In this document: positions 1 to 30,682 of the stretch, piece by piece
Numbering within the stretch: position 1 is the stretch's first letter
Layout: each line of letters starts with the position of its first letter
Source: Promethearchaeota archaeon
Lineage (GTDB): Archaea; Asgardarchaeota; Lokiarchaeia; Sigyniarchaeales; SOKP01
Assembly: GCA_016930515.1 (NCBI GenBank)
Contig: JAFGGO010000063.1
Span: forward strand, 1-30,682
Length of the DNA: 30,682 nucleotides
Direction of reading: 5' to 3'
Notes under the pieces: generated by a model
Told to the model about the DNA's origin: nothing
Seen by the model: only the letters and a program-made list of their open reading frames with translations
The model's database searches: none
Translations under genes and position numbers: made by a program

Positions 1-116
1 AAATTAAAAACTCGGACCAAAAGGATAAAAAATCCTAAAAATATATCCCATTGACCATCGTTATACATTGATTTATAGAGCTTTTTTTCCACTTCTTTAA
101 TGTAAAATTCTTGCGA
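1..116 (-). CDS. Fourth paralog of the tandem membrane-protein family (5' part only; runs off the window)
   Basis: Not in the ORF track. Manual translation gives (S)QEFYIKEVEKKLYKSMYNDGQWDIFLGFFILLVRVFN, matching the N-termini of the three neighbours (QEFNMKQVKNNLYKSTFEDGTWDIFMG). RBS AGGTGA at 123-128; the codon at the expected start position is TCG. Confidence 0.85.
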
Positions 117-130
117 GATTATTCACCTTT

Positions 131-730
131 TTATTCTTGCCCATCGTTTTGTAAAGGGTGTTGTTTTACAAACTTGATTAGAATGTAAATGCCAATGGAT
201 ATAATTCCCATGCATACCATTAAGAATAGAATCGACTCAATCATTGAATACTCTCCTATGGTGAGCGCTACCAATAAAATTGCAATATAAACGCCCTCTA
301 TCACCATTGAATAGTAATATAAACGAGTGAATTTCACGAGATATGCAATTATAACCATCACGACTGGGATGAAAAGCGACATTATCATCGATATGGGAGC
401 GCCTTTAGTGATGCCAAATATGGATGTAAGTATAAATAATGTTAGAATTATCGCGGCTAATAGTAATCCTACCACCCATTTACTTCGATTGGATTTAAAT
501 ATCTTATCTAGTTCTACCCTTCCTTTTCGAGAATCAACCAAGCGAGATTTGATAATGCCCAGAAAAGAAAAACTAATAATATATACGAGAAAAATGGATA
601 CATTGGGAATCAAATACGGAATTACATGCACGAGTAAAAATACTATTCCAATGAAAATATCCCACATTCCATCGCTAAATGTTGATTTATAAAGGCTATT
701 CTTTACTTCTTTCATGTTAAATTCATTCAC
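131..730 (-). CDS. Multi-pass membrane protein, tandem paralog
   Basis: About 6 hydrophobic segments. Shared motifs DGxWDIxxG, RKGRV, RLYYY and KQHP. GTG start after AGGTGG. Confidence 0.9.
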   Translation of the reverse strand: MNEFNMKEVKNSLYKSTFSDGMWDIFIGIVFLLVHVIPYLIPNVSIFLVYIISFSFLGIIKSRLVDSRKGRVELDKIFKSNRSKWVVGLLLAAIILTLFILTSIFGITKGAPISMIMSLFIPVVMVIIAYLVKFTRLYYYSMVIEGVYIAILLVALTIGEYSMIESILFLMVCMGIISIGIYILIKFVKQHPLQNDGQE

Positions 731-1400
731 GATTTTCCACCTCAGTTTTATTTATTTGATCTCCCTTGGTAAAAGGATGTTGTTTTAAAAACCGAATCAG
801 TAAATATAATCCTACCAAAACGACACACGATCCCAATACAAGAAATATCCACGCAACTAATGTCTCAATTGATACTAAAAATAATTCAAATAACGCGGAG
901 ACTAGAATTATGCCACCTGAAATTAGGGCATAATAATACAAGCGAATGAATTTCGTAAGATACGCGATTACTACCAAAAATGCAATAAAAGCCAGTTCAA
1001 AGATAACATTCAATAAGACTTCTAAAGCGATGGGATCTAAGGCAAAATCAATGTATTTAGGATCGAATATTAATACGCTAATAATTGATGCAGTAACTCC
1101 TATAAATGGTATCAGAAACGGTATTAAGAAAAATACGATTATAATGATATTTTGATTTCTCTTGTTTATTTTTTCAATTTTCACACGCCCCTTTCGTGGT
1201 AAAATAATATATTTTCTAATAAGATAAGGGATTAAAAAACCGATAAATAGGAAAATAAAGCTCACACCTTGCATGTTGAAAATGATATTTATAAATCGAG
1301 AAATTATGAGATACAATCCCATAAAAATATCCCATGTTCCGTCTTCAAATGTTGATTTATAGAGGTTATTTTTCACTTGTTTCATATTAAATTCTTGCAC
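723..1400 (-). CDS. Multi-pass membrane protein, tandem paralog
   Basis: Same motifs (DGTWDIFMG, PRKGRV, RLYYY, KQHP). Overlaps the next gene by 8 nt. Confidence 0.9.
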   Translation of the reverse strand: MQEFNMKQVKNNLYKSTFEDGTWDIFMGLYLIISRFINIIFNMQGVSFIFLFIGFLIPYLIRKYIILPRKGRVKIEKINKRNQNIIIIVFFLIPFLIPFIGVTASIISVLIFDPKYIDFALDPIALEVLLNVIFELAFIAFLVVIAYLTKFIRLYYYALISGGIILVSALFELFLVSIETLVAWIFLVLGSCVVLVGLYLLIRFLKQHPFTKGDQINKTEVENRE

Positions 1401-1413
1401 GAATTTCCGCCTT

Positions 1414-2004
1414 TTAAGAGTGATCTAGATTGTTTTCAAGTTTTGGGTGTTCTTTCACATATTTGATTAACATGTAGGTTCCGACTGAAATGATAATCAA
1501 ACTAATAAACAGAAACATTACTGCTTCTATTTCGGATGTTGTATTTAAATTAAAGAAGTACCATAATGAAACAAGAAAAGCGATTTCCATAGCTAGGGAA
1601 TAATAATATAAGCGTTTGTAATTAATAATGTAAGCTGCGATTATTAGAACACCTGGCAATACCGTCATTAAAGAATGTGTTAAAAGCGAATCCTTGCCAA
1701 TTTGTAAAAAAACTATGGCAAGACCTAATAAACCTCCGATTCCTAGAGCTACAAACGGTGCGTAATCCTTGTATCGAAAATCATCAAGTTCCACTCGCCC
1801 CATCCTCGGAATTAATACTTTTTTTTGTACTATCCTAAGTATTATGTTTATCGTTACCCAATATGCGAAACATTCTAAATATGGCAAGTTGAACAAATTT
1901 CCAATGACATAAACGAATAATAACAAGGATCCAATCATTATATCCCACATTCCGTCCTTGAAAATCGATTGATTGAGTCTACTTTTCGTTTTCTTTAAAT
2001 TCAT
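1414..2004 (-). CDS. Multi-pass membrane protein, first gene of the paralog operon (possible ATT start at 2013)
   Basis: Motifs DGMWDIMIG, PRMGRV, RLYYY and KEHP. Confidence 0.9.
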   Translation of the reverse strand: MNLKKTKSRLNQSIFKDGMWDIMIGSLLLFVYVIGNLFNLPYLECFAYWVTINIILRIVQKKVLIPRMGRVELDDFRYKDYAPFVALGIGGLLGLAIVFLQIGKDSLLTHSLMTVLPGVLIIAAYIINYKRLYYYSLAMEIAFLVSLWYFFNLNTTSEIEAVMFLFISLIIISVGTYMLIKYVKEHPKLENNLDHS

Positions 2005-2049
2005 TTCTTGAATGGTTTTTCACTTGTTTTTTTTTAATTTTATTTTAGT

Positions 2050-2117
2050 TGCACTGTTTGACAGTGCATTGTTACATTATTAGATAACTTAGTATTTAAA
2101 CTCTGCGATACAGTGCA
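2050..2117 (-). promoter_or_regulatory. Promoter with two operator-like boxes for the membrane-protein operon
   Basis: Perfect inverted repeat TGCACTGT-TTG-ACAGTGCA (2050-2068) and a degenerate copy ACTCTG-CGATA-CAGTGCA (2100-2117) flank a minus-strand TATA box TTTAAATA (2093-2100). Confidence 0.65.
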
Positions 2118-2226
2118 GTCTGTTGAACAATAAAGTAACTTCAAAGAAGAAATTTTTGAATTTAAATGAATTAAAGGGGTAAAACGATGTTTTATCGATA
2201 GAACACTTATTATCAATGAGATTGCA

Positions 2227-2400
2227 TTGAAAGAACGAAAATGTTCTGAATGTGGTAAAAACTTGAAATGATAAGACTTTTGTCTTAAAAATTATCTATT
2301 CGGAAAGAAATATTTATTTTTGATTTAGGATTTTGATTATGTTGTACTTTTTTGTTGCTCGTATTTCAAGTTAAAAGATTCGGAAGAAATATCATTTTAA
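2227..2400 (+). pseudogene. Decayed small Zn-finger protein gene (CxxC...CCxC type)
   Basis: A single frame reads LKERKCSECGKNLK**DFCLKNYLFGKKYLFLI*DFDYVVLFCCSYFKLKDSEEISF*, with in-frame stops at 2269, 2272 and 2326. Confidence 0.65.
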
Positions 2401-2483
2401 GGAGTTTTTAAATCACTCGATTAATCTGAAATTAGCATTTAAAGGTTTAATAACAATGACTCGTTTATTGATCATGATTATAA

Positions 2484-4280
2484 ATGTTCTTCGTACAGGA
2501 AATTCGAGCAAAAATAATATCCATCCTAAAAAATAACGGTTCGGAAATCAATTATAACAATCTACGCTTTAAAATCGCCCAAGTTCTCCCTGATGGCATT
2601 TATATAAGTCAAGGTTATATCGAATTACCTGAAAACAAAAAGAGCGAATTTTTTGAGTTAATACTATCGCGTGATATAAGCTCAAAAAATTCTCCTTTAA
2701 CTGAAAAAACTATCGGTTATGAAAATGTTTTAGCAATCGTGGAATGTGAGACCCATATAAGCTCAATGATCGGAACATTACAAAAATTAGTTAATTTGAA
2801 AAAAATAAGAAATCGGGAAACGGTAATAAGCAAGAAAAAAAATTTATGTAAGGAGTATCCTTCTAAATTCGAATTGAAGAACACCAGTAAACCATATCTC
2901 CTCGTTTATCTCTTTGATAAAGAATATGAGGGGAGAAACAACGAAGCCTCTGTAATGGATCTTTATAATCAGACAAGTAAATTTAAAATGAAAGAACTTC
3001 CAGACGAGATGATTGTAGATGGTAAAGACTTATGGTTCTTGAATCCAGACCTTTTCAAGAAGAAGTTAAATGGATACGAGATCGGTTGGAGTCGACGAGA
3101 AGTATTAAATTGCCCTCAGTCGTGCTATATATGCAATAAAAAAATAATTCGCCAGCATTTTTTTTACGAACAATTGTGCATGAGTTGTGGGGATTTGAAC
3201 TATTTAAAACGCGTTCAAACAGCTGATTTATCTGAAAAGATTGCTTTGGTATCCGGCGCTCGTGTGAAAATCGGATATTATGTTTGTTTACGCTTGCTTC
3301 GGGCAGGAGCTCAAGTAATTGCGTTAACGAGATTTCCACACGATGCGGCTCTGAGATATTTGAGAGAAAAAGACTTTAATGATTGGAAGGATAGGTTGCA
3401 TGTTTACGGATTGGATTTTCGAGACATTGGAAGCGTAAATTTATTCATTCAGTTTTTAAAAAATAAATATTCCTATATAGATATCATTATTAACAACGCT
3501 GCTCAGACCGTCAGGCATCCTCCTATTTATTATAGTCACCTGATGGATAACGAGCGAAAGGCACTTCACGAGCTTCCAGAATCCACTAGGGGGCTCTTAC
3601 AGGGCATAAAAGATTTTTACGAAATTGGCAACCAGAAACTCTTGGAAAGCAATGAAAAATATGACCTCGTTCCTATGATGGTGCCCAAGTTTCAAAAATC
3701 CGCAGAACTATCGCAAATTCCCCTAAGCGAGGAAGATAACTACGAATATGGTGAAACATACCCTAAAGGACAATACGATCAATATGGGGAACAACTCGAT
3801 CTCCGAGATTTTAACTCGTGGGTAATGCGGATGGATGACGTCAGCGTTCCTGAAATATTAGAGGTTCAATTGATCAATCAAGTAGTTCCTACAATGTTTG
3901 TCAGCAAATTAAAAACAATGCTAAAAGCAAGTCCACATCAAGTAAAATATATCGTAAATGTATCTTCTCCAGAAGGGCAATTTCGATTTGATAAAGAAAA
4001 CCGCCACCCTCATACTTGTATGGCAAAAGCAGCACTAAACATGCTTACATTTAGTATCGCAGAAGATTATGCACAGGATAAGATATTCGTTACCTGTGCT
4101 GATCCTGGATGGGTTACCGAACAATTTCCCTTGAAAGGACGGAGCAAGAAAAATCGCAAATTTGCAATCGATTTAGAAGACGCTGCGGCTCGAGTGTGCG
4201 ATCCAATTTTTATGGGGGAAAACGAGCATAAATATTGGCGAGGGTATTTTTTTCGGCACTATAAAAAATCGGACTGGTAA
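2484..4280 (+). CDS. Atypical SDR-family NAD(P)-dependent oxidoreductase with Zn-finger and ~190-aa N-terminal extra domain
   Basis: CYIC...HFFYEQLCMSC Zn motif, Rossmann ALVSGARVKIG, IINNAAQT, IVNVSS, HPHTCMAKAALN (Tyr-less catalytic motif) and ADPGWV. Confidence 0.85.
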   Translation: MFFVQEIRAKIISILKNNGSEINYNNLRFKIAQVLPDGIYISQGYIELPENKKSEFFELILSRDISSKNSPLTEKTIGYENVLAIVECETHISSMIGTLQKLVNLKKIRNRETVISKKKNLCKEYPSKFELKNTSKPYLLVYLFDKEYEGRNNEASVMDLYNQTSKFKMKELPDEMIVDGKDLWFLNPDLFKKKLNGYEIGWSRREVLNCPQSCYICNKKIIRQHFFYEQLCMSCGDLNYLKRVQTADLSEKIALVSGARVKIGYYVCLRLLRAGAQVIALTRFPHDAALRYLREKDFNDWKDRLHVYGLDFRDIGSVNLFIQFLKNKYSYIDIIINNAAQTVRHPPIYYSHLMDNERKALHELPESTRGLLQGIKDFYEIGNQKLLESNEKYDLVPMMVPKFQKSAELSQIPLSEEDNYEYGETYPKGQYDQYGEQLDLRDFNSWVMRMDDVSVPEILEVQLINQVVPTMFVSKLKTMLKASPHQVKYIVNVSSPEGQFRFDKENRHPHTCMAKAALNMLTFSIAEDYAQDKIFVTCADPGWVTEQFPLKGRSKKNRKFAIDLEDAAARVCDPIFMGENEHKYWRGYFFRHYKKSDW

Positions 4281-4301
4281 GGAAAATTAGACTAATAAAA
4301 T

Positions 4302-5192
4302 CTACATCCATTTTCCTAAACTCGATTGGTCCATGGCGTCGGGATCCTCTCCAATATTCATGAGTTTTAGCATCACATCCAAGTTCAAGTATCTCTCGGT
4401 TAAACTCTTGATTTTTTCAAATTCACCCCCTCGAATTAATAATTCTCGAATCTTCCCCGAAGCTCGAAATGCGTATCGTACATATTGAAGTGCCGTTTTA
4501 AATCCATATATGAGAAGAAGATCGTGAACTTGAGTTAAAAATAAACCAGGACTGGAAAGACACTCCCATTCTTTCATTAATTTAGTGGAATTATTTGTTA
4601 AGCTATTAGCGTTCGATATCATCTCCTTTAATTTGTTTTTATCAATATTATTTTTTGGATATCGTATTGGGAGATTTAAAAGGCATCTGAAAGGAGTAGA
4701 TATGGTATATAAACGGAAGTAATGTTTTAAAAGACCATATACATAATATCTATTTCTGGTGGTATAACCAATTCCTTCTGTCTTCGAGTATGGGATTCCA
4801 AGGTACTCACGCACTTCCTTATAGTCTGCTAAACTCCCTTTTTCGTGAGAAATTAAAAAGGAATAAGCGGAATAAACCACGATCCCGTATCGAGCGGGAA
4901 GCACATAAACATATCGCAATGGTAAGGTGTTTTCAAGAAGTTCGAGGTCAGTGTAATTATCTAAAGACATGAACCCATTAAGCATCTCTACGATCTCTTC
5001 GGATTGCTGTAATTGTTCCGGGGTTTCGCGATGGATCCACACGCTCTTACTATAAGGGACCTTACTGGGCATGACTCTATGGTCGCCTGCTATTTTGCTT
5101 AAATAATTGAAAGTTAACCCCCATTCTGATTTCCAATGAGGACTTTTGAAGTGATACCTTGATTTTTTATATTTTTGGTGTTGATTTTCCAT
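4302..5192 (-). CDS. Hypothetical protein with C-terminal PIP-box-like motif, directly downstream of the ncRNA array
   Basis: 296-aa ORF, Tyr/Arg/Lys-rich, ending QSSLGKWM (QxxLxxW-hydrophobic). No family confidently recognised. Confidence 0.8.
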   Translation of the reverse strand: MENQHQKYKKSRYHFKSPHWKSEWGLTFNYLSKIAGDHRVMPSKVPYSKSVWIHRETPEQLQQSEEIVEMLNGFMSLDNYTDLELLENTLPLRYVYVLPARYGIVVYSAYSFLISHEKGSLADYKEVREYLGIPYSKTEGIGYTTRNRYYVYGLLKHYFRLYTISTPFRCLLNLPIRYPKNNIDKNKLKEMISNANSLTNNSTKLMKEWECLSSPGLFLTQVHDLLLIYGFKTALQYVRYAFRASGKIRELLIRGGEFEKIKSLTERYLNLDVMLKLMNIGEDPDAMDQSSLGKWM

Positions 5193-5219
5193 TTTTCAAC
5201 GCTTTTTGCGTATTTTTCG

Positions 5220-5330
5220 TTAGGACAGGTTTCAAACATTCGTTTGCGTTTCAAAAATGCTTTTCTTTTGAAACTGGTTTTTTATCATCGTGTTCAAAAA
5301 GAACACTCAAATTTTATGTCCTAATACAGT
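5220..5330 (-). ncRNA. Structured ncRNA unit 1 (proximal; likely also the 5' leader of the 296-aa gene)
   Basis: ACUGUA-[UUAGGACA]-UAAAAU-UUGA-[GUGUUC/GAACAC]-GAU-GAUA-AAAAACCA-[GUUUCAAAAG AAAAGCA UUUUUGAAAC]-G-[CAAAC/GUUUG]-AAACC-[UGUCCUAA]. Confidence 0.75.
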
Positions 5331-5387
5331 TATGAGATTCTAGTATACTTATAATAAAAAATTTATTGATCATAAATTAAAAAAGGG

Positions 5388-5505
5388 TTTAGAACAGGTT
5401 CAGAAAACGCACGTTTTCTTACAAAAAATGTAGTTCTTTTTGTATTGTTTTTCCATCATCGTCCTTTGAAATTTTAAAGAACTCAGTCAATGTGTTCTAA
5501 ACAGT
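5388..5505 (-). ncRNA. Structured ncRNA unit 2
   Basis: ACUG-[UUUAGAACA]-CAUUGA-CUGA-[GUUCUUU/AAAGGAC]-GAU-GAUG-GAAAAACAA-[UACAAAAAG AACUACA UUUUUUGUA]-[AGAAAAC/GUUUUCU]-GAACC-[UGUUCUAAA], followed by CCCUUUUUU. Confidence 0.75.
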
Positions 5506-5579
5506 TTTTACATAATAAGAAAAAAGTATTTAAAAAATTATTTACACTAAATGCCTTTAATATAATAATATAAGAATTA

Positions 5580-5698
5580 TTAGGGCAGGTTTCCGAGTAG
5601 GACTTACTCGGCAGAAAACGTGCCTTTCGGTTTTCTGTTGTTTATTCATCATTGTTCTCATTAAAACGGAAGAACTCAATTTTCGTGCCCTAAACAGT
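5580..5698 (-). ncRNA. Structured ncRNA unit 3
   Basis: ACUGU-[UUAGGGCA]-CGAAAA-UUGA-[GUUCU/AGAAC]-AAU-GAUG-AAUAAACAA-[CAGAAAAC(C)G AAAGGCA CGUUUUCUG]-[CCGAGUA/UACUCGG]-AAACC-[UGCCCUAA]. Confidence 0.75.
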
Positions 5699-5769
5699 TA
5701 CTTAAATTATAAGAAAATTTTAAAGAAAAAGTTTAGTATGAAATTAAAGAGTTTTTTAGAAAAAAGCCT

Positions 5770-5860
5770 TTTAGGACAGGTTAGCAATCAAACTATTACC
5801 CGATAAAATGTATTTTTTTATCGCTATTTTTCCACTCTGTTTTCCAGTATCCTAAACAGT
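5770..5860 (-). ncRNA. Structured ncRNA unit 4 (short variant lacking the kink-turn arm)
   Basis: ACUG-[UUUAGGAUA]-[CUG GAAAA CAG]-AGUGGAAAAAUAG-[CGAUAAAA AAAUACA UUUUAUCG]-[GGUAAU/AUUGCU]-AACC-[UGUCCUAAA], followed by GGCUUUUUU. Confidence 0.7.
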
Positions 5861-5919
5861 AATTAATTAATACATAAATCTAGTTTAAAAATCTTTTAAA
5901 CTCAATTCTAATCTGGACT

Positions 5920-8070
5920 TTAAGATATTTTACTGTTTTTGGTCATTGGAGCAATTATTCCAATTATGGGAATTGTAGGATTTTTTATTAGGAGTGGCAA
6001 TTGATTGCTTGTAATCAAAAACACTAGTGTGTCAGATGTTCGATTAGAAGTAATTGATTGAATGGAAGCACAAATTTTATGTATTAAATTCGTGTCGTAC
6101 CAAGAATCTAATATCTTAATGCGTTTTTTCCTATTACATAATTTCACGATGGTATCGAGTTTACACTTCAAAAACCCTTGGAGGTTGGTTTTGGACGCCT
6201 CGTAAAGGTTGTGAAGAAGGTTATTTTTAGAATCAAAAACCAATCCAGAACCCATGGACACGTCCAAAACACAACCATTTTCCCTTATTCCTGTTATTTT
6301 TTCGTTTAGTGATTTTTGTTCGAACTCAAGAAAATTTCCATAAGGATGCAACTCAAACATCTCCAAGACATTCTTGAGTTTTTTTTTGGGTAGGGGGCGT
6401 GATGATAATGAAAAAAAGCGTTTCAAACCATTTCGTTTGAATGAAATATATAATGAAGTTCTACCTCTTTTCTGTGATTGTAGATAGCTTGAAATTGTTT
6501 CCTTTTTATGTGTTCCTTTTTTAATTGGAAGTTCAAGGTTACAACCGCTCTTTTCAAGATGAATAAGCCATGAAATAATATTTGGTGCTATTTCAAAAGA
6601 GTGTTGATCCTTTAAGTTTAATTCTTGGACGATACAACCCAAATACTTGTTTAAAGCTGGAGATATTTCGCTCGAACGGACGATTCCTTTTGAATATTGT
6701 ACTATTGGTGCGATCCTATTTTTTGGTATCAGTTGGAGCAATTGATTTGTATCTAATTGCATTTGAGTGCAAATTATTTTGCTTAAATCTCTTTCCATCC
6801 TTACTAGAGACAACGCATCAATTGATAAGAGAAGAGTGCCATTAAATTGAATTAATTTTCCTTGATCTTGAATGATGTCATTATCGTGAACATCTTTATT
6901 TATTTTTCTAAGCTCTGCGTGGAATTTAACTCCAATATCTGAATCATTTGCTAAAATACTGATTATGTGAAAAGAACTTCTTGGATTGTGTATTATGAGT
7001 TTTTTTACCCAAACATCGCCGTTTTTTGCTAAAATTTTCAAAACTCCAAAAGGAATATCCTCCTCAAATCGGGCAAGTTTTTGAATATAGCGCTCGTAAG
7101 CGAGTTCGTATGCCTTAAATTCTTCTTTTTTAGAGATTTTTGATAAATTTAAAAGAGCTTGAGAAAAAATGTAAGGATCTTGATCTTTGACGAGAATTTC
7201 TAAGACTTCTTTTTTTATTTGCTTATTAGAAAAGTGGTGAATGACTTGCAATAGACCCCATTTACAATGCTTTTCCCCTTTTTTAGCTAAAATGGGGAAT
7301 ATTTCAGGATTACTTTTTTGGGAATAAGCCGCCATGGTTCGAAATTCTTCTGAATCAAGTATTTTATCAAATTCAAGGAAAGTTTTTATCGTACCGAACA
7401 ATAAATCGTAAATGTCCTTTCCTCCTTTATTATAATAAAGATCATTTAACAATTCTAATCGAGACATGAACCAATCTGGATTACCTGAGTTTGCAAGTTC
7501 ATATAACATCTTCTCAACTATTTCTTTAATTGCCTTAGGAGCAATTTTTGTCAAACAAGCCACGATTTGAGATTGCATGGTAGAATTGAAACCGAATGGA
7601 AGGTTTCTGGGGGTATAATCTGCTGAATAGTAAGATGTGATTAGCATCTTGCTGAGACCCACTTCAGCGATTCCTTCCACATAGGACTTGAGGGCTACAA
7701 AATGCTCCTCTGGAGGCAGGTTGAGAGTTTTTCCTTCTGATGTTTGTACGAATTCTTTTAATAAATCAAACCCACCATTCCGTAGATTCAATGCTTCTTG
7801 AGCAGAGACCGTTCTTATTGCCGTGTGAACGCAAGTAACCTCCACCTCCTCGTTTCCTTTTTTAAATACTATTCTATTATGTGATTTATTATTTACGACA
7901 TTAATGCGAGCTCCAATTTCAACATTAATTAAATCCTTAATTTTATCATTATCTAAAGTGAACCATGCCTCATAGCGATAGCCGTTTTGGAGAGGGATTT
8001 TATCAAGAATAGGGTCAAATTTAAAATATTTCATGTAATAATTGCATTTTTCGGTGTCCTGTATGGTCAT
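5920..8070 (-). CDS. Large hypothetical protein with central HEAT/LRV-like helical repeats
   Basis: 716 aa. Repeats such as IFPILAKK, VLEILVKDQD, VLKILAKNGDVWVK and IISILANDSDIGVK. N- and C-terminal domains unassigned. Confidence 0.8.
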   Translation of the reverse strand: MTIQDTEKCNYYMKYFKFDPILDKIPLQNGYRYEAWFTLDNDKIKDLINVEIGARINVVNNKSHNRIVFKKGNEEVEVTCVHTAIRTVSAQEALNLRNGGFDLLKEFVQTSEGKTLNLPPEEHFVALKSYVEGIAEVGLSKMLITSYYSADYTPRNLPFGFNSTMQSQIVACLTKIAPKAIKEIVEKMLYELANSGNPDWFMSRLELLNDLYYNKGGKDIYDLLFGTIKTFLEFDKILDSEEFRTMAAYSQKSNPEIFPILAKKGEKHCKWGLLQVIHHFSNKQIKKEVLEILVKDQDPYIFSQALLNLSKISKKEEFKAYELAYERYIQKLARFEEDIPFGVLKILAKNGDVWVKKLIIHNPRSSFHIISILANDSDIGVKFHAELRKINKDVHDNDIIQDQGKLIQFNGTLLLSIDALSLVRMERDLSKIICTQMQLDTNQLLQLIPKNRIAPIVQYSKGIVRSSEISPALNKYLGCIVQELNLKDQHSFEIAPNIISWLIHLEKSGCNLELPIKKGTHKKETISSYLQSQKRGRTSLYISFKRNGLKRFFSLSSRPLPKKKLKNVLEMFELHPYGNFLEFEQKSLNEKITGIRENGCVLDVSMGSGLVFDSKNNLLHNLYEASKTNLQGFLKCKLDTIVKLCNRKKRIKILDSWYDTNLIHKICASIQSITSNRTSDTLVFLITSNQLPLLIKNPTIPIIGIIAPMTKNSKIS

Positions 8071-8226
8071 ATTTTCTCCAAAATCTTTTTGAATAATATT
8101 AATCCCTCCCCATCCTATTTTGTTTTTGTTTTGTTTTTGTTGAAATTAATAATGAAAGGTAAGATTTAATACCTTACCTCCATACCATATTAACATAATA
8201 CTAATTAGATCAGAAGGTAAGAATAT

Positions 8227-9069
8227 ATGACTAGAATCGTACAAATTTGTCCCGTTGGGTTCGAATTTCATAGAATTTTAGAGGGCGTGAGAATACATCC
8301 CTCAAATGTGTTATATCTGCTGAGAAGCTTTAAAAAGGAGGTGAAAAAGGGCGATCCTGATGCTAAATTAATAGAAATTGCAAATAATTATGTGGAAAAA
8401 CTTTATGACCATTTTAAGCAATCAAACACGTTCACGGAGGTTCATGTGAGAGACACTAGAATTATAAGCTACACGGAAGCAATTCGCGAGTTATGCGAGA
8501 TCATTAAAAGAGAGTTAGATATGGGAGATGTAGAAACAATTTATATCAATACATCCACTTCCAATAAATTATTCGTGAGCGTTGCCATGTACGTAGGTTC
8601 TTTTTTTCCTGGTATCATCAAGTTATTTTATTTACGATCTTCTCGCTATACTATCAACCACATTCTTGACGAGGACATGGATAAAGAAGAAATAAAGAAA
8701 ATCTTTACTGAACTTGGAATGACATACAAAAAGGAGGGAGAGACATATCAAAACATCGACATTCCCGTTTATCCAATTCAAATTCTTTCTAATGAAAACC
8801 AAATAATTCTAAAAACGCTTAACGAGATGATCGACGAAGATAATGATTGGATCACCTTTATGAACCTTTTAGCTAGGATGGGGGAGAAAGAAAAGGATAA
8901 GACGATTAAAATGAAATACAGCCATCACATAAAAAAATTAAAGCAACAAATCCTCCTCGAGGAAAAGGTTCACGGAAGACAGAAATCCTATAAGCTAACC
9001 GAAGCTGGAAAGATATTGGGTTTGATTTATTCGTATTTTCACTTGGACAAACCACATGTTTCAAGATGA
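8227..9069 (+). CDS. CARF-like (DUF6293/Csa3-type) plus winged-HTH transcriptional regulator
   Basis: N-terminal IVQICPVGFEFHRI...VLYLL and IYINTSTSNK. C-terminal wHTH HIKKLKQQILLEEKVHGRQKSYKLTEAGK. Confidence 0.75.
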   Translation: MTRIVQICPVGFEFHRILEGVRIHPSNVLYLLRSFKKEVKKGDPDAKLIEIANNYVEKLYDHFKQSNTFTEVHVRDTRIISYTEAIRELCEIIKRELDMGDVETIYINTSTSNKLFVSVAMYVGSFFPGIIKLFYLRSSRYTINHILDEDMDKEEIKKIFTELGMTYKKEGETYQNIDIPVYPIQILSNENQIILKTLNEMIDEDNDWITFMNLLARMGEKEKDKTIKMKYSHHIKKLKQQILLEEKVHGRQKSYKLTEAGKILGLIYSYFHLDKPHVSR

Positions 9070-9081
9070 TCTCTCTTGGCT

Positions 9082-10296
9082 CTATTTAGGATTTATAGAG
9101 GTGATTTGATCGTTAAATTTTATCCTTTCGAGCTTGTTTATCACTCTCATGCCAGTCACGGCGTCTATAGTGTTCGGTAGCTTGAAAATCCTGTGAAGAT
9201 CAAAAGAACCATCTTTAGATCGGAAATTTTCGTTATCAGTGAGTGCAACTCCCTCATCGTCCTTGAGTTTTATTATTAAATTCTGAATTTGTTCAACATC
9301 CAATTCTTTTAAATTCTTCCCTTCCTCTATACAATACACGTGATAACCCTTAAATCCACTATGAATGACTCGAACGCTCCATCCCAAATCTACTAATTTT
9401 TCCGTTAGGATGTCTCTTTTTACAGCAGCTTCCTCTAAACACTTAAGACAAAATCCTTCCTTTCCTATCACATGAGGCTTGTGATCAGAATCTACATCAA
9501 ACGCCGCAATGATTCGAGGTTGTGGATATCCTCTGCCATAATAATCTCGTTGAGGGATCAGCATCGAAGCTAACGAATAATATATTCTTACGGGTAATTG
9601 TCCTTGCCTGAACAAATATAAAATTGATTGTTTTATTTTTGATGTTGGCGTGTGTTTAGCCGTTTTTGTTAACTTGCGTTTTATTCCATACCAGTTTCCA
9701 CTACCAAGAAGAACACGAACATGTCTACTTGGTATAAATGGTTCAAACCAATTGGGTAATTCAAAATCTTCTTCGTAATACTTTAAAACAGTTCCATTAT
9801 CTAAACGAACTTTATATACTTGTATCTTTGGAGGGATTTCCAAATTAGTCTCAAATCTGGGAGCACAAATAACACAAGTCTGTAATCCCAATCGTTTACG
9901 CTTATATTCGTAAAAGTCAATCCATTTTTGAGTGATGGTGGTCTGTTTGAGTTCGATCATCGTCCTTTCAGATTCAACATCAAGACCATCTATTTCTGTA
10001 GATTGGCCGTCTTGGAATTTCATTGGTACCGAATGATAAAATTCCAATCCTAATTCCTTCGATAAAACGGCCAACCCTCTCACTTCGTACCAATAATTTC
10101 GGGTGCGGAGTTTCTTGTTGTCTTGGAATATGACGGCAACGCCGTGTGGAATTTTAAATCTCGCAATTTCGTATGGTAAAGGATCGATTCTGATCCCGTC
10201 GAGATCGTTTATAATATATAATAACAAGGTGTCAAGTTCGTGTTCTTGAATATTTCTTGATATGGTATTTTTACCTTGTTGAATGATGAATTTCAT
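9082..10296 (-). CDS. Fusion of a PD-(D/E)XK nuclease-like domain and an archaeo-eukaryotic primase (PriS-type) domain
   Basis: TEIDG...MIELK nuclease motif. AEP motifs AFDVD, HSGFKGYHVY and DLHRIFKLPNT. H..H..CLKC Zn site after motif I. Confidence 0.8.
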   Translation of the reverse strand: MKFIIQQGKNTISRNIQEHELDTLLLYIINDLDGIRIDPLPYEIARFKIPHGVAVIFQDNKKLRTRNYWYEVRGLAVLSKELGLEFYHSVPMKFQDGQSTEIDGLDVESERTMIELKQTTITQKWIDFYEYKRKRLGLQTCVICAPRFETNLEIPPKIQVYKVRLDNGTVLKYYEEDFELPNWFEPFIPSRHVRVLLGSGNWYGIKRKLTKTAKHTPTSKIKQSILYLFRQGQLPVRIYYSLASMLIPQRDYYGRGYPQPRIIAAFDVDSDHKPHVIGKEGFCLKCLEEAAVKRDILTEKLVDLGWSVRVIHSGFKGYHVYCIEEGKNLKELDVEQIQNLIIKLKDDEGVALTDNENFRSKDGSFDLHRIFKLPNTIDAVTGMRVINKLERIKFNDQITSINPK

Positions 10297-10409
10297 GGGA
10301 ATAACGATTTAAAATCCTATATGGTAGATACGCCTCGATCTAATATAAAATTTTATTTCAAACTTCCAACTCTAGTTATATTTTAAGCTGCAACAAAAGA
10401 TAAACCACG

Positions 10410-12065
10410 TTAAAAAGGAATATTTTTTAGAACGGGATATTTCCTTCCAATTCCAAATGCGCTCTCGCTGATTTTGATAGATTGGACGAGCTGCCTTCGT
10501 TTATATTCCGATTTTAAATACAAATTCCTCACGCGATCTATGATCTTCTTATCAATTCCTTTAGTTTTTAAAGCCTCAAGTTCTGACCCAATCCCGTGCT
10601 TCATGATCTCCTCTAAAATTACATCAAGCAAGTCGTATGTCGGGAGCGAATCGCTATCTTTTTGGTTTTCGCGTAATTCTGCCGTGGGAGGTCTTTCAAT
10701 AATTCCTTGAGGGATTAGTTCTTCTTCTTTGTTAATATAGTCACAGATGGCATAAATTTGAGTTTTGAAGAGGTCTCCGGGAACATTTTTTCCACCATTA
10801 GTATCTCCATATAAAGTACAATATCCAACCCCAATTTCGGATTTATTGCCCGTTGATACGAGTAACCAATTAAATTTGTTTGAATAATACATCAAGATGG
10901 TTGCCCTGATTCTCGATTGAAGATTTTCGTCGGCAATATCAAAGGACATGTCTCCCAAGTTCTTTTTAAGGTCACTTTCGTATTTTAAGAACAAGTCGTC
11001 TATCGAATGGACTTTATAATCAATTTGTAGATTTTCACATAATTTCTTTGCGAGATCCAAGCTTTTTTTTGAAGTATATTTTGTTGGCATCATTATAGCG
11101 TGTACTTTATCTATTCCCAAGGCTTTAGTGCATATATATGCCGTGAATGCAGAATCAACGCCTCCACTTAATCCCAAAACAACACCTGTAAACGCATTGC
11201 TCTTTAAAAAATAATCTCTCAAGTTGAGTTCTAACGCTTTTAGAACTTCAACTCTCCAATCAAGATTCCTTGAAACCGATTTGTAGAACATATCAGGACT
11301 AATCGTTAAATCAAAAGTTGTGATATCCTCTTCAAACGCTTTACATTGATGAATGATCCTACCTTGATGATCTACTATAATACTTTGCCCGTCGTATACG
11401 ATTTCGTCCAAGCCTCCTATCATATTCACGTAAACGATGGGAACTGATAGTTCTTTTGCTTTCCTTGTAAGAAGGTTAGCTCTCAAGGTGGACTTGTTAA
11501 TGTGAAATGGTGAGGCATTGATGACAACGAGTAGTTGGGCTCCGTTTGAAACTAACTTTTGAGCAACCTTGTCATTGTAAGAATCGTCCCATATATCTTC
11601 ACAAACTAAAATTCCTGTCGTTATTCCTTTAATGTCCAAGGGTGTGTAATCGTTATCAAACGAAAAATACCTAAATTCGTCGAATACATCATATTCTGGA
11701 AGGAGTCGCTTGTTTATTATCGATTGTATCTTGTTATCTTGAATGATTAATGCTGAGTTATAAAATGGATGCAAGGTATTCTTTAAATGAGATGGTTCGG
11801 TAAAGGATCCTAGCACGATTGTTGCATTGGTCTTTACTGATTTAATAGTCTCAATCCATTCTTCGTTCCTTTGTCTTATAAGGGGGTCAAAGATGTGATC
11901 CATAATGGGATATCCAACTAAACACATTTCAGGAAAGACTATTAAATCTGCATTTGAATGTGTTCTGATAATTTCAATAATTTTTTTTGCGTTGTATGAA
12001 ACATCCCCTACAATAGGATTAATTTGTGCAATGACAATTTGTATCGATATAGATTTTTTTACCAA
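10410..12065 (-). CDS. nadE: Glutamine-dependent NAD+ synthetase
   Basis: Nitrilase-type glutaminase domain (FPEM, NKRLLP, VCEDIW) plus synthetase domain (GLSGGVDS, ENLQSRIR, TGNKSE, GYCTLYGD, PPTAEL). Confidence 0.97.
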   Translation of the reverse strand: MVKKSISIQIVIAQINPIVGDVSYNAKKIIEIIRTHSNADLIVFPEMCLVGYPIMDHIFDPLIRQRNEEWIETIKSVKTNATIVLGSFTEPSHLKNTLHPFYNSALIIQDNKIQSIINKRLLPEYDVFDEFRYFSFDNDYTPLDIKGITTGILVCEDIWDDSYNDKVAQKLVSNGAQLLVVINASPFHINKSTLRANLLTRKAKELSVPIVYVNMIGGLDEIVYDGQSIIVDHQGRIIHQCKAFEEDITTFDLTISPDMFYKSVSRNLDWRVEVLKALELNLRDYFLKSNAFTGVVLGLSGGVDSAFTAYICTKALGIDKVHAIMMPTKYTSKKSLDLAKKLCENLQIDYKVHSIDDLFLKYESDLKKNLGDMSFDIADENLQSRIRATILMYYSNKFNWLLVSTGNKSEIGVGYCTLYGDTNGGKNVPGDLFKTQIYAICDYINKEEELIPQGIIERPPTAELRENQKDSDSLPTYDLLDVILEEIMKHGIGSELEALKTKGIDKKIIDRVRNLYLKSEYKRRQLVQSIKISESAFGIGRKYPVLKNIPF

Positions 12066-12211
12066 TACTGATTCACTGATTTAATTTAACTGAGGTTATA
12101 ATTATAGTATTGTGACAATGGTTTATTTATTCCATTATGAAAAGATCACAATTTTATTCTATTCAAATCACTTAATTATGATACAATTCAATTTTAAACA
12201 AATAGCTAAGT

Positions 12212-12244
12212 TCATAATTTCTCATACTCTTTCATAATCATTAT
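12212..12244. promoter_or_regulatory. Putative operator (TCATA direct repeats, 10-bp period) in the nadE/amt divergent region
   Basis: TCATA at 12212, 12222 and 12232. A near-identical array lies upstream of the RHH gene at 14967-15000. Confidence 0.5.
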
Positions 12245-12396
12245 TAATTTTTATGAAAATGTAATTAATTAGCTTAAATTATGGTTTTGGTTAAGAATAC
12301 CTTCTCAATTACGTTTAAAAGAAGATTTGTGTTAGTTTAATTAGTTAATACAATTATAAACAAAACAAAAAAATATATAAAAAAGTTGGAATTAAA

Positions 12397-13596
12397 TTGG
12401 CAGCAGCAGATATATCTTTTATTATAATATGTACGGCACTCGTATTTATAATGACTCCAGGGTTGGCTTTTTTCTATGGAGGATTGCTAAGAAAGAAAAG
12501 CATGATAAATATGATGGCCATGTGCTTCGTGTCGATAGCGATTGTGAGCATAATCTGGTTCTTCTTGGCTTATAGTTTGGCGTTTTCTCCAGATGCAGGC
12601 GCTGGATTTATAGGTGGTTTGGATTATGTTGGTCTGGTAGGAGTAACTGGCATAAATGATACATACTCGGGTGATATGCCACACATGCTCTTTATGGTCT
12701 TTCAATTAATGTTTGCTATCATCACGGTGGCTATTATTGCGAGTCCATTTGCAGAACGCGCTAATTTTGCGGCATTTTGCATTTTCATATCCATTTGGGT
12801 AATCATAGTCTATTCTCCCATTGCTCACTGGGTCTGGGGAGACGGTGGATGGCTTAAAACACTCGGTGCTTTAGACTTTGCTGGGGGTACGGTCGTTCAT
12901 ATCAATGTCGGATTTGCAGCATTAGCAGTAGCTCTTGTAATCGGACCGAGGAAAGGATATAATAAAGAACCAATGGCTCCCTCCAATGTTCCATATGTTC
13001 TATTAGGAACGGGATTATTATGGATTGGATGGTTTGGATTTAACGGGGGAAGTGCTCTAGCAGCTAACGATACGGCGGTGTTAGCAATGTTTAACACGCA
13101 TCTTGCAGCTTCGGGTGCGGCAATCATGTGGATGATGATCGAATACTTCAAAACTTCTAAATTCAGTACCATAGGATTGGCATCAGGAGCGCTCGCGGGA
13201 TTGGTTGCAGTAACACCCGCAGCTGGATTTATAGAACCTTGGGCCGCATTGATAATAGGCGCCACTTCGAGCATTGTGTGCTTTATCGCACTCTCGATAA
13301 GGAGTAAATCGAAAGTAGACGAATCCTTGGATTGTATCTCCATTCACGGTACGGGAGGGATATGGGGGGCTATTTTAACTGGTATTTTCGCTACAGTAGG
13401 CTCTTCTGGATTGATTGCGGGAAATCCTGGCCAGATTTGGATTCAAACGGTTGGCGTGATGGTGACAATAGTATATTCCTTTGTCATAACACTGGTTCTT
13501 GCTTGGGTGATCAATAAAGTCATTGGATTCAGGGTACTTCCTGAGGTCGAATACATCGGTCTTGATGTGTCGCAACACGGAGAAATAATAGCATGA
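12397..13596 (+). CDS. amt: Ammonium transporter
   Basis: MTPGLAFFYGG, FQLMFA, HWVWG, DFAGGTVVH, GWFGFNGGS and HGTGG motifs. TTG start. Confidence 0.98.
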   Translation: MAAADISFIIICTALVFIMTPGLAFFYGGLLRKKSMINMMAMCFVSIAIVSIIWFFLAYSLAFSPDAGAGFIGGLDYVGLVGVTGINDTYSGDMPHMLFMVFQLMFAIITVAIIASPFAERANFAAFCIFISIWVIIVYSPIAHWVWGDGGWLKTLGALDFAGGTVVHINVGFAALAVALVIGPRKGYNKEPMAPSNVPYVLLGTGLLWIGWFGFNGGSALAANDTAVLAMFNTHLAASGAAIMWMMIEYFKTSKFSTIGLASGALAGLVAVTPAAGFIEPWAALIIGATSSIVCFIALSIRSKSKVDESLDCISIHGTGGIWGAILTGIFATVGSSGLIAGNPGQIWIQTVGVMVTIVYSFVITLVLAWVINKVIGFRVLPEVEYIGLDVSQHGEIIA

Positions 13597-13606
13597 GGTG
13601 AATTAT

Positions 13607-13948
13607 ATGAAAAAAATCGAATGTTTTATAAGACCAGAAAAATTAGAGCCCGTAAAAGAAGGATTGTTCGAGAAAGGCATTAAAGGCATTACCTTGCATA
13701 ATGTAAAAGGACACGGAAGCCAACGCGGAATCAAACTCGTCGGAAGGACAGGTGAATACTGTATTGAATGGATTGACAAATTGAAACTCGAAATTGTCGT
13801 GAGTGATAAAGTCAATGTGCAAGAAATCGTGGATATCATTGTCGAAAAAGCTCAAACTGGACAACCTGGTGACGGTAAAATATTCATCACGCCCGTAGAA
13901 GATGCCATCCGAATTAGGACTAAAGAATGTGGAGAAGATTGTCTTTAA
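13607..13948 (+). CDS. glnK: Nitrogen regulatory P-II protein
   Basis: MKKIECFIRPEKL, T-loop with a Tyr51 equivalent (GEYC), TGQPGDGKIF and RIRT. ATG at 13607 follows GAGGTGA; gene is coupled to amt. Confidence 0.97.
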   Translation: MKKIECFIRPEKLEPVKEGLFEKGIKGITLHNVKGHGSQRGIKLVGRTGEYCIEWIDKLKLEIVVSDKVNVQEIVDIIVEKAQTGQPGDGKIFITPVEDAIRIRTKECGEDCL

Positions 13949-14162
13949 TCCCAAATTATAATAGAAAACAATTCAAGTTTTTTTTTAATATTTCAATTTT
14001 ATAACCTGTGATATAATTAATTGACTTTTTTTGTACGATAATAGTTTTCAAGTAAGAATAATTAATGAAGGATTAGTTAACTTTAAATTTAATTTACAGA
14101 TTTACATAAATTAGTGTTTATTCTCAAAAAAAAACCAAAATAGAGTAAAATTCAAGAAAAAA

Positions 14163-14276
14163 TTAGTTCTTTTCTTTTAAATCTTCTTCAATTTTTGAAT
14201 AGACTATTACGCACTTTTGGGGTATTTCAAGGCCTTCTCTCTCTTCTTCTTCTAAATATTTTTCATTTAATTCCAT
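14163..14276 (-). CDS. Small acidic protein (37 aa)
   Basis: MELNEKYLEEEEREGLEIPQKCVIVYSKIEEDLKEKN*. Purine-rich RBS-like AAGGGG lies upstream; starts 25 nt after the RHH gene on the same strand. Confidence 0.55.
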   Translation of the reverse strand: MELNEKYLEEEEREGLEIPQKCVIVYSKIEEDLKEKN

Positions 14277-14301
14277 CTTTATAACCCCTTTGATGATAAG
14301 T

Positions 14302-14895
14302 TTATTTGTTTCTCACTACAAGCTTGATTTTAGAAAAACCTTCTTTTAATTCAAAATTAAATCCCATTCCATCCAGAACTTCTTCCAAGAATGTTTTAAT
14401 GAATTTTTTTTGAATATCTGATCCTAACAAGAGTGTGAATCTATTTGGTGCGTCCATCACTATGTTAAAGAAGTTACAAGCCTCTAACCTTCGTATCACA
14501 TTTTCCACGGATATTAGGTTCAGATCTTGGGTGAATTCTTCTGCGTGAGCTTTACCTATTGAGCGATTCATTTCCCAGAATGTATCACATTTAGGTGATT
14601 CTTCAACGAATTTCAAAAACGAAAGGTAATGATCAATATCTAAGATGATGTGTTCGCCGTGAGAAAGCAAATCCAAGTAAAAATTGATTCGTCGAGCAGT
14701 TCCATTCTTATTTCCTTCTAGTAATTTGTTGAATTTATGGTAAAATTTAATCGCTTTTCTTACAAGTTCCGATTGTGACTCCTTCGTTTCCTCTCTGATG
14801 TCTTGTAACAAGTTAAAAGTACCGTCGTCCATTGCAATCGTAACCCTATTGTTTATTTTACCTCCTCCATTGGTGTTTCTTTCCATTTTAATCAC
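14302..14895 (-). CDS. Ribbon-helix-helix (CopG-type) transcriptional regulator with C-terminal V4R-like domain
   Basis: RVTIAMDD...ESQSELVRKAIKFY RHH motif. C-terminal GEHIILDIDH and IGKAHAEEF. Confidence 0.85.
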   Translation of the reverse strand: MIKMERNTNGGGKINNRVTIAMDDGTFNLLQDIREETKESQSELVRKAIKFYHKFNKLLEGNKNGTARRINFYLDLLSHGEHIILDIDHYLSFLKFVEESPKCDTFWEMNRSIGKAHAEEFTQDLNLISVENVIRRLEACNFFNIVMDAPNRFTLLLGSDIQKKFIKTFLEEVLDGMGFNFELKEGFSKIKLVVRNK

Positions 14896-14966
14896 GGTTT
14901 TATCCCTCTTCTGATTTTTTCTTTCAGAAGTTCATATTAATTATTTTTTCGAAGTTGAAAAACAAA

Positions 14967-15043
14967 TCATAATTTTTCGTAAAAATCGCATAATCGTAAT
15001 AACTATTTCTTATAATTTCAAATAGTTTATTAATCTATTTAAA
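14967..15043 (-). promoter_or_regulatory. RHH gene promoter with operator-like repeat array
   Basis: Minus-strand TATA TTTAAATA at 15036-15043. TCATA/TCGTA/GCATA/TCGTA repeats at 14967, 14977, 14988 and 14994. Confidence 0.5.
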
Positions 15044-15324
15044 CATTACTGTAAATGATTAAGATTCCGACAGATCCATAATGCACTTGCAATATCCATC
15101 ATCTTTATTGCTATGCATTTGAACTCGAATTCTCCCTATCAAATCACAATTTTTCATTATCACTCTAACAGTTTTAAAAAATCTCAAATACACCTTTTAA
15201 AAAGGGTAATCCATAGTTTACAACGGTGGATCTAAGCTATAATAAGAATTGATGGTCGCATGATATGTTAAGAAATAAGGAATAAAGATAATTATTATAA
15301 AAACAAGTTGTTATTGATTTTATC

Positions 15325-16026
15325 TTATTTTTTGGTGTTTTCTCTTTTGGCTTTTCTTTTAGCAGCTTCTTTCCGTTTTTTCCTCATTTCTTCTTCCATA
15401 GTAAAATCTTTTGCGCAAAAATCTTCAACGGGACAGATGTTGCATCTTGGGTATGTTGGAATGCAGAGTTGTTGACCGAACCTCACGAGTGTTCTTGTAG
15501 CCTGTAACCATAGATTTATTGGGAGTATTTTTTTTAATGCTTCTTCAGATTGTTCGGGTGTTTTTGTTTTTATCCAACCTAACCGATTAGGAATGCGATG
15601 CATGTGAGTGTCCACGGCAAGGGCAGGAATGTTAAAAGCAAAGACTAAAACGCAATTTGCTGTCTTTGGTCCTACGCCTGGAAGATTAACTAGCTTTTCA
15701 AAATCGTTAGGAACATTATCTTTATATTTTTCGTGTATGATGGTGGATGTCTCCTTTATTCTTTTCGCTTTTTGTTTGTAATAGCCAGATTTCCTAATAA
15801 CTTGCTCAAGGTCCTTAATATCTGCTTCCGACATTGTTTTAGGTGTATTATATTTCTTAAACAAGCTCTCTGTAATCTTTTCGGCAGTACTATCTCTTGT
15901 TCTTGCCGATAGCATTGTTGCAATTAAGATTTTAAATGGATTCGATTGCACTTTTACTAAATCGCCTAAAAGTGCTTCTCCATCTAATTTTTTTTCTATT
16001 TTTTCCAAAGTATCTTTATAATTCAT
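15325..16026 (-). CDS. nth: Endonuclease III (HhH-GPD DNA glycosylase/AP lyase, 4Fe-4S)
   Basis: LSARTRD, LPGVGPKTAN, AVDTHMHR and a C-x6-C-x2-C-x5-C cluster. Confidence 0.96.
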   Translation of the reverse strand: MNYKDTLEKIEKKLDGEALLGDLVKVQSNPFKILIATMLSARTRDSTAEKITESLFKKYNTPKTMSEADIKDLEQVIRKSGYYKQKAKRIKETSTIIHEKYKDNVPNDFEKLVNLPGVGPKTANCVLVFAFNIPALAVDTHMHRIPNRLGWIKTKTPEQSEEALKKILPINLWLQATRTLVRFGQQLCIPTYPRCNICPVEDFCAKDFTMEEEMRKKRKEAAKRKAKRENTKK

Positions 16027-16122
16027 TTATAACTTGCAAAGACTAGTTTAGGTACGATTATTAATTGTATTTAATAAATTCTCTTCTTATCTTTTATCAG
16101 TAAATCCCTTTAAATCGTTCAT

Positions 16123-17523
16123 TTATTTTTTTTCGAACACGTATATTTTTCTTTTGACAACTTGTCCCTTTTTAGCATCGAGGAGAGCCTTTGTATGCTT
16201 TTCCTGTAATTGCAATTTTTGGTTTGACTTGTTTACGATTCGTTGTCCATCCAAAATTGGAATGAATTTGAACTCGTAGGAGGTACCAATTTTTTCAATG
16301 TTTATTTGAAGATCCCCTCCATCGACGGTTGTAAAAACAGGTGCAACCAACACGATCCTCCCTCTGGGTTTTAGTATGATATTTGAGTTCTGAAATAAAT
16401 CTTGATAAAGGGGTTCTAATTCGGAAGAGATTAGCTCCTTAATCTCGTTGTAATAAGGTCTCTCCTTGAAAAAGGGTCCTAAAGAAGGCTCGGTACAAAT
16501 TCCATCAAATGAACTTGGTTGGAAATGCCTTGAAAGATCTCTTATGTCGAGGGTATCAAATCGTTCGTTTAATAAGTATGGAACCTCTTCTTCTATCTCT
16601 TCTAAAAGCCAATTCATGTTGCGAATAGTATTCTCAACTTTTTTTCCATCTATATCGGAACCGTATACTTGAAAACCCTGAATGCTTGCAAACATTGGGA
16701 TGGTTCCATTTCCTACAAATGGATCTAATATCATTTTGCTTTCTCTTTCTTCAAATAGATTTAGGAAGTTAAGCATTATCAAGGCAAGCTTGGGGGAAAT
16801 CGAGCTTTTAAATTCTTTAAATGGTCTTCCCTCGTCAACTTGCTTTTTAAAGTTTGGATCGTCTGCCGTGTAAGTTCTTCCGATATAGACGCCTTCTTCG
16901 GTAAAACCAAATACGATTTCCGCTCTATCCTCGTTAAACAAGCCGTATTTTGTAAGATGATGAGGAAAAATGGGATTTAGATTTCCAGATTTTATATTTT
17001 TTTCAGGATATTTGTAATAAAGAGATTTTTTTGCACCCTTCTTTTTGAGAATGGACATGATAGTCTTGTTTAAAAAGGGTAGAAAGTGCTTGATGAGAAC
17101 TTGTGAATAATATTCGTCGTCGTACAAGTCGGGATATATAGAAACCGCAAAAAAAATGCTTTGTTTATTGATTGTTACAAATGTTTTTTCCAGTACAGGG
17201 CCTAATATTGACGCTATTTTTTCTCTTTTTTTCTCAACGAGCTTGTATTTTTCTATATGTTGGGGAAATGCCTCTTTTATGGTATTTACGTGAATAAAAT
17301 CAAATATCTTACAAATTTTCTGTGTACCACCCAGAATGAACTGAAATTCCATGAGTTTATCAATGTAATACTTATCTTGTTCCAAGTTTTCAAATTCAAC
17401 AATAGCAATATTTGCTGAATAATCGGTAATCTTTCCCTTGAATTGCGAATTTTTAAGCACATTATCTAATTCCGTTAGTGATAATTGCCAATTTGACCCT
17501 AAAACAAAAATATATTTATCCAT
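16123..17523 (-). CDS. Trm11/TrmG10-like SAM-dependent RNA methyltransferase
   Basis: SISPKLALIMLN, ILDPFVGNGTI, YGSDID and ICTEPSLG. Long N-terminal (THUMP-like) region. Confidence 0.75.
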   Translation of the reverse strand: MDKYIFVLGSNWQLSLTELDNVLKNSQFKGKITDYSANIAIVEFENLEQDKYYIDKLMEFQFILGGTQKICKIFDFIHVNTIKEAFPQHIEKYKLVEKKREKIASILGPVLEKTFVTINKQSIFFAVSIYPDLYDDEYYSQVLIKHFLPFLNKTIMSILKKKGAKKSLYYKYPEKNIKSGNLNPIFPHHLTKYGLFNEDRAEIVFGFTEEGVYIGRTYTADDPNFKKQVDEGRPFKEFKSSISPKLALIMLNFLNLFEERESKMILDPFVGNGTIPMFASIQGFQVYGSDIDGKKVENTIRNMNWLLEEIEEEVPYLLNERFDTLDIRDLSRHFQPSSFDGICTEPSLGPFFKERPYYNEIKELISSELEPLYQDLFQNSNIILKPRGRIVLVAPVFTTVDGGDLQINIEKIGTSYEFKFIPILDGQRIVNKSNQKLQLQEKHTKALLDAKKGQVVKRKIYVFEKK

Positions 17524-17662
17524 AACGCGTACTAAATCGATTATATGAGATTAAAATGCAGTTTCGTTTATCTATTTTTCCTTTTTGTCAAAATTTTAAA
17601 GAAATATTAGCGAAAATTCTTGTAAAAAGCAAAGGCCTTTTTTGTAGAATACTTAAAGCGCT

Positions 17663-19009
17663 TCACGACTTCTTAACTTTAAGCCAAAGTTTAAATGCCT
17701 TCGTTGGTTTCCCTCTCCAAATTGCATTTTTGCCTGTTTTTTCGAATTCTCTGACCTCTTCCTCAGTGTAGTCTAATTCGCTAGCCTTTTTTGATTTCTG
17801 CTCTAGTTTCTTCCCGATTTCTTTAATATCCTTTTCGCTAAGAGACTCTTCTTCAGAGGTTACAGGACCAAACTGTACTTCTTCAGTTTCTTCGAGCTTT
17901 TGTTCCTTGTTTTTTTCAAGGTCAATTTCGATCTCGTATTTTTCTCCGGTAATATCTCCTAGTGCGCTCATTATATCTTCCAAGTCCTCTCTTCTACGGG
18001 TTTCTGGTACCATTTCGATTATTTTATCTTCGATTTGGGGCGATTCTTTACCTTTTGCTTTTTCATATGCTTTTTTCTGTTTTAACTTTTCTTCTCTTGC
18101 TTTTTTTAAATCTGCAACGATGTTCGAATAATTCTCTTTTAGATAATTCAAGCTTAAGTTTACGATATCTGAAATGCTCTCCCAATTGTCCTCTTTAATA
18201 ATCGCCTTGACCCAGTAAAATAATTCTAAGATTAAATTAACCGTTACCACCTTTCCTTCTGTATATGCCCCTATCGTGAGCCATCTTAAAATATTCGCGA
18301 TTAGTACATTGTTGTCTAATGCAGTTATGCCGTACTCTCGTCCTAGAGAAGAAAATATGGAGAGGTTCCCAAATCCTACAACCTTACCCTTGTAATACTC
18401 CACGGCCACCATCAATGGGATATTAGGGCTATCTTGCTCTGTCCAATCGCTACCGTTGTATGTTCTCGTCCAACAATTGAGACCTCCATTTAAAATGACA
18501 TCGATCTTAATCTCGTCCTCAACATCGATAAAATCTAAAATTTTCAGGGAACAAGCGCTAGAATATACTACCTGTCTAACATGTTCCGTTAAGATATGGG
18601 GTTTTATTTTGTTTAAAAGCGGTCGTTTTTGCATGTTAATGTAATTCATTGAATCATTTACTTCAGTTGGGAGAAATTCAAACCCAAAATTACTTGTGAG
18701 TTCGTTTAGATTCGTTTCGTTCATCAAATCCCCTCCGCTTGAACTCACAATAAGCAAACTACCTCCATTTTTTACATATTCTTCAAGGACATTGATCTCG
18801 TTTTCGGATAAATTTGTATTCTTAGGCGTTGAAAGCAATATAACATCGTAAGTTTCTACCTTGCTTTTTGAATCAAAACCAGCTTGAATTTTACCCAATT
18901 TATACCCCGATGAAAATAAAAATTCTGTAAATTCAGCGTAACTTGGAGCCTCTAAAGTTAAATTATTATTATGAGAGTAATCCAATCCAATAGTAGGGTC
19001 GCTTGGCAT
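17663..19009 (-). CDS. IFT52/GldG-like (GIFT) domain protein with RHH-like segment and acidic tail
   Basis: IGLDYSHNN, YVKNGGSLLI, NLNELTSNFG, GKVVGFGN and DNNVLIANILRWL. Tail motif FEKTGKNAIWRGKPTKAF. Confidence 0.7.
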   Translation of the reverse strand: MPSDPTIGLDYSHNNNLTLEAPSYAEFTEFLFSSGYKLGKIQAGFDSKSKVETYDVILLSTPKNTNLSENEINVLEEYVKNGGSLLIVSSSGGDLMNETNLNELTSNFGFEFLPTEVNDSMNYINMQKRPLLNKIKPHILTEHVRQVVYSSACSLKILDFIDVEDEIKIDVILNGGLNCWTRTYNGSDWTEQDSPNIPLMVAVEYYKGKVVGFGNLSIFSSLGREYGITALDNNVLIANILRWLTIGAYTEGKVVTVNLILELFYWVKAIIKEDNWESISDIVNLSLNYLKENYSNIVADLKKAREEKLKQKKAYEKAKGKESPQIEDKIIEMVPETRRREDLEDIMSALGDITGEKYEIEIDLEKNKEQKLEETEEVQFGPVTSEEESLSEKDIKEIGKKLEQKSKKASELDYTEEEVREFEKTGKNAIWRGKPTKAFKLWLKVKKS

Positions 19010-19189
19010 TATAATCCATTTGTATTTTTTAGTGTTAAGATTTCGATAAATTCGTTTGTTTTCTACATAGAAAAACGATTTTTAATAATTCGATTAAAAT
19101 ATTATCAAATCTTGTATATTTTATTTCAAGTAAGCCTCTATTTAAGTATTTTTGTGTGTGAATGAATTCACTTATACAATCATTTGAGT

Positions 19190-19981
19190 TTATATGTTAC
19201 GGTAATTTCTCTCAATAACTGACTTGTGAAGATTATTTCTCTGTCTAAGGATTTCAAACGCAATTATTGTAGCTGCTGAATGGAGGGGGAGAGATTCTGT
19301 AAAATCGCCCTCGTATGGAATTATAAGCCTTAAATCTGCGTGTTCTAAAATTTTGCTTTTAATTCCCCTTTTTTCACCTCCTATCACAATTAGTAAAGGT
19401 GGTTTTAATTCACTTTGATATATCGATTGACCATTGGATTTATCCGCACAAGCAATGGTATAATCTCTAGATTTGAAGAAGCTCAATAATTTAGCTTGAT
19501 CTTCCTCTAATGCGATTGGGATTAATTCAGAGGTGCCCGCAGAAGATTTAATTATAATATTGTCTACTTCAAACCAATTTCTTTGTTTCATGACGATCCC
19601 GTCTATTCCTGCAGCATATAACGACCTTATCGTATATCCGAGGTTAAATGGATCTTCAATTCCATCCAAAAAGAAAATTACAAGAGGTTTTGGTTTTAAA
19701 AGCTCGTCTAATTTTTGGTAGGATCTCTCGGAAACTAGGGCAGCAATTCCACCATGAGTTTTTCCAATTGCGTGCTGTTCGAACCAATCCTGATCAACGC
19801 CCTCGATCTTTATTTTTTTTATTTCTGCTTTTGATAAAATTTGTTTTATATTTTTAATTCTATTTAAATTCCTCTTTCTTTGGAGCTTAGCCGTGTTATA
19901 AAAAACAGTCAATACTTTTCGATATTTTGATCTTAACACTGCATTTACAGCCATACTTCCTTCAATAATAATAGATCGCAT
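19190..19981 (-). CDS. SpoU/TrmH-family (RlmB-like) RNA 2'-O-methyltransferase
   Basis: IEG..AV, HGGIAA, LDGIEDPFNLGYTIRS, IGGEKRGI and IPY...SL SPOUT motifs. Confidence 0.9.
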   Translation of the reverse strand: MRSIIIEGSMAVNAVLRSKYRKVLTVFYNTAKLQRKRNLNRIKNIKQILSKAEIKKIKIEGVDQDWFEQHAIGKTHGGIAALVSERSYQKLDELLKPKPLVIFFLDGIEDPFNLGYTIRSLYAAGIDGIVMKQRNWFEVDNIIIKSSAGTSELIPIALEEDQAKLLSFFKSRDYTIACADKSNGQSIYQSELKPPLLIVIGGEKRGIKSKILEHADLRLIIPYEGDFTESLPLHSAATIIAFEILRQRNNLHKSVIERNYRNI

Positions 19982-20083
19982 GGATTTTCCTTATTTTAAT
20001 TTGTAGGTCGAAAAATTATCATAATTAAGCTTGATCGAATGAATTCATAATGAATAATGATTCTCAATAGTTATATTCTTGCC

Positions 20084-20962
20084 TTATTCAAAATGGATAT
20101 ATTTTTTGATATTTTTTAGGAACCTCATTTCAGGTGAGTGCGTTTTAATATTATTTTTTAATAATTTTTTTTTAGATATTTTTTCATTTTGAGAACGAGT
20201 TATAAAAAATTGAAAACAATCGGGATTTCTAAGTGCCTCCCGTCCGATCATTAATCCAAGAATTAATTCATTCCACTTTTTTTGCGTATCCAAGGACAAT
20301 TTTTGCTTAATATTTTGAATATCCTGATTTGTACGAATATTTCCGTTTATAATTATCGGCATTCCAGCTTTAAGAGATGTTTGCAAGAATTCCCAATGCG
20401 GTTCCGAGATAGAGGGCTGCTTAGCGTGTTTAAAATGTATGATTGTTGGTGCTAAACGAGGATCGTCAATAGATTCAATAGAAGATAAAAAATCCAAACA
20501 TTTATTGTAATACATTTCTTTTGAATTAAGTCCCAACAACATTTTACAGCTAATATGAAATCGATGCGATTCAGAGTCGCCTAAAAAAACCTCAATAAGG
20601 TTTCTTAACCTCTTTGTTCTTTTAACGAGAGCAGCACCCTCTCCTGCGGATATTATTCGGGGATCTGGACAACAAGCATTAATACACACGCCATAAATAT
20701 TCGCTCTTTCAGGATTTTTTGAATAAAACGACTTTAAACACTCAGGCAGGCGAAGCATGTCGTTAACATTATTAGTGAGCACTTGAATCCATTGTCGATG
20801 ATTCTTGATTTGAAAAGTGTCAATATGATCCCAAACCCTCTGCCGTTCCTTAATTAATTCTTTTAAATTTATCATTTCCGTATAAGAGTCTGTTATTTCG
20901 GGAAATAAAGCCCGAAAAGCCCAGCAACTTATATTTTTCATCGGAGCTAAGTGCAATTCCAT
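20084..20962 (-). CDS. dus: tRNA-dihydrouridine synthase-like FMN TIM-barrel protein
   Basis: LAPM, YTEM, INACCP (catalytic Cys), GAAL, INGNI and MIGREALRNP. Divergent IHFK in place of HGR. Confidence 0.75.
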   Translation of the reverse strand: MELHLAPMKNISCWAFRALFPEITDSYTEMINLKELIKERQRVWDHIDTFQIKNHRQWIQVLTNNVNDMLRLPECLKSFYSKNPERANIYGVCINACCPDPRIISAGEGAALVKRTKRLRNLIEVFLGDSESHRFHISCKMLLGLNSKEMYYNKCLDFLSSIESIDDPRLAPTIIHFKHAKQPSISEPHWEFLQTSLKAGMPIIINGNIRTNQDIQNIKQKLSLDTQKKWNELILGLMIGREALRNPDCFQFFITRSQNEKISKKKLLKNNIKTHSPEMRFLKNIKKYIHFE

Positions 20963-21022
20963 TTTTCGGCGTTGTATATTATATTTTTTTTGATAATTTT
21001 ACACATAAATAGAGGGAAAAAT

Positions 21023-21910
21023 TTATATATCAAAATTTATGCTTCTATGATTCTTATTCTTTACAACAAAGATATCTAATACCACATGTGCTAAGTTCGG
21101 CCCATAGCTCTTCACAAATCGTTCTGAAGTTAAATTACTGAGATATCCATTGTTATTTGCGATGGTACTAAAAGTGTTGAATAAATCTACATAATTATAT
21201 TTGTCAACGACTCCTTCGAAATGAATAGTCGTACCTTCTTCTTTAGTGAGCGTGAGTGCGTCCTCTATATATTCGATCGGGGCAGGGAAGACTCCCATCA
21301 CGATCCTATCTGCTTTGATTCCCGCTTCGCTTAATTTTCTTACTTCTACTTTACAATCCCCATTAATGGGAATAATTTTATTTTCTAAGTGGTTTAGTAT
21401 TATATTCTCCTTCAAATAATGAAATGACACGGGATTTAATTCGATGCTGTAGATTTTTGCTACTTTAGTGTGCTTGGCAATAGGGAGGGAAAAATATCCG
21501 ATTCCTGCAAACATATCAACCAAAATTTCTCCTGGTTTGACGAAAGTCGTTAAAAATTTTCGTTCCTTTAAATTCCCCTTGCTAAACATTATTTTCGTGA
21601 TATCAAGCTTGTATTTAACTTCATGCTCTTTGTGAATGATAATAGGTTGGTCAACACCCATTAAAAATTCAATCCTTTCTGGTTGGCGCATTTGTCCTTT
21701 TATAATGCCTAAGTTGAGGTAAATCGATTTTATATAAGGATATATCTTGAAGCACGCTTCACCAATGAGTATTTTCTTTTCTAATAACCGTTTGTCCAAT
21801 TTTAAAATCATTATACTTCCAATTGACTGAAAACCTCGAGGAAGAATTTCTAATTCTTCCTTTTCAAGAATAAATTTTAAATGTTCCTGCAGAACTCGTT
21901 TAAATCGCAT
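21023..21910 (-). CDS. taw2: Trm5/Tyw2-family SAM-dependent tRNA-modifying enzyme (likely Taw2)
   Basis: HKEHEVKYKLD, MFSKGNLKER, VDMFAGIGYFSLPIA, ELNP, ADRIVMG and VKSYGP. Confidence 0.75.
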   Translation of the reverse strand: MRFKRVLQEHLKFILEKEELEILPRGFQSIGSIMILKLDKRLLEKKILIGEACFKIYPYIKSIYLNLGIIKGQMRQPERIEFLMGVDQPIIIHKEHEVKYKLDITKIMFSKGNLKERKFLTTFVKPGEILVDMFAGIGYFSLPIAKHTKVAKIYSIELNPVSFHYLKENIILNHLENKIIPINGDCKVEVRKLSEAGIKADRIVMGVFPAPIEYIEDALTLTKEEGTTIHFEGVVDKYNYVDLFNTFSTIANNNGYLSNLTSERFVKSYGPNLAHVVLDIFVVKNKNHRSINFDI

Positions 21911-22048
21911 TGATAATGTATTTATTTAATCTTTGGTAATATTTTTACTCTAAAACTTAAGATAATTCAATGTGGGAAATGTACCTAGCGATTTCAATTT
22001 TACGATCTTAAATAAAATAGATAAAATAGATAAAAAAGAAATTTACTA

Positions 22049-23932
22049 CTATTGTAAGTTTAAAGTTTTGTATAATTTATGATTTATCTTGTATATTGTT
22101 TTAAATTGTTCAAATAAAAAGTCGTAAATTTCTCGATTTTCTAGGCTTGGTTTGAATACATCGGAAAATTCAACGAGATCTGGGATGTCTTGCCATCTCA
22201 AATATTCCAATCCTACGGCACCTATAAACGCAGCACCACGAGCATTTGCTTGAATTGGGTTCTTTACTCTCTTAATCCTTATATTCAACACATCTGCGAT
22301 GATTTGACACCATATATCGCTCTGAGCGCCCCCTCCTATGATTGGAAGCTCGTCAAACGCTCTTTCTAAAGTTCGGAGTTTTCGATTTTGTTTCAACAAC
22401 AATTTCTTGATATATTTCTCAGTTGATTCTACGAGCCATCGAATATTATATGCGACGCCTTCTAGCACGGCTCTTACGAGGTCGCCTCTATTCGTGTCTA
22501 AAGACACATTGTAAAAACCCCCTCTAATAAATTCGTCCGCAATTGGTGATCTCTCACCGTATAACCACGGAGTAAAGATTAATTTGTTTGATCCTGGAGG
22601 TGTGCTTGCGGCTAACTTATCAAATATTTTTATCACATCTTTAAGAGGAGCTTCCTTCAAAACTTCGTCTTTATACTTGATATATTGACTTTTCAAATAA
22701 TCTAAGGCTTTTCCCGTGATTTTAGATTCTTTAGCTAAATCAGATCCGATCTTATCGAAGGCATCGCTGAGATTGCAAATCTCCCTACTTTCTTGAAGTT
22801 CTGCCTCGTAGTTCATTAGTCTTTGTTTGATAAATTCTATGTCTTCCTTGGAAACGGATTCTATCTGGGAAATTTCCTTAACCAGATTTTTAAAAGCTTC
22901 ATTCAATCGTTCCTTGTATTGTTCTAATAACAATAAATCCATGTGATATAAAATGTTGTCGCGTAGAAATGTCAAGGCGCCACCCGCTATTTCTTGGTCG
23001 TTTCCGTACAAGAATTTTCCGTCAATGCCCGAAGGAGTCGTCCCAAGGTTATTAAAAATGTCCGTGTGCTTATTAGGAATGTGACAAAAGATCCAATCAG
23101 AAGTTCCCAGGCAAATATGACCCTTGTAATCTTCTATGGCTCCCGAACCAATAGCTGCAGATTGGATGTCTGGTGCGCCCATAACGACCTCTGTTCTTGG
23201 ATTTAATCCTAACTCAAGCGCAACTTCTTCAGTAATAGTCCCCAAAACATCCGTTGACTTCATAAGTTCTGGAAACTTGTTAGGATCGAGCTTCAATCGC
23301 CTTATTAACTTCTTTGAATATTTTATTTTTTTTTTTCGAACATCCGTAAGCCAATGAAGGTGTATTGAAGCGTAAGAAGCTGCAATTTTTCCCGTGAATT
23401 TAAAATTCACGTAATCTTGTGGTTCAAGAAATACTCTCGTTGAATTGTAGATTTCTGGATGTTTTTCTTTTAACCATAATATTTTTGAGATTGAGTCCTT
23501 GCCAGATAACGACGGCGCTCCGCCCGTTCGTTTAAGCCAAGCCAAAATATTTCTAGCACCATATCCAGAAACATTAAGAGTACCTCGAAATGTTTTTTGA
23601 GTGATTTCTGCCGCTCGTGTATCCATCCAAATCAAGCATCTCATCAAACAATTTCCCTGCTCGTCCAACGGAATCATACCGCTCCATTGACTGGTGTTGC
23701 ATATGCCAACAATGTCTTCCACGGGAACTAATTTTTTTTCGATAAGTTTCTTGGTTGTAATTTTAATGGCGTTCCACCAATCAGCAGGATCTTGTTCTGC
23801 ACAACCACCTTCGGATAAGTGTAATGGGACCTCTTGAAAAACCCAATCAACGACTGCACCTTGAGTAGATACGATTGCAGTTTTTGCCCCGCTCGTGCCG
23901 TGATCGATTGCAAGGATGTATTTAGTAGCCAT
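22049..23932 (-). CDS. FGGY-family carbohydrate kinase (xylulokinase-like) with ~90-aa helical insertion
   Basis: AIDHGTSGAK, EQDPADWW, IWMDTRA, CLGTS, PWLYGERSP, RAVLEGVA and GGGAQS. Confidence 0.93.
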   Translation of the reverse strand: MATKYILAIDHGTSGAKTAIVSTQGAVVDWVFQEVPLHLSEGGCAEQDPADWWNAIKITTKKLIEKKLVPVEDIVGICNTSQWSGMIPLDEQGNCLMRCLIWMDTRAAEITQKTFRGTLNVSGYGARNILAWLKRTGGAPSLSGKDSISKILWLKEKHPEIYNSTRVFLEPQDYVNFKFTGKIAASYASIHLHWLTDVRKKKIKYSKKLIRRLKLDPNKFPELMKSTDVLGTITEEVALELGLNPRTEVVMGAPDIQSAAIGSGAIEDYKGHICLGTSDWIFCHIPNKHTDIFNNLGTTPSGIDGKFLYGNDQEIAGGALTFLRDNILYHMDLLLLEQYKERLNEAFKNLVKEISQIESVSKEDIEFIKQRLMNYEAELQESREICNLSDAFDKIGSDLAKESKITGKALDYLKSQYIKYKDEVLKEAPLKDVIKIFDKLAASTPPGSNKLIFTPWLYGERSPIADEFIRGGFYNVSLDTNRGDLVRAVLEGVAYNIRWLVESTEKYIKKLLLKQNRKLRTLERAFDELPIIGGGAQSDIWCQIIADVLNIRIKRVKNPIQANARGAAFIGAVGLEYLRWQDIPDLVEFSDVFKPSLENREIYDFLFEQFKTIYKINHKLYKTLNLQ

Positions 23933-23997
23933 AATTAGTATTAGAAGATCATGTTTAAAACAATTTTTATTTTTATCCTATTCTCAGAGATTCGGTA

Positions 23998-25032
23998 TTA
24001 TTTTTTGTTTAAGGCAGTTCCAATCAATAATCCATCTTTTTCAGATATTTTAACTTCCATCAAACCTCCATTGACGAGATCACTTTCCATTTCTTCATGT
24101 GTGAATAATCTATTATTAATAAGTACCTTATAAAGTTTGATCAATTCGTTAGCGTATTGATTCTCTGTCAAGGGGAGGTCTGCCATTGAAATAAGACAAA
24201 TCAATCCTTTCGGTTTTGTAACACGTTTGATCTCTTCAAGCAATTCTATTCGATCCATACCAAAAAATTTGGGATTCTTTTTGTATACAGGAACTATAAC
24301 TGCGTCAAACTCGTTCTCTGGTGCGTATATTTTCCGATTGTCCAACTTAGACAATTTTATTTTCTCTTTCGATAGTAGGCTTATATCTACTTTAGATTCG
24401 TTTTTAGGAAGTATGTATAACATGTCAACATGTTCAGCTATTTGCTCGATTATCGAAAAAACGATAAATTCTGAAAACCATATGGATAAAACTCGTTTTG
24501 AAGGCGATAATTTTCCACTTTTTTTGAATTCATGCATTACATCAAGAAACAAACCTGCTTGAGGCTTCATTTTATTACTTTTTTCGTTTAAAACGAGGTT
24601 ATTTATTAGAAATTTCATTAATAATTTTGGAATGTAGTTTGTAAATAGGGTGGGTTCTATTTGAGGTCTTTTTTTGTTCTCTTCGTGATTAAATTTTAGC
24701 AAACCTCGCTTTTCCAAATTTTTTAAGCTATTATAAAAGCTTGAAGTCCCATAAGTCTTAGATTTTTGAACATAATTATAAAACTTCCTCTTCTCTTCAG
24801 ATTCCTTGTTTAATCTCCTTAATGGAGTGAAATCTTCTTGATATTCTATAAATTGACGTACTTGAGTGAATAATTCGTGTCTTATGACTGAATTTGTGTA
24901 TCTTGCTAAGAATTCTAAAATGATTACTTCCGCAATTGATAAATCCGCAAAATCTGAGATGCCATAATATGCGGCATAATCGTAAAATTCTTTTTCGTTA
25001 TCAATCATTTTAATTCCTTTGCTAATATTCAC
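23998..25032 (-). CDS. Winged-HTH regulator fused to a degenerate class I methyltransferase-like domain (ATG at 25008 may be the true start)
   Basis: SSFYNSLKNLEKRGLLKF wHTH. C-terminal PENEFDAVIV...LLEEIKRVTKPKGLICL without a GxGxG motif. Confidence 0.7.
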   Translation of the reverse strand: MNISKGIKMIDNEKEFYDYAAYYGISDFADLSIAEVIILEFLARYTNSVIRHELFTQVRQFIEYQEDFTPLRRLNKESEEKRKFYNYVQKSKTYGTSSFYNSLKNLEKRGLLKFNHEENKKRPQIEPTLFTNYIPKLLMKFLINNLVLNEKSNKMKPQAGLFLDVMHEFKKSGKLSPSKRVLSIWFSEFIVFSIIEQIAEHVDMLYILPKNESKVDISLLSKEKIKLSKLDNRKIYAPENEFDAVIVPVYKKNPKFFGMDRIELLEEIKRVTKPKGLICLISMADLPLTENQYANELIKLYKVLINNRLFTHEEMESDLVNGGLMEVKISEKDGLLIGTALNKK

Positions 25033-25100
25033 TTAATTCTTTCTATAATTGAAAAAGATCCCTTAATTATTAAACCTTCACTTTTGGAAAAAGATTCTCT

Positions 25101-25144
25101 CTATTCTTGGAATAGTTTTAAATACAAAATTGCATTATAATACA
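25101..25144 (+). promoter_or_regulatory. Promoter/operator of the RLP operon
   Basis: Palindrome CTATTC-TTG-GAATAG (25101-25115) abuts TATA TTTTAAATA (25116-25124). Near-palindrome TGCATTATAATACA at 25131-25144. Confidence 0.55.
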
Positions 25145-25182
25145 TGCTAGTATTAATTTATAACTATAAGAGGTTTTAAAAA

Positions 25183-26538
25183 ATGTGTGAATTACCCCCT
25201 GAATTTGACGATTTTGATTTACAACACTTATCCCGCCCAAATGCCTTACCTGAAGATATAGATTATGAAACTCATATCATTGGAACATATACGGCAATTC
25301 TTCCTAGAAAAATGGACGCTTTTTATATGATGCAGGCGGTTTGCGTTGAACAATCGACGGGAACTTTTGTTCCTGTTCCAGCCGAAACTCCCGAAACGCG
25401 TAGGAGACATGTAGCAAAGGTGATAGGTTTGTGGCAAATTCCTGATTTTGAATACGATGGTTCGGAAGACTTCTTTGGGAGCCCGAAACAAAGACAATAT
25501 GTAATACAGATTGCTTTCCCGCTGAATTTTAAACCCCAATTCCCCATGTTATTCACAACTATTTACGGCAATATTTCAATGGGTGGTCCCCTTAAGTTGG
25601 TTGATGTTCGGTTTCCTAAAGCCTTTTTGAGCGAATTTAAAGGGCCTAAATTTGGAGACGTGGGTATCAGAAAAATATTAGGCGTGAAAGAACGTCCACT
25701 CTTGAACAATATGATTAAACCTTGTGTTTACACCGATCCAAAAATAGGCGCAACATTAGCATATGATGCTGCAGTAGGTGGGTGTGATGTGATTAAGGAC
25801 GACGAACTCATAGCGGATGTTGAATTTAATCCCGTCATAGATAGGACAGTTGCTTTCATGGAAGCGCTTGACAAGGCGGATTCTGAGAAAGGAGAAAAAA
25901 CCCTCTATACGGTTAATATAACTGATAGAGTAGATAGAATGTTTGAGTTGGCCGATATAGTGCAAGAACATGGTGCTAACGCGTTGATGGTAAATCATAT
26001 CTCAACGGGATATTCGGCGATGAGAAAACTTGCAGAAGACCCAAGCGTTAAAGTTCCGATTTTGGGACACATGGACCTTGCAGGTGCTTTCTATCAGGAT
26101 CCATTGAGCGGCATTTCGAGTCCGTTGGTTTTAGGAAAATTTGGACGTTTAGCTGGCTGTGACACGATCGTCCATCCTGCACCGTATGGAAAAGCCCCTA
26201 CGCTTGCTGATAGATTCAAAGAAACAGCTCGCCAAATGGTAATGCCGATGAGAAATGCCCCCCATATCAAGAGAACGCTTCCAATGCCGAGTGGAGGCAT
26301 TACCGTGAGTCTAGTTGAAAAAGCGGTTGCTGATCTTGGAAAAAATATCATGATAGGAAGTGGCGGAGGCATTCACGCCCATCCTAGTGGTCCAATAGCG
26401 GGTGCCAAGGCCTTTAGGCAAGCAATTGATGCCGTAATGAACGGAATTCCCGTGAAGCAATACGCAAAAGACCATAAGGAGCTCGCAGAAGCATTAGGTT
26501 TATTTGGGTTTAAAAAGACCGAATTTACTTCCGTTTAA
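25183..26538 (+). CDS. RuBisCO-like protein (form IV RLP)
   Basis: EQSTGT, GPKFG, MIKP, DVIKDDE, YGK, PSGG and GGGIHAHP. Lacks the Lys177 (KPC) and Arg295 (HMD) equivalents of true carboxylases. Confidence 0.93.
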   Translation: MCELPPEFDDFDLQHLSRPNALPEDIDYETHIIGTYTAILPRKMDAFYMMQAVCVEQSTGTFVPVPAETPETRRRHVAKVIGLWQIPDFEYDGSEDFFGSPKQRQYVIQIAFPLNFKPQFPMLFTTIYGNISMGGPLKLVDVRFPKAFLSEFKGPKFGDVGIRKILGVKERPLLNNMIKPCVYTDPKIGATLAYDAAVGGCDVIKDDELIADVEFNPVIDRTVAFMEALDKADSEKGEKTLYTVNITDRVDRMFELADIVQEHGANALMVNHISTGYSAMRKLAEDPSVKVPILGHMDLAGAFYQDPLSGISSPLVLGKFGRLAGCDTIVHPAPYGKAPTLADRFKETARQMVMPMRNAPHIKRTLPMPSGGITVSLVEKAVADLGKNIMIGSGGGIHAHPSGPIAGAKAFRQAIDAVMNGIPVKQYAKDHKELAEALGLFGFKKTEFTSV

Positions 26539-26608
26539 AGATTTAATAACTATTAAAACTATTTTTTATTTTTATGAAATATTGAATGTTAATTGAGGAG
26601 AAATAGAA

Positions 26609-28009
26609 TTGGATTACGAGGAAAAAAAGCAAAAAATCGAAATTATTGTAAATTCTGAAATGAAGAAAATTAGAACAAACGAGCTTAAAGCAATCGTAGA
26701 AAGAATCGAAAGAAATCACCCGAAATCGAACGAGATTTATAAAAAGATGAAAGAAATTATTCCAGGTGGTGTGGAACACAACTTGGCTTTTAACTTTCCG
26801 TTCCCTCTCGCTAGTAAACGCGTTTACGATTGTTTTATGGAAACTGTTGATGATGTAAAGCTTACTGATTTTTTAATGTGTGGTGGGCCAATAATACTTG
26901 GACATAATTACAAACCGTTTATAGAAAAAATGATTGATGTCATCCAAAATGTAGGACCGTGTCACGGAATTACCAACGAATACGAGCTTATGGCTGCAGA
27001 AGCCTTACAACGACACTTCCCGTCCTGTGAGATGGTTAGATGGTATCAATCTGGAACTGAATCTGCGATGGCTGCAATCAGGGTTGCACGCACATTTACG
27101 AAGAAAAAATGGATAGTGAAAATTGGTGGTAGTTATCACGGATGGTCCGATCAACTCGTCTATGATTTGCATATACCTGGAACTAAGACTCTTGAATCTC
27201 ATGGAATACCTCCATCGACCTTTAAATGGATAGAATCAGTAAAACCAAATGATATCGAAGAATTAAAAGCTATCTTCAAAGAAAAAAGAAAGATTGCTGC
27301 GGTTATAATGGAACCAATGGGAGGCGAATCGGGAGCTAATCCAGTGAGACCTGAATTTAATAAAGAAGTCGAAGAGCTTTGCCACGAGAACGGAACTTTA
27401 CTGATATTTGACGAAGTTGTGTGTGCGTTCAGACTTTCTGATGGAGGAGGACAAAAGTATTACGGCGTGAAACCAGATATTTCGGTGTTTGGAAAAATAG
27501 TGGGACACGGTTTTCCTTCGGCAGGCGCTATAGGTGGTAGAAAAGACGTTGTGAGCGTTCTTGCCGGAGGCGTGGCAGGAGGCGATAAAAAGGCATACAC
27601 GGGAGGAACTATTGCTGCAAATCCCCTCACTTGCGCAGCAGCATATAACGCAATAAAGCTCATCGAAGAAACTAACGCTGTTGAAAAAGCGACCAAATGC
27701 GCTAATCGCCTTTCTGGAGGCCTTAATAAAGTGTTCCAATCACACGACCTTCCATGGTTCTCGTATAATGAGGGAGCAGCGATCCATATGCACACTAGCT
27801 GCGTCTTTGGATTAGATCTTAAAAATCCTACCCATATTGGTCAAATTAACGAGCGAAAAGAATTTATGGGACATTTAGGCGCTGCATTAGTCGATCAGGA
27901 AATCATATCCGTCGCTGGAAGTCGATTTTATACTTGCCTCCAACATTCAGACGAAATAATTGATTCCACGATTGAAAAAATAGATAAAATCTGTAAGCTC
28001 GTAGAATAA
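26609..28009 (+). CDS. Class III PLP aminotransferase (GSA-aminomutase-like)
   Basis: IPGGV, GPIILGH, SGTES, GSYHG, LIFDEV, FGKIVGHG (PLP Lys) and GTIAANP. Confidence 0.9.
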   Translation: MDYEEKKQKIEIIVNSEMKKIRTNELKAIVERIERNHPKSNEIYKKMKEIIPGGVEHNLAFNFPFPLASKRVYDCFMETVDDVKLTDFLMCGGPIILGHNYKPFIEKMIDVIQNVGPCHGITNEYELMAAEALQRHFPSCEMVRWYQSGTESAMAAIRVARTFTKKKWIVKIGGSYHGWSDQLVYDLHIPGTKTLESHGIPPSTFKWIESVKPNDIEELKAIFKEKRKIAAVIMEPMGGESGANPVRPEFNKEVEELCHENGTLLIFDEVVCAFRLSDGGGQKYYGVKPDISVFGKIVGHGFPSAGAIGGRKDVVSVLAGGVAGGDKKAYTGGTIAANPLTCAAAYNAIKLIEETNAVEKATKCANRLSGGLNKVFQSHDLPWFSYNEGAAIHMHTSCVFGLDLKNPTHIGQINERKEFMGHLGAALVDQEIISVAGSRFYTCLQHSDEIIDSTIEKIDKICKLVE

Positions 28010-28057
28010 ATTTCTAATTTTTTTGAGTTGTTTGAAATGTAAATATTTTTAAAAATC

Positions 28058-28189
28058 TTAATCTAAATCTAGATCGTCGCCGTTTAATTCTTCTAATTCG
28101 AGATATCGCCTCATAAAAGCAGCTTTTTTATCCAAAAACCTCATGCTTTCCCAATATATTCGGTCGACAACAAGTACTTCTTTACTCAT
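28058..28189 (-). CDS. Small hypothetical protein (43 aa)
   Basis: MSKEVLVVDRIYWESMRFLDKKAAFMRRYLELEELNGDDLDLD. ATG at 28189 is more plausible than the TTG at 28270. Confidence 0.55.
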   Translation of the reverse strand: MSKEVLVVDRIYWESMRFLDKKAAFMRRYLELEELNGDDLDLD

Positions 28190-28341
28190 TTTCACATCAA
28201 CTCTTTCAAATATAATTTTCAGTCTTAAGATAATAAATTTAGTTGCATTATTTAAGTTAATAGGGACCAATTTTTTGCAATAGTGAAAAAGTTAAAATAA
28301 TTTATAGTAAATGTGATTGACTAATAATAATTTTATGAGAG

Positions 28342-28686
28342 TCAATATTGCTTGTAGTGACCGTCGTACCAATCCCTTTGGGATCTTTGGATGTCTTCGG
28401 GCATATCCTCGAAAGGAGAGACTTCTTCGTCTAATTCAAATTCAATACCCATCCGAACATTCGTTTTTGGATGCACATATCCCGTCTTGGCAATTCCAGT
28501 TGCGGCTCTACGTGCGATGCGTCGCGCAATCAGGGAGGCGCCTTTGATGTAAAAATATTTCCATTTTTTCTCGTCGTCGAGTAATTCTAAAAATACGCCC
28601 TCGTGCATTCCGTCAATAGATTCAATGGGATCGAACGCGCCTTTTTTGTCGTCCCATTTTAAAAGCACTTTCTTTTTATCAGCCAT
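28342..28686 (-). CDS. Hypothetical protein, possibly a divergent single gelsolin-like domain
   Basis: Beta-beta-helix pattern VFLELLDDEKKWKYFYIKGASLIARRIARRAATGI. Confidence 0.7.
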   Translation of the reverse strand: MADKKKVLLKWDDKKGAFDPIESIDGMHEGVFLELLDDEKKWKYFYIKGASLIARRIARRAATGIAKTGYVHPKTNVRMGIEFELDEEVSPFEDMPEDIQRSQRDWYDGHYKQY

Positions 28687-28817
28687 GTTATTTCATCTAA
28701 ATCCATTTCTTGTAAGTAAATGCTTGCACATTTAAAGTAAAAGTAAATATTTTTAAATATTTGGCTTCGTTCACTAAAGGCTAATTTTTTAATTGTCTGC
28801 ATTATTATTTACTCACG

Positions 28818-29573
28818 ATGATAGACGAAAAATTAATTGACGAAGCAGTAGATATCATCAGGAACTCTGAGCGCATCGTTTTCTTCACGGGTGCTGGTCA
28901 TTCCACGGAATCTGGCATAGAAGATTTCAGATCCCCTGGTGGAATATGGGATAGATACGATCCCTCGATTTACGCGAGTTATCAATTTTTTCTAAGAGAT
29001 CCAAGTAAGTTTTGGTCCTTACATAAAGAATTAGAAAAAATTATGCAAAATGTTGAGCCGAATCCTGGTCATTATGCTATTGCTGAACTAGAGAAGATGG
29101 GGAAAGTAAGCGCCATCATTACTCAGAACATCGACATGCTCCACCAAAGAGCGGGAAGTGGTTCTTATAAAAACATTCCAATATACGAATTACATGGATC
29201 CTATGGCAAACTCGAATGCGTCAAGTGTCATACCATTTCTAATATTGAAGATGTTGATTACCATAGTGTTGATTATCCCGTTTGTAATTGTGGAGGTTAT
29301 ATCAAGCCCCGTGTAGTACTTTTTGGGGAGGCATTGCCAACGGGGGTGTTAGAAGGTGCAATGAGAATGGCAGCCAATTGTGATTGCTTTATTTTAGTTG
29401 GGTCTTCGTTGCAAGTTTCTCCTGCTAATTTTATGCCAAGTATTGCCAAGGAAAACGGAGCAAAAACCATTTTTATCAATAAAGAACCAACCGCAATGAA
29501 TCACCTCGCAGATTTATTTCTTGAAACGATGTCCGCTCCCGTTTTGAGCAAGATCATCGAAAAATTACGCTAA
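28818..29573 (+). CDS. cobB: Sir2-family NAD-dependent protein deacylase
   Basis: TGAGHSTESGIEDFR, TQNIDMLHQRAG, ELHGS, CxxC...CxC, VLFGE and VGSSL. Confidence 0.95.
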   Translation: MIDEKLIDEAVDIIRNSERIVFFTGAGHSTESGIEDFRSPGGIWDRYDPSIYASYQFFLRDPSKFWSLHKELEKIMQNVEPNPGHYAIAELEKMGKVSAIITQNIDMLHQRAGSGSYKNIPIYELHGSYGKLECVKCHTISNIEDVDYHSVDYPVCNCGGYIKPRVVLFGEALPTGVLEGAMRMAANCDCFILVGSSLQVSPANFMPSIAKENGAKTIFINKEPTAMNHLADLFLETMSAPVLSKIIEKLR

Positions 29574-29579
29574 ACTCTT

Positions 29580-29927
29580 CTAGATGGGAAGGTAAAATTT
29601 ACATAACAAACATTGATTTGCGCTAATCCTACGTTCGGGACCAAGGATTATGAATCTTTTTTCCATATCTCCCCCACATTTTGGACAAGAGCGTTGAAAG
29701 TTGTTCTTTATTTCTTCTAATACTTTTTCTATTCCTTTTTCTAACCGAAGTATCTCGTTTGCGTTTTCAATGATTTTTTTTGCAGATATTACACCGATGC
29801 CTTTGACGAACGCTAAATCTTCGGGCCTTGCTTCCGCTAATTGCTCGATGGTCTTTATTCCTGCTTTAAACAATCTTGAAGCCGCAGCAGGGCCTATTCC
29901 TTTTACACGCTCAATCTCTTCGGACAT
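29580..29927 (-). CDS. Helix-hairpin-helix protein with C-terminal Zn ribbon
   Basis: Two HhH motifs (VKGIGP, VKGIGV) and CPKC...CLLC. Confidence 0.85.
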   Translation of the reverse strand: MSEEIERVKGIGPAAASRLFKAGIKTIEQLAEARPEDLAFVKGIGVISAKKIIENANEILRLEKGIEKVLEEIKNNFQRSCPKCGGDMEKRFIILGPERRISANQCLLCKFYLPI

Positions 29928-30139
29928 TTTTTCAATTCTTTAGGTGGGTGTAGTCTAAATTGTGAAAGTAATATTTACAATCCTTATCTATGTGCATTAA
30001 TAATTAATGCTAATTCTTAATCTTTTTTCGTACTGCAACAATAGAGCAGTTGTAATCTATAGATTTCAAATTCCATTATTATTTTTAAAATTGAATAATT
30101 TAAAATAAGCGTACCAGTTTATATATTACGTTATTTAAC

Positions 30140-30682
30140 ATGTCAGAAAAAAAACTTATAAGCCTAGTTCAAAAATATAACTATTTGATGGGTCAAGCAA
30201 TTCAAGGGCCGAATTGTGTGGATCCAACCATCTGTTTGGGAGATTGCTGTTCGATTCGAATTGATGTTCCAAAAAAGTTGGCAGAAGAATATATTAAAAG
30301 AAAATATGCCAAGGAAACAGATTTTATAAGAAGTAATATTTTTACATTTCAACTAAGATTTAACGAGAGTACGACAAAATGTTTCTTATTTGATAAATCC
30401 ATTAATGGTTGTTCAGTTCATGATTCGGGTATTAAACCCCCTCAATGCTGGATATATCCCACTGGTTTTTCGAGCGAGGATAAAATACCTATTAAATGTA
30501 AAAAAGCTAGTGGATGGTTCATTATGGATAAAGAAAAAGCCCAAAAGGCTAAAAAATTATTGGATGAGTATATAAATCTCTGTAAAATCGAAGCAGAAGA
30601 AGAAAAGGAAAAAATTGTTGAAAGAATTCAGCAAAATTCATTGCTAAATCTTATCAAAACAATTGCTCCATCTCATTTAGGA
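30140..30682 (+). CDS. YkgJ-like (CxxCxxCC) cysteine-cluster protein, 3' end outside the window
   Basis: Not in the ORF track. Manual translation MSEKKLISLV...NCVDPTICLGDCC...KCFLFD...GCSVH...KPPQCWIYP stays open to the window end. Confidence 0.85.
   Translation, partial: MSEKKLISLVQKYNYLMGQAIQGPNCVDPTICLGDCCSIRIDVPKKLAEEYIKRKYAKETDFIRSNIFTFQLRFNESTTKCFLFDKSINGCSVHDSGIKPPQCWIYPTGFSSEDKIPIKCKKASGWFIMDKEKAQKAKKLLDEYINLCKIEAEEEKEKIVERIQQNSLLNLIKTIAPSHLG

Follow-up and report, generated by a model that had tools for sequence, protein, structure and literature searches.

The gene at positions 4302 to 5192 of the window (the whole stretch of DNA analysed, 30,682 nucleotides) encodes P0001, a protein of no known family or fold; novelty lies in the family and its predicted fold, in its private small RNA, and in their joint occurrence with a nuclease-primase fusion. 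P0001 would be the hallmark subunit, itself non-catalytic, of an Asgard module not described before, which comprises one to four kink-turn small RNAs, the basic, all-alpha P0001 and, usually, a fusion of a PD-(D/E)xK nuclease with PriS. Taken as a whole, the proposal that P0001 is a non-catalytic, RNA-associated adaptor by which this module is brought to PCNA-loaded DNA is evenly poised on the models and comparisons given below, all of them computational. A PIP tether in itself is a well-known device.

The P0001 gene and its family

Translation of 4302-5192 on the minus strand gives a single open frame of 296 codons, with the following parts:

4302..5192, minus strand: coding sequence of P0001, an orphan protein of 296 aa, with the stop codon at 4302-4304 (translation, homologues)
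4329..4358, minus strand: acidic linker NIGEDPDAMD, P0001 residues 279-288, running from the last core helix to the motif (translation, model)
4305..4328, minus strand: PIP-box-like tail QSSLGKWM, P0001 residues 289-296 (translation, genome motif scan, co-fold)

The tail and the acidic linker before it are exactly as the earlier note on this DNA had described them. The protein is basic (pI 9.2; family range 8.9-10.1) and its all-alpha core is predicted to span residues 20-283, approximately. The host genome (4.0 Mb, 35% GC, assembly 94% complete) encodes ESCRT-II EAP30 and gelsolin-domain proteins, which mark it as that of an Asgard archaeon.

P0001 is a real gene, given an orthologue of 77% identity (P0002) on the syntenic contig L004 (GCA_016839425.1) and some 16 homologues. 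An exhaustive HMMER pass through 1.84 billion cluster representatives recovered these approximately 16 true relatives and nothing else. The protein had no match in Pfam, and none to a defence, phage or NCBI family in PADLOC, PHROGs or NCBIfam; its family profile found nothing real among all PDB sequences (E 0.47 to a designed protein), and no published description of the family or module was found in the literature. Two relatives carry the source names Candidatus Lokiarchaeia and Promethearchaeota. One member, P0006 (898 aa, on a 4.3-kb contig), bears the NCBI label Minisyncoccales bacterium (CPR), every other named member being Asgard, and its contig is probably mis-binned. P0018, a 970-aa repeat protein, was dismissed as a spurious homologue. 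The N-terminal fragment of a second family copy, broken by stop codons, was observed in the host genome (L020, G000:C101:20692-20922); the sister genome's second paralogue, P0007, is its closest relative (61%), and no RNA unit was detected alongside it.

Predicted fold and relation to the neighbouring primase

The AlphaFold2 model of P0001, built from a 14-sequence alignment, consists of 16 helices and no strand (pLDDT 84.9, pTM 0.85), and its N-terminal half folded alone again gave all helices (pLDDT 86.4). Structure searches with the whole model returned at best E 0.48 and TM 0.18 in Foldseek against the PDB, Z 5.2 to designed helical bundles in VIA-align against 48,161 chains, TM 0.33 in the ESM Atlas, and E 0.11 and TM 0.14 in BFVD; the N-terminal half reached Z 3.1 at best, and a language-model atlas gave no usable match. 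The earlier note had named an unrelated metabolic fold among the outcomes that would count against it; neither among solved nor among predicted structures did the model find a match, whether to a metabolic protein or to any other. These scores are unusually low for a helical protein; they do not in themselves prove a new fold, and they indicate that no known fold was found for the predicted structure.

In 19 family sequences, invariance is confined to P99, P167 and P215, and near-invariance to L83, R169, L235, R267 and Y268; R169, R267 and Y268 are the only near-invariant polar residues, to which the 14-sequence set adds R101, R239 and R243. No conserved Asp, Glu or His was found in the family alignments. 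Because the protein has a basic pI and lacks conserved acidic residues and His, it is better read as a binder or scaffold than as a metal-dependent enzyme.

The earlier note had suggested that P0001 is a catalytically altered AEP/RRM-like fold, which would make it a relative of the neighbouring primase that has degenerated as an enzyme or become a pseudo-enzyme. What speaks for this is that, to the eye, three hydrophobic segments follow one another in the order of AEP motifs I-III, which they resemble: GFMSLD (residues 73-78), VYVLPARYGIVVY (95-107) and LKHYFRLYTI (155-164). All three are indeed present in P0001, but the parallel with the AEP motifs does not hold, each of them lying within a helix of the model. 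The confident all-alpha prediction is joined by the lack of any BLASTP alignment between P0001 and the neighbouring 404-aa AEP, by an hhalign probability of 0.15% between the two family profiles, by the missing conserved acidic and His residues, and by the absence of any AEP chain among the structure-search matches. Kinship with the primase is thus ruled out as far as these comparisons reach, and we regard it as exceedingly improbable.

Kink-turn small RNAs beside the family genes

Four small RNA units are encoded on the minus strand upstream of P0001:

5218..5332, minus strand: small RNA unit 1, made up of a closing stem, the kink-turn hairpin and two more hairpins
5387..5507, minus strand: small RNA unit 2, followed by a U6 tract
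5578..5700, minus strand: small RNA unit 3, with the kink-turn UUGA-hairpin-AAUGAUGA
5769..5862, minus strand: small RNA unit 4, with the kink-turn hairpin deleted, followed by a U6 tract

In general, a unit is built from a closing stem, a hairpin with the kink-turn (read on the minus strand, UUGA-stem-loop-stem-GAUGAUGA) and one or two additional hairpins; each unit also has a TATA-like box approximately 30 nt upstream. The orthologue of unit 4 in L004 (7293-7412) has its kink-turn hairpin intact, and the copy in the window may be a decaying one. At gathering thresholds, Rfam gave no match for the window, and a tRNA search of it was likewise negative. When a covariance model was built from 13 units, the four units of the window were its only matches in the 4.0-Mb genome.

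An RNA unit lies just upstream of a family gene, on the same strand, at 11 independent loci, and elsewhere in the locus at two more; the linkage to the array proposed in the earlier note, with homologues adjoining the RNA motif, is thereby borne out. Units matching the covariance model stand directly upstream in the window (4), L004 (4), L006 (3), L003/L012, L013, L048, L049 and L050. The units of L031 (upstream) and L034 (downstream) match the model more weakly and are both clearly real on inspection, that of L029 was spotted by eye and folds as expected (z = -3.1), and G136 has one unit elsewhere in its locus. In L031, an IS605 TnpB (Cas12f-like) fragment is found at 7368-7901, between the RNA unit and a UDG-fused family gene, and the module also holds an HhH-GPD glycosylase (14653-15567). 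A weak match to the RNA model in L040 was dismissed on inspection; at about 3245-3345 this locus holds a tRNA-like gene with an apparent intron, approximately 1.6 kb from an AEP-nuclease locus without the P0001 family.

The RNA is present at L048, beside the paralogue P0007, with no nuclease-primase within 9.9 kb, and a search of the six genomes with the nuclease-primase but not the P0001 family, and of two of their loci, yielded no RNA unit. It is therefore P0001, and not the primase, that the RNA tracks, and this is the best available argument for P0001 as the protein partner of the RNA. The adjacency could instead be the sign of a cis-acting leader or of shared regulation, since unit 1 runs into the start of P0001, ending approximately 25 nt upstream of its ATG without a U-tract. 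Against a simple leader stand the TATA-like boxes that the units have of their own, their U-tracts, the arrays of three to four units, and the L034 unit downstream of its gene.

The nuclease-primase fusion

The enzyme encoded with P0001 in the window is the following:

9082..10296, minus strand: 404-aa fusion of a PD-(D/E)xK-like N-terminal half with a PriS-type AEP

Its PriS half is matched in NCBIfam (E 8e-8), and the DxD, SGxxGxH and D motifs are invariant (D267, D269, S313, G314, G317, H319, D362/D366). The distribution of both partners was assessed in a phylum sample of 400 genomes, counting solid matches to the P0001 family: the family was found in 7 genomes and the fusion in 13, all 7 family genomes having the fusion and 6 having the fusion only. 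Two more family matches (E near 1e-4) lay within 1370-aa proteins and are probably spurious. Where P0001 is missing, the AEP is flanked by other, unrelated ORFs; the 426-aa and 178-aa ORFs beside it in G225, G204 and G057 were considered as divergent relatives of P0001 and rejected (hhalign 0.3% each).

P0001 could be viewed as an accessory subunit of the nuclease-primase, similar to PriL or PriX, which tethers the enzyme to PCNA and does not bind the small RNAs; these would then be bound by L7Ae or by the enzyme, or be cis-regulatory leaders of the P0001 mRNA. Such a role would fit the adjacency of fusion and family gene in 10 loci (the loci named being L003, L004, L006, L013, L014, L016, L017, L029/30, L031, L034 and L049) and the presence of the fusion in all 7 family genomes of the sample. 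It would also fit the extra AEP being without a nearby PriL of its own; the pair of housekeeping PriS and PriL is encoded elsewhere in the genome, on contig C138. PriL and PriX are helical and non-catalytic, as P0001 is predicted to be, and P0001 is likewise encoded beside a PriS-type AEP. Unlike PriL, however, the P0001 family conserves no Cys that could bind an Fe-S cluster, and hhalign against the PriL of this genome gave 0.2%; no PriL or PriX chain was among the listed structure matches of P0001, a weak or missing match not excluding a shared fold. Its presence, moreover, follows the RNA more tightly than the AEP, as seen at L048 and in the AEP loci and genomes without P0001. On balance, a subunit that serves the enzyme and leaves the RNAs aside appears unlikely.

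Genomic setting of the module

The remaining genes around P0001 in the window include:

2484..4280, plus strand: 598-aa zinc-ribbon and SDR-like protein, convergent with P0001
5920..8070, minus strand: 716-aa protein without Pfam match
8227..9069, plus strand: CARF-like (HFX_2341_N / CARF3) and winged-helix regulator (PADLOC E 3e-15)

The 716-aa protein has an orthologue of 715 aa in L004 and one of 852 aa, which begins with an LRR, in L006; its observed occurrence was restricted to the two kinds of locus in which PIP tails and arrays of three to four units are found. The CARF-wHTH regulator was found within the module in the window and L004 only. The 598-aa protein is conserved in five loci (L003, L004, L006, L012 and L031) and matches the phage family phrog_3142 (FabG-like, E 4e-45), with a weak DUF6602 match in the L006 orthologue; DUF6602 has been described as an RmuC-like (nuclease) domain in an integron defence cassette (bioRxiv 10.1101/2024.07.02.601686). 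For a module of RNA and primase, such an SDR-like enzyme is an odd companion to find conserved. Positions 131-2004 of the window, on the module's variable side, hold three tandem paralogues (199, 225 and 196 aa) with a weak match to the DUF2070 membrane protein, together with repeated DNA (repeat family D1).

That the module is accessory is clear: the genus has five other genomes, of which four show neither the P0001 family nor the nuclease-primase, and one of these four, G005, keeps the nadE-amt-PII synteny up to the edge of the missing module. A mobile element was considered and not adopted, as no integrase or capsid gene is nearby, two species have the module at one and the same position of the chromosome, and in L029 the trio stands among housekeeping genes on a 160-kb contig. 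Its patchy occurrence, its nucleases, the CARF gene beside it and the fusions to LRRs incline the balance towards defence, though PADLOC gave no match for P0001.

Specificity and recurrence of the C-terminal tail

C-terminal PIP-box clients of PCNA are well known in archaea (Fen1, PolD DP2, RFC-L, RNase HII and family-4 UDG). Like theirs, the motif of P0001 has the form Qxx[LIVM]xx[aromatic][hydrophobic] at the extreme C-terminus, behind a flexible linker: it occupies the last eight residues of the protein, and in the AlphaFold model the chain is disordered from residue 284 to 296 (pLDDT <50), after a confident core. P0001 differs from these clients in its body, which is predicted to be helical and non-catalytic and corresponds to no known replication or repair enzyme, in its linkage to small RNAs, and in that most of its relatives are without the motif.

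The specificity of the motif was assessed in this genome by a strict definition, Q..[LIVM]..[FWY][FWYLIM] ending no more than 3 residues from the C-terminus, applied to ORFs of at least 120 aa. It was found in 7 of 3460 ORFs, about 3.6 being expected from a per-position frequency of 2.6e-4. Besides P0001, these are PolD DP2 (QQKLSDFF) and Fen1 (QKSLDIYLTD), both textbook PCNA clients, two DUF72 proteins, one deoxynucleoside/thymidylate-kinase-like protein and one gelsolin-domain protein. In this organism the motif thus marks mostly DNA-metabolism proteins, PolD DP2 and Fen1 among them. The two DUF72 proteins and the kinase-like protein are themselves candidate unrecognised PCNA clients, with the tails QRSINDFFK, QKKLEDFF and QMNINKFF:

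G000, C78:2037-2906, C120:3984-4793 and C139:4005-4727 (L024, L027 and L028): the two DUF72 and one kinase-like PIP-tailed proteins

Within the family, a strict terminal motif occurs in P0001 (QSSLGKWM), P0002 (QSNLGKWI), P0008 (QTNVDDWLK) and P0011 (QSSIEDWF). P0008 and P0011 are only 35-37% identical to P0001, and their linkers differ and cannot be aligned. The last 69 nt of the gene show 8 differences between the window and L004; 5 are synonymous, including one in the codon of the motif Leu, and the 3 replacements fall at x positions or at the final hydrophobic residue, so that Q, L and W are kept. The motif is thus present in 4 of 16 members, or 3 of about 13 lineages, the other 12 members having other endings. 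With a background of at most 0.2% per protein, at least 3 of approximately 13 lineages would have the tail with a probability of about 2e-6, and the tail is unlikely to be chance. The conservation across homologues that the earlier note proposed to check was therefore found in part, in the 77% orthologue, P0008 and P0011, and is absent from the rest of the family; as the tail is missing in 12 of 16 members, PCNA docking cannot be the core function of the family.

Other members carry different appendages on the same core. P0012 has a C-terminal domain of the family-4 UDG type and an acidic tail, P0006 an N-terminal HhH_5 DNA-binding domain, and P0009 an N-terminal LRR; a C-terminal zinc ribbon is present in P0019, P0021 and P0022, and a coiled-coil or basic tail in P0010 and P0014, while P0003-5 consist of the core without appendage. 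The PIP, UDG and HhH appendages all point to DNA.

Predicted docking on PCNA

PCNA was not found in the 94%-complete assembly by PF00705, PF02747 or tblastn, and 11 of 12 relatives have it; the gap is probably one of assembly. Since the PCNA of this genome was missing, that of a same-genus genome (L010), 91% identical to a second same-genus PCNA, was used as a stand-in and co-folded with P0001 residues 250-296. The ipSAE was 0.62 in three of three runs, and the best of three controls reached 0.39; that mark is attained by 51 of 78 solved complexes and by 2 of 108 mismatched pairs. The runs shared at least 81% of contacts, with a partner pLDDT of at least 58. P0001 residues 286-293 and 295-296 are predicted to contact PCNA residues 41, 44-48, 127-135, 231-232 and 248-255, which form the interdomain connecting loop, the hydrophobic pocket and the C-terminal strand, i.e., the canonical PIP groove at which the known clients dock.

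PIP-PCNA complexes have been solved many times over, and for that reason the pass in co-folding shows likeness to a PIP peptide and not binding, and may reflect solved complexes already familiar to the folding model. The tail could be a chance look-alike or a motif for another partner, with P0001 working off the clamp. The 12 family members without the motif are in line with this, as are the gelsolin-domain protein among the seven ORFs, a probable false positive which indicates that look-alikes exist, and the final M or I, less typical than F, Y or L. The recurrence of the motif in three lineages, at the extreme C-terminus and behind unrelated linkers, argues otherwise; so do the dominance of DNA-metabolism proteins in the genome-wide list, a predicted interface that is canonical and scores 0.23 above the controls, and the UDG and HhH domains of sister members, which also point to DNA. 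A tail that does not bind PCNA at all is thus quite improbable in our judgement. The specificity in the genome, the three-lineage recurrence, the disordered tail of the model and the co-fold at the canonical site, above controls, all sustain the PIP-box reading of the C-terminus made in the earlier note, and the tail of P0001 probably docks on PCNA.

Discussion

In the proposed mechanism, the conserved helical core of P0001 would hold the small RNA (with L7Ae probably joining it at the kink-turn) or the nuclease-primase, or both, and the variable appendage would carry the assembly to DNA. In the species of the window, this appendage would be the flexible acidic linker and QSSLGKWM, inserted into the PIP groove of PCNA, and the RNA-protein complex may then act on clamp-loaded DNA, for instance at replication forks or repair intermediates. 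We infer both the physical binding of PCNA and of RNA by P0001 and its biological role, for which accessory genome maintenance, defence, repair or repriming are the candidates.

A more far-reaching version would make the assembly a PCNA-docked ribonucleoprotein, in which P0001 places both the nuclease-primase and, together with L7Ae, the kink-turn RNAs on DNA that bears the clamp, and the RNA programmes the enzyme as guide, primer or template. We hold this to be tentative and doubtful; if true, it would constitute an RNA-directed system of defence or repair at the DNA level, private to Asgard archaea and with no known counterpart.

Several known systems share features with the module. As in retrons and DRT systems, the gene of a structured non-coding RNA stands immediately upstream of protein genes, a polymerase gene among them, and the distribution is patchy and accessory; in contrast to them, the polymerase here is of the AEP type, joined to a nuclease, and not a reverse transcriptase, the RNA has an L7Ae-type kink-turn, and the putative PCNA-docking adaptor has no counterpart there. 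The kink-turn hairpin of the units is C'/D'-like, as in the ribonucleoproteins of L7Ae (box C/D, H/ACA, RNase P and SRP), whereas the units have neither terminal C/D boxes nor an ACA box, match no Rfam family and occur only beside a P0001-family gene, and P0001 resembles no known protein of such particles.

If the preferred reading of P0001 as an RNA-associated adaptor is true, it would provide a small-RNA-associated protein that is tethered to the sliding clamp, and would show how an RNA and nuclease-primase module of Asgard archaea finds its DNA substrate. The appendages of the family (PIP, UDG, HhH, zinc ribbon and LRR) form a natural domain-swap series in which DNA is indicated as the site of action, and an eight-residue tail, a PCNA and one to four defined RNAs offer an experimental handle on a module that sits in the closest archaeal relatives of eukaryotes.

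Follow-up and report, generated by a model that had tools for sequence, protein, structure and literature searches.

To our knowledge, the prokaryotic systems that write DNA from a non-coding RNA (retrons and DRTs) and telomerase all use enzymes of the reverse transcriptase family. Retrons and the class 2 DRTs (DRT2, DRT9 and DRT10) bring together a polymerase, a dedicated structured ncRNA and a third protein, occur in patchy, conflict-type neighbourhoods, and carry a candidate template between stems; in DRT10 the template is delimited by flanking stem-loops (10.64898/2026.06.29.735271). Accessory primase-polymerases (PolpTN2, LigD Pol, Prim-PolC, CAPP and the DRT7 primase domain) have the AEP fold and motifs I-III and lack PriL; none is described with a cognate ncRNA in the literature searched, and PMC5862659 mentions no Asgard family of such enzymes. 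Here we report an Asgard locus that has these features in common with both groups, including a structured ncRNA beside the polymerase, and that differs from retrons and DRTs in that the polymerase is a PriS-like primase joined to a PD-(D/E)xK nuclease; no match to the reverse transcriptase family was found among the module's genes. The module is further set apart from retrons and DRTs by being archaeal, by its kink-turn, and by having several paralogous RNAs with a TATA element apiece.

We analysed a stretch of 30,682 nucleotides (the window) from a genome of 4.0 Mb and 35% G+C, in which the following features bear on the argument.

2484..4280, plus strand: DUF6602-like, zinc-ribbon-like and short-chain dehydrogenase protein, beside the module at six loci of the clade
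4302..5192, minus strand: P296, a 296-aa all-helical protein with no family or fold match
5221..5330, minus strand: RNA unit 1, complete; kink-turn strands 5307-5310 and 5284-5289
5350..5362, minus strand: TATA-like element of unit 1
5390..5505, minus strand: RNA unit 2, complete; kink-turn strands 5483-5486 and 5455-5460
5526..5538, minus strand: TATA-like element of unit 2
5581..5698, minus strand: RNA unit 3, complete; kink-turn strands 5676-5679 and 5648-5653
5719..5731, minus strand: TATA-like element of unit 3, the poorest positional fit
5772..5860, minus strand: RNA unit 4, degenerate; kink-turn hairpin gone through a 22-nt deletion
5883..5893, minus strand: TATA-like element of unit 4
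5920..8070, minus strand: 716-aa accessory protein, with full-length homologs before the array at loci L003 and L050
8227..9069, plus strand: CARF-winged-helix (HFX_2341-like) regulator, found only here and at L003
9082..10296, minus strand: 404-aa PD-(D/E)xK nuclease fused to a PriS-like archaeo-eukaryotic primase-polymerase

An array of four units had been proposed in a preliminary description made from the letters alone, and its ends and spacing hold: read on the minus strand, the units begin at 5860, 5698, 5505 and 5330, with periods of 162, 193 and 175 nt. The P1 pairs, the abutting hairpins P3 and P4, the A-rich linker and the AACC are all present as claimed, and the distance from the end of unit 1 to the ATG of the P296 gene (at 5192) is 27-28 nt, where 27 nt had been given. 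Units 1-3 are full RNAs of ~110-120 nt, consisting of a closing helix, a kink-turn hairpin, the A-rich linker, variable hairpins and ACC, and they fold more stably than 60 dinucleotide shuffles (z-scores -4.6, -3.2 and -3.8). The further arm P2 that was attributed to every unit is found in units 1-3, where it is the kink-turn hairpin, and not in unit 4, from which a 22-nt deletion has removed it; alignment with the L003 ortholog places this deletion in unit 4 here and not in unit 4 of L003. Unit 4 correspondingly scores 40 bits against the RNA model, as compared with 96-106 bits for units 1-3.

Because each unit is preceded by its own TATA-like element, the units look like separate small-RNA genes. 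The element is T-rich, sits at -33 to -27 behind a stretch rich in A, and is present in 23 of 26 family members, as against 3.0 +/- 1.6 in shuffles; its position ~30 nt upstream is separate support for the minus strand as the coding strand. No T-tract follows unit 1, for which reason its RNA may read through into, or drive, the P296 gene. The scan of Rfam 15 that had been called for gave no matches in the window, neither at the gathering threshold nor at a second threshold (best E 0.95, which is chance level). Judged from sequence, the array would encode stand-alone small RNAs of a family for which we found no earlier description.

Some 30 members of this RNA family were gathered, 88-142 nt long and with covarying helices. 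Their constant core runs from P1 through a strand of 5-9 nt, the kink-turn arm, a linker and one or two variable hairpins to ACC and the 3' strand of P1; the variable hairpins are free in length and sequence. The linker motif, short and rich in A, usually contains AAC; it reads AGC at L026 and L051 and is base-paired at L005 and L007. When 24 members are compared across P1 and P2, 91.6% of cells are paired, as against 31-46% in slid controls of the same test, and two-sided changes occur in 11 of 13 pairs; relatedness inflates this test. Pairing is thus retained despite sequence divergence, as had been proposed. Relative to the L003 orthologs, unit 2 has compensatory changes in P3 and P4 and unit 3 has one in P1, at a distance where the gene is 55% identical at fourfold-degenerate sites.

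The P2 arm is a kink-turn hairpin of the box C/D type: NGA (the D-like box), a stem that nearly always begins G-C, U-A, a 3-nt bulge RAU ending in U, and then GAU or GAA. The C-stem, the 3-nt bulge and the tandem G.A/A.G pairs are found in units 1-3 and in nearly all homologs, the non-canonical pairs being G.A, A.G and mostly U.U, and positions G25, A26, G27, C43, A45, G47 and A48 are at least 90% conserved. Kink-turns are bound by L7Ae-family proteins, and archaeal box C/D sRNAs share this C/D-type motif and the expected L7Ae site (PMC4316175). The genome has two L7Ae-family genes, and we infer that L7Ae would bind the kink-turn of the family. At L033, the RNA (6344-6478) has a variable hairpin of ~60 nt with internal short C-rich repeats and is separated from a UDG-fused P296 by a Cas12f-like zinc-ribbon gene.

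Of the 20 loci with a P296 homolog, 18 have the RNA, a count that includes L116 (weak, E 0.12) and L100 (permuted); as to the other two, L032 is cut at the gene end, and at L060 there is a structured spacer that could not be classified. At L050, L052, L113 and L115 the RNA was found though it was outside the model that found it. The idea of a paralogous small-RNA family with a cognate protein is upheld by these counts together with the covariation. The nuclease-primase is present at 16 of the 20 loci, a figure that includes loci reached through the enzyme; the unbiased figure is 8 of 12 loci reached through P296 queries alone, and of the four misses three are short or cut contigs and the fourth comes from the assembly holding L003. 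Since the RNA also lies near the enzyme at L026 and L051, where no P296 was found (nor was one found in genome G112 with the query used), it is tied to the enzyme as well as to P296. In the sequence available, the RNA was not found at nuclease-primase loci L060, L068, L070, L071 and L101.

Of 400 Asgard genomes, 14 encode the nuclease-primase. Relatives of the module carry the labels Promethearchaeota, Helarchaeota, Hermod-, Heimdall- and Njordarchaeota, which marks the host as an Asgard archaeon. A search of 26 enzyme-free genomes with the RNA model gave nothing below E 0.05; the same search missed the L026 training copy, so this speaks for near-consensus members only. No enzyme homolog was found in viral contigs. 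RNA, P296 and nuclease-primase very probably form a genuine three-part genetic module of Asgard archaea. In sum, the preliminary description is supported as regards an RNA family with its protein; it overlooked the kink-turn, the separate promoters and the nuclease-primase at 9082-10296. At L060 (2670-3080; L102, 1560-1900) the enzyme and P296 genes diverge from a G+C-rich spacer that folds strongly; it does not fit the RNA model and is possibly a far-diverged member. A contig filed as bacterial (Minisyncoccales), at L032, carries an enzyme of 46% identity and an HhH-fused P296, through misbinning or transfer.

P296 is modelled as all-helical with a pLDDT of 85. Comparison of its model with the PDB, ESM Atlas and viral models, together with a wide structural search, brought up nothing beyond generic helical matches, the best at Z 5.1, and the lack of a match in those searches does not make the fold new; neither a Nop domain nor a toxin fold is among the matches listed. 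No match was found in Pfam, NCBIfam or PADLOC, and a profile search showed no similarity to the genome's PriL. P296 was also considered as an altered AEP/RRM fold, against which stands a model without strands. The protein has few relatives, with 18 representatives at E < 0.001, one of them a repeat-rich artefact. Conservation falls on Arg, aromatic, Pro and Leu residues, and no acid is invariant, which suggests a role in binding rather than catalysis. A PIP-box-like motif lies at its C-terminus (4305-4328); such tails are found in 4 P296 homologs from 3 lineages, as compared with 10 of 2424 long ORFs of the genome, and other homologs are extended by UDG, HhH, LRR or double zinc-ribbon domains. 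Helarchaeal-type homologs at L028 (639-2120) and L029 (7730-9175) are split by an insertion of ~250 residues. A truncated remnant of a second P296 gene (G000:C101:20692-20922), with no RNA seen upstream, adjoins three tandem paralogous genes of ~190 aa.

The enzyme is modelled with a pLDDT of 90 and matches the archaeal core primase (Z 16.5, rmsd 3.4, 204 aligned); its nuclease part (residues ~60-165) matches the AF1548 fold at Z 10.9 and a Pyrococcus repair endonuclease at 9.3. Both the fold and the E-D-ExK residues of the PD-(D/E)xK group are present, as are motifs I-III and the fold of the AEP superfamily. Nuclease residues E71, D103, E115 and K117 are invariant in all homologs aligned, and so are polymerase residues D267, D269, H319, D366 and R369. 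DNA_primase_S is found in 15 of 24 enzyme homologs. Against the replicative PriS family the enzyme scores 32 bits, below the cut-off of 143.5, and the genome's replicative PriS and PriL lie on another contig, C138; the nuclease-primase is extra to the replicative primase. At L027 (2141-3391) one TAG interrupts the enzyme gene. Distant primase homologs of 23-28% identity, some including the nuclease part, occur at L063, L076 and L081, with no RNA or P296 detected.

Several neighbours differ from locus to locus. The 716-aa protein is represented only by its N-terminal part at L006 and L007. A Top6A/Spo11-like gene stands directly before the nuclease-primase at L025 (9872-10534), L026 (8675-9955) and L051 (6710-7981). 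L026 and L051 have the operon order RNA, two helical genes of no known kind, Top6A/Spo11-like gene and enzyme, and represent the module variant in which P296 was not found. Elsewhere in the window are a tandem set of three paralogous genes for membrane proteins of ~200 aa, none of which reaches the cut-off of a Pfam family (131-2004), a RuBisCO-like protein and a Sir2-family gene (25183-26538 and 28818-29573), and, ~6 kb from the module, an RNA-modification cluster (THUMP-type methyltransferase, SpoU, Dus and Trm5/TYW2; 16123-21910) that was not seen at other loci.

By analogy with retrons and DRTs, the most likely function of the module would be RNA-templated DNA synthesis without a reverse transcriptase, a reading that we propose tentatively. 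We rank it first because of the retron/DRT layout, the copying of RNA by PriS-like enzymes and a parallel at the motif CCUG. Without its PriL part, a PriS-like domain acts as a reverse transcriptase and copies RNA in vitro (PMC3973330). Human PrimPol favours the site 3'-GTCC-5', which equals the common 3' motif CCUG of the family, and is said to need the G of its site single-stranded (PMC5934617); the parallel is weakened because the U and G of CCUG lie within P1 and vary in several members. In a check for selection on a cDNA hairpin, G-U pairs were not clearly fewer in the variable hairpins (15 of 343) than in P2 (11 of 151).

A more specific form of the proposal, about which we are more hesitant, is that the primase-family polymerase writes DNA from its dedicated kink-turn RNA, possibly onto ends cut by its own nuclease at PCNA-loaded sites, and that interchangeable paralogous RNAs set the product. 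In the proposal as first stated, L7Ae would sit on the kink-turn and P296 would grip the conserved junction (P1, the linker AAC and the 3' ACC), carrying the particle to DNA by a PCNA-type tail or by UDG, HhH or zinc-ribbon fusions. The primase-polymerase would copy part of the RNA into short DNA. Its start would be the conserved ACC(U) next to P1 or the A-rich linker between kink-turn arm and P3, and synthesis would be de novo or onto an end produced by the enzyme's own nuclease domain; several paralogous RNAs would yield several products. As with retrons and DRTs, the role would most likely be in defence or conflict, and the module's patchy range and its CARF or DUF6602-like neighbours fit a conflict system.

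The layout of the family RNA resembles that of ciliate telomerase RNA, with a closing stem, a boundary hairpin, a short single strand and further stems, which we take as a lead only. Differences are that no pseudoknot was seen, that there is no TERT-type enzyme, and that the genome has no matching repeat arrays: a genome-wide tandem repeat scan gave no long linker-derived arrays (a 15-nt repeat on contig C46 is coding), and neither dispersed copies nor long linker-derived repeats were found in the genome, except for a run at 8118-8139 noticed post hoc. This run, in the module's divergent promoter region, consists of four T(3-6)G units, a pattern picked after the fact, and is the sole such run in the genome. 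Its minus strand repeats the A-rich RNA linker; its length differs at L003, and it was not seen at other loci.

Two other readings fit nearly as well as templating, and three fit worse. It is possible, if unlikely, that the RNA is an inhibitor or sensor, such that RNA and P296 keep the nuclease-primase off until an invader removes or cuts the RNA, the variable hairpins serving as baits. The array directly ahead of the gene recalls type III toxin-antitoxin systems and AbiF, in which structured RNA copies also lie just upstream of a protein gene, and freely varying hairpins on a fixed core, an intact nuclease, the CARF neighbour and the patchy range are all as expected of such an inhibitor. However, the units have separate TATA-like elements and some copies lie downstream of genes, unlike the single-transcript repeats of type III systems that are cut from one leader. 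P296 shows no invariant catalytic residues, neither an endoribonuclease signature nor a toxin fold is among its matches listed, and a separate polymerase-nuclease co-occurs with it. Inhibition would also leave the invariance of the polymerase site unexplained, and the PIP tails point toward DNA clamps.

We consider it somewhat less probable again that the RNA is a scaffold, tethering L7Ae, P296 and the enzyme as a cut-and-refill particle for DNA repair or recombination on PCNA, with DNA as the template. The PIP tails and the UDG, HhH and zinc-ribbon fusions would suit such a particle, as would the Top6A/Spo11-like genes directly before the enzyme and an enzyme tree that broadly follows Asgard groups, its deep branches being open. 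At L100 (4826-4990 of G211:C140, upstream of a P296-enzyme operon) the RNA is circularly permuted, so that the kink-turn stem closes the molecule and P1 is an internal hairpin, which indicates that the shape of the RNA counts for more than where its ends lie. A scaffold role, however, would not explain why three or four paralogs with distinct hairpins are kept across two species diverged to the extent seen at the fourfold-degenerate sites, and most Asgard genomes searched lack the module.

That the RNAs are guides, similar to those of TIGR, bridge or box C/D systems, whose single strands flanking the kink-turn pick a DNA or RNA target for the nuclease-polymerase, is improbable, and among the roles of guide, template and decoy first suggested for them it is the least supported. 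The C- and D-like boxes favour guides; the L100 copy has the canonical C-first, D-last order, where in most other members the D-like box precedes the C-like one, and when orthologs are compared, the 6-7 nt strand ahead of the D-like box is one of the parts that change fastest. Yet the free strands, at 6-10 nt, are rich in A and carry little information, and there is no second C'/D' motif: box C/D guides have C, D', C' and D with two guides of 10-12 nt, whereas these RNAs have one kink-turn, 5-9 free nt before the D-like box, an extra helix junction and a link to a single locus. Nor do the 3' flanks of P1 share the ACA of archaeal H/ACA sRNAs. TIGR-Tas and IS110 bridge RNAs likewise have arrayed or adjacent C/D-like RNAs next to a protein gene, and IS110 has been linked to Nop5 (PMC11213020). 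The units here, of 88-142 nt with separate promoters in the spacers, differ from the dual repeat-spacer units of ~36 nt in TIGR-Tas, and P296 has no Nop or RuvC/HNH match among those listed. Pairing to 21 tRNAs and a 23S fragment was not above shuffles (16S and most of 23S lie outside the assembly). The array lacks the near-identical repeats and unique spacers of CRISPR; the CRISPR repeats that the genome does have lie on other contigs and bear no relation to it, and the genome's spacers match the module only in stretches of 12-18 nt, several of them inside leftover repeat sequence.

The four-way layout of the RNA recalls SAM-I, which would count in favour of a cis-acting 5' leader of the P296 gene, acting as a riboswitch or in L7Ae autoregulation. 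The RNA usually lies ~20-90 nt from the start codon, and leaders with an L7Ae-bound kink-turn are known in archaea (PMC5539422, PMC6298567). This reading is very unlikely and largely refuted, and the earlier picture of an array simply feeding into the protein gene does not hold: at L028, L029 and L115, copies of the RNA lie 3' of genes, each with its own TATA and T-tract, and the RNA is not a 5' leader because of these downstream copies and the permuted one. Three of the four window units are distant from the gene with TATA elements of their own, and no Rfam riboswitch matches. Least probable by far is a small MITE-like mobile or repeated element whose palindromes act at the DNA level, as tandem copies and an additional copy 2.4 kb away at L029 might suggest, since the only convincing copies in the 4.0-Mb genome are the four at this one locus and none are scattered, viral contigs have none (16 RNA-pattern matches are at chance level), the kink-turn and G-U pairs are strand-specific, and the promoter is copied with each unit.

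No account of this RNA-protein system was found in the literature searched, which covered few subscription papers. Small enough to be rebuilt in vitro (two proteins, one 100-nt RNA and L7Ae), it offers a compact nuclease-polymerase with a swappable RNA that may interest genome-engineering groups. Even if the RNA were an inhibitor or a scaffold, the locus would add an uncatalogued kink-turn RNA family and a protein without a fold match. If RNA-templated synthesis is correct, the old proposal that primases copy RNA (PMC3973330) would become testable directly on a natural substrate, and a primase-family enzyme with its own RNA would represent a new class, from the lineage nearest to eukaryotes.

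What the first reader, a model, noticed from the sequence alone, without database searches (positions are those of the whole stretch)
5283..5679. Box C/D-type kink-turn in units 1-3
Seen: P2 is flanked by UUGA/CUGA/UUGA on the 5' side (box D-like) and by a 3-nt bulge plus GAUR on the 3' side (GAU-GAUA, GAU-GAUG, AAU-GAUG; box C-like). This gives G.A, A.G and U.U pairs plus a fourth pair that covaries U-A / C-G / U.G. Established: this is the k-turn bound by archaeal L7Ae (Snu13 in U4 and C/D RNPs), which can recruit Nop-domain proteins. Inference: the units act as RNA rather than DNA hairpins and likely assemble with L7Ae. They lack the terminal C/D pair of a standard methylation guide. Unit 4 has lost this arm, making it a natural deletion variant.
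Basis: partly seen in the sequence, partly recalled or inferred. Interest (0 to 1): 0.75.

Follow-up and report, generated by a model that had tools for sequence, protein, structure and literature searches.

The report
Kink-turn small RNAs beside orphan gene
The kink-turn is real and conserved: it belongs to an uncatalogued family of small folded RNAs, found in a few archaea that are probably Asgard, always next to one orphan, probably DNA-linked protein gene. The RNAs are not rRNA methylation guides.

Summary
Observation confirmed and extended. The gap 5193-5919 holds four paralogous small-RNA genes of about 95-125 nt on the minus strand. Each has its own TATA-like box about 18-31 nt upstream, and units 2 and 4 end in a U-run.

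Each RNA folds as a closing helix P1 around three hairpins. In the four units 98% of cells pair and 18 of 32 pairs carry compensatory changes. The G.U pairs work only on the minus strand.

In units 1-3 hairpin P2 is flanked by YUGA on the 5' side and by a 3-nt bulge plus GAUR on the 3' side. That is the geometry of a box C'/D'-type kink-turn, with P2 as the C helix.

I found 16 more members in other archaeal assemblies. Both G.A pairs are invariant in 19 of 19 arm-bearing copies, while P2 covaries. Position 3b.3n is U.U in 17 of 19, which published rules place in the protein-dependent (L7Ae-type) class. Unit 4 lost the arm through a clean 22-nt deletion; its ortholog keeps it.

The claimed covarying fourth pair does not hold: it is a standard pair in 6 of 19. 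The RNAs have no terminal C/D motif, and their rRNA complementarity is no better than that of shuffled sequences.

The RNA always accompanies an orphan ~296-aa protein with no known fold, PIP-box-like tails and UDG or HhH fusions. L7Ae is encoded in the genome. Neither L7Ae binding nor expression was tested. This scan had noted the array on this same window.

The parts
5215..5331 (-). Unit 1 small RNA (5' AACUGUA, P1, k-turn arm P2, P3, P4, P1'). It is nearest the protein gene and has no U-run after it.
   Evidence: Model hits (116 bits with R2). Ortholog is L036:5862-5979.
5384..5506 (-). Unit 2 small RNA
   Evidence: 118 bits. Ortholog is L036:5673-5792.
5575..5699 (-). Unit 3 small RNA
   Evidence: 116 bits. 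Ortholog is L036:5484-5606, with a compensated C-G to U-A change in P1.
5766..5861 (-). Unit 4 small RNA. It lacks the k-turn arm because of a 22-nt deletion with its junction at 5834/5835.
   Evidence: 77.7 bits. Pairwise alignment to the ortholog L036:5294-5415 shows one clean 22-nt gap.
5283..5310 (-). K-turn arm of unit 1: UUGA 5307-5310, P2 hairpin (C helix) 5290-5306, bulge GAU plus GAUA 5283-5289
   Evidence: Sequence, parse.
5454..5486 (-). K-turn arm of unit 2: CUGA 5483-5486, P2 5461-5482 (with a U.G pair possible only on this strand), GAU plus GAUG 5454-5460
5647..5679 (-). K-turn arm of unit 3: UUGA 5676-5679, P2 5654-5675, AAU plus GAUG 5647-5653
5349..5359 (-). TATA-like box of unit 1 (TTTTATTATAA), 18-28 nt upstream of AACUG
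   Evidence: Upstream alignment of 18 family members.
5527..5534 (-). TATA-like box of unit 2 (TTTAAATA), 21-28 nt upstream
5717..5724 (-). TATA-like box of unit 3 (TTTAAAAT), 18-25 nt upstream
5883..5890 (-). TATA-like box of unit 4 (TTTTAAAC), 22-29 nt upstream
5379..5384 (-). U6 run 4 nt after P1 of unit 2 (archaeal terminator-like)
5760..5765 (-). U6 run after P1 of unit 4
4302..5192 (-). Orphan 296-aa protein 'X'. Its gene always accompanies the RNA family. The start codon lies 27 nt after unit 1. The C-terminal QSSLGKWM is PIP-box-like.
   Evidence: No Pfam, NCBIfam, PADLOC or PHROG hit. AF2 model has pLDDT 85 and no PDB fold match.

Best explanation
Each unit is an independently transcribed, trans-acting small RNA of about 95-125 nt read from the minus strand. 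It folds into a four-way junction: P1 closes around hairpins P2, P3 and P4. At the base of P2 a box C'/D'-type kink-turn forms. P2 is the C helix, followed by a 3-nt RAU bulge, then sheared G.A and A.G pairs and a U.U pair that open into the junction.

The k-turn sequence belongs to the class that does not fold in metal ions alone. The most likely reading is therefore that the cell's L7Ae clamps it and fixes the angle of P2. That would give a composite RNA-protein surface.

The RNA would then serve as the RNA subunit or scaffold of a particle with the adjacent orphan protein X. X is probably DNA-linked, given its PIP-box-like tail and its fusions to UDG or HhH domains elsewhere. The RNA is not a 2'-O-methylation guide.

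Shown: the structure, the strand, promoter and terminator signals, conservation of the k-turn, and the RNA-X gene linkage.
Inferred: L7Ae binding, and the RNP with X and its activity.
For: Structure:
- The four units align to one structure with 98.3% of cells paired and 18 of 32 pairs changed on both sides; slid controls give 37-49%.
- With 16 members, 93.8% of cells pair and 23 of 31 pairs are compensated.

Strand:
- About 8 G.U cells would be A.C on the plus strand.
- Plus-strand model scores are at most 12.5 bits, against 37-160 bits on the minus strand.

Transcription units:
- A TATA-like box lies about 18-31 nt upstream of the conserved AACUG in 18 of 18 members, including loci at 58-60% GC.
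- Most members have a U-run after P1.

K-turn:
- Both G.A pairs are invariant in 19 of 19 arm-bearing copies while P2 covaries. 3b.3n is U.U in 17, A.C in 1 and A.A in 1.
- None has 3n=G or 3b=C. PMC4382518 gives that as the rule for ion-induced folding, and says box C/D and U4 k-turns fold only on L7Ae binding.
- L7Ae is present in the genome.

Linkage to X:
- The RNA lies 27-45 nt upstream of X on the same strand in the window and in L034, L035, L037, L038, L039 and L041.
- L036 has 4 copies and L051 has 3.
- It is upstream of X in L053 and L066, and just downstream of X in L056.
- In the class, the three genomes with a full-length X match (G000, G002, G047) were the only ones with an RNA hit in the class-wide searches: 3 of 161 by pattern and 3 of 151 by model R3.

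Not a guide.
Against:
- L7Ae binding is untested.
- Beyond the U.U pair the NC side is not a regular helix. The fourth pair is standard in only 6 of 19 copies, so the element is closer to a k-junction or C'/D' motif than to a simple k-turn.
- Unit 4 has persisted without the arm while keeping its promoter, P1, P3, P4 and U-run. The arm may therefore be dispensable for some role.
- Unit 1 and its ortholog have no U-run before the X start codon, so that copy could also act as an mRNA leader.
- X has no recognisable RNA-binding domain.
Confidence: 0.55

Rival explanations
1. Cis-acting leader or riboswitch-like sensor for gene X. The four-way junction with a k-turn (as in the SAM-I and lysine riboswitches) binds a ligand or protein and controls read-through or translation of X. 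The k-turn is purely architectural.
For: The RNA lies 27-45 nt upstream of X on the same strand in most loci. Unit 1 and its ortholog have no U-run before the start codon. The junction linkers (GGAAAAACAA, AAACC) are conserved. The 5' leader UGY can pair with the inner RCA of P1 as an alternative helix: 97.9% paired, with compensated changes.
Against: Units 2-4 each have their own TATA-like box and are followed by another RNA unit rather than a gene; units 2 and 4 also end in a U-run. In L056 the RNA lies downstream of X. Most single-copy loci have a U-run, and some have a second TATA-like box, between the RNA and the start codon. The 3b.3n U.U is the protein-dependent class, not the self-folding class typical of riboswitch k-turns (PMC4382518).
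Confidence: 0.15
2. The conserved UGA / RAU-GAU element is the docking site of protein X itself, or of another locus-encoded protein, rather than of L7Ae.
For: RNA-X co-occurrence is strict. The motif is the most conserved internal part of the RNA.
Against: The motif matches the L7Ae/box C'/D' consensus position by position. According to PMC4382518, L7Ae binds k-turns in vitro with pM affinity, and L7Ae is present in the genome. It would be hard for such a site to escape L7Ae. X is all-helical with no known RNA-binding fold, though that does not exclude binding.
Confidence: 0.15
3. Atypical box C/D sRNA that guides 2'-O-methylation of rRNA or tRNA, using only a C'/D' motif.
For: The D'-like YUGA and C'-like AUGAUGA/AUGAUAA/AUGAUGG boxes are in the right order and geometry.
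Against: There is no terminal C/D pair. The 12 nt upstream of the D'-like box half overlap P1 and differ between orthologous units. Their longest Watson-Crick match to 16S/23S is 6-9 nt, equal to shuffled controls. The longer matches are G.U-rich runs in one G/U-rich 23S segment. At 95-142 nt with three hairpins, the RNA is unlike C/D sRNAs of about 50-70 nt, a size taken from general knowledge.
Confidence: 0.04
4. DNA-level element: single-stranded DNA hairpins or recombination sites of a mobile cassette. The direct repeat AAC(C)UGY at the 5' edge and inside the 3' arm would be cleavage or crossover sites.
For: Distribution is patchy: 3 of 161 genomes in the class. The leader CUGY tracks the 3'-arm CUGY. 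A TnpB-like ORF lies beside the RNA in L053. A nuclease-primase gene is a conserved neighbour.
Against: G.U pairs are strand-specific. The k-turn motif has meaning only in RNA. Promoter and U-run signals sit at fixed distances. The four units are stably orthologous between two species, at 77% protein identity, in the same synteny.
Confidence: 0.05

Closest known systems
Internal box C'/D' motif of box C/D s(no)RNAs (L7Ae/Snu13-bound k-turn or k-loop)
   Same: The order is D'-like YUGA, then C helix, then a 3-nt bulge ending in U, then GAU(R). It has tandem sheared G.A pairs plus a U.U at 3b.3n, and a C-G pair at position -1. The organism has L7Ae.
   Different: There is no terminal C/D motif and no 10-12-nt guide with rRNA complementarity. 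The C helix is a real 4-9-bp hairpin. The motif sits at a four-way junction in an RNA of about 95-142 nt.
K-turns in archaeal non-guide RNAs bound by L7Ae (RNase P RNA, mRNA leaders; PMC5539422, PMC4245976, PMC6298567)
   Same: A consensus k-turn in an archaeal RNA that is neither rRNA nor a modification guide, and a predicted protein-dependent folding class.
   Different: This is another RNA family with another context: tandem independent genes tied to one orphan protein gene. The k-turn is about 100 nt or more from the start codon, not at the ribosome-binding site.
K-turn-containing multi-helix junction riboswitches (SAM-I, lysine) and the k-junction
   Same: A closing helix P1 around several hairpins, one arm kinked by a k-turn next to the junction, located upstream of a gene.
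   Different: 3b.3n is U.U, whereas ion-folding k-turns have 3n=G or 3b=C. Each tandem copy has its own promoter. One copy lies downstream of the gene. No known aptamer family matches.
Protein-adjacent partner RNAs (IscB/TnpB omega RNAs, retron ncRNA, type III toxin-antitoxin RNA arrays)
   Same: A structured RNA gene is kept directly beside one protein gene across lineages, sometimes in tandem copies upstream of it.
   Different: There is no sequence or fold relation to those proteins or RNAs, and no obvious variable guide segment. The repeats are separate transcription units about 170-190 nt apart, not abutting repeats.

Membership tests
Standard kink-turn (structural motif) | A Watson-Crick C helix, then a 3-nt bulge, then tandem sheared G.A and A.G pairs, with the correct strand polarity | tested here: met
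   Sequence level only. 19 of 19 arm-bearing copies have the P2 helix (4-9 bp, covarying), a 3-nt bulge, GA on both strands and the right polarity. The 3D kink could not be tested.
Standard kink-turn (structural motif) | An NC helix continuing beyond the G.A pairs | tested here: inconclusive
   3b.3n is U.U in 17 of 19. The fourth position is a standard pair in 6 of 19. The NC side opens into the junction, as in C/D motifs and k-junctions.
L7Ae-bound RNA | Physical binding by L7Ae | not testable with these tools
   The L7Ae gene is present (TIGR03677, 136.8 bits against a cut-off of 134.6). The sequence class is predicted to need protein to fold (PMC4382518).
Box C/D sRNA (methylation guide) | Terminal box C (RUGAUGA) and box D (CUGA) brought together by the 5'/3' ends | tested here: not met
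   The ends are AACUGY plus P1 (UUAGGNCA/UGNCCUAA). There is no C or D box there.
Box C/D sRNA (methylation guide) | A 10-12-nt antisense element upstream of D or D' that is complementary to rRNA or tRNA | tested here: not met
   Watson-Crick matches are 6-9 nt, equal to shuffles. Targets were 16S and 23S from two relatives, the organism's own partial 23S, and (in one search, with G.U allowed) 12 of its own tRNAs. Its own 16S is not assembled.
Box C/D sRNA (methylation guide) | An internal C'/D' motif | tested here: met
   YUGA ... AUGAUGA-like boxes with the right geometry.
Archaeal H/ACA sRNA | An ACA box directly 3' of the lower stem on the RNA strand, and a pseudouridylation pocket flanking one upper stem | tested here: not met
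   ACA follows P1 only on the plus strand, which is not the RNA strand. Inside P1 are three hairpins, not a pocket.
Any Rfam 15 family | A covariance-model match at the gathering score | tested here: not met
   No hit in the window at the gathering score. In the permissive search, the hits overlapping the units score at most 18.8 bits, against gathering scores of 40-176 bits.

The most novel reading that the evidence does not exclude
The k-turn RNAs, protein X, the conserved ~404-aa nuclease-primase and the ~600-aa SDR-like protein together form an undescribed RNA-containing system that acts on DNA in Asgard-type archaea. X has a PIP-box-like tail and is elsewhere fused to UDG or HhH domains. 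In this reading an L7Ae-clamped small RNA nucleates or directs a PCNA-tethered complex, for repair, defence or a mobile element's replication. The tandem paralogs would give several RNA specificities.
Probability: 0.2. Interest if true: 0.85.

Novelty: new variant of a known kind. Interest (0 to 1): 0.62.

Why it matters
K-turns bound by L7Ae/Snu13 are the nucleation point of the C/D, H/ACA and U4 particles shared by archaea and eukaryotes. Here the same C'/D'-type module sits in a different, uncatalogued RNA in what is probably the Asgard lineage. It lacks guide features and is genetically tied to an orphan protein with PCNA-binding-like tails and DNA-repair domain fusions.

If L7Ae does bind, this would be a new class of L7Ae-dependent RNP outside RNA modification. 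It would come with a natural arm-deletion variant (unit 4) and 20 sequence variants ready for binding tests. Even on the minimal reading, it adds a well-supported new RNA family and a strictly linked RNA-protein pair to annotate.

Tried and rejected
- Rfam, gathering and permissive searches: nothing credible.
- tRNA/tmRNA scan: none.
- BLASTN of the array against 60 relatives: only AT-rich noise and chance hits in coding sequence.
- Exact-pattern scan of the organism's own genome: no further copies. Model R2 on the same genome: only the four units.
- rRNA guide test with G.U allowed gave 9-12-nt runs. These fell in one G/U-rich 23S segment and were dropped after the Watson-Crick-only test.
- A strict canonical C-D'-C'-D descriptor found 0 hits in the genome. 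It was probably too strict and is not informative.
- Protein X: no Pfam, NCBIfam, PADLOC or PHROG hit. PDB profile search found nothing. The first AF2 model was poor (pLDDT 49). The second was good (pLDDT 85) but had no fold match: Foldseek PDB E>0.3, VIA-align best Z 5.0 to designed helical proteins, ESM Atlas by structure TM at most 0.37, and the ESM Atlas feature search gave no usable hit.
- The genome contigs and metagenome-contig scans only re-found the G047 and G002 loci.
- H/ACA reading (ACA after P1 on the plus strand): rejected because the strand is wrong and there is no pocket.
- Type III toxin-antitoxin reading: rejected because the units are separate promoter-driven genes and most loci have one copy.
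- Literature searches found no description of this RNA or of protein X.

Full report
**What is there.** The 727-bp gap between two minus-strand genes (4302-5192 and 5920-8070) holds four related units. A covariance model built from unit 2 alone found the other three on the minus strand at 64, 70 and 37 bits. The next best hit anywhere in the window scored 12.5 bits. The units are 5215-5331, 5384-5506, 5575-5699 and 5766-5861.

Aligned to one structure, they form a closing helix P1 (UUAGGNCA/UGNCCUAA) around hairpins P2, P3 and P4. 98.3% of cells pair and 18 of 32 pairs are changed on both sides. Slid controls give 37-49% pairing. About eight G.U cells would be A.C mismatches on the plus strand, so the folded molecule is the minus-strand transcript.

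**The k-turn.** In units 1-3, P2 is preceded by UUGA, CUGA or UUGA. The polarity is right for a k-turn whose C helix is P2. On the 3' strand the order is C helix, 3-nt bulge, G(1b), A(2b), U(3b). On the 5' strand it is U(3n), G(2n), A(1n), C helix. This is the arrangement of the internal C'/D' motif of box C/D RNAs, with a real hairpin between the boxes. A loose descriptor of the motif occurs 36 times in the genome and 22 times in a reversed control. Its presence at the homologous site of three of four paralogs is therefore not chance.

**Homologs.** BLASTN found none. Models R2 and R3 and a k-turn-free pattern found members in a congener (G002) and in another family of the order (G047).

Searching for relatives of the adjacent protein and fetching their contigs gave the rest:
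- L036, a syntenic relative, has four orthologous units.
- L051 has three copies.
- L037, L038, L039, L041, L053, L056 and L066 have one each.
- Locus GC ranges from 30% to 60%.

That makes 20 members, of which 19 carry the arm. In all 19 both GA dinucleotides are kept. P2 starts G-C, U-A in every arm-bearing copy aligned (15 of 15 in A11), and the rest of P2 covaries: GUGUUC/GAACAC, GUCCC/GGGAC, GUGUCGGG/CCCGGCAC and others. The bulge is RAU in 18 of 19 (GAC in one), and 3b.3n is U.U in 17.

The fourth pair is not conserved as a pair. It is a standard pair in 6 of 19 and U.U in 7.

Unit 4's ortholog in L036 has a complete arm, and a pairwise alignment shows a single 22-nt deletion in unit 4. 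So unit 4 is indeed a natural deletion variant. Its D'-like box has since decayed from UUGA to CAGA.

**Separate RNA genes.** Aligning the flanks of 18 members shows a TATA-like box (TTTAAATA or TTTTTAA type) about 18-31 nt upstream of the conserved 5' AACUG, even at 58-60% GC. Most members have a run of 4-10 U directly after P1 (L041). Unit 1 and its ortholog, the copies next to the gene, lack the U-run and may also be read through into the mRNA.

**Not a methylation guide.** There is no terminal C/D pair. The 12 nt upstream of the D'-like box half overlap P1 and differ between orthologous units. Their longest Watson-Crick match is 6-9 nt, no better than shuffled sequences. The targets were 16S and 23S of two relatives plus the organism's own partial 23S. 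Longer matches seen when G.U was allowed fell in one G/U-rich 23S stretch. Caveat: the organism's own 16S is not assembled.

**L7Ae.** The genome encodes L7Ae (TIGR03677, above cut-off) and L30e. PMC4382518 reports that k-turns fold in metal ions alone only if 3n=G or 3b=C. It also reports that box C/D and U4 k-turns need L7Ae-type protein to fold, and that L7Ae binds k-turns in vitro with pM affinity. None of the 19 copies has 3n=G or 3b=C. This favours a protein-bound k-turn over a self-folding architectural one.

**Context.** The RNA always accompanies one orphan protein family, X (window 4302-5192). It is usually 27-45 nt upstream on the same strand, and once just downstream.
- Across the class, only G000, G002 and G047 gave RNA hits: 3 of 161 genomes by pattern and 3 of 151 by model R3.
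- The same three are the only genomes with a full-length X match.
- Two more genomes (G057, G058) hold a distant, longer X-like gene. One of them has a divergent RNA upstream, found by direct scoring of that locus.

X forms 18 clusters at 50% identity among 1.8 billion representatives. It has no family or fold match, although the model is confident (pLDDT 85). Several members end in Qxx[LIV]xxW[MILF], which is PIP-box-like. X also occurs fused to UDG, HhH, LRR or zinc-ribbon domains.

Recurrent neighbours are:
- a ~404-aa protein with weak PriS-type primase matches;
- a ~600-aa SDR-like protein;
- in the window, a CARF3-wHTH regulator.

This points to DNA-linked biology, but the function is unknown.

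**Organism.** It is archaeal, with L7Ae and L30e, 33% GC and about 4 Mb. Relatives include single-contig genomes of 4.4 and 6.0 Mb. A sub-threshold profilin match is absent from all 14 control genomes. It is probably an Asgard (Lokiarchaeia-like) MAG. This is inference, and no name was available.

**Verdict.** The covarying fourth pair and any guide role are not supported. The wider object is an undescribed small-RNA family strictly linked to an orphan protein. No Rfam family or paper in the held library describes it. Earlier notes of this scan on this same window had flagged the array, its promoters and the PIP-box.

Noticed in passing
window 5215-5861 (-) and all family loci (alignment A11, columns 4-6 against 13-15): The 5' leader UGY can pair with RCA, the inner three bases of the P1 5' strand. 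97.9% of cells pair, and compensated G-C to A-U and C-G to U-A changes occur in separate lineages. This pairing excludes the inner three pairs of P1. Equivalently, the leader AACUGY is a direct repeat of the 3' AACCUGY. It could be an alternative fold, a switch, or a shared recognition site.
   Followed up: partly
window 4302-5192 (-); alignment A8: Several members of the orphan protein X family end in a PIP-box-like tail: QSSLGKWM, QSNLGKWI, QSSIEDWF, QTNVDDWL. Elsewhere X is fused to UDG (P0011), HhH_5 (P0006), LRR (P0009) or a zinc ribbon (P0019). The AF2 model is confident and all-helical, with no PDB match.
   Followed up: partly
window 9082-10296 (-), 2484-4280 (+), 5920-8070 (-), 8227-9069 (+): X has recurrent neighbours in other genomes: a ~404-aa protein with weak PriS-primase matches (also in L036, L039, L051, L052, L053, L056) and a ~600-aa SDR-like protein (L036, L051, L053). 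The window also has a CARF3-wHTH regulator and an orphan 716-aa protein. Together they may form one multi-gene module.
   Followed up: partly
G000:C101:20692-20922 (+) (L065): A second X-like fragment in the same genome covers only the N-terminal ~85 residues and has in-frame TAG and TAA stops. No RNA unit was detected beside it (best 11 bits). It is probably a decayed copy.
   Followed up: partly
L040:130-160: Upstream of an N-terminally truncated X homolog, only a bare P1-like hairpin remains (UUAGCAG-UGAC-CUGCUAA, keeping the ACCUGCUAA 3' motif). It looks like a unit whose whole interior was deleted.
   Followed up: no
L053:1868-2401: A 177-aa ORF with a Cas12f1-like_TNB (TnpB-type) domain sits between the RNA (1652-1793) and an X-UDG fusion gene.
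   Followed up: no
window 5258-5815 (-), P3 loops: The 7-nt P3 loop fits AA-NNN-CA in units 1, 2 and 4. The central triplet is not kept between orthologous units of the window and L036 (AAAAGCA/AAGAGCA, AACUACA/AAAUACA, AAAUACA/AAAUGCG), and P3 is missing from the single-copy members. It is therefore unlikely to be a fixed code.
   Followed up: partly
G000 assembly: No 16S rRNA was found, and only a partial 23S (C72:828-1639). ARAGORN parsing gave only 12 tRNAs. The assembly is weak in RNA genes, which limits target searches.
   Followed up: no
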